Notes: generated by a model not told the origin, from the letters alone. 63,997 nt of DNA, filler included, from Basidioascus undulatus (GCA_000826855.1; 8 parts of 8 records of this genome joined end to end with filler, not necessarily neighbours in it), one strand, 5' to 3'. Shown: positions 1 through 63,997, counted from the first letter of the whole stretch. Program-made: numbers and translations.

Positions 1-193
1 CTTTCCGTCGATCGAGAAGTTGAAGGTGATGCCAAAGCTCGACGATTGGTGGGGCTGGTTGAGGGAGCGGAATGATAGCGCTGGTCTGGGTACATCGACA
101 CGCCTGAGGATCGGCACTTTTACTTCTCGTAAGCTCTTTCTCATCCCTTAGAGCTCATGGACTTAGGATCGCTGATAGGGAGGGGGTCGACAG

Positions 194-2603
194 GTTCTGG
201 GCCTCCCGCAACGACCCCGTCAATGACCCCGTGCTCGGCTGGCTCAACGGCGGACCCGGCTGCGCGAGCAGCACAGGTAGGGATGCCCGCGAGCTGATAC
301 TTGTCCGTCCCGCTCAAAATGGTTTGGATTTGGGTTCGCAGGGCTTCTGATGGAGCATGGCCCGTGCCGCGTGACGGAGAACGGCGACGGGCTGGTGGAC
401 AACCCTTACAGCTGGTATGTCGGTGGGCGGCCAGGGCGGCCAGGGGACCCTCATCTACTGGACAGCGCGCTGACGACTGCTTGCTTGCGAATGCAGGAGC
501 TCGAACGCGAGCGTGATCTACTTCGAGTGCGTATCACCTGCAAGCCTGCGCACTGAGGAAGCCAACTGATTGGGTCGCGCACAGCCAACCCGTCGACGTC
601 GGGTACTCCTACTCGTCCCGGCGGGGCGACCGCGGCGTGTGGTCGACTGAGGCCGCGATGGTCGACTTCCACGCGTTCGTCTCCATCTGGATGGGCGCGT
701 TTGCCGAGACGTACGGGAAGAAGTGCGTGCCTCGTCTTTATTCCCCGGTCTGCTTGCATGTGCAGCTGGCTTATTCGCGTGTGGCCTGCGCACAGCGACT
801 TTCACCTCTCTGGCGAGAGCTTTGCTGGGCGTTACATCCCGCTGTTCGCAGGTGCGTTTAATGGGCTGATGTGCAGTAGACGACTGGCGACTGAAGGGGG
901 GCTGCGACAGACTACATCATGAACCAGAACAAACTCGCGCTCGCTGAGCCGGAGAAGGAGCTGCCCGTCATCAACTTGAAGACTGTCGCTGTGCGTCCGA
1001 GTGTCCACTACAAGCATGGCCGTCAGCATTACTGACAGTCATCCCCTTCGGACAGATCGGCAATGGTTTCACGTGCGTCCTCAGACTCCTGGGTCGCAGC
1101 TGTTGAGCCTGACTCTCCTGTTCCGATTCAGCGACCCGCTTCTCCAACATCAGTCGTCGATCCCGATGGCGTGCACCAACACGTCCGGTGCGTATGCCGT
1201 TTAATGCACAGACGAGACCCGCACATCTGACTGACATACACTGCATCCCTGCAGGGTACGGACCGTTCCTCGAGGAGGCGACGTGCGACAAGATGCGGGA
1301 CAACCTGCCGCGCTGCATCCAGCTCCAGCAGTCGTGCTACAACAACCCCAAGAACACGCTGGCTTGCATTACCGCCAGCGAGTTCTGTGAGCGGTGCGTC
1401 TTGGAGGGTCTTACGCAGTCTGCGGCGATGCCTGATGCTTCCGGCGCGCTTGCAGGACTCAGGGCGGCCCGTACTATGAGACTGGTAGGCCTCTTGATTG
1501 CTTGCACAGCCGTATGTGGGCTAATTAAACACGGACGACTACAGGCCTTTCTCCGTATGACATTATCAAGAAGGGTGAGCCTTTGCGAGCTCTGCGTCCC
1601 GCATCCTTACTCGTAGGCTGACTGGGATTCGGCAGGTGATTACGAGGTACGCTACAAGCTCCAACTAGAGGATTGAGATTGAGGATTCACGAATGACTTG
1701 ATTGCAGATTGACGACTGGATCGACACCTTCCTGAACCGCGCGGATGTTCGGCACGAGCTCGGTGCGCACCGACCCAGAGCTCCGCTCGCTCCCTCACGC
1801 TAACCGTATCTCCCCCTGCAGGTGTCGACTCCGAGGAGAACGGCGGCGTTAAGAAGTTCACCGGGTGCTCCAACTCGGTCGGCTTCCGCTTCTCGCTGAC
1901 GGGCGACGGTGCCAAGCCGAGCTACCAGCACGTCGCGAACCTGCTGGACGCGGGCGTCCCCGTGCTCGCATACATCGGCAAGCGCGATGTGAGTAATGGG
2001 TGTTGTGTCTCCCCTCGCGATCTGGTTGCTCATCGACGCGAATGTGGATGCGGCGCAGTTCATTTGCAACTAGTGAGTTTGCACAGGTTGAGGGTCTCAT
2101 TCGCGCCCATCGACTGACGAGCTTTACTTGGCCCTCAGCATTGGCAACGAGATGCTCTACGATGCGCTGGAGTGGTCGGGCAAGGCTGGCTTCAACAACG
2201 CGACGTGCGCAAAATCTTCCAGCTGCCCCTCCCCTCCGTTTCGCTGATCCTTGCACGGCCCATGTACAGCACGGTCCACTGGTTCGGCTCCGACCCTCCC
2301 GTCCGGCCTGAGGACACCAAGGCCGGCTCTTACCGCACCTATGGCAACCTGACGTTCGCAATCGTTGACGAAGCCGGACACGTGAGCAGCGCATCTCACC
2401 TCTGCTTCCAGAGTTACAGCGCTGACGCCGGCGTATCCGCGCAGATGGTGCCCTATGACCGGCCCGCTAACTCGTGCGTCTTCCTTTCCCCTCGCACTCT
2501 TGACCGCTCTTTGTCTGACGCCCTCTTGCAGGCTTGCGCTGATCATTACTTGGCTCCACGCCAAGCACGACGGCAAGAACGTCCCGCTGCAGAGCTTGGC
2601 TAG
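194..2603 (+). CDS. Serine carboxypeptidase, S10 family (CPY-like), multi-exon, 5' part outside window
   Basis: Spliced exons give [52 protein letters not shown] (catalytic Ser), INLKTVAIGNG, GKRD-FICN (Asp) and [20 protein letters not shown] (His). Stop TAG at 2603. Confidence 0.93.
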
Positions 2604-2964
2604 CAAGCCGTAGGATGTTTACTCTTCATTCTTCCTTCAAGACAATGGACGGACCTGCTTGGGAATGGAGCTAGATGGGGATACAGTCTTTCTATACGGA
2701 CTTGGATTTTTGAGACGTTTATTGCGGTCATACATGGAATGGTGTGATAGGGGTCGATGGCATGCGGTCCGAGTTGCTTTCGAGTCTGATATGAGCAAGC
2801 TCACAGCGGCGTACTCAACGTGGGAAGACTCGGTCTGCTGGACCGCCATGTCTGCAACGGGTTGCAGCGGCAGGCGTGAGGCAAAATGTGTGTCAATGTT
2901 AAGAGGTACAGGCCAATGCATAAATAAGAAGAGAATAGATGTCCTTTGCACGTTGCAGATCCGT

Positions 2965-4644
2965 ACGTGCCACTGCAGCGGTTGTTCGTCAGTGATTGGA
3001 ACGAGATTGAACGGAAAAAGAAGCTCGACGCACATCTTGACGCTCTGGATGGCCAGTCCGCGTTCCTTGTGATCCATCGGCCACGTGGGGTACCACTGCC
3101 AGGATCATTCAGTCAGCGTGAAGGCCAATCTCATTAAGAGGTTTATTTTTTCTCAACCGCCTTACCTTGTCCTTAGCGCCCCAGAAGTCTGCCATCGCCG
3201 TCATAGAGGTGTCAATCCATGGCGTCCCGCCCACGCCGTCGGGGAACCACCCGCTCGTGCAGCCCACGGCAACGTCGAGGATCAGATAGAACGCTGAAGA
3301 TGATTGTCAGTGTCTTGATCGAAAGCATCACAGGGGCGGGCATGAGCGCACGTTGGTTGAAGGGAGCCGACTTGGCCGATTGCGCGCCCCACGGGTTGGT
3401 GAGCTTGATCTGAGGAAGAGGCAATTCCAATCGAATTAGGAGAAGCACTCGATAGTATCCGCCGCGGTGCCACCGTACCTGGTCAGAGTCATCTGCAGGA
3501 GCGCGTGAAGCAGCGTCAGTTGCCGAATAGAAGCAGTGAAAGCCATGGCGTGTCAAAGGCTCACTCGTGATACTCTCGGGGAACCTGCCGCGGTCCCACA
3601 TCATCTGGTCGAAGTTGACGCTCATGATCTGGCTGACCTTGTTGTCGACGTATCTACAAGTCGCTCCGTCGAGTCAGCGTGAGCACGCGAGAATGGGGAA
3701 GTGCGAAGGGAACAGGGAACGGGAACACACGTCATGACGTATTTGTCTGTCCACTCAAGGCCGTACATCCGGAAGCCCTTTTTGTAGAACTTCTGACGCT
3801 GGCCGCGGAAACCCCACGTCCAGAAGTAGCGGTCGAGCAGGGCAGTTGGGCCTGGACGGCGTAGGAGTGTGTGTTAGCATAAGCAGGGTAAGTACGAAAA
3901 ATCATGACGATGGGACTTACCCCAGTATAGTGCCGAAGTCACGTAGTCGTACCCGTGGTTGGAGTAGCTCGGGCCGTTCCCCCTCGACTCGACGATCTAC
4001 GACCACGTTACATGTCAGCCTGCACCGTCGAATTGGCTTCCTGAAACGGACCGTGCGCACGTTGATCTCTCCAGACTTGGTCCAGACACCGTACGATTCC
4101 CTCACAGGGAGCATCCACTGAAAAAGTGCGACAGGGGTCAGCGTCTTCCAATGCATTCAAGGTTGCAGCGGGCACGCACGATCGCTGGCCACATCCAGTC
4201 ACCGGTCGGCATCTTGGCCACGATCTCGACCTTGCCGTACTTGATCTGCCGGCTCAGCTTGGTCGTGAGACGCGCCGACTGGATCGGGTTGACGATGGTG
4301 CCGGCTGTGGCATTCCTGTATGATTTCAAGCGGGGCACTCCGTCAGACGAGAGTTGGGGGCAGGAGACTAAGTCGAGGGGGAAGGGGCGGCTTACGAAGA
4401 GATATAGCAGTCAGTTCCGTTCGGACCGGTGCATTGGCCGGTGGCAGTCAGGTTGAGCGTGTACCCGTCGTAGATCGCGATCACGTTGGCGGTTAGGGTG
4501 GGGACAATGTACAGCGTGCCGTCCTCGACGAACCTGGCGCGAAGAGAAAGTACAGCGTCCGTAAGCTCGCATCATTGCAAACTAAGGTTAGGCAAAAATC
4601 GACCTACGAATTTTTGGGGCTGTCGGTAGTCCACTGGAACTCGC
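2965..4644 (-). CDS. GH16 beta-1,3-glucanase / beta-glucan-binding-type protein, N-terminus apparently missing and possibly decaying; 3' end approximate
   Basis: In-frame spliced exons GEFQWTTDSPKNS, FVEDGTLYIVPTLT, NPIQSARLTT..KYGKVEIVAKMPTGDWMWPAI, WMLP..SGEIN|IVESRGN, YGLEWT, APFNQ|FYLILDVAVG..GWFPD and WYPTW. Confidence 0.85.
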
Positions 4645-4808
4645 CTTGACACTCCTTAGTCTTAGCCTCGGCAGTGCGTGCGCGTAAACAACATAACTGG
4701 AGACATGGGTGTGCGGTATCGATGCAAGATGCAACCAACTAGAAGTACAAGCAAGATCGAAACGGAGAAGCAGGAAGGGGAACAGAGAGCCAAAACAAGA
4801 CGGAACAA

Positions 4809-7800
4809 TCAGGGCATCCACGACACGTACTGCAACGACGCGTAAGTGCCTCCCGCCTTCTTCTCCTTCGCCGCCGCATCCCCACCACCGGCACCACTAC
4901 TGCTGGCGACGCTCACGACGCTGCCCTTCCTATCTTTATCCAGAAGGCTCGCTCCCAACCCAAGATTCAAGTTAAGGTGTTCCAGCTCGCGCAGGAGCCC
5001 GCCGAGCGTGCCAGGCCGCCGCCTGCCGCTCATCGTCTCGCCGTCGGCGCCCGGGGGCACGCCGAGCTCGGCGTCGAACGCGCGCGCGAACTGCGAGTAG
5101 TCGGACCGCTGGAAGAGGTACGGGCGGAGGAGCGTCGGGTCGATCCGCCCCAGCGCGGGGTCCTCGCGCATGTACGAACGCAGGACCTCGGGCCGCACGA
5201 TGAACAGGTTCCCGAGCTGGCGGAGCATCTCGAAGCGCGTGTTGAGGACGGGGAGGTTGAAGCGCGCGATGGTGTCTTGGTAGAGCGCGATGTCCCTATG
5301 CAAGTTTGAGGTTCAGCATCCAGCAAGCTCATATCGAGTAGGTTGTGCGAAAGGAGAAACGTACTTCGTGAGCATGAGGCCACCAGTGGGATTGACGGGA
5401 AACTTCTTGAGGTGATCGAGCAGCAGTCTGTAGCATCGAATGAATCAGCGAGCGAGCCAATGACCAGAACAACCAACAGCCGACGAACCCATGGAACGCA
5501 ACACCGATCTCGAGCAGGAACCCTTCGAGGTTTTTCCCACTCAAGCTTGTCTCAGCCGCCTCGCGGACGTGGCCGATGAACTCGCAGCACGCGAGACACG
5601 GCTCAGTGTTGATGCGCGCGAACGACTGCTCGTCGTTCTTGGGCTTGAAGTCCGTCTTCTTCTGCTTGCTGAGCTGGAGCGAGAGGTACGAGATAATCGC
5701 TGTATCGCGTACGCAAGCGTGTCAGCGCTGTTAAGGCGAGCCAGGCAGAAAAGATGCACGATAAGCGCACCATCTGTCGTCTTCTGCACGAATGAGTTGA
5801 TCTTGCCCTCGAGCCGGACGAGATTGTGGTTGCTGAAGAGCGTCATCTCGCGGCGGACGGTGACGGCCGTGCTCGCGAGCGGGAGGATCGCGGTTGACGC
5901 GTACCGCAGCCAAAGCTGCGTGACCATGTCGCCCGGGCGGACGACCGAGAGCAGGCTCAAGTCCGGCTCGGCCTTGCCGTCATACTTGCCGATCTTGTCG
6001 AGAGCACTGCAGATCTATCGACGTATCAGTATTCGGCACGAAGAGATGTGACGCGATCCGAGCGACGTACGTGTCCACCGCCGTCTCGACGTATGATCGC
6101 CCGATGGCCTCAGCGAGCGTTCGCAAGAGGGAAAACGAGTTCTTCGGCCTGGCTCCTCCCCCGTCAGCACGCTCGCTACACACCCCTTCCACCCTCAATC
6201 GTCGAGCCCGCAACTCACACCTCGCCCGAAGCGCTCAGATCAACACACCGCCCCACCGCCTCCGCGTGCCACTTGAGCATGCGCTCCGCCGCCGCGACGC
6301 TGAGCTCGCCGTCCGACGGGTCGATGTCGTCCACGGACGCGTTCTTGTCTGTGAGCCCCGAGAGCTTGAGCAGCGCCGCGGCGGCCGCGGACGACTGCGT
6401 CGAGGACGGGTTCGGGTTGTTTGCAGCGGCGGTGAGCTGGTTGACGACGCGGTCGAAGATCGTCGAGGACTTGATCTTGTGCGTCGCTTCCTGCTGGATT
6501 AGGCATCATGCGAGTGTCAGAAAAGGCAGCAGTGATGAAACGACGGGAAGACAGACATGGTACTTCGTGAACTTGAGCAAGTAACTCGCATACAGCTCCG
6601 TCAAGTTCTTGCTCTCCATGTCCAGGTACCGCATGCCCTCCATGTATGGCACGAACAGCTCGTCGAGCGCCTGGTCGAGCATCGCCGTCAGGCTGCCGCT
6701 CGCGCCGGCGATCGCGGCGGCAGCAGCAGTGGACGCCGCGGTCGCTGCGGACGTGGAGGACGACGACGCCTGAGGTGCGCTGAGCGAGTCGTACGCTTTC
6801 AGGTCCTCGACGAGCGAGGCGGTTGCGGTGCGCGCGAGGTGCAGGACGCGGAGGAAGGCGAGGGTCGAGACGGATTGGGCTTTGGAGATGAGGGACTCGA
6901 TGTAAGATTGGATCTGCCTCAAGCGTTAAACATGTCAGACAGCGTTAGGGATGGGTGGTGGGTGAAGGTAGGCACTGACCGACTGCGCAAAGACACGCTG
7001 CAGGAAGTGCTGCATGACGACGACGGGGTTCGGGAAGACGGCCTGGATGATCTGCGCCTCCTGCTCTACTGTCGCGCGGATATCGGCAAACAGGCTCGCC
7101 AGGCCCGGCTCGCTTCGAGGGGGTGGGTCGTCCGGCGATGCGAGGGTGTCCCACCTGCAGGCAATTGCGTCGGCGCAGTGCTCAGGTTAAGAGTGGAACG
7201 AGGGACAGACGCACATGGAACCCGCCTCGACCGATTCTACGCCGATGCGGTCTTTGGAAATGAAGAAGTCGTGCTGGTTGACGTAGATGTTGACGCAGGA
7301 GTTGCCGCCGTTGAAGGCGAGCAGCGTTTGGGCGCAGTGCTGTGGTCCGCATTCCTATCAGCTTCAACATCAAAAGCTGCGCACATGGAGTAGACAGCAC
7401 TCACCGCCATCATCTTCGGGTCTCCCTTCCTATACGAGCGATCGAACAAGCGGAGCATGTCCTTCTCGAACCGCTCGCAGTACTTCTCGATCGTATCCCT
7501 CGTCTGTCCTCCCCTCCTCCCTCACATCAGCGTCACGTCCAACGCCTTCGCTCTCATCCAGCGGCGCGCAGCACGCACCTCCTCAGCCCCAGGCAGGTCC
7601 ACGACGCCCGCGATGACACCCAGCCGGCGGAGGAGGACCGCGCACTTCATGCGGCCCTCGCGCCCCGCCTTGCGCAGCTCCTCGAGCCGCGTCGTGTCCC
7701 CACGCGAGAGCTCGTTGTAGTACTCGATCAGGTCATGCGCCGCCGCGGCGCGCGTGCGCTGCCGAGAGACAGTCTCGAGCTGCTCGCCTGTGCGCCCGGA

Positions 7801-8435
7801 GAGGAGTCAGCTGGAGATGGATGAAGGGTGAAATGCGCGGGCAGGCACACCGATTCGGATGGCTGTCCGTCCGACTTCGCTTATTCGATTCTCGAGCGAG
7901 AGGAAGGACGTCCCTACCGCCTGTTACGCCAAGTACTGCTCAGCCACTACAGATCGCAAGCTAGGCGGAAGAACGCACCTCGAAGTTCCTCCCCAGCTCC
8001 TTCGTCCGCTTCGTATACTCGCGCTCTGCGGTCTTGACCATCTTGTCAAGCTTCTCCTCCTTCGCCTGGACATCCTTGCGGATATTGATGAGCTTCGACA
8101 CGGAGGTCTCGAACTGTCGGATGAAAGGCAGTGGGTCGAAAGCTGGCTCCCGTCCTCCTCGTCAGCTGGTTCATGACAATTTACAACAAGTGAAGCCAAC
8201 TCACGTCCCGAGTCCCCCTTCGACTGAGCAATGAGTTTCTCCGACATAGACCCCATAAAATCCCGAATGTTGAAGTTGTTTGCCTGCCCCGCACATCATA
8301 TAAGCTCCACCGGTCATTGAAGCTGCCGAGTGGGCACACCCCGCCCACCTCGAACGTGCTGAGCTGGAGGAGCTCGTCCACGGCCGGGTCGAGCGGGAAG
8401 AGCTCTAGCGGCCCATCCTGACCGCCTGAGGCCAT
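4809..8435 (-). CDS. SEC10: Exocyst complex component Sec10 (EXOC5), multi-exon
   Basis: Motifs IEKYCERFEKDMLRLFDRSYRKGDPKMM, FNGGNSCVNIYVNQHDFFI, GKNLEGFLLEIGVAFH and HLKKFPVNPTGGLMLTK-DIALYQD..FEMLRQLGNLFIVRPEVL. ATG 8435, TGA 4809. Confidence 0.95.
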
Positions 8436-8634
8436 CGTGCGAGGCTGGAGTGGTTAAGGATGAAGAGGCCAAGCTGCGAGAAGGTCAAGGTCAAGTCGCG
8501 TCGCAAGGGGCTGAGGTTCGCGCCCGAGCGCGTCAAGTGAGCTTGCGCTCCTTCGTCATTGCCCTCGCGACCTCGGCTCTTGTACTTCCGCATCCAGGAA
8601 AAGCACTCCTTCTCTTTCGGTCCCTTTACACAAT
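8436..8634. promoter_or_regulatory. Short (199 bp) divergent intergenic region, probable bidirectional promoter
   Basis: ATGs of SEC10 (8435, minus) and the ubiquitin-fold gene (8635, plus) face away from each other. Confidence 0.55.
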
Positions 8635-9218
8635 ATGGTACGCCTGCGCCTTAAAATCAGTCTGAGAACGGCGCATGCTAAACGACCGAACGCAGCCTCC
8701 CAAATCGAGCACGATCCACCTCTCGATCAAGTCCCACCGGACGTCCGTCTTCCTCACCGTGCCCACATCCACCACCCTTGGCGCCCTCCGCGAGACGTAC
8801 CTCTCCGCGCTTTCCTCCTTCGCCGATACGCCAGCGTACCCGACCCCCGCCGCGTCCGCGACCCCCGACGACGTGCGCTTCCACAGGGGCAAGCGCGCCG
8901 GCGGTGCGCCCGAGGGCGCGTGGGAGTTTGAGCGCATCGATGGCGGTGCGAGCCTGGCGAGCCTGGGGCTGAGGGACTATGATGCGCTATTTGTGGGCTG
9001 GAGGAATCGCGAGAGCGGTGCGTCTGTGCTTGGGTCGCGCTGGATGTGGACGGACGGTGCTGACCAGCTGGAGGCGGCACACAGGAGAGTGGGAACAGGT
9101 GGACGTCACTGTGCCTTCGTTGGATCAGGAGGACGAGGTTGAGGGCGGCGAGGGCGAGGGCGAGGAGGATGACGAGGTGGAGATCATCGACAAGAAGGGC
9201 AAGGGGAGGGCCCAATAG
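8635..9218 (+). CDS. Small ubiquitin-fold protein with acidic tail, Elongin-B-like
   Basis: ATG-only exon 8635-8637, introns 8638-8695 and 9018-9084 (GT..AG, frame preserved). Protein [76 protein letters not shown] followed by an E/D-rich tail. Confidence 0.7.
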
Positions 9219-9386
9219 ACCACCGACACTTCCTGCTGCCTCGAACAGAAAGGATGGCCTGCGTCATCGTCCAACACCCCCTGACGGCAGCACCACCAAC
9301 AGCAACGATGTCCGAGCGCAAGTCCAATGTGTATCCTCTCTCTACCACTCGCCTCCAGCCTGTACACCGCGTCCACCCGCACGCGC

Positions 9387-10134
9387 TTAGCCCACAACCT
9401 CCGTCTGCCAGACACTGCTCGTGGCGAATCCTGACGGCGCAACGGGATCAACCTGCAGCGGGGGCAAGTAAGATGTCAATGACTGGCGTCAGTAGGTGTT
9501 TCATTCGGAGGTTGAGTGCGCTGTGATCTGAAGCGAGGTAGGGAGCACCCGGGAACTCAACCAGCGCATACCCAGCCAGCAACCCTGTGGTACCAACACG
9601 ATTCTGCAATGCTCCGCAGTGATGCAGAGTATGACCCCCACCACCCAACTCTCGTAACCTGCCTACCGTGCCGCTGCGGTTGCCCCCCATGCTCGACCCA
9701 GACGCGCGAGCAGAACGCATGCTCCTCCCAACCCTCCGCACACATCCCTCTGCCCTGCCCCACTCCTCTCGCCTAAACAAAGCGCTCAAACTCACCCGTT
9801 GCCCGCGCTTGCTGCCCGTCAACCGCTCGTCCCGCTCCAGCAAGTACTCCTCGAACCGGTCAATGTGGTAGCGAGGCGGCTGTTCCCGGGCCCCTCACCC
9901 GCATCAGCGCCCATCCCCATCCCATACCACACGACCCACATCCCCCTCAACCCACCTTGCCGTCGTTCTGCAGGCGCTTGAGCGCGTTGAAGCCCGTGCC
10001 GACCACGCCGAACATGACCGTCACGAGGCCTGCGATTCGTCCCCCGCAGAGTCAGCGTCGGGCTTTGCAGGCGGGTAAGATGCAGGGGAATCTGCCGGAC
10101 CGAAGGGGATGAGAGCTTCGAAGGGGACGGGCAT
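9387..10134 (-). CDS. NDUFA1: Mitochondrial complex I accessory subunit NDUFA1 (MWFE/NIMM)
   Basis: Four exons: MPVPFEALIPFG|LVTVMFGVVGTGFNALKRLQNDGK|PPRYHIDRFEEYLLERDERLTGSKRGQR|VDPVAPSGFATSSVWQTEVVG*. This matches the fungal MPVPFEAL..ERDxRLTG pattern. Confidence 0.92.
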
Positions 10135-10916
10135 GGTGAGTCCGTGAGATGCGCGAGCGGGGAAGGAGGTGTGAGTGGTTGAGGGTGGAGAGCACGGAAG
10201 GGGCTGCGCGAGAGTCGGTTGGGCGGGGTGCTCCCGCGGACGATGGCCGGACGCAAGCTGAGGTAGTCGACCAAAGTCGACGAATCCTGGGCTTGGTTTT
10301 GACGCTTTGCTTCATGCTCTCAAATGCTCTTGTTGGCCTCCTCAAATTGAGCGAGTGCGAATGGCGTGTAGCTAAAAGCTACATCCTACATCGTAGGCCA
10401 TCCATGCAGCCTTAAGCGAGCAGGACATGCAAGGCAATGCAAGATGGGGGCGGACGGTGCTCACCCTCGTCTCATCCCTCGTCTCATCTAAAGCGGTATA
10501 TAAGGCCGCCGATGACCTGTCGAAGACCGTTGGGCATATATAAATAACGATTTACCTCTCTTGGCGGCCGACACTCGACGCGTCCGGTTCTAGTTAATCT
10601 TGAGTCTCCCTTGTTCTCCCTAGCTCCAACCCGTCAGGCTGTGGCATTGACCAGCTCCGGATCCGTCTCCGTGCTCACGCACCAGCTCCCTTGTCATGAT
10701 TTCCACCTTGCATTTTGCTCCCGCTCGTACTTGCTCGTATGAAAACAGCTCACAGAGTCGTTTAGGCTCCCAGGTACCCGTGTAGTCCCGCTGCGCCCCT
10801 CCGCTCATTCTCTGGTCCTTGAGAGACCTATGAAGAGCCGCCTCGTCGAGCATGCTCAGCTTCTCTATCTCTCACTTCCACTCAGTCCCTCCTCAGGCCC
10901 GTCCGGAACGGCCACA

Positions 10917-12552
10917 ATGATCGCCTCTCGCTCGCTTCTCCTCCTCGCGACTACGCTGTTTCCCTCGGCCTTGGCTGTCGGGACTGCGCTTGGGTTTCGG
11001 CTCGGGTAGGTCCCTTCTTTTTCTTCTCTCCCTGAGCTTATAAGTTTTGTCTGAGTTTTCTTCATCCTCTGATCTTAGCTACGATCGGCGGCGGGTCTGC
11101 CGCACAGGCGACGCCGTCTTCGCTTGTCGAGCTCACCGAGTGGCTCAGCGACGACACCGCTCAGACCATCCTGCTCGACTGGGTTTGGGACTTCTCTTCC
11201 CACTACAGTAAGCGTGTTCGTTATCAAAGTCCCTCATTCCGTTACTGAGACTTGTCCACCGTACAGACACCGAGTCCGGCACGGTGTGCTACCCGTGGAC
11301 GTGCAGCCCGAATCCGCAGGCTGCGATCAATGCCAACGACTGGTGCGCCGTTGCGTTTCCTTTTATTAACACTCCAACTTTGTCCTCATGTCTCCCTGCT
11401 CCGTACAGGTGCACCAACTACGAGTCTGGCGCCTCCAAGGGCGCAGCCTGATGACGATGCAGCGGCGGAATCACTGACAGTCGGGTATTGGGCCATCCAC
11501 AGGTTACGACTCCGCCATCGGTGTGACCATTTCCAACAAAGTCTTTTACGGGCGCGAGGCGTACTCGCCGTACTGCAACAATCAGCACTACTGGGTTGCG
11601 CTGCTGGTTTGTCACTTTCGTCCACGGTCAAAGTGCTTGTCGCGCAATGGAGCTGACTGCGTATCTACAGACGGGCAAGGCCGACACCATCACACTCGCT
11701 CAGAACCAGTACGTTGTGCTGTATAACGCACTTGAAGCTATTTGACCCATCCTTTTAACTGTATGTAACTTATACAGACCAGCGGCCGTGGCCCTCACAT
11801 AGGTGGCACCTCGGGCTACAAGCAGCTCGTGCAGTATGTCGTCTTTTCTCCCATTCGCAGCTTGTCAGCCCTGGCTCACCGCTCTGACCGAATATCAGCA
11901 TCGTACAACTACTACCACAACATTGGGTCGTTCAGCCGAATGAATACCGGAAGAGGTGTGTTGACACTCAGTGGGGCAGTGGACGGCCACGCCATCGATG
12001 CCGAGACGGGCGCCTACACGATGGTTGAGGGGTATGCTACCCAGAACATTTGCAATGTGAAGGAAACGCGGGGAAGGCTGATTCGATTCTCAACAGCAAC
12101 TACTTCAACTCAGTCGAGACGCCCTCCTTGACCGAGTGCGAGGCAGCGCTGGAGCGCTTTCTTCCCTCGCCAAGATACACTGCTGACTATATGCGCAGGG
12201 TCCGAGTACTTCCCGACCTCCTCCTCGGAGGCGTCCGCCTGCTCGTCGAAGATCGGGCGGGCCTGCGCAGCCAACACTTTGGCCAGCTCCGGCTCGGTCA
12301 GCCGCCTTGACACCGCTGCCATCTCGGCGTTTGCTTCGGGTGCGTTATTTCCTCGCGTCCTCTCACGAAGAAGGCGCCGACGCTTGGAGCACTGACTGTG
12401 TTGTGTCGACAGAGTCCGCCGTCACCGGCTACAAGGTCCTGAGTGCTCAGGACTTCGCGAACTACGTTCAGGCCAACGCTGGCGTCGGCATCGTCAACTA
12501 TGCTCGGCGCAGGGAGTCCAGATGCACTGGGTATCTGGAGCCATGTTGCTAG
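10917..12552 (+). pseudogene. Secreted pectin lyase (PL1) with a large internal deletion
   Basis: Signal peptide MIASRSLLLLATTLFPSALA, then GFGSATIGGG, NDWCTNYE, TISN..YCNNQHYW, TSGRGP, GHAID and ANAGVG. The SNKxxxG..GGDAI..WIDH..GRQ block is absent between ~11445 and 11500. Confidence 0.8.
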
Positions 12553-12726
12553 TAATCGCGTCGGATGCATTATCTTCAAACGGCTATGTTCGGTTGCAAA
12601 GTAGTGGTCAAGCGCAGCAAGAAGGTGTCGTCAAGTATCAAATGATCGCTTGTTCAGCATATGACTTCTACGTCTAGCCAGCAAATAACAGATTATCTGT
12701 AACGGTCTTTATAGTCCTGATAGTCC

Positions 12727-14190
12727 TCAAAGCCTGCTGCGGCCCGCCTTGCCCTCCTCGATGACAGGATTGACCAGAGTCCCGATACCACCGCCAATGA
12801 CCACCCGGGTCTCGTCGCCGTGCTTCAGATAAACCGGCGGGTTGCGTGCTATATAAGTAAGAGTGTGAGCGTTACCGAAGGGGAGAGAGGATTGAACGCA
12901 GAAGCTGAGAACACATACCGAATCCGACGCCGGCGGGCTGAGCACAAAGAGGCTCAGCGATTGCGGTCAACAGCAAAGCGTAGGGTTGGTGAGTCACAAC
13001 ATACCGTGCCAGTCCAAATGAGTGAACCCGGAAGCAGGGTAGTGCCTTGGCTAAGGAACGCAATCGTCTTCGCAAGCCCGAAGATCTGGTCCCTGGATGC
13101 GGACATTGGCGATCAGCCTGACGATCAAGATCTGAAAACATAACTGTGCTACGCACTTAGTTGTCCCGTCCTGCAACTTCTCCCCGTTGACCTCAATGCC
13201 GATCGGGAGGTTCTGCGGGTCACGGATGACATTCACGGACACGAGGGCCGGCCCCCATGGCGCACTGCCATCGAACGACTTCGAGAATCCCCATTGACCG
13301 CCCGCAAACTGGTGAGTGCGGAAGGACACGTCGTTGCCGGCCGTGTACCCAAGGACATAGTCCAAAGCCTCAGACTCGGACACGTCCCTTGCAGGCCGAC
13401 CGATAACGACAACCAGCTCACTGTGGGACACGGATGACGGTCAAGACCGTGCTTACAGAGGACGATGCCTCTGCACTCACGCCTCGTAGTCTGATTGGTT
13501 CTCCTTCGCAGGTTGAGCGACGCGAGGAATAATGATGGGTGAGAACGGGTCGCCTAGTTCGTTCAAGTGCCAGGGAATCTCAGTAACAGGGAAATCGATC
13601 AAAGCAAAGAACACGCACCCAGAGCCGTAGTGGGCTTGTAGAACAGAATAGGCTGCTTCGGGATAGCAAGCTTGCACTCCTCCTACAGATACAGACCGTT
13701 AGTCCTATCTGATCAGTCAAGAGATCAACCTGGCGACGAACAGCGTGGTCACGGTAGTCTACAGGCGAGGGCAGTCAGAGTCGAAAGGCTTGACATCGCA
13801 AAGAACTAGCACGTACTGAGCCCCAGGAAACGGACGGTCCCGACCTCCTCGCTAGCAAGAGGTGCCAGCAGTCGCTTAACGGTACGAATCTGTGCATTTG
13901 CTCCCAATTTGTCAGTGTGCGCTTCTGAAGAGGAGAACGTGAGAAGGCATGAAACGCACTTCGCGAGTTGGCCGAGCCTCGAGATCCAGCGCAGTGGACG
14001 AGTTCAGGATGTACGCCTTGGGGGCGCTAGCAACTCCAACTGTAGGAAGATGAGGGTTTCAATGTTGTCTTCCAGGAAGCACGATAATGGACGCACTATC
14101 CGCCTCGGCATCAGCCGGCTCCCCGACGTAGGTCTTCCCATCCTCCACCGCGACGAAGCGGATGAGGCGCTTCCAGTTAGTGTGGACCAT
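12727..14190 (-). CDS. Fumarylacetoacetate hydrolase (FAH) family protein
   Basis: MVHTNWKRLIRFVAVEDG.., DYE(A)ELVVVIGR, YVLGYTAGNDVSFR, WGFSKSFDGSAPWGP, QGTTLLPGSLIWTGT and YLKHGDE..IGTLVNPV. Confidence 0.92.
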
Positions 14191-14674
14191 TCTAGCTTGC
14201 ACCAAGAGAGTGAGTGTAGAGAGTGATGTGTGAAGCGGGCGTAGGATTGATGAACGAGTGAGAGACATGGATGAGAAGGAGGAAAGGTGAGCCCAAGTGA
14301 GCGGTGGAAGGGACCGACGGGACGCCGCCCTCAAGCGTCGGCGGCGTGGCAGCCGGTTGCGAGCGGGCCGGTCAGTCCTCGGAGTCGCCGACAGGCCTCA
14401 TTCTGGTCACGTAACAAAACAGCAATGTTCTGGAAACCTCAGCTGGTTGTACACCTATGCAGGAAACATGTTCACCGGAGTTGACGAAAAAGACAGTTTC
14501 GCCCTCCGGGCTCGCCCTTAGGACGATCCACATGTAACCTCACCCTGCCCTCATGGGCGCTCGATGCAGCTTTCATTGCTTCGTCGAAATTGAATCCCAA
14601 AAGTGCCCATTCGGCCAGCCAATATCTTTTCAAGCAAATCCACGCATTCATAGCAGTTTCGTTTAACAATGTGA

Positions 14675-15770
14675 TCAAGGCGCGGCATTGAGACGCCGGT
14701 AGGCATCCTCGATCTGAGCAACGAAGTCCTGTGGATCATGCCCGCCCTAGAAACAGCATTCGTCAGTGTAAGTGTTTGAGATCGCCTGAGTCATTGAACT
14801 CACCTCGCACTCTGTGTTCATCAATACGGTTTTCTGTGTAAGCGCCGCGCACGCTCGACTTGATGTTACCCTTAAGGGCATGCGTACCTTTCCATCGGCC
14901 GTCGTGCACGCAAACCTAGGGTGCCCTACCGAGTCAACCCCAACTCTTCCAGCTAAGACGAGTGACGTAGGCGTACCTTTCGACCTTGAATCACAATCGT
15001 ACAGCTCAGCAGCCAGCCTGACGTTTTCGAGTGCTTCACGCTCTCGCGCAACAGCTGCACGCCTTCCTTGCCATCGGCGCATTCTTTCAATCCGTCCTTC
15101 TCCCAATCCGCACCCGCGACGCGAGCGCACTCGCGTGCCACGCTTTCAGAGCCGATCCTTTGGCGCCCGTTGTAGTTCTGAGGAAGGATATGAGCTAGGG
15201 CTAGGGGTTGGCGTTGCGCGCGGACATACCTGGCAACTAACGAACGCCCACCATTCCTTCAGCCGCGGACGGTGCTTTGCCACGCAAAGCTGCTGAACGT
15301 TCCCGGCGCATTCCTGCTCTCCGATAGTGAGCAACTGCGGCACCATCAGCGAGTCTTTGCTCGCACCTCCTCGCCGTGCATGCACGTCACTCCGTAACGG
15401 GACTCTGTTGAGTTGAGTTGTCCGATGTAGCTCAGAGAGAAGTCGATCTTGTCCACGGTACGGTCGACGACCTTGTCGAACACCGCCTCGCATACCGCCT
15501 GCATCTCGTTCCGTAAGAATCATACCAATAACCTCGAATGACGTTCTCCTCACCGCGTCAGGGCAGCGACTCATGACGGCCACTTGAGGCGAATTTTCAG
15601 CTTCGCACAGACCCGATTCTTGTGAAATTGTGCGCACGCGTTACGGGAACCTTGATATCCTTTCCTTCTCCCACCTCCATGCTCATCGGACGCTGAGCGT
15701 TCCAAGCGAACGGAGACGCCACGGCCGCTACGATACAGGTAGCTGCTACGGCAACCGTGAGCAGACGCAT
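14675..15770 (-). CDS. GILT (gamma-interferon-inducible lysosomal thiol reductase)-like secreted protein
   Basis: Signal peptide MRLLTVAVAATCIVAAVA, then VMSRCPDA|AVCE, VTCMHGEE-ECAGNVQQLCV, WWAFVSCQ, EGVQLLRESV and SCTIVI. Confidence 0.88.
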
Positions 15771-17786
15771 TGTTGTTTGGGTGTTATTAGGGACGTGAGG
15801 AGATGAGGCCAGAAGCAACCGAGCAAGAGCCGCAGAGGAGCTCAGAGGACCAAGAACCGGATGACGTCTTCGAAACGCGATGTGAGCACCAACTGAAACG
15901 GTCGCCTGATCACGCGTGAGCTTTCTTTGCAACTAAAAAAAGACCCGCTGTGTTGCAGCGCTGTGTGCTTAACTTCAACCGCGAAAAGATTTGAAGGCGC
16001 CTCGTGAGGGATAATTCATAATTACAGTAGTCGCCTGGAAGCAGTGAAGATACGGTGAGAAACGTAATCCATGACCCGTTGATACCGGCATGAGAGGAAC
16101 AGGGCAATTGCAATGTCGACACAGGTCCCTTGCAAACGGATACGCCGTATGATTGAGCGGTTGGCGTGTTCGCTCACTATTAGAGGATGGCCCTAGCCAC
16201 GTGCAATATATGGCAACCAGCTGCTACGGACTTTAGGCCGCTTGGGTACTGCGCTGTTCGAACAAAGCAAGCGCCGTCCGGCACACCCGGGGCATGCTTG
16301 TCAGCACACAGCCGGGAATGTTACTAATAACAGTCTTAATGATAAAATAAGAAAAGAGCCCGACTGGCAAGCTGTGCAGTTGCAAGCTCTCCAAGGCTCT
16401 CGCTGCGATCATGACTGTGATTGACTGCAGATTTACATCGACCTATTTTTCCCTTTTCTTTCTAGGCATTGATCCTGCTACATGCGCTTATGTAGTAGTG
16501 TGCATACACTCCGGAACTGTGGCCGATCAGCTAGCTCAAAGCACAAACAAAGGGGTGACTGAGCAAAGTAGATCAATAAGGTCCGCTTTTCTCAACGTAC
16601 GGGGAGTGTCTCGAGTTACGGCCATGGAGTTACATTGTATTTTTTTTACAAAAGATCTCCAAGAGGTTTAAGCAAGAAAAAACAGAGGCAAAAGCAGTAG
16701 TAATCGTCTGTAGCCGGTTGAAGACTGCCTTGATCTGTCAGAATTTGTTGAAATCGAAGTGGCAGTTGCGAGTGTGGGACTACTTAACGACAGCTCGAAG
16801 GAGAATATCCTAATATACCTACTGAAGGTACAGCCTGAAATCTTACCTATGCAGGCTACGCACATCGCTGTGGATAAAAGGGTAGGTGCATCTACCGCTT
16901 CGACTGTTCACGACTGGCGGCCGCAATCCCGCTTCCAGCTCCAACTCTCGCCAACATTTGTGCTTCCTTCTTTCAGAGGGTCTATTACATCTGTCTTCGC
17001 TCCGTCAATTGCACAAGTAAGTAGTTGATTGATTGCAAGTAGATACTGTCGACGGTTCAATTATCCGATTGGAAGACCGGCCGATTTGTCTTCTCCTGTC
17101 GTGGTACAAAATTGGTTCTTACAGCTCCCGGTAACCAGTTCAATTTGTAGCGTTTGACATTAGGCAATAAAGAAGTGAACTGATTGAGTTGACTTCGGAA
17201 TTCAAGCGGCGAGAGCCGTCCTCAATGGTGCGGTTAGCCGAGGTGCATCCCGCCGGCGAACACCCGCCGCTTCGACTGCGGCCAACTGCGACTTTCTCGA
17301 TCTCTTTCCTTGTTGCTTGCGTTCTCGTCCTTCGCATCTTTCGGACCCCTTTGAGCGAAAGGGCTCGTGCGCTTCTCCGAGACTTTTCCCTCGTTTGCCC
17401 CACTTGCCCCCGCACCGACGGTTGTCTATCCCGAGTGCTCGGTCCCTGATGTTGCGCTAGGCGAGAGTGGTACCGCGTGTTCAGGGCCTTCACCGAATCG
17501 CTGGTCGAGCTCAATCATGAAAGTAAGTACCACAAGTAGACAAGTCTGTCAGAGCGATCTGGCGAGTGCATTCATTGTCCTGCATGTCGGGAGCCGGGAA
17601 GGTGGCCTTAAGATGTAAGGCACAGGTGTCCTGCGTCCTGTGTTCTCACCACCACCTCTCTCGTCAAGTTCAGCCTCCACTCTTCGTTCTCTGTTTTTTC
17701 TGTTCTCCACGTGGTCAGTCTCGCTACGAGCGACTCAAGAGCCTGACGTTCTCTTCATCACCAACCAACATCAACTCGTGAAGGTC

Positions 17787-19838
17787 ATGCATGGCCTTGA
17801 GCCGCGCTTCGACAACGATGCGATCAGTGTCACCTCATCTTCCCAACGAGCGGGTCTAACGGTTCGTCCCTCCCTGCTCCGTTCATGCTTGCCCGTGCGG
17901 GAAGGTGTTCAATGCCCAGCTTACGCCAGCCTGACAGGTCATCGCTGTATCCGGCCTTCTTAGCACCATCACCACCGTCTCTCTTTTGGGTTGGATCGTT
18001 GTGCGTGGCGGAATGCCGTGTTCCTTCTGGACGACCACCCCTGACATTCAGCTCCGCCTAGTGGAACGCATATTTCTGTCAAGCGGCACGAGACGCACCG
18101 CCCGGGTCGAAAAGTGGTTGGCGGGGCTTTGTCCGCTCTGATTCGGGCTTGTACCTGCTAAGTCTATTGACGGGTAACCTGCTCGTGGGTCTCCGTACCT
18201 CAGAGTGCCGAAGCGATACAGAAGTAGGCTGACCGGACGTGATGCGTTTGCAGCATGGTGTCGGGTTGTGAGTAATGGCTCCGGCACAGCTTCAGCTGAA
18301 GCCGCTGATAGTCTTGCTTGTTCCCAGCTCCATGAATTTTGCCTGGACCGGGAAAGCATCACCACAGAACGGTCCAGTATGCGCCGCCCAGGGTACGTTC
18401 ATCGACTTCCCTCCCCTCGCAAGAGGAACGACGAAGATTGGAGTTGACCTCTTCGTTCTGAGTAGGATTCATCATAGCGATGGGGGATCTGTCCACTGTG
18501 TTTTGGACATTCGCAATCGGGTTGCAGTGAGTGTTCCTTGCACACCTACACCCATAAAGCATAACTGAGGTGGCCCCGTCTCCTAGTACCTTCGTATTGC
18601 TATTCTTGGCGCGACGCCCCCCCTCATGGAGCGCGCCCACAGCCCTCATATTTGGCTGGGCAGTCGTCTTCATCCTGCCCATTCTCGGCGTCACGGTTTT
18701 GGACAAGAAGGACGACCAGTTCTTCACTGGCGACGGATCTCTCTGGTGCTGGGTTGGAGGCGACCGCGACGTACGTGCGATTATGAAAAGCCTGGAGATA
18801 AGACAGTTCTCTGACCAAAGAGCTCATATGCGCAAGGTTGAGAAACTGTTGTACTTCTATGTATGTTGACGGTTGCTCGACGGCGCGCCCTGAGAGGCCT
18901 GAGAGAAGGATGCTCACGTTCATCCCCTGCACAGGTCTGGGCGTTCATCTGCCTCTTCTCCTCCCTCGTCTTCTACGTCCTCATCTACGTCCGCACCATC
19001 GGGATATTCTCTGTCGGCGCCGGCCGGCCGGCGATGCCCCGCCCAAAGAACGGCTCGCGGTGGTCTTGCGTCGCGCCGTGGGCGGTCAAGGACTTCGGCG
19101 GGGCCTCCAGCTCGAACAACGCCGGTACAAGCGACGGCACGGGGTCCGGCTCGGGTCAGGCGTCGGGCAGCAACAACGCTTCACGTAAGACGTTCGAAGT
19201 GGGCAAGCACGTTCAGAACGTCGCGAGGAAGCTCCTGCTCTACGTGCGTCCTCTTTTGTGTAGCTCGGCGGGCAGCCACCTATTGCAACCAGCTGAACAT
19301 GAGCCATTTTTAGCCTGTCATTTATACCTTTGTTCTAGTACCGGTCTCTGTGGTCAAGTTCGGTAGTTTCTCAGGATGGGTTGCCCCCTTCGGGCTGGTC
19401 GTCTTCAGCGGCGTCATCTTCGCCTTGTCTGGTCAGCCTCTTCCACCTCTTCAGTCTCCGCAACATCTTCAGTATCTTACCATGGGGACGGATATACAGG
19501 TCTCGCGGATGCCATCCTATTCATTTTCACCCGGTCCGTCACCACCCTCCACGCCTTCTGGGGTCAAAGAACCATGCTCACTCATTCCCTTATCCGCACC
19601 GTCCAGCCACTCCTTCATCCGCACCACTATCCGCTCGCGCTCGCGCCCACGCATCGAGGTGTCCACGCACCAGGTGACGACGGTCATCGAGATGAACGGC
19701 ACGCGGCTCGACGTGGACGAGGACGACTCGGACATCAGCGTGCATGGCTTGTCCGAGATCTCGGAGGGGAAGAAGGAGGATGTGGAGTCCGTCGCGAGTC
19801 GCTCGCAGCTGTGGCAGCAGCCTTCGTATAATCAGTAG
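17787..19838 (+). CDS. Seven-TM Git3/Gpr1/cAMP-receptor-like GPCR, multi-exon
   Basis: Hydrophobic exons VIAVSGLLSTITTVSLLGWIV, VCAAQG-FIIAMGDLSTVFWTFAIG, WCWV, VWAFICLFSSLVFYVLIY, VARKLLLYPVIY and SGVIFALSGLADAILFIFTR, followed by an S/D-rich tail. An upstream ATG-AAA|GTAAGT exon near 17517 may extend the N-terminus. Confidence 0.8.
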
Positions 19839-21668
19839 TGCATTTATTGGGTTTCGTGTTAGCTATCCATGGCACGTCGCACGAAAGTCAACGCACTCGT
19901 CAGAATCGGCAGCGATGCTGCGCTGTCACCTTCACACTGAAGCACCAGGCTCAGATCCTCGACATGAGTCTATCCCCGCGGTGTGCCATGGTTTGGGCTG
20001 CACACACCGAGTCGCACAACCAGCTGTTTTTCTCCGGGGCCCACCTCCTCTTCTTTACGTCACCTGCGTCCAAACGTCTCTTGTGCCGTTTCGGCTTCCC
20101 TGCAAGACTACTGGCGAACAGCTACGGATTGTACCATCCATAATGCCCTCGAAAGTCCAACCAGTGGCCACTGAGTGCTTGACAAAAAAGTACAAACTGC
20201 AACAAGAGTCGGAGATCCCTTCCCGATTATTTTACACCTGAGCGCAAAACAACTCTTTGCAGCGCACGATGTTCAGTTGGCTGCAGGGACCTCGGTCCAG
20301 GTGCAGTCCAGGCAAACACTTAGTAGTCTTCTCCCGGCAAAGCTTCAACCTCGGTAGATATGCCAGCGATCTGAACGTGTCCAGGGAAATACTCTAGGAC
20401 CCTTCACAAGGGCGGAGCCTTTCAGAGTCAGTGTCATGGAACAGCGAAGTGAATGCGAGGTCGTGGTGCGAAGGCCCTATCGACAAACACTCTTCTGCCC
20501 ACTGGGTCTCCTGACTCTTTCTGACTGTATTGGGTCGTGACAGAACGCTTGCCAGGCGGGGTGCGCATCGACAGCATAAACTGTTCTCGCCGCGACACGT
20601 CGGTCACGTCATTGGATTTTCACCGCTGTCTGCGTGCACCCGTGTTCACCTAGGATGTCCAGGGCCGGACAAGGGGCGAATGCTTGGCAAACACCTTGTG
20701 CTCAGGCAAGCTCTCCGCCGTAGAAGGGCTGTTACACGAACATCAGCCAGCGATAGAAAGCAGACGGTCGAAGGCGAACATCTCAAGGATCGACTGATTC
20801 ATGTGTGCCTCCCTCAGCGGCTGTTGTGTGACACAGCTTCAGAAGGGATTCTCCTGCATCCTCAAGACACATATGAGATATACGGTCGTTGTCGTCGAAG
20901 TACTGGTGACTGACGTCCGGTAGAAAGTGCTAACTAAATTTGGCAGCTTGCACGACCGACAGAAAATTGTACAGTGGAGCGGGGAGGCGGACGATGGATG
21001 ACTCGCTAGATTGCGCGACGACCTCCGCGGGTCTGGACTGCGTCCACAACAGTGGAGCTGAATAAATGTATGTCTGCAGAGTACGGTTAGTGCGAGAAGC
21101 AGAAAGAACGACGAGCGAGGTGGTGCGTAGTTGACAAAGCGAGCGGGGAAACGGCCGTTGGGGGCGTTGGCAGGCCGTGGTGCATCAGGCGATGGGTGAC
21201 TGCGCCATCATGACTGATCTGACCTGCCTGCCTGACCTGCCTGACCTGCATCTCTTCCTCACGCCATCAAGTCTCCTCGTCCTCGCGCTCATAATTCTCG
21301 CAGTTGCACTCATTGTCCTCCCCATCGCCGCCAGCACACGTGCAGTCCTTGGCGACGCACACATCCAGCCCACGTCGCCGCAGCGAGCGCCGTAGCTGAC
21401 AGCGCGCTTGCCGTCATTCACAGCTCGCTAGCTGCTGCGCTGCCCGCCCCTAGACAATCTCCATTCGACTCGACTCGACCCTCGCGACTCCCCCCTCGCA
21501 CAACATCCACCCTCGGGCTTGAACATACTCGACTTCATCTTCACGCCTCGTCCGTTTCCATTCCCGGCTCTGCCCGCACTCGTCGAGCTTCGCGGCGGAC
21601 AACCATCGGCAGCCTCACGGCTTCTCACCCAACTCACTCAGCGCCCATCTCTCGCGCCCCGTCTCGTC

Positions 21669-22749
21669 ATGGCCCGCTCATCAGCGCCCCCCACAGCGTG
21701 CTTCTGTATCTCAGCCCGGTATGTCTGTGTTTCAGGGTGCTGGAGATGGCGCAGGAAGAGGTGGAAGGAGTGGCCAAACTGACGCGCCTGGCATTGGACC
21801 TCCTATCATCATCAAGCACCGCGACGCTCCTCCTCGCGGCCGCGTACGCCGTCTCGCACGCGTCGACGTGCTGGACCGTCTTCAACCTCGCTCAGGCCGA
21901 CGCGCTCTCGGACGAGAACGACCCGCAGGCGCGCCTCGGCGCGAACCTCCTCTTCGCGACGGGCTTCTACACCCTCATAGGCTGCATATTCAGTCTCGCA
22001 GGCCTCTATGGCGTCCTCTCCGTGCGTGTCGTTACCCATGTCTCTCATCCCGAGCCTTCATCCCCGCATGCTATCTGACTCAACCTCGTATCACCTTCCC
22101 CGCAGCCCCACCTCCCCTCCCTCCATGCCTTCCGCATCTTCATCTTCACCGACCTTGCCCTTTCCGCCGTTGTCTTCGCCCTCGTCGGCCCGCTGTGCCT
22201 GACCGAGGGCGTGCGCGACACGCTCTGCGACGACCTCACGAGCCGTGAGAGCCTCCGGCGTCTGCGCCGCACGGAGGAGGAGAGCTGCGAGGACGCGCTG
22301 CGTGGGCTCGTCCTCATTTCTCTCGTGGGGATGGCCGTAGTGCTTGCCGTTCGCGTGAGTCCCCCGTCCCTCTCTCTCTAACCGCACTTCTTCTGTGCCT
22401 TCGCTCACCTCCCACCCCCCGCCTCCAGCTCTACCTCGCGATAACCATCCACCGCTATACGCAGCACCTCAAGCGCGTGCTCACCCTCTGCCCGACGGAC
22501 CCGACCACAGGGCTGCTCGTCCTGCCCGCGGACGCGCCGCCCCCGGCGGGCGCGCACCCCGCCATGCGCGGTTACATCCTCTACTCGCCCGATGTGCCGA
22601 CCGCGTACCCGAGCGCACACAAGCGGCAGCCATCGTGGGTCGTCAGCGCGCCGCAGCCGGACGAAGAGCAGGCGCAGGAGGGGCAGATCGCGCTCCCCAT
22701 CCGGCCGGGCGAGGGGCTCCTCCCGTCTTCGGGAAGGTCCCGCCGTTGA
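21669..22749 (+). CDS. Four-TM membrane protein with Cys-containing loop (tetraspanin/LAPTM-like, uncharacterised)
   Basis: MARSSAPPTACFCISAR|TATLLLAAAYAV (intron GTATGT..AAG), LIGCIFSLAGLYGV, LC..LCDD..CED loop and a fourth hydrophobic helix. TGA 22749. Confidence 0.65.
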
Positions 22750-23525
22750 GCGGGCGCAGCAGCTGAGAGTCTCTGCTATGCCCCTTCCCCTCCTGCTCGG
22801 TTCCCGATCACGACTTGCCCGATCTTCATGCCCCTCTTTGTTGTTGTAGTATTTCCACTCTCGCACACACCCCACCGCCCCCACGCACCCCGTACCACTC
22901 CGCTATACGCCGGACCTCACATTCATTATTGGGACTCTGCTCGCATTCTATTCTCCCGCACACCCCACCCACCACCTCCCTGCCCCCGCCATGTCTCCCT
23001 CTTGGAACCCTTCCTCATCTCCAAACCCTGACCGTTACACACCCCACCCGCCCATATCCCTTCCGCTCGCGAGCTCCGCCTACTGTCTCCTCCTGTCTTC
23101 TTGGCTCCTCTCCTCTCCTCCTCGCTCTCCTTCCGTATAAGTCACGACATACACTGCGTTTCCTGGAGCGGAGCCGCGCGCGTGAACAGTCCGCATAGCA
23201 GAGGATCACATCTCAGACCGAGTCCGCCAACTTGATCTTCGCACAACAACAGCAATCGCGACTACAAGCGACATCAAAGTCGCAAAACCGAGGCGGACAT
23301 AGCTCGACAGTCCTACACTTCCACAGTCAGCGCAGGCCGAGCCCGCCAACCAACGATACAAAGATTGCAGCAGCGGCAGAAAGCGAGCAAGCAGAACTGC
23401 GCAAAGAAAATCGAAAACAGTGCAAGACGTTCCTTCCAATGTCAAATCATTCTTCGTCTGCCCTAACCCTCCCTCTCTTCCTCACGCCACAACCCAGCCT
23501 GCCCATCCCTTCCTCCTGCCCACTC

Positions 23526-26188
23526 CTAGCCCTTCCCCTTCTCCGATAACAGCGCGGGCGAGGACGTCGTGCGGGGCACGCCGCCTGAAGAGCCGGGCTT
23601 GTCCGATCGCGTCGGCGTGGAGGGCGACTCCTTCGTCGGCGATGGAGAAGCGGATGACTTGGACGCGTCGCCTGTCGGGGTTGGTGGTGATGCGGACGAG
23701 GACGAGGACGACGCCGAGGACGCGGCGAGTGCGCCCGCACCCGCGCCGAGCTTCAACCCAATCTTCTTCTTCACACCTCCTCCGCCGCCGCCGCTCCCAC
23801 TCGGACCCGGACCCGTGCCCGCACCGCCCGCTGTACCCTCTGGCGCTGCGCTGGGAGAAGACTTCTTTGCTTTGGGCTTCAGAAGCCCAAGCATCTCGTC
23901 CTCGTCCTCTTCCTCGCGCCGCCGCTTCTCGGAGAGCAGCGACGGCGGCGGGGGCACGTCTGACAGGGCGGGCGCGGGGGCGGCTTTGGTGGGCGAGGAG
24001 GATGCGGAGGTCGGCGAGGCCGCGGCGGCGGTGGGGGAGGAGGTAGAGGGTGCGGCGGCGGAGGTAGAAGGGGAGGTTGAGGGGCCAGGCTCGGTAGACG
24101 AGGAAGAGGAAGCGGTGGAGGAAGAAGGTGCGGCGGAGCTAGGCCCAGCAGCGACGCCCGCAGCGACGCCCGCAGCGACGCCCGGCGGCCGGTCCTCGTC
24201 GTCCTCGTCGTCATAGTCGACGAGGCTCGCGAGCGGGCCCGAGGACGACAGAGTCGCAAGCGAGCTACGCACCGTGCGCGCGCGCTTGCGCTTGTGGCCG
24301 GCGGTGAACGTCGGGCCGCTGCCTGACGCGGACGCCGGGCCAGAGCCAGACGCCGCCAGTGCGGGCGCGGGCTCGTCCTCGTCCGACTGGTTGAAGTAGT
24401 CGTCCTCCTCCGTATCCAGCCCGCGTCGAAGGGGGTTGTTCCAACCTCTGGATTTAACGACCAGGCGTCAGCGCAAGCTCTGGTGGGTTGTGGGCGTAGG
24501 GAGTCCCGCAACGCACCGTGCCGTCTCGGCCTCGGGTGCCGGGGGCGGTTCCCGGAGCTGCTCCAGTCTCCGTACGAGCTTGTCGAACGTCGGGCCGATG
24601 TTGGGGAGCGTCGCGAGCCGGCGGAAGCGCTCTTCGTGCTTGCCGACGAGCGTATTGATGAGTAGCTTGTTCTCGCTCGCCTAGTTCGATCGACGCCGAT
24701 GCTTAAGCAGTTACCCCTCTGCGACTTTAGAATGGGGAAAGAGGCGCAGCAGCGCACCTTGCGAATGGACTCGAAAAAATCGAGGCAGGACGAAGAGACG
24801 AGGTTGTCCTTCTTGGCCTCCTTCTCGGCGAGCTCCAAGACGGGGAGGTACAAGTTCGTGCGGTCCATATAGCGGACCATGAACTCGTTGTTCATCTGTA
24901 GACAAGCGCGGAAGTATCGCAGCGCGGCTGGTTGCTCCACCCAAACACAAATCAAGCAAGTCAGCTCCTCTCATCTCAATCCATCCCTTCTTTCGCAGTC
25001 GCAGGCGAAGAATGCGCGCACCGAGCCGGAGGTGTTTCTCGCGCACCCGCAGGAGCGCAGCGATCTTGAGCGAGATGGTGGACGAGAGGATGTAGTACTG
25101 GGAGCGGAAGTGGTGGTGGAGGACGAAGAAGGACAGGAGGTCCGAGAGGTAGAGTGCGAGCGTCGCCTGCTCCTTCGACAGGACCGGAGCTGCGCGCGAC
25201 GCGGCGCGTGAGTGAGCGCTTTCCTTCGGAAAGAAAGAGAGAGAGAGATCCCAGAAGCCAACAACGTACTCTTTGAAGTCTCGCCCGGCTTGGGCTCTTT
25301 CGGGTCCACAGGCGCGGGGAGGTCGAGGAGGGGCTTGAAGAGCGAGTTGACGCAGTTGTCATAGAAGTACGTGAGGAATGCCTCGGGCGTCGGGTCCGCC
25401 TTGGGCTTCATGATCGCCCACTGCGACGCAGCAGCGGCACGCTACAAAGTCAGCCTGGGCGAGGAGGGAGGGGAGACGGTCCAAAGCACACGATCGCTCA
25501 CCTCGTCGGCCTGCTGCACGGGCGGATCGAGCAAGAGCCGGATCGCCTCGGCCATCTGGCTCTTGAACCCGATGTCGCGCTCGCCGTCGAGGACGTCGCA
25601 CATCTCCTGGAGAAGCGTGCTACGCGGCGGCTTGATCTGCGGCAGTTGCGGCGCGGGGGGCAAGCTGGGCCCGATCTCCGGTTCCTCCTCGCCCTCCTTC
25701 CCCTTCCCTTTCTCTTTCTCCTTCTCCTCCTTCTCATTCTCCTCCTTCTCCTTGGCGGCCGCGAACGCGCGGATGGCCTCGGCCTCGCGGAGGACGAACA
25801 GGCGGACCGCGTTCGGCTCGTTGTCGACGACGACCATGATGACCTCTGCGCCTGCGTTGTGGAGGAGGGGCTCGGGGCGGGCGATCGCCCACTTGCAGAC
25901 GCGGAGGAGACCGCGCGTGATAAGCGCGCGGTAGAGCTGCTGCCTTGCGTTCACCTGCACGTTCTTGCCCATCGCGCACAGGTCGCGGAGGAAGAGGACG
26001 GCGTCGTGCCTGAGCGTGCTCGGGCTCGACGAGTGCGGGCGGTCGAGAGTCGGGTACGTGTCGGGCGGGGCGGTCGGGTTCACGGGCTGCTGCGGCTGCG
26101 GCTGCTCTGAGGCAGCGGCGGGCGGCTCGGCGGGCGCGGCGGGCGCGGCGGGCTCGTCGTCGTCCTTGTCGAAGATTCCGAAGAGCTC
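23526..26188 (-). CDS. PSY2: PP4 regulatory subunit 3 (Psy2/SMEK/PPP4R3), 5'-truncated at contig end
   Basis: DIGFKSQMAEAIRLLLDP, FLTYFYDNCVNSLFKPL, LSDLLSFFVLHHHFRSQYYILSS, AALRYFRACL..DNLVSSSCLDFFESIRK, SLVDYDDEDD and a low-complexity tail. Confidence 0.92.
24148..24183. repeat. 12-bp tandem repeat (GCAGCGACGCCC x3) inside the PSY2 tail, encoding (GVAA)3
   Basis: Directly visible in the sequence. Confidence 0.9.
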
Positions 26189-26288
26189 NNNNNNNNNNNN
26201 NNNNNNNNNNNNNNNNNNNNNNNNNNNNNNNNTTAATTAATTAANNNNNNNNNNNNNNNNNNNNNNNNNNNNNNNNNNNNNNNNNNNN
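26189..26288. other. Artificial contig linker
   Basis: N44-TTAATTAATTAA-N44, with stops in all six frames. Confidence 0.98.
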
Positions 26289-28447
26289 GCAGTCCGATGT
26301 GCCGAGTGTCGTACACATTGCCATGCACGCATTCAGGCAAAGCCTCGCCATACCACACTGCCGCACCCACATCGTTTGTGAGACAAGCAGCCGGATCTAC
26401 TTCCCATATGCATTAAATGTATTTCCATCGGTCTCGAATCTATACATGCGGGCGGTCGTTCCGCTCGCACGCGGTGCGTTCTTTGGAGCGCGCGTCGGCG
26501 CGGGTACACAGCCACGGACTCTGCTCGGACCAGCTCCTTAGTTCGTGTCGGTGTGGCTCACCAGCCGTCCTGAGACTATAATTATATTACAATACCCAAC
26601 AGAGCGTACCGACAGGCTGGGCAGCCCATCGATTCCCGACGTGGAGAGCAACACAAGCAGGCAGTCGCAGTGCCTAATGTGGTTGTATGAGGCCGTTGAT
26701 AACTTCAGCGAATAAGGCGTTGATAATGCACAGGAGTTTGGTCGAAAGAGTTTCACTGAGATAGCACAGAACTTGGATGTACTGTTACAGGCGGTGAGAT
26801 CTGAGATCGCCCGGTCCGCCACTAACCAAACCATTCGTGCTCTACCAGCGAGCTGTGGGAGCAGGTGCCCTAGAATCCCGCCCTAGGTTTTCTTCTAGAG
26901 AAAAGGGTAGGGTAATACAGACCCGCAGGACTCGCCCTCAGCAAGCACCCTTGCGACGGATCGTGCTGCGAAGCTGTACCGATGACAATTGTTTGCTTTC
27001 GCTGCCCCGCTGGGATTGGCGGGATGCGAAGATCCCTCGGCAGATTAGTAGGGAACGTTATTGACCAAGCACGCTGTCTACGACACTGTACTCCACGTAA
27101 GCAGTAAGAGCTGGGTCAGTCCTCGGGGCAGGAGCTCCTGCTTCGAGCTCAAGCCTGCAGGTGCCCACCGCCCACGCCATCATCAACCACCGCTTTGAGG
27201 GGGAATCGTACGGATCTACCTTTCCACCCTAGGCCTTCAGAGGTCCAGAAACCCCTTATGCAGTATTAGAAGTACTCGAACAGCATAGGGGTTGGGGCCT
27301 CCCTCTATGGAAGCCCCGACACCGGGGCGCACCCGAGGCGTTTCAGGCCTCGCGGCCGCGTCCGCAGACACGCTTTCGTCTATCGTTCTCGTGCACCCTC
27401 TCGATCCACGAGAAAATTACAATGGGTATATTGGGGAAGAGCTGGACCTCTGGACAACAGACGACTATCTCCCATCCACGCTCTTCCTCCCTCGACGACG
27501 TACCCTCACCTTCTCGGGGTCGTCTTCGCCCAGCCCGGTCTTCATCCAGCCCGGGCTGGGCGTGCGCGTTCCTCGCAAGCCACCCGTCGCTCAAGTTATT
27601 TAAACCCAGGCGCTACAAACCACGATTGGAACCCAATACCATACCCATACCTATAGCGTTGGAGCCGCTCATCGCCTCGAACTCCCTTCCTGCACCGTCC
27701 TCTTCGATCACACATCTCTGTCTCCCGATCCTGCCCGCACCTTCCGAGCGGCTGTTCAGCTCCGTTCGGAAGTCGCACGCCGACGCCCTTTCCTTTGGCT
27801 TTACGAGGACCTAACGGACGAGCAGTGCGCGCTCAAGATCCGCGAGTGGGTGCGCGCGCACGCGGGCACGTTCCACACTGCCGCGGAGCGCATCGCTGCT
27901 GCGCGGCTGCGTCGCTCGAGCGGCTCAAGTGGGAGCCTGGGAGCTTGTTGGCGGGTTGGTGGGACGCTCTGTGCTTGAGGAATGGGACGTGGGGTGTGAG
28001 TTGGGTGATGCAGGATGGGTTTGTTGGGCGGGGCAACATCGTGGAGATTTGAGATGCAATGGCTTGGCTTGGAAGACTGTTCCTACCCAAATCGGCTGTG
28101 CATGTTCGGGAAACTAGGTGGGATCCAGAGTTGACAAAACTACAGGGGGGAGATAGGAGAGCCTCGGCTTCTATTCTCGAAGGCTCCAGACAACTGTCAA
28201 CAGGGCTGCAAGATGGAAGGTGAAACACGGGTCTGTTGCCCATGGCATGTTGTGAAATTTCACATATGCCATTAGTTTTTTGAATCGAGAACTTGAAGTA
28301 TGTCTGCCGGTTAGCCTCCTCCAAGCTTAAGCCATCCTGGTTCCATAACGTGCCATCCATCATCTTGTATCGAGCGACTTAATATACGCATCGCTCCGGG
28401 CACCTCCGTAAGTCTCAAAAGAGTGCACCAAGACCTGGACCGACCTC

Positions 28448-29190
28448 TCACGGAGTGCGTTGTAAGTGGCTCGCAATTGGCTCTGCATAAGGGGAGACTT
28501 CAAGTTGACAATGATCAGTCGTAGGCGCTGCAATGATACGGGGAACCGCGCTTGACCAAGAGAGCATTGAATGAAGGATACTTGGGTTAACGCAAGATGG
28601 GTGAGCAGGCTGAACCTGCTGATTGCAGTAGCATAATCGGGAGTGACGGCCTTGGTCGATTATGCAGAGTTTCCGCATCCTCGAAGGCCTGGAAGGAATA
28701 ATCTTTAGAAAACTCATCCAGTCGAATTCTTGTTCCCGCTCCACGATCGGACCAAATAACCCAAATTCCTCGAGCTCGTGCTGGAAAGCACTAAACGCAG
28801 CTTGGAAGGTCGTCCGAGTCGCTCGAAAGTTGTCGTAGTCCACGATAAGACGATTTAGGCGAGGCTCGGTGAGTTGGAACACTTCCACCAAGGACTGCAC
28901 GCCCCGTGAAGGGTACTCACTTAGTCTGAAAGCGATCACACAGCATGAGGAAGTCGACGAAGCTCAGACGCTTCCAAAATGCAAAGAACGAGAGATCGGC
29001 AAAGTTTCGAATGAGGATGGTGCGAAACAAATGCGGGATTGTCACCGCTCTGACATCATGGGAGAGCATGTCCGTAAGCGAGCGGGTGCGAGGGCTCTGC
29101 CAAGTAGGCGATGATACACGCGACAACGTCGACAGGCAAAGAAATAGGCATTGTGAATGGTGGTCTGAGTGCGAGTGACTGGGCGCTCGG
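28448..29190 (-). CDS. Hypothetical F-box/RNI-like protein, possibly degraded
   Basis: LSTLSRVS..VRAVTIPHLFRTILIRNF resembles the post-F-box segment of fungal F-box proteins. The downstream ORF is in a different frame and the structure is unresolved. Confidence 0.3.
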
Positions 29191-29505
29191 TCAAGGCAAT
29201 GAGCTGGCGGGCTGGTGATTGTTTGAGGGTAAGAGACCCGCGGCCCGGGCCCGACGCCGGTAGAGGAGCGACCCGCGGACGTCAGCACTGTAACAGGGTC
29301 ATTCCGGCCGGCAAGACAGTAGAGATCCAGAACATGCATCGAAAGCGGCAGTCGACAGGGAACGTTCAAGAGTTTGCGGAGATGATTAGAGAGGACGCGC
29401 TTGACATTGGTCGCCCCGGTGCAGCAGCAACAGTGCACATTGACAGTTTCTGGCGCATTGCACGTTCATCCTTGGGAAGAAACACATCACTACTGGAGAG
29501 CACTC

Positions 29506-30540
29506 TCATTCACAGTACGGTCTCGCGACGGCATCAAGGAAGCGTGCGTGAAACAGCAGAAAGTACGTAACACAGCAGCGATAAGGATAGTACAACAGTC
29601 TCGAAACAAACATCCAAGATTCAACCGAGAGTCCTTCACAAAAAGATGTGCCCGTGAACATATTCCAACAAAGATGAACCAGACAACAACTCCGAGAGAA
29701 CAGAAAACAGCTAATGCAGGGAGACCTTCTGGCGGAGGCCCCAGCGGAGGGAGAGGGCGAGTGCGAGAGGAAGCGGAGGAGCTTGCGCGGCGACGAGGGC
29801 GTGGTGGAAGGGAGGGGAAGGTCGAGCGTCGAGTCGGAGAAGCACGGGGGCGGGTGGTCGTACCAGTTCTTGCCCTTGAGGTGGGCGGGGAAGCGCGTGC
29901 AAATGATGGAGAAGGGGTCGATGTCCGCGTAGGGGTCGACGTCTGGCGTGTCCTCGGACTCGGACTCGACGGCCGACGGGCAGGAGTCGGAGCTGGAGAT
30001 GGACGCCGAGTCGTCGGAAGAGAGGGAGGGGAGGTCGTCCGCGTCGGCCTCCTCGTCGGGAAGCGCGAACCGGACGCACTTCACGAGGGTGGAGCGGCGG
30101 GAGCGGTCGCGGGCGAGGATGGAAGCGGGGTTGGCGGAAGAGAGGTACGAGAGGTCGCTCGCCTCGCCGCACTCCGCGTCGTCAAACGCGACGCGCTTTG
30201 AAGCGGCGGAGCGGTAGCAGCGGTTGTGGGAGGGGTAGGGACTGAGCGGAGAAGTCCTCAGAGGCGTTGCTGCAGGAGTCGAAGTCGTGGGTGGTGGGGA
30301 TGGGGCACTGCAAGGCGAGGAGTGAAGCCCGAGTCAGTCCAAAGTTGGGCGAAGAAAGGAGATGAGTGTAGAGCGAGACGCACCGACTCCGAGCTGCAGC
30401 GAAGGAAAGCCTCAACCGCAAAGTGAGGCTGCGTGGTAGGGACCTCGCTGCTCGGAAGACAGATAGGGGCGCGGGCGGAGGCGTGCGGCGAAGTGGTGTC
30501 GACAGAGCGAGTGCGGGAAAGTGAAAGTGAAGGAAGGCAT
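29506..30540 (-). CDS. Intrinsically disordered hypothetical protein with RVxF- and SILK-like motifs (candidate PP1 regulator)
   Basis: Intron GTGCGT..TTGCAG near 30308-30383. Exon 2 reads APSPPP..SKRVAFDD..ASILARDR..LVKCVRFALPDEE. ATG 30540 joins this frame only if one C is missing in a TTTCCC run. Confidence 0.5.
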
Positions 30541-31449
30541 CGTTCTGACGGCAGGGCGGACGATTGGGTGAGGGTGGGTGAAGGCGTGTGCAGGTAAGTG
30601 AGAGGGCGGGACGTTTCGATTTGAACAGTGCGAGAGCGAAGTGTGAGAGGGAAGAGGAGAGAAAGAGGAAGAGCCAGGGAGGCCCGCCTTTATCTCTCTC
30701 TCTCTCGCTCCATCTTTCCGCCAAGCCTTCTACGTGCGTTCCTCAAGGCACAGCTTGGGGTCCCAGTGCTCCGAGGCATGCGATAGCGGGAGGTCGCGCG
30801 GCAGAGGGCGAGCGAGGGTCAGTCGAGGAAGGCTCCTAGGACTGACTGGAGCCCGCGCGCTTCGGAGAGCGGAAGCTGATGGCCGAGCTGGTCAGTCCGC
30901 TCTGAGAACAGCGAGAAATCAACGTATGAACGACGTTCGAGCGAGCAGGAGAGCGTCAAAAAATACCTCGAGCAGGCAGCGATTTTGCGAGGAAGGGCGG
31001 AGGGCGCGCGTGGGAGAAATGGACGTTGTTTGAGTGGAGAGAGAAGGCGGCAGGGATAGGGGGTCAAGGGGGCGGGGCCTTCTGAGGCCTCGTTCTGAGG
31101 CCTCGTGTGCCAGGCCCCCCGCGCCTTCCCCCTTGTCCCTGCACGCTATCCGCGCTTGTCTCGGTCATTAGATCACACGTGCTCGAGACTCGGGCATGCC
31201 GGCGCTCACGGCGACAGTATAGTCGAGTAAGCGATGGAGTCAAGTTAGAGACCGCGTACGGTGGCGGGTGGCGGTAGCGAATGGAGCGGGTCAGCACAAG
31301 TATCGAAAAGCAGCGGTGGGAAGCGCTGATGAGCGGCCATGGTGACCTATTGAAATCAAAGTTGGTAACGCTTCGTTCGTGAGAAGGTAGCGAATCCTTC
31401 GAGTCCGGTGAGCGCCAAGCGACCAGCCGTCGATGCGCTACCGAACCAA

Positions 31450-31658
31450 TCACGATTCCCCCTCCTCCCCGCTCTTCTTCCCCTCCCGCTTCGTCTTAGC
31501 CTTCTTCTTCTCCTTCCACTCGCCCACCCGCGCCTTCTTCTCCGCCCGCTGAACCTCGCGCGCAGCCTTCGCGCGCTTGACGTCTGCGGGCGCGGACGTC
31601 TTGAGCTGCTTGATGTGCGTTGGGATGAGCGTCGGCTCGGGGAGAGAGTCGAGCCATG
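31450..31658 (-). CDS. Last exon of a truncated gene, possibly RNase P/MRP subunit Pop3/Rpp38-like
   Basis: After a CAG acceptor: WLDSLPEPTLIPTHIKQLKTSAPADVKRAK followed by a basic tail. The family call is from recall and the stop position is unclear. Confidence 0.4.
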
Positions 31659-31693
31659 CTGCGCGGAAGGGGCGGAGATGGGGGGCGAGGAGG

Positions 31694-31793
31694 NNNNNNN
31701 NNNNNNNNNNNNNNNNNNNNNNNNNNNNNNNNNNNNNTTAATTAATTAANNNNNNNNNNNNNNNNNNNNNNNNNNNNNNNNNNNNNNNNNNNN
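31694..31793. other. Artificial contig linker
   Basis: N44-TTAATTAATTAA-N44. Confidence 0.98.
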
Positions 31794-33097
31794 GGGGGGG
31801 GGGGGGCGAGGGGGACTTATGTCTCGACGAGGCCGTTTGGGAGGAACAGAGGGCGAGCGCGAGCAATCGACCAGGTTCGAGGGTGTTTACCGAAGTCTGC
31901 CAAGCGCTCAGAGCGCTGCGCAGGGACGGCACCCGCTCTGGACGCGTACCGTGCGGACGCTCCCTCCAATCAGAATTTTGAGAGCATCTGAAAGCGAGCA
32001 GGTCAGGGGGCCGACCACCCCGAAGCCTGAGCGAGGGCGGGTCGAGACTGCACAGCGCGTTTCAGATGACCCCCTCCTGAATATCCCTGTTGTACACCCG
32101 AAAAGGCCAAGGTACGTCCACATCGAAGGTAAACTTGGTTGAGTCATCATAGTCTGTTACCATTGTAGTCTGTACAACATATTAGCTTTCGGGACCACGG
32201 CGCAGCCCCGTTTCAAGCGATCGCTCCAACACAGTACTCCTCTGAGGGATGCTTTATGCGGCGGAGTGCCTTTGGTGCTTGAATTTCAAAAGGGAAATAA
32301 GAAGATACCCCAACTTACCCAACATTCAACAGCGGTCGAGCCGTGCATTCTATCCTGTCGAGGAAACGACACTACATCGAGGCCCTGGTCATCCAGCCAC
32401 ACACAGAATAAAACTGTTTCGAATGGTGATCTTTGCACACACTGGATATATGAAAAAGGGAACAAGTCATATACAATTCGTCTGTCTAACCCACTCGTAA
32501 AATCTCGTTCCAGCCTCAGAGTCCTCCCCGTCCTACCTCGTCCAGCTCGCATGCAGCGGTGAGGCCTTGTGGGTGTTTTCTGACCCGGACGAGTGCGTCT
32601 TGTATCTTAGCGAACTGCAGCTGCGCGCGGTTAGCAGCCCAAGGTCAAGGAGGAAAGGTACTTGGCGTCAGCTCCGAGCAAGTATCCGACAGCCTTGATA
32701 AGGTCGAGTAAGACGGTCCATATAAACATGAAAATCCAGAGGATGAGAGGCCGCATTGGAGTGGGCGCAAATTGCAGTATGTGACGAAGCCACCCAGGCG
32801 TGCACGCAACCTTTGCATCCGACTGAACTCCCAAGTCCAAAGTAACTCGAAGACACTTAGAACTTCCTAGATACCACAAACTCGCTCCCTCTTATGAACA
32901 TACTTGAAGAAGGCAGGCAGTGCCAGTTTGCTCAAGTGGGTGCGCACTTGCACTCGCCGTCCACTCTTCCAGCAAACGGCATCCAGCACGCAGCAAGTAA
33001 AGTAATACAACACCCACCCCCGCGCTCGGGGCAACCACTTCTTCCTCATCCCTCCTCGCAAAGAAAAAGCACGCAGTCGAAACCGTCCACCCGACCG

Positions 33098-36000
33098 TCA
33101 GCGCCCCGAGCCCCGCGCCGCCGGTGAATACGCATGCGGATGAAGCCCCCCTCCGACGCTGGAGCCCTCGAGCCCATGGAGAGCGAGGCGCACGGGCTCG
33201 CGAACGTTGTACGACGGGTCGTCCCGCAGCTGGTGCAGCGGGCGCTCGTACCCGAACTGTCGCACTTTGGCTAGTGTCTCGGCGTGGGCGCCTGGAACGC
33301 AAGAACTGTGTGAGAATAACAGCGGCAAAGTGGGGGAGGAAGAAGGGGTTTGGGAAAGAGGAAGGAGGGAAAGGGAGGGGAGGAAGGGGAGACGCACGTC
33401 GGTGATGCCCCTCCGGCGGAGGCTCAATCAGATTTTTAAGCGTCCACGCCGCCGCGGACCTAATCGACTCGTCCGAGTGGTTCTTCTCCACCCTTTCCCA
33501 TCAGTACCCCTCTCTCCTCCCTCCCACCTCCTCCCCAAACTCACCAGCAGTCCCCGCACCCCCGTACCGAGCCCCTGGCGCTCCAGAATAGCCCGCTTGT
33601 GCGCTGTGCTCCCCGTAGCGATGTTGTTCAAGACGCCCACGGCCTGGAGGACGAGCGCCGGCTCGGGCACCGCGAGACGGTGCTCGAGCAGCTCGAGGAG
33701 GCGAGAATGGCCGAGCGAGTGGAAGAGATGGTCGACATCCGCGACGCGCGCCGCAACGTTTTTGAGGAGCCACAGGGACTGCTCGGCGATTTCGGGAAGG
33801 GGGGAGGAGAGGAGGCTGCGAGCGAGGGGAGCCAAGATGAGCGAGAGTGCGAGGAAGTGAAGGTGGACCGAGGGAAGGCGGAGATGTAAGCGGGGAAGGG
33901 GTAAAGGGAGGGGGGAAGGGAGGGAAGACGCACGAGTACAGGTGCTCCCAGCCCAGAATGGACAGGACCGAGCGCTTGAGGTCCGAAGGCGCCTTGTAGA
34001 GCATGTTCTTGAGCGCAAAGAGCGCGTTGACGCGCAGGCCGACGTTCTCGGACCGAGTCAGGTCGACCAGGACTTGCACGCTCCCGTCTCTCAACAACGC
34101 CTACATGACCCCGTCCTCTCAGTTTCAACTTTCTCGTTCTGGTCCTCCGGGGAGACGGCGGGGACAGAGAAGGGGAGCGGCAGGGAAGCAAGGCAGGGAC
34201 GGAGAGGAGGAAGAGGACTGCGACGCACCTCCTGCAGCGGCGAAAACGCATTAACCAAATTGCACAGCGCCATAAGCGCCACAACGCGAACCCGGGCATC
34301 CTCCGCCTCGTCGCCCGCGACCTCAACCATTGTCTTCCCTACGCCCGAATCGACGAGGCTCGTGCGGAGGATGCCCACACTCCGGGAGAGCGCGCGCACG
34401 CACTGCGCGGCGGAGGCGCGGACGCCGATGGCGCTGTGTCTGAGGGAGGCGAGGATGGGCGGGAGGAGGTGCGACTCTATTAGGGTGGAGCGGACGGGGT
34501 CGTCGTGCATCGCGAGGGAGGAGAGGAGGAGGAGGACACCCTGGGCCGCCGCACAGTTGAGCGAGAGCTTGTGAGAAGCTGGGAAGACAGGGGACGCACC
34601 TCGCGTAGGCGCACGGACTCTTCGGAGTTCAGCGACCCGCTCACACTGTACTCGTCCTCCTCCTCCCTCGTCGAATCCTCCAGCAGTGCGCGGAGCTTGT
34701 CCACGACGCCAAGCTTGCACGCAGCCTGGACGAGGTCCACCGCGTCCGCGACGAGCGTGGCTTTTCCCAACGTCCCAACACCATCCCGTCAACCTCTGCA
34801 TCAAACTCGACCATCAGACGGAGGCAAACCCACCGAGCGCAAACACCGCCCTCGTGCGCAGCTCGCCCACCTCATCGAACAGGCGCACGAGCGCCCCGAC
34901 GAGCGCGAGGGCCGTCTCGTGTGTCAGGGGCGCGGGGAGGACGGCTTTGGGTGGGGAGGCGGAGAGAGGGCGGAGAGGCTGGGACTTGATTATGTTGGCG
35001 AGGCTGTCATGGGATGGACTTGTAAGCGTGTGCACAAGGGAGGGGGAAGGGAAAGTGCGGGTGGGAGGGCGAACGCACAGGATGCAAGCACCGAGGCGTA
35101 TCAGCGCGGAGCGGTCGGAGAGAAGATCGCGCACTGTATTGAAGACGGGGACTCTGCCAGGGGCTGGGGCCCAGAAAAGCTCGCGAGTGAGTGGACGGTG
35201 TGTGTAGATGGAGCTAGAAGGAAGGACACGCACCGTGTGGCCGTAACAGCCGGCTCGACGCCTGCCGATCGTCCTTGACGAGCGCCGCAAGAGTTTCGAG
35301 CGCGGCTTCCCTAGCCTTTCCGCCCCAAGGATTTCAACTCATCATCAGCCCGAGCCCCACCGCGCCGACCGCAGCCGCAGCTGAGCCCGCACCTTGCTCT
35401 GCGCGCTGCCCAGCGCGTGGAAGACGCTTTCCAGCGCGTTGGGGACGGCGAGGACGGCGGCTTGATGTCGTCGTGCGCGGACGGAGAGCGCGAGGAGGGT
35501 GAGGACGAGTGTTCGAGCGGTGGGGGTTGACTCTGACGCGCTGGGGACGAGCAGCGGCTCGAGCACGAGGGGGAGGTGGTCGAGCTGCGATTCTTCTCCA
35601 ACCTTCAGTCCCCATCAAACAAACACACACAACCCAACCCCACACGCACGCACCGAAAACACCTCGTCCAGTCCCTGTTCCGCCAAATCCCTCAGCGCGT
35701 CTGTCGCCGCCTCCCCAGGCCGGACAGGCTCGAACCCCGTCCCCCACACGCGCGGGCCCACAACGTCCACCATCGCCACGCACAGCTCCTTCAGCGCGCG
35801 GAGGACCGCCTCGAGCGCCCGCGCGTCCACGCGGGAGGCGGGGAGCGCGGACAGGAGCGCCCGGGGCAGGGCGGGGAGGAGATGGCGCAGGTGGGGACCG
35901 GCATCTGTGAGAGGGCGGAGGGGGTGAGATGGGGCAGAAGGGAGCTAGCGGGGACGAGGTACTGTAAGAGAGGGAGCCAAGGATGATGGATGATTGGGTT

Positions 36001-36274
36001 AGGGCGTTGAGGGTCAAGGGGGTCGGGGTGGGGGGCGGGGAGAGGAGGTCGATCAGCCTGTGGGGGCGCACGAGATACAACCACGCCAGTATCCAGTTCC
36101 GCTTTCTCAGTTCTCTGGGTCTTAACTGTAAGTGTACAGGGCCACGCACCGTGCCACAGTCTCCGCATCCTCCAACACCTCCCGCTTCCTCGCGGGATCG
36201 CCAATGACGCTATGCTTGAGCGCGCGCAGGGCTTCCACGTCCACCACGTCCAGCGACGGGACGTCGAGCGCCAT
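33098..36274 (-). CDS. ARMC8: Armadillo-repeat GID/CTLH complex subunit ARMC8/Vid28 (Gid5)
   Basis: N-terminal LRALKHSVIGDPARK, GVRASAAQCVRALSRSVGILRTSLVDSG, ALCNLVNAFSPLQE, LRVNALFALKNMLY, EQSLWLLKNV and VLNNIATG. Confidence 0.88.
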
Positions 36275-36498
36275 GATACTCGACCACCTCAATAACTCAG
36301 CCGTCACGAAGTCAGTCAAATCCGAAAGCAAAGTGCAGTAACAGATAGCGCAAAGACGCGAGTGGAGTGTCGATGGACGGAGGCAACCCGCAAGCTGCAT
36401 CCGGGCCGAGCGAGCGGGCGAGCGCGTCTTCTCTCTTCTCCTTCCTCCTCCTCCCAGCCCAGATCTTGCTTCTCTCGCTTCGCTGACTTTCGATCGAA

Positions 36499-37198
36499 AT
36501 GCTCATACCACTAATATCGCGCTGCTCACTGACCATCGCGTCTCGGGCGGCTCCTTTCGCGCTCCCCTCGAATGTGCGCGCGTACGCTCCGGCCCCGCCA
36601 AGGGTGTACGATAACGTGTTCGATTTGGTGCTTCTTCGATCCTTGCCTGCTGCCGATCCGACTGGGAGGAGGTGCTGATTGATTGCGTGTGATCGGAGAA
36701 ACAGCACGGCCCCGCCGCCGCCTTCGTCTCCAACTCGCATGACCCGTGGTTCAACCTCGCATTCGAGGACTGGTCCGTCGTCTTACTTCCACCTTTCTCC
36801 CTACCCTCTTCTTTCTTTCCTTTCTCCTCACATCCATCGTTTGCGCAGGCTCTTCCGAAATACCCCACCCGAGCAGCTTATCCTCTTCCTCTACCGCAAC
36901 CGGCCCAGCGTGATCATTGGTCGGAACCAAGTGCGTCTTTTTGCCTTCCCACCTCTCCGCCCTCTCCCTCTCCTTCTCCTTCCATCTATCTCTTCTTTTT
37001 CTCTTCTGTCTATGAACTCCCGTTGACACCCTCCGTAGAATCCCTGGAAAGAAATCAACTTTCCCGCCCTCACCTCCCTCAATATCCCCTTCGTCCGCCG
37101 ACGCAGCGGGGGCGGAACGGTGTACCATGTCCGTCCTTCCCTTCCTCCCTCTCCCCTTCACCATCCCTCCCCCATCCCATCCCGTCTCCCCCCTCCCT
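36499..37198 (+). CDS. Mitochondrial lipoate-protein ligase/lipoyltransferase (LplA/Lip3-like), 3'-truncated
   Basis: Presequence-like N-terminus, then SHDPWFNLAFEDW|LFR..LFLYRNRPSVIIGRNQ|NPWKEIN..VRRRSGGGTVYH. Divergent from ARMC8 across 224 bp. Confidence 0.92.
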
Positions 37199-37298
37199 NN
37201 NNNNNNNNNNNNNNNNNNNNNNNNNNNNNNNNNNNNNNNNNNTTAATTAATTAANNNNNNNNNNNNNNNNNNNNNNNNNNNNNNNNNNNNNNNNNNNN
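37199..37298. other. Artificial contig linker
   Basis: N44-TTAATTAATTAA-N44. Confidence 0.98.
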
Positions 37299-39338
37299 CC
37301 GGACTTCTCCAAGCTCCGCACCACCCCGACGCCCCTCCTCCTCCTCGAAGTCGGCGACCTCCTCCTCCTCCCCGCGGGCGCGCTTCCGCCCGCAGACGCA
37401 ATCATCGTCCACGGCTCGACGAACTTCGACGAGAGCAGTCTGACGGGCGAGAGCCGCCCTGTGAAAAAGGAGATTGGGGACGCTGTCAGTACCGGCACGA
37501 CGAACCTCGGCGCGCCTGTGGTCGTGCGCGTTACGGCGGCCGGGAGCGAGACGACGATCGATCGGATCGTGCGAGTCGTGGCGGAGGCGCAGGGGCGGAA
37601 GGTGTGTTGGCTCTGGAGGATCAAGGAAGAGGGACCAGGCTGATGTGGATGTGGATGTGGGTTGGATGGTGCAGAGCCCGATCGAGAAGCTGGCGGACAG
37701 GATCACGGGCGTGTTCGTACCCACCATCGTGCTCATCTCGCTCGTCACCACGCTCGTCTGGTTCGCCGTCGCGCTCTCGGTCGACGAGCTGGAGGGCAAG
37801 ACGGCCACGGGCGACAAGCTCTTCGTCGCGCTGCAGTTCGGGATCGCGGCGCTCGTGTACGTTTTCCCTACCTCTCTTGCTCTCTAGTATAATTCAGGCG
37901 AGGCTGACGTATGCCCGGTTCGTGATAGCATCGCCTGCCCATGCGGGATCGGTCTGGCGGCGCCCACCGCCCAAGCCGTCGGCTCCGGCCTCGCCGCCTC
38001 GCACGGCATCCTCGCGCACGGGGGCGGCGAGGCGTTCCAGACGGCCACCGCGGTGGACGCGGTCGTGTTCGACAAGACGGGCACGCTCACGTCCGGCGAG
38101 GTGGAGGTGACGGACGCGGAGGTCTTACCTCCCGCGCGCTCTTCCGAGCTCGAGGATGTCGTGTGGGACGCCGTGGATCGCCTCGAGGAGCGCTCGACCC
38201 ACCCGCTCGCGCAGGCTGTGCGCGCGTACATCCGCGCGCGGGAGACGGAGAGCAAGCACCTCGCGCGCAGGGAGATGGCCGTGCTCGATGCGGAGGAGGT
38301 CGCCGGCCGCGGCGTGAAGGGCACGTTCGAGCTCCCCGCGTCGGAGAACGGTGGCGGCGCCCCCGGTCGCTTCGAGCTCTTCGTCGGGAACGAGCGTTTC
38401 ATGCGCGAGGAGGGTGCTGACCCGGCCGCGCACGCATCGACGCTGGACGGGTGGAAGCACGCAGCGAAGTCGGTCGTCCTCGTCGGTCTTCGCCCGCTCG
38501 CACCGCACCCGCTTCTCCCCGCCGCAGACGAGGCGCCGCAGCTCGTGCTCCTCCTCGCGCTCGCCGACGCGCCGCGCCCCGAAACACTCCGCACCGTGCG
38601 CGCCCTGCGTGCGGGCGGGCGCGAAGTGTGGATGCTGAGCGGGGACAACGCGCTGACGGCCAAGGCGGTCGCGCGCGAGGTCGGTATCGACGAGGAGAGC
38701 GTCGTCGCAGGTGTGCTGCCTGAGGAGAAGGCTGGGTGGATTACGACGCTCCAGGAGGAGGGCGTGAAGGAAAGGAGGAGGTGGAGGTGGGGTAGGAGGG
38801 AGTGGAGGAGGAAGTGCGTCCTTTTTGTGGGGGACGGGTTAAACGAGTGCGTGCTTCTCGGGTTTGGTGGGCTCTCGAGAGCGCCGGGCTGACGCGTTTC
38901 TGTTGCTACAGCGCTGCGGCGATTGCTTCCGCCGACGTGGGGTAAGTCCCTCATCTCATTTCGCAGCCTGAATGCTCAAGCTGATCTCCCTCCTTTCCCA
39001 GCGTTGCTATGGGCAGCGGCTCCCAAATCACGCTCTCCACCGCAGACTTCGTCCTCCTTTGCTCCTCTCCCCTGACTATCCTCACCCTGCTCGCGCTCTC
39101 CACGTCCGTAAAGCGGCGCATCGCGTACAACTTCCTCTGGGCGCTCGCGTTCAACTGCATCGGCATCCCCCTCGCCGCGGGCGTGTTCCACCCGCTCGGG
39201 TGGACGCTCAAGCCCGTCTGGAGCGCCGCTGCCATGGCGCTCAGCAGCGTCAGCGTCGTCGCGAGCAGCTTGGCGCTTAGGCTGTGGAGGGAGCCGAGGG
39301 AGGTTAGGGAGTGGAAGGAGGGCGTCAGGCTCGACTGA
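37299..39338 (+). CDS. P1B-type heavy-metal (probably Cu) transporting ATPase, 5'-truncated
   Basis: DESSLTGES, IACPCGIGLAAPTA, FDKTGTLT, STHPLA, MLSGDN, FVGDGLND, NFLWALAFN and AAAMALSSVSVV. TGA 39338. Confidence 0.95.
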
Positions 39339-39459
39339 GCGGAGGCGGGGGATGAGTTATGGACTTTGGGACGGTCTGAACTGCATTTCAATCTCGCTAT
39401 GCTCACAGTCGTTCGTTTCCTGTCGCTTTCTATCGATTATGGAACGTTACCAGGACCTT

Positions 39460-41950
39460 TGTCGGCTTACAGGTGGCTGTCGGCTTACAGATGGCTCCAT
39501 TTTAAAGGTGGAAGAGCATAAAAGCGGTCTCAGCCGGCGTGGGTTCCTCTCGCCGGCCTGTTCTGATCGTTAACTCCATGGTTGTTTTCACGGTGATGTG
39601 AATGAGCGTGGAGATGCGCAGCTCTAATGGCCTTTAAGGAAACGTTTAGCACCTGGTGCCCTATCTTCACCGCGACGAGTATCTCCAGCGGGAGGAGCCG
39701 AGTGCAGGTCTTCAAGAGCGCGACCGGACACAAGGGGCAATTCGTTGCAAATTAAAGTCAGGATCCCGAAGGCAGGATCTGGAAAGGAAGGCACAGGGAT
39801 AGCAGGGAGATACGACTCGAGTGTCCGGCTGCAAAGGGAGAAATCGCAATGGCTCAGAAAGGACGGCAAGATCCTCATCTACTTGCGCAATGAGAACAGG
39901 GATTGCCGTTGACAGAGAAAACCCAGACTTGCCTTCGGCTTCTGGGTCATTGGCTCAGCCCCGGATTCACTCTCGGAGGAAAGGTCATCCTATAGAGGAG
40001 CACATGTGAGTTCACCATTGAAGGAATCATAGAGAATTCCATACCTGCTTGCGCTTGCTGGCATTCTGGCTTTGGCGGCAGCAAAGTTGGTGACATTCTT
40101 GCATTGCTGTGCATTCAGATTCGTCAGTATAACAGTCAGTGGCAGAAGCGTGGGATAGAAAGACTGTATTTGACTGCTTCTGAAAACCCAATCAACATGT
40201 CAGCTACAGAGTCCTGAGTGCCAAACCGCAAGCAGGGAAGGGCATATGGAAGGCATGTCAGGGCCACACTCAGCTTCACTGGTAGCCTCAGCCAGAAGCG
40301 CAGTTGAGAGTGCAGCGGTGTCATCACTCTAATATTATACATTGTTCTCAGTGATGCTGGTAACAAAGATAAGAGCACAGTACACAATGGAGAGTCAAAC
40401 TGGCCCTGTGCAAAAGTCCTCGGCGGCCTCTGCCATCTCCTGTGCTGAAGGCTATCCAGATAGCAAGGAATAGAGGGTATTTTGCTTACACAAGGGTCAC
40501 AGGCTTGGCGGGGCTCGAAGGCAGAGCACAGCGTGAATCTGAGCTGTAGGCAACGCAGCCCAGATGCAGAGGCAGCTTGACCGGAGTGGGGTTGGAGCGA
40601 CAGGGAGATGAAGTGAGTGTGCCTGCCATGGTGGTTACTGTATGATATTACGGTGTGAATGGACTGAGATGGGAGCGGTGGGAGCTTTGCAGCATGAGGA
40701 CCACCTTTTTGTACTGTGGCAGACAGCTCACCGGCACCCTCTGCCATTCAATGGAAGCAAAGATATGCCACAACAAGACAGATGTCCTATAATGAAGTGG
40801 TATGCTTGCTTGTGTATGCTTCTACCAGCTTGCCCGATGCTTGCTTGCATGCTTCGGATGCAGCTAGGAGTGTTCTGCGCCTGCGGTCAGCTTCAATGAC
40901 ACTGCTTCATATGCATCTTTGAATGAGAGCCAAGCATGGATGCTTTTAATAAGTGTAACGCCAGAGCTTTTCCTGTGCATTGTAAGTAGAAGATTGTGCG
41001 GGTCTTTGGCACTGTACACTGTGTTTCTGCAGTACATAATGTAGCGCAAGCTTCTCGGCTGCAAGTGCCTCTCCTACATTCTGCTACATGCGAGTTTTCA
41101 GTCTCTTGCTTGCATGATGCACTGTAGGAAGGATCATACACAGGAGAGACAGACTATTCGACCATTTGCATAATGTTGGGCAATTTGGTACACTGCGCTC
41201 CCATCCGCTGCGCCATGCAGAGCATGGAGAGTTGACGGCAAAGCCATGCAGCAGTGTGCATGCAAGGGAAGCGGATATCCTTGCAGCTTTGCTGTTTACA
41301 CTCTGAAGCACTGTGGAAACTTTGTCTGCAATCATGCATGCGAAACCGGGCAGCAAAGTTGGTACCATACCCGGCGGGCCCCACGTCGGGGTGCCCAACG
41401 TGGGATGGCAGTTCCATTCACAAGTGCAACAGTTCTGAGTTGGCCAGTTCTGAGTTGCCCGATTTCGGACGCAACCATCCCAAATCAAGGGCACAGGTCC
41501 CTGAAGACGGGGGAGACATTTAACATAGAGGTGTTGCCATCACCGCCTGGATTTGAACTCGTTAGTGAAACAAGAGACAACTGGACGAGCGATCCTCTTG
41601 GAATGTCAAAGTTGAACTTAACCCATATGACCCATTTCTCTGCAGCACCGGCCAAAACAAACATCCAGGTTTCCACCCTTCATGTGGGGATTTACTTGCA
41701 CTCTGAAGGGGTGTTCAGACTCTGTTTATGAATGTGATGGCACGGATCTTCCAAGCAGATGCTCTAAGTTGACAGCACTGATACTGGCGAAGCTTATTGC
41801 AAGTTTACCCTTACACCTTGTCCACTGCTGCCGGACGGATCTCTTTGCTGTCTGTCTGCTGCAGCCTGCTTTCCAGCCGTCTTTCTGCTATTTGCGTATC
41901 AGTGCTACTATCTCCCTTTCATTTCGATCCTCCTCAATATCGGATGTCGG
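39460..41950. repeat. CpG-poor, TpG/CpA-rich degenerate tract, probable decayed repeat or transposon remnant
   Basis: Abrupt compositional shift with abundant TGCA/CATG and no credible ORF. An 18-bp tandem repeat lies at 39460-39495 and a hairpin plus 13-bp direct repeat at 41380-41457. Confidence 0.45.
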
Positions 41951-42550
41951 ACTGCTTGCAGCCGAGCTTTCCGCAAGATTGACTTCGACTGCCGATTTGG
42001 GGCCTCGACGTTAACCCCGCGCACCTCTGCCCGCTCACGGGCGTCCGCCGACGACTCCGCTTTGCGCAAAACAAAGCACACCCCGAGCTCGGTTGAAACA
42101 GCGCATTCATATCCTCAACGCCCAGGAAAACATGGGGGGAGTGGCTTGGTTTGGTACTGTCGAGCGTCGATTGAGGAAAACAGCGAACCAGGCGACGCGA
42201 CAGCCCAGACAGGTCTTCCGGTTTCACGGTGGACTTATCGGGCAGGCTTTCTAGGCTTTCTGCGAAAGATCCTCGGATGAACAATAGACAATGAACAGAG
42301 GAGTCCCGCTGCAGCGTCGAGCAGCAGTGCATTTGACATTGTGCGGTGAGTCAAGGTTTTATTGGAAGAGCCAACGCTTGACCGCCTGCCATTACCCCGC
42401 ACAACAATGACCGGCTGACCTGCCAGACCGCTGCAGCATCCATATTTCAACACTGTACGCGCCCACTCACGCTCTTTCTTCGGTCCCCCATGTTCCCTCT
42501 CCCATACACGCAAGTTGACGATGCTGTACCCTCCCAGACCACGAGCCAGC

Positions 42551-42696
42551 ATGGCTACGCGACCGCGCTCGCCCTCCGCCCCGACTTCGCCCACGCTCAC
42601 TGCCCGCCGCTCGCCGCTCACACCGCTCACCTCTATCACACCGCCCAGCGGTAGGCGGCAGGCATCCCTGCCCTCGACGTCCTTCTCCTCCGCGTC
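42551..42696 (+). CDS. 5' fragment of an unidentified gene (S/P/T-rich N-terminus)
   Basis: ATG after a pyrimidine-rich leader, open to the contig end: MATRPRSPSAPTSPTL. Confidence 0.4.
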
Positions 42697-42796
42697 NNNN
42701 NNNNNNNNNNNNNNNNNNNNNNNNNNNNNNNNNNNNNNNNTTAATTAATTAANNNNNNNNNNNNNNNNNNNNNNNNNNNNNNNNNNNNNNNNNNNN
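42697..42796. other. Artificial contig linker
   Basis: N44-TTAATTAATTAA-N44. Confidence 0.98.
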
Positions 42797-43000
42797 CTTT
42801 CCACAACTTTCCAAGATCTTTCTAGTACTTCCTTACCAATTCCCCCAACTGTATATAAGAGGACCAGCACCCTTTGGCTGGCCCTCAACCAACTTGGATC
42901 CCAATTAACACCATCTCCTCTAGTCCTACTCTCTCACTCCCCAGTCCTCGGCTACACCCTTCCCCACCAAGGGGTGTACCCTCACAGGTGGTATGGAGTG
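42797..43000 (+). mobile_element. Probable 3' part of an LTR followed by a PBS-like sequence
   Basis: CpG-poor contig start, TATATAAG at 42852, terminal ..CTCACA at 42986 and TGGTATGGAGTG two bases later. Confidence 0.45.
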
Positions 43001-43581
43001 CTTGAGCCTGATGGATGGCAATGGGGCAGGTGTGAACGTGAATGTGGGAGTCGCAGACGTCTCCATGCCAGCCTGCACTGCCAACGCAAAGGGGAAACGG
43101 CGCAACAGTTTCCTCAATCACGGTCTCACTTGCAAACGAACAGCCTAGGACATCTGCAATATTCTTCTAGTGACCACTGGTGTGGCAAACATCAGATTAG
43201 AACCACCGCCCGGACCAGCCGCTTCTTGGGACGTTCGCTGCGCCGCTGCACAGTTTGCTGGGACTGCGAGACGGTAGTGTCAATCAGTTGATACTTACGG
43301 ACCGAAAACCTGGTATAAATAGCGGATAACACTTCTAGAATCTGAAGCCATTTCGTCCCTCATGCCTTGGCGTATGAGTGTCTTCCGCCCTTTCTGTCAA
43401 GGCACACAAAGCATAGTTATTACTCGCTGCATGTAACAAAGCCAAGGCTGCGCAGGAAAAGGTGCGGAAGGGTTAAAAAGAAGAAGACTAAGATGTGATG
43501 CGGTGCGCGAATCGGAAGTGTAAACATGCAAAGCGCTTTTTGTTTCAGATCCTGTATCTACCCTCCTCTCGCTCCTAATTC

Positions 43582-46500
43582 TCACCGCCACCGGTCCGCC
43601 AAAGGGCCCGTAGGCGGCCCAGCGGGAGTGTGCGAGCGAGAGCTGAAGGCCGAACCGCCCGGAGGCGGGCCCCAACCGCCGGGGGGACCCTGCACAAACC
43701 CGCTCGGCCTGGACGGGCCGCCGTAGCCTCCTGGCGAGGCGTACCCGCCACCGCCAGGCGTGGCGGGGCGGGAGGAGAAGCGGCTCCCATTCGCGCCTCC
43801 GCGCTCACTCGAGTAGAGCTCGAGGAGGCGGACGACATTCGTCGACATGCGGTCGAGCTCCAGCTGCTCCTGCGGCGAGAGCGTGAGGTCGCCCGAATCC
43901 TCCTCTTCCTCCTCGGACGAGTCGCCGTCGCCGTCGTGATCCTGGCCGAGCCCGCCGCGCGGAGGGGCCATCTGCTGTTGCCGACTGCCGCGCACAGGGC
44001 GACCGTACCGGTCCCTCCCGCCGTGCGAGGCCGCACCCGCGTGCAGGCCTTCGAAGACGCGCAGCATGCATGCGTCCACGAGCGTCTTGAGCCGCTGCAG
44101 GTCGTCAAGCGCGTCGAGGTCTGCGGGAAAGCACCCAGGGTCAATCAGGTGCTGCGTTCGAAAGTCAAGGGGAACATTACGCACTCCCAACGACGGGCAA
44201 CCAATCGTCGCATTCCAATCCGCGCTCCGTGACACGGAGGTTGTACGCGCCAAAGAGCATGTACGTAAGCGGGTCCAGTCGGGTGGACATCCGAAGCATC
44301 GTGCTCGCGGCCGACGAGCTCCCGCCGACGGTCGTGTTGCGCGTCTTTTCCTGGAACGCGAAGAGCTGCTTCTCTCCCGGCTGGAACTCGTGCCCGTCAG
44401 GAAGCTCTCGCTTCTTGTGATTCACGCTGCTCGGGTGGATGAAGGCGACCTGCGCAAATGACACCATCGGTCAAGTCAGCAATTTACGATCAAGCTACCG
44501 TTGAGAGGCTTGAGAGATGCCCACCTTCTCTTGCGAGGTCCGGTACGTCTTGTCCGACGTGCGGATAGCGAAGTTGGGTGCGGATGCCATGGCGACGAGT
44601 GCAGCAAGGAGCGGGAGCGAGTCGCCGTTGGTGTTGAGCTCGGGCGGGATGGTCACGGACGACCCGCCATCGCGGTCTCGCCTGGAGGGCGGGACGTACA
44701 CCGAGTGCGCAGCGAGGTTCGACCCGGGCTGCATACGGTCTCCGGCGGCGGAAACGCTCGTGACGCCGAGCTTCTCGAGGCTCTGGAAGAGATGTTCCTT
44801 GACCTGCTGGATCTGAAGGAGAGTCGGCTTGGAGAGGAAGTTCTCGGACGCGAAGCGGTTGGCGGAGACGTATTCGCCGCGGCTCTGCATCGCCCACCAG
44901 GCGTCGAACGCGCGGACTATCGCGAAGACGTCGGAGCGGAACTCCTTGGGACTCCAGGAAGCCTTGATCGCATTCGCCTCGTTCTTGAGCGCGATGGGCG
45001 CGAGGAATGGGTCGCGGTTGGTGAGAACCGCGGCGAGGGTGAGGGCCGAATCGAGGCAGCGGAAGAAAGAGCCGTAGAGACAAAGCTTGCCGATGGGCGC
45101 CTCGCACGGCAGCTGGAGGAGGACGCGGCCAAGCGACGTGAGCTGCTTGTGCGCGTCGAGCGCGCCGATCATGAAGAGCCTCTCCATGGCCGCTGCGATG
45201 CGCTCGGGCGCGGGCGGCTCGATAGCCTGCGCCAAAACATCCTCGACCTCCATCCCGGGGAAGTCGAGCGCCTTCACGCGAAGAACGACCTCCGAGAGGT
45301 CGACGCGCTTCATTTCGACGAGCTGGTACGGATCGAGGGCGTTGAACCGCGCACGGCTGAGCACGCCGTAGTACTCTCCCTCGCGGTGACGGCCGGCGCG
45401 CCCCGCGCGCTGGTTCAGGTTCGACGTCCCCACCCACGCCGAGACGAGGGACGACATATGGCGCTCAGGGTCGTAGCGCTTCTCCTTGACGCGGCCGGAG
45501 TCGACGACGAAGACAACGTCGGGGATCGTCACGGACGTCTCCGCGATGTTCGTCGCGAGGATGACGCGGCGGACGCCCTGCGCGGCCGGCTCGAAGACTT
45601 GCTGCTGCTCCGCAATGGGCACGGTCGAGTGCAGGACGTGCACCGAGTACTTCGACGTGTCGGCAAAGTTGATGCCGAGGAGAGGGTACCGGCCGCGGTC
45701 GAGGAGGATGTTCTGAACAGCCTTAATCTCGTCCCTGTTCATTACCGAGGACCAGAGTCAGTTGCGATCCATGCCACAATCATCCCAGAAACGATCGAGT
45801 TGAAGAGACTTACCACCCCGGAAGGAAAACCAGCACGTGTCCATCCTGGTCGTGCGTCTGCTGCAGTACGTGCGCGATCGTTAACGCGACGAGCGAGTAC
45901 GGAATCTCGAGCTCCTCCTTCCCAGGTGCGGACGCGCCCTGGTGGAGCTCGCGCTGGACGTATTCCGTGACGTTCTTCTCGCTCCACACCCACCCGCCCA
46001 TCTGGGACGGCAAGCGCTGCAGCTCGCCGATGTAGTCGTCGAGGTAACGTTTCGTGACGGGGAAGCTGCGGCCTGGGACCTCCGCTACGGGCGCAGGGCG
46101 GCCGGAGGTGTCGGCAAAATAGCGCTGGAAGAGGTCGGCGTCGATCGTGGCGGACATGAGGATGACCTTGATAGGCTTGCCCCTCCGCCGACGGTCCTCG
46201 ATCAGCCGTTTCAGGACGACGAGCGTCAGGTCGGTGTCGACGTCGCGCTCGTGCACCTCGTCCACGACGATGTGCGTCACGTCGTCGAGGTAGCCCGCGG
46301 GGCTCTCGGCGCCCCCGGGCCGTTCCGTCTCCTGCAGCGCGGTCTGCATCCTGCGAAGGAACACGCCCGTCGTGCAGAACGTCACGGAGCCGTGGTTCCG
46401 GGGGAGACGCGAGTCGAACCGAACTTGGTATCCGATGGTCCCGCCGAGCGTCTCACCACGCTCGTTCGCCACGCGTTGCGCAACGGAGATCGCTGCGATG

Positions 46501-48003
46501 CGCCGCGGTTGCGTGCAGATGACGTTGCAGCGCGCGCCCTCGCCGCGCTGGATCGCATCGTCGAGGATGAGCTGCGGGATCTGCGTCGTCTTGCCGGAGC
46601 CCGTAGCCGCCATGCAGATCGTCACCTCATTCAGCTCGACCTTGGCGAGGATCTCACTGGCCTTGGTCGTCACGGGCAGGCTCGCGCGTTGCGCGCGCAT
46701 CTTCTCAAGCTTCGGGTCGGACTCGTACGCGCGGAGGTCCTCCAGCAGCTTGGCGCTCTTCTGCTCGAGGAATGCGGCGTTGGGCGGGCGACGACCGCGG
46801 GGACCGCGAGGGATCTTGGGGCCGGGAGGGGAAGCGGGACGGGAGGGCGGCGCGGTCTGGAGCGTACCGACGCGCGGACGGCGCGCGTAGAGCTTCGAGT
46901 CGCGGATGTCGTGGATGACGTCGCGGAGCTCGTCGTCGAGCTCGTCCGACATCTGGAAGACGATGTGCGGCGCAAGACCCGTCGGCGCGCCGGGTCGGTA
47001 GTTCTTAACGAACGTCGACCAGAGCTCCGGGTCGCACTGCTCGAGGTACTGCGTGACGTCGACGTAGCAGCGCTGCATCGCAGCCTTCTTGTTCGAACCC
47101 TCGCCCATCCCGATCCGGCGCCCGCCGACGGTCATCACCGCGTCCCAGCTGGTCGTCGAGCCGCCCTTCGGCTTGCGGTGGCGGCCGCCCCACGCGGGCT
47201 GCTGCGCGTGCTGCACAGACTGCTCGTAGTGGATGTCGGGCTTGCCGAAGCCGAAGCGCTGGCAGTAGTAGTCCATGAACTCGCGCGCCTTCTCGAACGT
47301 GATCTCGGTCTTGCCGTCTGAGAGGTACGTCGGCGCGGGACCCGGTCGCGTCGCGGGACCCGCAGACGCGCCGAGGCCACCGCCGGCACCGGCTCCGTTT
47401 TGACGCGGTCGCTTCGAGTCGAGCTGGCGCAAAAAAGGTATATATCAGTAAGAGCCGTAAAAGGGCGTCGTAGTGGAAGGGATGGACGCACCCAGCCACG
47501 CTCGAGGAGCTTGTAACATGCGCTGAGGGCGGCGATCTTCTCGGCTTCTTTCCGGTTCGACGCGTCGCCAACACCCTCGATGGGTCCAGTGGCGTCCTCA
47601 TCAACGACGACCGTACACCTGTCCGCCGAGGCGCCATGGCACGAGTGAGCTCATGTGTTGCAATCCCGGTCCCTGTGGATCAAGCCACGCACCTGAATAC
47701 TCTCCGCCCATCGACAAGACCCTCCTGACCGTCATACACGGGCTGATGACCTGTCCGCTGCGCGACATAGTTGCTCACGGCGGTCTTTGGATTCTCGCGC
47801 CACTGGTCCTTGAGGTCGAGCGGGTTTCCGCGATAGTTCTCGGCGGCGACCTGGGCGTCCTGAAGCGGACCAGGCAGCTGGGCGAGGGCGGGTCCGCCGC
47901 GGGTAGAGCCGCGTGCGGAGCCGCCGCGTCCGCCCCTTGAAGAGGAGAACGCGCGAGCTTGGGAGCCCTGGGGGCCGCGGGAGAAACCGCCGCGACGAGA
48001 CAT
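43582..48003 (-). CDS. DEAH/RHA RNA helicase with two N-terminal dsRBD-like domains (DHX9/DHX30-like)
   Basis: ATGSGKTTQIPQ, CTQPRRIAA, DEVHERD, MSAT, VFLPGW, LATNIAETSVTIPDV, QRAGRAGR, then HA2 and OB regions. N-terminal RGG and C-terminal Gly-rich tail. Confidence 0.93.
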
Positions 48004-48189
48004 GTCGGTTGAAGGGGAGGGGGAGCGGGGAGCGGTGTGGAGGGTGGAGGGGGTTGAGGAAGGGATGGGGCCGAGGCGGGAAAGGAGAGAGCGAGGGTTG
48101 CAAGAGGACCCGGGCGAGCGGGCAGGGGAAGAGGGAGAGGAAGATCGCACCTCGACGAGCGACGTGCCGTCCCTGAAGCGAGCGCGGAA

Positions 48190-48289
48190 NNNNNNNNNNN
48201 NNNNNNNNNNNNNNNNNNNNNNNNNNNNNNNNNTTAATTAATTAANNNNNNNNNNNNNNNNNNNNNNNNNNNNNNNNNNNNNNNNNNNN
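48190..48289. other. Artificial contig linker
   Basis: N44-TTAATTAATTAA-N44. Confidence 0.98.
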
Positions 48290-49976
48290 ACCTCGTCTCG
48301 ACTCTCGGCCTGTCCGACTTCCTGACACGCATGTCCACACTCACGTTCACTTCGTCCACACATATTACCATTTTCATAAGAAATAAATACATGCGGAGGA
48401 AGATTTTCAACAAGATTTTGTGCTGGCCCATGCAGGGCTGTTGCGCGTATGAAAGCTGGAGTTGAAGACGCTGCACCGGCTCAAGATGACGAGAGCTTTT
48501 GCCACTCTCATCATACATTTTAGCAGAGTTCGTTAGTCTGTTGCTTGGCTGGGGTAGTGGTAACCTGGGTCGTTGCCATTCGAAGTTCGACCCGCCCCGT
48601 GTTCGATTCACGGGTCAAGCAATTTTTTTGAACCCCCTTTCTCTTCACTCCTCCTTTCCCCTCCGCTCATTTTTATTTTCTGTAATGCCAGCTGATTCAT
48701 GCCGACAGAACCTGCTTGCACACGCAGAGCATATGCCCGACTCCGTGCAATCCCGAAGTCCCACCTGAACTCTCTCTGGAGAATAGCTACTGCCATGGTC
48801 TCTGGAATGCAGCAAGTACGATGTCCTCACTATCTGCGGAAATACCCAACGCTTCCTTGCACAAATCAGCGTCCAGTTGGCAGCACACCCTCCCTCCCCA
48901 CCCAGAAACCTCACCCTCAAACTCTTGCCCCCGCCCACACCCTCCTACACCTCCCCCACATACACCAAATGCACAGTCCTCACATCATTAAAGACTTCCC
49001 TGCTGCACTTGTGCATGGTTCTAGAGTGCTGCATAAGCCGTTCCCTACCGCAGCCTCGCGCCCCTCACGCCCGGTGGGACTTGCACCACTACCGCCGGAA
49101 CGAATCGGAATCAACACATGTTGGAGAGGTAAGGCAGTCTGAGAAGTTCTGAAGACGTACGTTCTTATACCTCGGTCAGTCCTCCTTCTGATGCGCGGGT
49201 CCGCAATACAGCACCGTAACGCACCTGGCACTGAGATCGACACGGCACGCTGCAGAGGAGGCGCATGTGGTAGTCGGGCGAAGGGAATTTGACATAGTGA
49301 TCGGTTTCGTATTGCAGCCAATCTATACAGTTTCTAAGCCTCTTCCAATGGTTTCGTGAAGGCCTCCAGCGTTCAAGGCAACGTCGAAAACGTAGCGGAG
49401 AAGCGACCCGACGCCACAATGCCGACAAAGGCTGGGACCGGGTCGCCGCCGACTTCGAGCTCATGATCAAGTGAGTATTTGCATTGCTGACTCCCGCCGT
49501 CGAAGAGAACGACCTTCTCATACTCCTGTGTACCGTGCAGGTTCGGCATGACCGAGCTCGAGGCTTTGTCGTATGGGAGAACGGTCGTGAGATGCGGTCA
49601 GTCTGACGTGCTCCGACACTCCGCCGAGCTTGATTTAGTTGTAATTAGTTCTGATCAAGTTTGGATTTACAGCGGACCGGCCACCAACCTCTACGAAGAC
49701 TGAGACTGCGTGCGAGTGTTCCAGCAAAATGAACTGAAGTGAAAGGGCACTTCTGCTCGAGACGTGATGTATCCTTGACGTGAACAGTATTCTACGTTCC
49801 CCTTTAAGTAGCAAATTAGTATTCCCGATGAGACATGGTTGATTGCATGCTTTGAGTGTGCCACTGTCACTCGTTTGGCCGAAGGCCTCAACGCGCAGGT
49901 GCACGAAAGAGGGTTCGGCACACATTCGCTGGCGGGAGCACAGACGAAACACATGAGCTTGGAAGCAACCCCCAAC

Positions 49977-52002
49977 TTACAACCCGGGAAGATCCCCCAG
50001 ATGAACAGTCCTGACATCCGTGAATACGTCCCGGCTATAGTCCCCGCCCTCCCTGCCCACGCCCGAGCTCTTCATCCCCCCGAACGGCGTGCTCAGCTCG
50101 CGGACCATCCAGCAGTTGACCCAGACCATGCCCGCCTCGAGCTGCTCCGAAACGCGCCGGATCGTACCCACGTCTCGCGCGAGGAGGACGGCGGCGAGGC
50201 CGTGCGGGTTGTCGTTTGCGAGGGCGATCGCTTCGGACTCGGTCTGGAAGGGCGTTACTGTGATTACGGGGCCTTCGAAAACATGCATGGGTCAGGACTG
50301 TGGGCTCGAACGTGGAAGGCTGAAAAGGGCACCGAATATCTCTTCCCGCATGACCCGCGAGCTTTTCGGGTCCAGTCCCTCCACAACAGTCGGATCAACC
50401 CAGTACCCCCTTCCGCGTTCGCCCTCCCCAGCCCCCAGAATCTCAGGCACGCCTCCTAGCGCGAACGTCCCGCCCTCATCCTTCGCCAGCTGTATGTACG
50501 ACCGGACCTTATCGAAGTGTGCCCCGGACACGACGGGCCCCAGCTTCGCTTCTGGGTTCGAGGGGTCGACGGCGTAGGTCAACGCGATGTGCGACACGAG
50601 CGCGCGGACGAAGGGTGCGTAGATGGTGGATTGGACGTAGATGCGGCTGGCTGCTAGGCAAATCTGTCCGGGGTCGGGGAAAGGCTGTTAGGTGCTGCTG
50701 GCAAGTGTTAGGGGGAGGCGGAAACGACACACCTCGCCTTGGTTCTCCATCGCTGCGCGCGCAGTCAGCTCGACGTTGAACTGCATGACGTCTTTCCCGC
50801 CTTGATCGAAAACAATCAGAGGATTCTTCCCTGATATCCCAGCATCTTCAGTTCCAGAAGCCCATGTTTGCAGGAAGGGGAAGCCAGAGAAAAGACCCAC
50901 CGCCGAGCTCGAGCGAGAGTTTTTTGCCGACTGTGCCTGCGCAGACTTGTTGGATGTGGGTGCCGGTCACAGTGCCTTCGTCGCGACTTTAGATGAGTTT
51001 TTAAAGTCATATAGAGGGGGCTTGGAGACGTACCGCCGGTGAAAGAGATGCCCTTCATACGCGGGCTCTTGACAAGCGTTTCGCCTGTAACAGGGCCTCC
51101 GCCAAAAACGATATTAATCACGCCCGGAGGCAGTCCGGCCTCGCGGATGATGTCGGCGAGAACTGCGAAGGTGTGAAAACAAGTTTAAACGAGGGATCAA
51201 CACCAGACATGGTTGTGAAGGCGCACGGAAAGCGGTGATGCTTGTGAGTTCACTCGGCTTGGCGACTGCCGTGCAGCCGAAGGCGAGCGCGGGCGCTATC
51301 TTCCATGTCAGGAGGTAGAGTGGTAGATTCCCTGAGTCCTTTAGAAGTGAGATATGGCCTTTTGGGATATGGTAGCAACCGGAGAATTGGCTCACAAGGT
51401 GAGATAAGAACAAACGGTCCTTTCGGACTGCGGTGCTCGTAAGTCAGAGCGACGCCGTCGATCTGGCGCATCGCATGCCACTGTGTGGAGTTCAAAATGT
51501 CAGAAAGAATATCCCTGTAGGCGGTCTATATCATAGCGCAAGACAGCTTGCTCACCTCGTGCAGGATGTACGTCGCAAAATACTCGAAGTTCGCAATCGC
51601 ACGGTCCACCTCCATCCTTGCCCTGACAAGCGTCTTTCCCTGATCCACCGATTCCCACACCGCAAGGATCTGCTTCCTTCCCTTCATGATCTCCGCCACC
51701 CTAAGCAGGTACTTCGAGCGCGTCTGGCAGGGCAGCGCCGACCAGGCCGGGAAGGCTGCGACAGCCGCGTCGATCGCACGCTCGACTTCGGGGGCGGCGG
51801 TGGAGGGAACGAGCGCAATGACGGTGTCGTTGCGGGGGTTGCGGCTTTCGGTCCAAGAGTCGGGGGAAGAGGCTGTACGGGGGAGGAAGGCGCCGGCGAC
51901 GAAGTTCGCGAGCTCGAGAGGTGCGGAGACGCTGTTCGCGTCGGAGAAGGTGTTGGCTGCCCAGGCTTGCTTTAGGGTATCTTCAGAAGAAATTGAAGAC
52001 AT
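49977..52002 (-). CDS. 2-aminomuconate-semialdehyde dehydrogenase-type aldehyde dehydrogenase (ALDH8A1/AmnC/HMSD subfamily)
   Basis: [78 protein letters not shown] and [27 protein letters not shown]. Confidence 0.9.
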
Positions 52003-52373
52003 GATGGACTCTCTGAGGGCGGGGATTCAAGGACGCAGACTCGATCGAAAGGGCGGCGTGAGACCTGAAGTGGGCAGCCTTGAAAGTGCCGCAGCTGGGG
52101 AAATTGGGTTGTGAGATGATAGACAATTGGAAGGAGTTGATTCGACCACTAGGAGAGATGTCGAGGAATGGGATGGTTGCGGCGGAAGACGCGACACTCA
52201 GAGCAACAGTATGCGGCGGAGATGGTCAGGTGTCTCGGGGCGACAGAGCCGAGCCACGCCCCTTCCCTCCATCGAACTCCTCCCACCGCCGTTGCACCTC
52301 AAAAAACACCTTTACACCTCTCCCACTCCCACCATCACTTTCACGCTGCCACCGTTACGCTCTGAAAGTGATT
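52003..52373. promoter_or_regulatory. 371-bp divergent intergenic region shared by the dehydrogenase and deaminase genes
   Basis: ATG 52002 (minus) and ATG 52374 (plus) are head-to-head. Confidence 0.6.
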
Positions 52374-52939
52374 ATGACCAGCGGCAACGGTACCCCCGTT
52401 TTCCTCGACGAAAGCCGAGCACAGGGTGCGTAGTAATCTGCTGTCTTGAAAACTACATCGGCCACTGGAGTCACAGTTGATATTCTACTACTCAAGGTCT
52501 GGCCAATTATCCGCACGCCAGAATCGTCGGGAACACAGTCTACGTGTCCGGGACGTCTTCGCGCCGCGGCGACGGGACACACGAGGGCGTGCGTTTCTTC
52601 CCCGCCTTCCCTCCTCAGCCACCTTCCTCAAACCCTCCCCAACAGGTAACCGTCCACACCGACGGCTCATTCATCACGGACGTCTTCGCCCAGACGCGCG
52701 CAGTCCTGACCAACATCGCGTCGATCCTCGAGCTCGTGCAGCCGCCGCTCTCGCTAGCCAACGTCGTCGACGCGACGGTCTTCCTGGTCGACATTGCCGA
52801 CTACGCGGATATGAACAAGGCTTGGAACGAGTTCTTTCCGGACCGTACTCAGGCGCCGGCGAGGACGACGGTCGCGGTGCACCAGCTCCCGAATGCGAAG
52901 CTGAGGGTGGAGATCAAGGTTACGGCGGTTCTCGCGTAG
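52374..52939 (+). CDS. RidA/YjgF-family 2-aminomuconate deaminase-like protein (AmnD/NbaF type), 145 aa
   Basis: Exons 52374-52425, 52497-52588 and 52646-52939. Motifs LANYPHAR..VYVSGTSSRRGDGT, QTRAVLTNI, DMNKAWNEFF and PARTTVAVHQLP..VEIKV. Confidence 0.88.
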
Positions 52940-53350
52940 TTGATGTGGTTCAGGGTCATGAATATGGGGTTGGACGGTAAAGTATGGCATCCATGCAAAC
53001 CTCTTGAGCTGCGACTTGAGCGAGAGGTGTATTAAGATGCCGGGATACACGAATGTGCCATGCAGTGCTGTAAACCGGGTGCAGAATGCTGCACACGGGC
53101 GTGAAACGATGACTGAAAGACCGACGTTGTGGCTGTGTTTGTTTCTTGATCGGGTCCAATAACAGCTCACGGTGAACTGCACTAAGCCGAAGTGTCTACG
53201 AGCGTTGAGTGGTGCAACAGGACTGCGAGCCGATTCGATCCTGGACCCCCCTCTCCAATTCTCCCGTTCCGCCCATCGAATACTCGGACGGAAAGATGAC
53301 AGTAAGCAACAGCAGCTCGATCCCATCTGTCCATGTCAAACGCTGCACAT

Positions 53351-53637
53351 CTAGCTGTACATCCCCCCAAACTCCTCCCTCTCCCTCTCCTGCTCCTCCC
53401 GTCTCCTCCTCATGCGCTCCTCTTCCTCCTGCGTACCACCTCCGACACCAGCTCTTCCTCCCTCTCCGAACATTTGCCGAATCGCTGCGACGTCCTCCGC
53501 GTCCAGCCCCTCAGGACCGACAAGGTTCAGCACTGCTCTTCCGCCGGTGAGGGAGTCGAGGAGAGCTTGGAACGCGGCAGCGGGCGTTGGTTCGGGCTGG
53601 GTTTGGGGTTGGGTCCAGCTTGTTGGTTGAAGGGAAG
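53351..53637 (-). CDS. Last exon of a truncated gene ending EREEFGGMYS*
   Basis: CAG acceptor at 53638-53640, open frame to TAG 53351. Upstream exons are lost at the contig end. Confidence 0.55.
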
Positions 53638-53680
53638 CTGCTTTCGCATGTCAGTGGTGAGCCTCGCAAGTCTAGCAAAA

Positions 53681-53780
53681 NNNNNNNNNNNNNNNNNNNN
53701 NNNNNNNNNNNNNNNNNNNNNNNNTTAATTAATTAANNNNNNNNNNNNNNNNNNNNNNNNNNNNNNNNNNNNNNNNNNNN
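53681..53780. other. Artificial contig linker
   Basis: N44-TTAATTAATTAA-N44. Confidence 0.98.
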
Positions 53781-53867
53781 CGGTCGCCCGCCCGCACACC
53801 CACCGGACCCGCTCTTCAGCTTGGGTCGCTCTCCGGTGCAGGAGAGAGCATAAGGACGGAGACGCAC

Positions 53868-53912
53868 CTGGTAATCGCTCCCAGCCCTGAAGTCTGCGAT
53901 TCCGCCAGTCAT
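53868..53912 (-). CDS. First exon of a truncated gene (MTGGIADFRAGSDYQ), weakly reminiscent of a MAP-kinase N-terminus
   Basis: ATG in ACCATG context followed by a CAG|GTGCGT donor. Only 15 codons are visible. Confidence 0.35.
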
Positions 53913-54248
53913 GGTCGTTAGGGGCAGATGGTGGGGGGTGGGGAGGGGGATGAGGCTATGAGGGAGTGGAGTGTCTTATATTGGGTCGAATGTCAGTGCG
54001 GTGGAGAGTGAGCTGTGGGTGTGCTGGGTGTTGTGTGTGGAAAAGGAAAGGGGTCAAGGTCAAGGCAGGTCCCTAGGCCAGGCTAGAGCGAGCGAGTGAA
54101 CGAGGGTGTCCAGCAGGTGCAGGTGTCCGTGTCCGTGCCCCGGCGCGCGAGCCGAGCCGACGCGTCTATCAAGACACTTGAGACCCGCGTTCGCATTCCT
54201 TTGTTCTATTTCCCGCTCCACCACACCTTCCCTTTGTCTTTGTCCGGC

Positions 54249-55178
54249 ATGGCACCTACATCGTGCGTCCTACAAGCAAATATACCATGTGCAGGTTGCA
54301 GGATCCCGGAAGCAGGTCTGATGGAGATGGGGCATTCGCAAAGTGAAGAAGCAGCAGCGGCGTGGACAAGATCACGGTGCATGCAAAGGCGATCGTCTGC
54401 CAGGACGCCGACCTTCGCGGGGATATCACAATCGGCTCGGGGACGGTCATCCAGCCGCGCTGCACCATCCTCGCCGTCTCCGGGCCCATCGTGATCGGCC
54501 CAAACTGCATCGTAGAGGAGACGGCGGCGATCGTTAACCGGTGCGTCTTCGCTCCTCCCCCGCCCCCTCCGTCCCTCCCCGTCCCTCCCCGTTCATCTCC
54601 TCCCACTTACTTCCACGACTTGCGAACGACCCAGCCGTAAAGAACTCATGACGATCGGGACGGAAAACTTGTTCGAGACGGGCTCGCGTGTCGAGTCCCC
54701 CTCCATCGGCGACCGCAACGTCTTCTCCGTGCGGTGCCGCGTGTCCCCGCTCGTGCGCATCGGCTCCGACACCTTCATCGACGCCGGCTGCGTCGTCCTG
54801 CCTCTCCCGTCCCCCTCTACCGCAGCGCTCATCTCCTCCTCCACGCCCACCCCCGCGTCCTCCGCACCCGGCACGCCTGCCCTCTCCTCCGCCACGCCGT
54901 CCGTGCCTGGCACACCTCTCTTCGGCGCGAGTGCGGGTGCTGCCCAGCCACAGATGGAAGAGACCCTACCCAACCGGACGGCAGTGTTTGGGAGCGACGC
55001 GAGGAGGCGCGTGTGGAGCGGCGAGGGACAGGGGCAGCAGAGGGCGCTGCTTGCGAAGCATTTGGAGTATCTTCGGGAGGTGAGTCGCGCTGCTGTTGGA
55101 GAAAGGAGTACTGGGACTGACTGCATGGACGCGCGCGGTTAGATGCTCCCGAAGTACAATCGGTTAAGATTGAATTAG
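54249..55178 (+). CDS. DCTN6: Dynactin subunit 6 (p27)
   Basis: Left-handed beta-helix repeats AIVCQDADLRGDITIGSGTVIQPRCTILAVSGPIVIGPNCIVEE and MTIGTENLFETGS, with C-terminal HLEYLRE|MLPKYNRL. Confidence 0.92.
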
Positions 55179-58100
55179 GGTGGGGAGGAGGGCCGAAACG
55201 CATATATCCCAGCATGCGACGCATTGACATATCCATCTCTTCGTCCTCGTCTTGCTCTCTTCTCGCACAAACAATCTGAACTGAAAAGTCATCCGGTTTG
55301 GCTCTGCTCGCGTGCCTTCGACCGCACACTCACTCATCACTTCGATCGACTCCGCGCAGGACGCGGGGCTGGGATCGAACCCCCAAGGGGCGGCAGACCT
55401 CCCCTCACGTACACGCTCCTCGACCCTCATACCGTGCAAGTCCTCATTCCGCTTCCTCACATCGTCTCGTTAGCTTCCCTTCTACACCGCATCCATGCTG
55501 CGCCTTCGCAAGCCTCGAACCGCCCGCGATACTCGCCACAGCGCTCGCACACACAGCGCCGCACACCTCGCTGCTTGCCTCGGTGGCGCGACGGAGGAGC
55601 GCACTTTCCTTCGCTGCTTTTCCGATACACGGAGCTACCTATAGGGACACACCAGGTATCGTTGGCTGTCATTGTTAGTCCGGTCCGGTACAAAGCGGCC
55701 GCCTGCGTCAGGCTGCTGACGGACCTCGAGCTCCCTGTCCTTTCCTCGCGCGCCCACGCACTCTCACCAGTGGCTCTTCCTCCTGCACGTCCTGCAGTTG
55801 CACTCGGCGCCCTCCTTCTCCTTCGGATCTGCCCGTCGTTGCTGATAATCAGCGCGCCAGAGAGTGAGAACCAGGACGAGTTGGGACCCGGTATTTCGGG
55901 CTGTTCATGCGGTAGCTCTGGATTAGTCATAAAGAGGATACATATTCAAAAAGAAACCAGGAGGGCACTGGCTTCTGCGCTGGGCTATTCGTCACGCGCT
56001 CACTCCTGCTCCGCTGGCGTGCTTCCGGGACAGTCCTACAGTCGCGCAAGATCTATGTCTACATCTTTCTGTAACTCTGGAACATGGGCTTTGAAGCCCT
56101 TCGTACAGAGGGAGGGGCACTGAAGGCCCTCAACCGAAGCGGCTGGGTGGGTTCGCAGTCTCGGAAGCAAAGGTTGGCTTCAGATTCAATTAGTGCCGTT
56201 TTGAGAGTTCCTTTGGTGTCTATATAATGAGTGGATACTGCTGAGGAAAGAAGAGACGCCCGGCGTTTTGATGCGTCGAAGTCTCGAAGAGCGTGTTCGG
56301 CTGCAGGGACGGGCAATGGGCCCGGCGCATGCGAGGAAGGAGGCAGCGTGGATCCTTCGACCCCTTCGCCCCTCCGACTGGGTTTCCTCAATTAGGTTAT
56401 GAGGCCACCTGTTAAGAATTATTTAAACGAGATGCTGCTTGAAGAAAGGTTTTCAAAGTGGGGAAGACGTAGGTCGCTGTCCGGAGGTGAGGGCGATCTC
56501 GCAGGCCGACGAGCTCGCAGGCCGGTTGCGGTAGCGGCGAGGCGGTCTGCGGCACAAGAGGTCCGCCTACGCAGGCGCTGCATATGAGCTATACGCCCCG
56601 AAAAGGACAAGAGCTGCTGCTGCGCTGACAGGAGATTTCGAAAACATGTTTGTGTTGGTCGAGGTTGTCAAGTTGCAAGAGAGTGCAGGCCGCTTTGCAA
56701 GGATGCATGAGGCTGCACCGCGGTCCCTACGCCGCCAGCCAGGCGGACGTGCCAAGCGATAGCTACAGGACCGTGACAGCCACGCGGTCGCTTGGGCAGT
56801 ACGCTTGGGCACGCAAGCTGTATTCGGTTCGTGGTCAGCGGTTCTCTGTGCAGAGTAGTTAGGGCGGGAGAGTGTGGGTGTGGGAGGGGGGGCACGGATG
56901 AGGAGCGCCTGGTGGCACTCAGGCTACAGAGCAAACTTAAAGCTGTCCATGAAAACCTCGTCAGCCTTTTTCGACTTTTTGCAGTGTTCCGCCATAATCT
57001 TGAGGTAGCTGTACTAGTGTACAATCTAAAATAGACCTGCATCTCTTGACGCCTCTCCGGCATCTAATGAATCCATGGACTGACTATGCAGAAAAAGGGG
57101 GTAACGTCGTCCGCTTCCATCTCTCGGCCTGATTGGGCGTCCTCTCATCAGCCGCTTTGTTGTTGCTCAACCTCGATTTGAGCCTTATACAATGCAATCA
57201 GAGATCGTCTGGCGGGTAGCTGCAGGGAACGATTCCATCCTCGGGGCGGGTATTGGCTGCGGCAAGTCCCGCGTCTGCGAGATGATCGCCCTCGGTATCT
57301 CATGAAAGCAATACTTTGACCAAATCCTGGCATTACATCCTTACCTCAGGTCTATGGGTCAAAATACAAGTGCTGCAGAATATATATACACGTCCCCAGC
57401 CGCCCACGTTCCCGAAGCCAAGTTTGACAGGGATGGGTGAGCATTACGTCTTTGCTAAAGGTGGACGCAAAACTCAGGAATACACATCGAGAAGCATCTC
57501 CTAATGATTAACAAGTCATCGAGATGCGTGTTCAGTTCCACAACATCCTGACTTTCAGTGCTGCCTAAGCACATGCATGAGGAGCCTGGAGCTGACCATG
57601 CCGCTGCGCTCTGCCCACTAGATGTCATATCTGCCAAATTAATTATATGACAACTTATTGCTGTTATACCCAGAGCGAATCTGCATCAAGTGCGCCGAGA
57701 ATAGAGGGCTGCAGCTCTAGCGGCATGCTGCAGCACTGACATTCAAACAGTGCCGTGCTCTCCTGCGAGTTTTGCACTCGACTCTTTGACAACAACTTGC
57801 TCATATTACTTTATATGACCCTCGATATCGAACGAATATATCCTCACGGAAGCTGAACGGCATTGGATGCATCGATTCCGCAAACGACAAAGCCCTATCC
57901 ACCAAGGCATACATCGCTTATATCAGATGCTCTATCTTGAATATATTGACTCATGTATTTACTTAGGCATCTCGGCGGAATCCGGTCGACCTCGCTGGAC
58001 GACTCTGTAGCTAGGTGTAGACTGATGAGGTGCACGTCTCGACGAGATGTCCATGACTGTGCTATAACTGGCCCAGCCTGCCCTTGTTTCTGTGAACCCA

Positions 58101-58590
58101 GGCTGCTTACAACCTCCTTGTGCCACAACCACTATCATTTTCTATGCGTCCAGCCGCGCCGTCGCTTGGTTCAAGAACGCTGCTCGTTGAAGACAAGACG
58201 ACCGTCGACTGGGACCTGAAACACCTCACTGACTGACGGCTTTCACGTGTGGTTGACATTATGTCTTCCTCGTCGCCTTTCAACCTCATCCTCATGCCAA
58301 ACGACCTTCATTTCAATCTACACACTTTCAATACTGATGATTTCCATCGAACCCGATGTCTCTCAAACTCGGGTTGAAGGAAGCTCACCGCGAAGACGGT
58401 CGTCGTCCCTGAAGTGACGTCGAATCCCGGACTTGGGAAGCTGCGGACAGCGAGCGCACTGCCGCCCCTGTCCCTTGCCAACGTTCGACTTGACCACCTT
58501 CCACCATCAGCCTTCCATCGAACTGCTCTCGCTTTTTCAACGAACACGCCTAACGAACAACGAAACTCTACGACTCACCATCATACCATC

Positions 58591-59146
58591 ATGGCGCTCT
58601 CCCAGACCGCGCTCATACTCATCACCCTCGCCATAGTGCTCGCGCTCGCCTCGCCCGCCGCGGCGTTTGGCAGGTACGCCTTTCTTTTCGGGGTGCGGAT
58701 GCTTGCTGAGCGGGGGAGCTGAAATCCTTTCAATGCAGTGGGAATGTGCCTTCGTTCTCGTCCGTATAATATCTGCGCTTGTTGAGGGAGAGGGGACTTT
58801 CATGCGGTGGGTGGACACTAAGCGGGTTGGGCGGGGGCGGAACAGGCACATGGAGGGCCGCGGGTTCCGGCACGGTGGTGAGTCGCGGGATACTGGATGA
58901 GAGTGGAAAGGACGAGGATGTTGAATGCACGGCGGACGGCTGCACAGACATCGAGGACACGCTCGCGACCCTCATCCAGACCGTCGCCGGCGGCGGCTTC
59001 CTCTCCGCCCTGACCGGCTCGGACGGGAAGAAGTGGTCTAAGAAGGACATTGCACGCGTGTACTTTGGCAACTGGCTTAGAGACATGTCGCAGGCTGTGG
59101 GTACTCGTTGCCAGCGTCTTCTGTGGGCAGCGGCTGAAGAAGAATG
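58591..59146 (+). CDS. HET-C domain protein, 3'-truncated
   Basis: Signal peptide, then AFG(S)GNVPSFS, GFRHG|DIEDTL and RVYFGNWLRDMSQAV, the HET-C N-terminal signature. Confidence 0.92.
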
Positions 59147-59246
59147 NNNNNNNNNNNNNNNNNNNNNNNNNNNNNNNNNNNNNNNNNNNNTTAATTAATT
59201 AANNNNNNNNNNNNNNNNNNNNNNNNNNNNNNNNNNNNNNNNNNNN
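59147..59246. other. Artificial contig linker
   Basis: N44-TTAATTAATTAA-N44. Confidence 0.98.
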
Positions 59247-62200
59247 CACGTTTCGCGGGAGCTTGAGGAAACCGCTAGAGGTGCTCGAGCTGGACTGTGT
59301 GGATCAAGCGGTGAACCAGGGACCGTTCCACAGCGGGTGGTGGATTCGGTCGAGAGGACGTTGGCGGAAAAGGGGCATTGCGATGTTGATCCTGTAACCT
59401 TTGTTACCGGGACTGTTTAGGGCACGACTATTGTCTGACAATGTTTCAACCGAACGGATGTAAGGCACGAGTGAGTGAAACACTTTGCCGAGATCGCCAT
59501 CCCCGCCCCAGTATCGCTCAGGTGCGGGTCATTGTACGGACGCGAGAGTAGGCGATTAAAAATAATCCCATGCGGTAGATGTGCCTTTGCATGGACTTGA
59601 GTTCCTGTGTCGGAAGTGGTATTCTGCGTTGGCCTGCTTGATGGTCGTTGCGCACCGTGCTGAGGTCCATTACTATGTTTTGACAATGTTTCCTTCTACA
59701 TCGAGGACTCTTGCGATATCTGCCAAAATCCTACTTGCAAGGAGAAGGAATTACTTAATCATCCAGATATCTGGGATTGTACTTTACCGTGTTCGGATTG
59801 TGCGAGACGGCATCTTGAGGTGCACGGCTCCTCATAGTGGTTATTAGTGTTTGCAAAGACAACAGGCATACCTCTTCATGAACCAAATTTCGTTGTTCGG
59901 CATGTTTTTTGAGACCATGCCTTTCCGGACACAACATTCGTGTGTGGAAACAAGTCGGAACGTGGTGTACGCCAGGACGGCGTGGACACACTCTAGAGTC
60001 AAGCCTCATCAATTCAGAATAATCACAGTGGATTTGTCTCTTTAAGCTGCAGGTTGAGGCCTTATCTTTCTGCAGCTCACGAACCATGTCTGCGAGGTGC
60101 GATGCGTTCTGTCGCTGCTGGAAGTATTTCGCCCGGACAATGATCGAAACTTTCAGCGTCCTTTGATCCGCCATATATAATCGACACCTACCAGGAAGAG
60201 CTTGAATACCTTCCGCATCGTATGTTTGTTCTCCACAAAAGAAATCAAGATAGGCTTAGGTGCCTTGGTTTGCTTGGAGCCACAACCTCCGACTCTTCCT
60301 GCGGCAAAAGCCTGGTTGAACAGCACTCCCTGTCACGGCTTCCATATCCAAGACTTTTTCAGTTCACCAAAGGAAGAAACGATCAGCTGTCTGAATGAGA
60401 TCAATTGTAAGGGGTGCGTCGTGCGCCCCGTCCACCGTTGCCGCGTCATGAAACGCTGCCGAAAGGTGCAACGCTGATTGCCGTTGTCCTTGGTTACCGC
60501 CTTCCACAGCGACCAGATCCCACTTTGTCAGCTCGAAGCCGGATCTTTTTCTCCAGCGCCATAGCTTCCTCGTCGTTCGCATCTCGCCACACCCATATTC
60601 CCCAAACCCGCACCCACACCCGCACCCATCCTCCCACACCCGTACCCATCCTCTCCAATGACCTCCCACACCCTTGGCCGCTCGTTCTTGCTGCTCACTT
60701 CCCCCCTCGCGCGGCGACGTTCAAGTACCCGCTCAGTCTCGCCGCACGCACCTTCAGCGCTGGGCTCAAGGTTCGTGGGTGAGCCCATCCGCCGTCTGCT
60801 GTGAAGCGGCGGTTGCTCAGACTGGCAACTTGCAGCTGGACGATCAAAGGCCTTGGCGATAGGCAACAGAAGTTCCAGACGGACGTAGACGTCAGGGTCG
60901 ACAAGGAAAAGGCTGATATCCAGGATATGAAGGAGAAAATGCAGGCTGCGCTGAGGACGTGCAGGGGTGTGGGGAAGGGGTGGGGCAGCCGGGAGGCGCT
61001 CAGCGCCCTGAGGGGGATACGAAGTGAAGGAGGAGCCGCTGAGATGCTTAAAAGACTTGATTGCTGTCGATGTATGACTTAAACACCTTCGAAGGCTCTC
61101 GATCCGGTTTCGGTCTCCGCGACTGACAGCTAAACGGTGAGATTTTCTACAAGAATCGGACTCCGGCTGCCGGCTGTATGGGACAAGTGCTCGCCATCTA
61201 TGTGACTCAATTTCGTTGCGAAATGACGCGCTTTAAAGTACAAGACACAGATCACATAGCTGGTTTCTAAAGCGAGTAGGCAGTCTGACTTGATGATTGC
61301 TCGCAGAAGCGGTGCCAGCGGAATGAACCTCTTTTCAGGGGAGCTAGATTTTCAGTCTATGATCAATCATAAAACGTGACAAAGGGCCGTGGGGAGCGTC
61401 CGAGAGTGCAAGATAGCAAAATACCAGGCTGAAGGGTGAGGGAGACAGGGAGGGGATAGGCACAGAGATACAGAGCTCTGGGAAAGAAGTGCAGAGGCTG
61501 GAAGAGCATAGGATGTCAACTTAAAAATGAATGTGGCTATAGTGCACAAGGCCGGTTGGGAATGCCAGTGCGCAAAGAAGAGGCATAAGCTTGCGGTACC
61601 CAACGATACCGGCAACACATGGAGACCTGGCGTCTGACTGAACACGGCCACAACGCACGGCCACCACCACCATCAACATCTTGGGGTGATGGCGTGTCGT
61701 GGAGTCAACGATTCTTGTTTTCCAAGCTACAATGTTGGACAACGTGCAGTTAGAGCCGTCAAGCTGTCCCTGTCACAATATGCCTTCGAATTGACAGGCG
61801 CAGACGTACGGGTGGACGTCATTACGCAGTCCCAGCCCCACACTATGGACTGTCACTGAAGCCCCGAGCTTGCCCACTGGATAGAGCTTTTGATCGCAGT
61901 GCAACCGGCAACCTCGATTACGTGCTTCGACAACGATGTTTGCGCAATGGAAGGGCGCGCAACGTACGTCAAAACCAAGCCTCGTGTTGCCCCGTTCCTC
62001 TCCCTTACCACAACCATCCTACCGGGCGCATCACCTTGGCGGCCCTTTCACTCCAAACCACCCATACAGACGTCCCATCCCCTTCGCAGCTCACCGCAAT
62101 TGACGTCTGCCGTGGACATGCTATACAAGTTGATGAAACTAGGAGACTACGCAATCAGTATGTCCGGTTTTCTCAGCGCTAGAGTCGTCTTGCTGAACGT

Positions 62201-62840
62201 GATACTTGTGGCACGATTACAACCATTTCAGGTCTTTCTCGGTTCGGCGTCAATCGACGGCCGAGGTCGTGAGTGTCCCGCACGAGAAGAGGGTCACATC
62301 CAAGGTCGACACTTTGACCGCCGAGAAGGGGGAGCTTCGCGAACAGGTAAGCTGTGCGGTGACTGTAGTACTTCAATCCTGCGATCGTAGCATGTGTTTC
62401 AGACTGGCCTCCGGCAGTGTCTCCCAGACAACTACCCCGGTTCAGGGAGCTCTAACAGTGTATTGGGAAAGGTTTTCTGTGGATTCAATTAGATACTCGC
62501 CACACGGATCACCGTCAAGAATCAGTCAGCACATCCCGCACCACTGGCTTCGTCTCTGGGCTGCCTTAAATACCCTCGTTCCGCAGAAGAACAGTTTGAA
62601 AATGAAGGGACATGGGTAAAAAATTCAACACAGTTCGATTTTTACAGATGTACCACAAGTCAATCCTGCGTCAGAGACCATGCGTTAGTGGCTCACCTCG
62701 AGTTGCCAAGTTTCTCACTACCAGCGGCTCCTGACGAACCCCCGAGAGTTTCTTATGTGTATGCCTTCCCGTTGCCGCATCTTCCCAGTCGCTACTTCTT
62801 ATGTTCCAATGAGAATTACAAACTCGGCGAAGTTGTCCTA

Positions 62841-62926
62841 TCTTCGGTGGCGCAATTGGTTAGCGCGTCCGACTGTTACTTCAAGAGTGGATCGGGAGGT
62901 TGTGAGTTCAAGTCTCACCTGAAGAG
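62841..62926 (+). tRNA. tRNA-Asn(GTT) with 12-nt intron (62879-62890)
   Basis: Acceptor TCTTCGG/CTGAAGA, D-arm GCGC/GCGC, anticodon stem TCCGA/TCGGG with GTT at 62875-62877, T-arm GTGAG-TTCAAGT-CTCAC and discriminator G. Confidence 0.95.
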
Positions 62927-62937
62927 TTTTTTTTTTT
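62927..62937 (+). terminator. RNA polymerase III oligo-T terminator
   Basis: T11 immediately after the tRNA. Confidence 0.9.
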
Positions 62938-63646
62938 GGCTCTTCGGCTCTTTTGCGCGCAAAAACATGACAATGACTTCTGTACAGTTTTTGAACTTTC
63001 GGACAGTTACTCCGAAGCGTCGCCACCCAAAAAAGAAAAGACACACACGGACTTCGCGAGCCAGGTCGAGCGTGGCTCGCCTCAAACTTTCCACTTCCCA
63101 CTTTCTCTTGCCGCCGCCGGCACTCGCTTTGTGCAGCTGTCACGCACTATCAACTACACAGTCGCAGCCAACCATTTTCCCAACCTGCCTGTGCACGGTG
63201 CTTTTCGTGCACTCAATTGATGTGCAGTTTTTTATGACTTTTTCAAGTCTAGTTATTCCGGCCTGTTTCAGAAAGCGCTCGAAAACAACATGGCACTTTT
63301 GGAATTGAGTATGGCCAATGCACAGGGGTTTTATTTATTTTATTTATTTTATTTTTCAGGATGGCAGCCTAGACCTTTGCATGTAACCTCAAATTTGCAA
63401 GCCCACTTTGGCCGATATAGCTAACGAAGCGCGAAGACGTTCGGCTGCGCATCAGTCGAATCGATCGATCTTGCTCCGGTGGATCAGACCGAACGGCGTG
63501 CGCCGGTGCCGGGTTCCGTAAGCGAAGCAAAAGGGTATATGCTAAAAGAACACGGAGTGCGATAGTACACAGTCGATCGTGACAGATCGTCAACCCAACA
63601 ACCGAGCGAGCGCGCGCGTAAGTCCATCAAGACAGAGCCTGCTCAA

Positions 63647-63997
63647 TCAAGACAGGACCTGCGCATCCCCTCTCCTCAAGTCAGTCATCCGTCCTGTCCG
63701 GGGGTGCGAGAAGACGGCGACCGACAGGCGCGAGCGCCCACGCCACACGTACAGCAAGGAGGACGATCAAGATGACGACGATGAGGATGAGGAGCAGGCA
63801 GAGCGCGCGCTTGCCCGCTTTCCGCTGGTAGTCGTGCGCCGAGTCGAGCTCCTCTGCGGCGCCACGCGTGTCGGAGGCGATGTAGTTCACGTTGGACTCT
63901 ATGTTGTCTGTGCAGGCCGTCGGGCGGTTGGGGGTCCGGGGCATGAAAACAGTTGTAAAGAGTGCATCCGTCCCGATCCGCAAGAAGAGCAGGGTAA
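63647..63997 (-). CDS. Syntaxin (Pep12/Vam3/STX7-like Qa-SNARE), 3' exons only
   Basis: DNIESNV..AAEELDSAHDYQRKAGKRALCLLLILIVVILIVLLA|VLS*: the end of a SNARE helix plus a C-terminal TM anchor. Confidence 0.88.

Follow-up and report, generated by a model that had tools for sequence, protein, structure and literature searches.

The locus described here raises the question of whether two neighbouring genes of Basidioascus undulatus encode consecutive steps of 2-aminomuconate catabolism under joint control, and of how such a pair came to be present in a basidiomycete. The stretch of DNA analysed (63,997 nt, hereafter the window) consists of contigs joined by N spacers and derives from an assembly of 2992 contigs. 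Both genes are located on a single 5391-bp contig (G000:C1054, window positions 48290-53680). The reading that we favour, with a probability of about 0.7, is that they form a pair of steps of the lower kynurenine pathway, under joint control and acquired by vertical descent.

The assembly may have been built from sequencing runs X1 and X2, which do not constitute independent data. Run X3 carries the label 'DNA?' (a guess) and is assigned to the sample of X2; it contains joints that skip introns, unlike X1 and X2, in which none were found, and we infer that it is RNA-derived. C1054 can be assigned to the host, because its depth (18.9 in X1 and 37.6 in X2) resembles the values obtained for further long contigs in these runs (15.1-17.5 and 37.1-47.3, respectively), a paralogue of one of the two genes with the same introns is present on a 41-kb contig, and tRNA-Gln is multi-copy in the genome. 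The host lineage was assessed with a helicase encoded on the neighbouring contig, for which 8 of 8 named clusters (10 matches looked up) were basidiomycete. A tree of 25 rows places this helicase as the sister lineage of a pair of Wallemia species (100/99). As a single marker, it points to a basidiomycete on the Wallemia side: the basidiomycete assignment made in the initial annotation stands, while the reference to Pucciniomycotina is not supported. Joining C1054 to contig C2713 was considered and rejected, since its last 69 nt match an internal stretch of C2713, i.e. a repeat or branch. No end overlap was detected between C1054 and the stretches of C38 or C2984, the contigs with other pathway genes described below.

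The first gene of the pair, encoding an ALDH of the AMSDH/ALDH8A1 type, occupies positions 49977..52002 on the minus strand. Its model comprises eight exons (52002-51556, 51480-51396, 51331-51227, 51162-51034, 50975-50901, 50830-50733, 50663-50333 and 50272-49977) with no internal stop, and specifies a protein of 521 aa. The seven introns are all of the GT-AG type and 58-75 nt long; six of them are spliced out in X3 contigs at the positions of the model, and no joint is listed for the seventh. The second gene (52374..52939, plus strand) encodes a protein of 145 aa, identified by the gene model, PF01042 and a tree as a putative 2-aminomuconate deaminase (AMD) of the AmnD/AmnE type with a Rid fold. 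Its three exons (52374-52425, 52497-52588 and 52646-52939) are separated by introns of 71 and 57 nt, both spliced out in X3 contigs at the predicted places; intron 2, if read through, would produce a 19-residue insertion missing from all 31 aligned homologues. Two intact, intron-bearing genes placed head-to-head on one contig, as first described, are thus confirmed by the gene models together with X3 joints for eight of the nine introns.

Pfam Aldedh matches were obtained on five exon-bearing frames of the ALDH gene. Among NCBIfam models, HpaE and hydroxymuconic-semialdehyde dehydrogenase were best for most exons, none at cut-off because the exons were scanned singly, and HpaE was the top PDB match for exons 1 and 8. 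An 11-residue motif is present at residue 178 and a 10-residue motif (WVNCWxVREL in the initial annotation) at residue 474. Residues of the Pseudomonas fluorescens AMSDH (PDB 4I1W) were mapped onto the protein via a bacterial AMSDH (L093). The substrate arginines R134 and R481 align with R120 and R464 of 4I1W, and C315, E278 and N179 with its catalytic C302, E268 and the oxyanion N169. R120 and R464 are involved in substrate binding and are a hallmark of the HMSDH family (PMC4286809). As they mark the whole family, these arginines cannot tell amino- from hydroxymuconate semialdehyde enzymes; an outgroup ALDH (L138) likewise has R in both columns of the alignment. With the two arginines and the Cys, Glu and Asn residues all kept, the protein is a predicted member of the HMSDH/AMSDH family. 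In a tree of 54 rows it forms a clade with 31 Pezizomycotina-type rows (SH-aLRT 100), which places it beside AMSDH proteins from fungal kynurenine clusters and apart from the remaining ALDHs. No second close ALDH copy was found in the genome. A search of the ESM Atlas with exon 1 returned generic bacterial clusters.

The AMD protein contains SGTSSRR at position 35, PARTT at 119 and VHQLP at 126; all four motifs quoted in the initial annotation were found in the two proteins. The best solved relative of AMD among 45 matches is AmnE (PDB 6IZH), with 77 bits compared to 46 for the next, and the window protein shows no change at the AmnE cleft residues S35, G36, R117 and K135. The active-site arginine characteristic of the Rid fold is R121, corresponding to AmnE R117. 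Identity amounts to 57-59% with AMD-type proteins of an Aspergillus and a chytrid, and to only 27-33% with E. coli RidA and the two Rid paralogues of the same genome. A tree constructed with FastTree (77 rows, 137 columns, long outgroup branches) from 44 of 120 listed homologues, 23 chytrid-free loci rows and controls split 74 AMD-type rows from E. coli RidA and the two paralogues with a support of 99. Assignment to the housekeeping RidA/Mmf1 type was rejected on the basis of this low identity and separate clade, in agreement with the view taken initially. The nearest ESM Atlas cluster to AMD is mostly composed of Ascomycota.

The initial annotation linked the pair to the breakdown of 3-hydroxyanthranilate or aminophenol. 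The former route is supported by the AMD tree and by the presence in the genome of HAAO and ACMSD, as had been anticipated; the aminophenol option found no support here. HAAO is intact (173 aa, six introns) and located on contig C2984, while ACMSD and kynureninase lie ∼2 kb apart on C38, with one gene between them. IDO is encoded on C2886, and 2-oxoadipate dioxygenase/decarboxylase is present, split across two contig ends. In this fragmented assembly, both ACMSD and HAAO are absent from the 5.4-kb contig carrying the pair. Together, IDO, kynureninase, HAAO and ACMSD would supply 2-aminomuconate semialdehyde, which has a half-life of ∼9-35 s (PMC4286809). The ALDH would grip this semialdehyde by its two arginines and oxidise it with NAD+ before cyclisation to picolinate. 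AMD would free ammonia from the resulting 2-aminomuconate (half-life ∼160 min; preprint 10.64898/2026.06.05.730449), yielding 2-oxohex-3-enedioate. This last reaction is very probable, since the Pseudomonas and A. flavus orthologues of AMD have been assayed.

The linkage of the two genes was examined in metagenomic loci, of which 80 of 126 confirmed were kept, 27 of them with a eukaryote-type AMD (L095-L121). An ALDH is also present in 18 of these 27, in a head-to-head arrangement in 16 and in tandem in two (L119 and L120). The 16 head-to-head loci correspond to 11 distinct ones by AMD at 95%, with 431-642 nt between the first aligned codons. Nine loci lack an ALDH: six have less than 1 kb upstream and L104 is a fusion gene, which leaves L114 and L115 as genuine cases of AMD with no AMSDH nearby. 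Seven of these metagenome loci group with named Pezizomycotina in the AMD tree, unlike L104. AMD-AMSDH linkage was also identified in named genomes (PFICI_02120/02122 and A1O1_02149/02147), and conservation of the pair, a check proposed in the initial annotation, holds for Pezizomycotina-type loci. Of 553 confirmed bacterial AMD-family loci 80 were kept, and 66 of these have AMSDH, ACMSD or HAAO within 6 kb. With respect to introns, none of the 27 eukaryote-type loci has any in AMD. The ALDH gene of the window has intron positions 212.1 and 313.0 in common with the ascomycete loci, the other five being its own, and ACMSD has no intron position in common with them.

The two genes are separated by a divergent intergenic region of 371 nt (ATG to ATG, 52003..52373), a putative bidirectional promoter from which both would be transcribed outward. 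X3 pieces extend to 52170 on the ALDH side and start at 52293 on the AMD side, leaving ∼120 nt between them; it should be noted that contig ends do not fix the true transcription starts, and that the contigs give no expression levels. With both genes spliced in one run and at most ∼120 nt between their transcript pieces, co-regulation is plausible. CGG repeats are binding sites of Zn(II)2Cys6 proteins, and the sequence CGGCGGA occurs first at 52180..52186 (plus strand), as a candidate site of this type, and again within a 20-nt non-coding block (52214..52233, plus strand) that falls inside the gap between the X3 transcript pieces. An identical block is located upstream of a frameshifted AMD duplicate on the 41-kb contig (G000:C2216); the genome contains exactly these two matches at up to two mismatches, both perfect, and none was found upstream of its own ACMSD, HAAO or kynureninase.

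The more general pattern CGG-N0-4-CGGA was counted twice for the window against 0.45 expected, a result that is weak alone, as 23 of 300 shuffles reach two. In 10 intergenic regions of ascomycete type (10 of the 16 head-to-head loci, near-duplicates omitted), all 10 contained the pattern, with 22 copies compared to ∼4 expected. Two copies are also located upstream of the host's own ACMSD (9 of 300 shuffles), and none upstream of its HAAO or kynureninase. Since the pattern was picked after viewing the sequences, it constitutes a lead only. The 8- and 9-mers common to the window and at least three ascomycete intergenic regions were limited to GC-rich or polypyrimidine words. Overall, it is fairly likely that the two genes are switched on together via CGG-repeat sites.

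Trees were used to trace the origin of the pair. For AMSDH, the window protein branches next to a clade made up of all 31 Pezizomycotina-type rows (support 100 for the sister relationship, and 98 for their own clade) in a tree from which other basidiomycete, chytrid, mucoromycete and animal AMSDH were absent. ACMSD likewise is sister to all seven Pezizomycotina rows (100; 93). The same holds for AMD and its 30 Pezizomycotina rows, chytrid proteins branching outside both (98; 99). Bacterial sequences form a more distant group in both the AMSDH and AMD trees, and none of the tree rows could be recognised as an early-branching ascomycete. In AU tests with 22 ALDH rows, nesting with three ascomycete groups was rejected (p 0.018, 0.031 and 0.017). 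ACMSD, AMSDH and AMD of this basidiomycete all take the positions expected from the species tree, so that the ancestor of Dikarya probably had the pathway and most basidiomycetes lost it. Its presence in that ancestor is also expected from its frequency outside Dikarya, where FAMeDB records ACMSD, AMSDH and AMD in 22, 23 and 18 of 50 proteomes, compared to 7, 8 and 15 of 50 random ascomycete proteomes (PMC13094099). On balance, and judging by these sequences, descent of the pair from an ancestor shared by ascomycetes and basidiomycetes is somewhat the better supported history.

The alternative that survives best retains the same function and assumes that the pair, perhaps with ACMSD, was acquired by an old transfer from an unsampled early-branching ascomycete, its introns being gained later. 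Such a transfer would explain the scarcity of the pathway in the group: ACMSD, AMSDH and AMD occur in 0 of the 50 basidiomycete proteomes of FAMeDB, whose supplement does not mention Wallemia (PMC13094099), and no named basidiomycete is present among the best 120 of 7972 AMD matches. The ALDH profile search had a row of ascomycete type in the lead, for which reason the absence of basidiomycetes from it is not evidence, and an exon-only search among longer proteins (one match in 918 candidates) is uninformative on distribution. Among the 120 listed AMD homologues none is closer to the window protein than the 68-row clade holding Pezizomycotina, the N-terminal extensions of AMSDH and ACMSD are common with Pezizomycotina, and sisterhood of AMSDH with L120 was not rejected (p 0.17). 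However, three genes on two contigs agree on a position outside Pezizomycotina, and their divergence from Pezizomycotina-type orthologues (identity of 54-60% for AMSDH, 50-59% for AMD and 52-56% for ACMSD) equals that of HAAO (56%, one locus), a gene kept by 46 of the 50 basidiomycetes (PMC13094099). Moreover, the window AMD lacks the insertions of the Pezizomycotina rows and keeps VAVHQLP, as in bacterial rows, and the pathway is frequent in non-Dikarya, as noted above. A transfer is considered unlikely.

The AMD duplicate on C2216 bears on a further possibility. It is 70% identical to the window AMD, has the same two introns (only 47% and 59% alike in sequence) and carries three single-base frameshifts; no ALDH was found within the 7 kb examined around it. 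Similarity between the two copies ends ∼175 nt upstream of the ATG, short of AMSDH. Substitutions are concentrated at third codon positions (58/145, compared to 19/146 and 13/144 at the others), which indicates that the C2216 copy was long under selection and decayed late. All of this would fit vertically inherited genes whose adjacency was rebuilt, AMD and its promoter block having been copied from C2216 to the AMSDH promoter before the old copy decayed; duplication, relocation and loss are a recognised route to gene clusters. Nevertheless, the same divergent layout with similar spacing is present in the 16 ascomycete-type loci, which makes an outward copy of AMD from an ancestral pair the simpler reading, and a rebuilt adjacency is quite improbable. 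Finally, although AMSDH-family enzymes also accept 2-hydroxymuconate semialdehyde (PMC4286809) and other genes in this genome lie head-to-head (e.g. kynureninase and a gene that looks unrelated to it, with 278 nt between predicted starts), a role of the pair in converting 2-hydroxymuconate semialdehyde or in the ring cleavage of aminophenol, or a general imine deaminase adjacent by chance, is very improbable in view of the AMD motifs and tree position, the HAAO and ACMSD genes, the lack of RidA-type activity reported for the A. flavus enzyme (10.64898/2026.06.05.730449) and the linkage conserved elsewhere.

The enzyme system of the favoured lower kynurenine pair is already known, and what is new is its basidiomycete host; the novelty claimed in the initial annotation was overrated. 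A 3-hydroxyanthranilate cluster of Ascomycota (3HAO, ACMSD, AMSDH and AMDA) was described in 2021 (PMC7842363), and the AMD activity of A. flavus was shown in a 2026 preprint (10.64898/2026.06.05.730449). The Ascomycota cluster contains the same two enzyme families, in adjacent genes whose sequences are sister to those of the window, and the Pezizomycotina-type metagenome loci display the same AMSDH/AMD head-to-head layout with two common AMSDH intron positions; it differs in that the present host is a basidiomycete with ACMSD and HAAO off the 5.4-kb contig. According to the preprint, every cluster gene except the ascomycete AMD has introns, in line with the 27 loci examined here, whereas the window AMD has two. 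The conserved head-to-head pair that it reports is HAAO/ACMSD, not AMSDH/AMD. In chytrids, a Batrachochytrium cluster was listed in 2026 by FAMeDB (F4P9E8/F4P9E9), with AMD and AMSDH annotated from gene-cluster presence and cited as unpublished results; AMD and AMSDH accessions are consecutive in two chytrids (PMC13094099, Tables S2 and S6), and the FAMeDB AMD entry TPX77977.1 is row P0095 of our analysis.

The bacterial amn/nba operons (AmnC/AMSDH, 4I1W and 7BZV; AmnE/AmnD, 6IZH) have the same ALDH catalytic and substrate residues and the same AmnE cleft residues, but their genes are co-directional in the loci examined, whereas here two spliced genes diverge. Humans share the dehydrogenase step (ALDH8A1, with ASPDH/AMR), after which animals reduce 2-aminomuconate and fungi deaminate it; the mammalian gap, initially presented as a missing deaminase, is filled in metazoans by the reductase ASPDH (10.64898/2026.06.05.730449). 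In the literature found, neither the pathway nor the pair is described from a basidiomycete, apart from two weak hints, a Taiwanofungus ALDH called similar to human ALDH8A1 (PMC8865532) and a label '2-aminomuconate' from untargeted MS of Ganoderma, assigned with no standard (PMC8719765). The term 'basidiomyc' is absent from the main text of the preprint, and its supplementary figure covering 5,570 eukaryotes may show basidiomycete AMDs (10.64898/2026.06.05.730449).

The fungal end of this pathway was assigned only in 2021-2026, and the present locus fills a gap in what is known of its past. We suggest, tentatively and at less than even odds, that the divergent pair and its CGG sites were already together in the last ancestor shared by ascomycetes and basidiomycetes, or perhaps in early Fungi, and have remained so, and that the host, as a rare case among basidiomycetes, retains the entire lower kynurenine pathway in two fragments of an ancestral cluster (AMSDH/AMD, and kynureninase and ACMSD with one gene between them) under one transcription factor. 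The split between these two groups dates back several hundred million years, and if the head-to-head layout was inherited, this metabolic gene neighbourhood would be older. The two AMD introns indicate that the lack of introns in ascomycete AMD does not extend to all fungi, and the 20-nt block, still present in the decayed duplicate, provides a defined site with which to look for the regulator. Chemically the locus adds nothing new; its value is evolutionary, as a rare case of a basidiomycete in which the lower kynurenine pathway has survived, with an AMD that has introns and an arrangement also present in moulds.

Besides AMSDH and AMD, two further kynurenine-pathway genes are linked in the Basidioascus undulatus genome, on contig C38, where the genes for kynureninase (G000:C38, start L009:1877) and ACMSD (G000:C38, start L009:5502), both on the minus strand, are separated by ∼2 kb containing a single Pfam-less gene. 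Contig C2216 carries another AMD copy (G000:C2216 ∼14073-14660; L011:3074-3660), which is frameshifted and shares the introns of the AMD gene in the window. It is oriented away from a GATase and chorismate-binding gene of the PABA/anthranilate synthase type.

In the fungal metagenome locus L120, AMD is part of a larger array (L120:956-12133) comprising genes for a transcription factor, HAAO, ACMSD, AMSDH and AMD, followed by a PF07063 gene, encoding 2-oxoadipate dioxygenase/decarboxylase, and a quinone-oxidoreductase-type MDR gene. An MDR gene also adjoins AMD in locus L115 (56% identity to the L120 MDR). A candidate downstream route would proceed by reduction to 2-oxoadipate, which would then be processed by HglS. 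The MDR matches in the B. undulatus genome show 30-42% identity and are located on other contigs. By sequence appearance, an amino-acid-permease-like gene lies downstream of AMD in five loci (L103, L105, L108, L109 and L112). In locus L104, which derives from a GC-rich organism, acireductone dioxygenase (ARD) and an AMD-type domain are fused in a single 427-aa frame (L104:2-1282).

Within the window, positions 49337-49926 are similar to G000:C673:2758-3313 (69% identity) and contain short frames with neither a Pfam match nor cover by contigs of sequencing run X3; this stretch is possibly a decayed gene or a repeat. The 3' end of a frame convergent with AMD (53334-53680, minus strand) is covered by an X3 contig, and the final 69 nt of this stretch recur within contig C2713. 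Genes for tRNA-Gln(TTG), which is multicopy with many copies in the genome, and tRNA-Asn(GTT) are located at 48542-48622 and 62841-62926, respectively.

ATEG_05745, which a 2021 proposal named as the deaminase of A. terreus, is matched in one of the 150 proteomes in Tables S4/S6 of the FAMeDB paper (PMC13094099), compared to 33 matched by the chytrid-seeded AMD group in the same tables. ATEG_05745 may be something other than the true orthologue.
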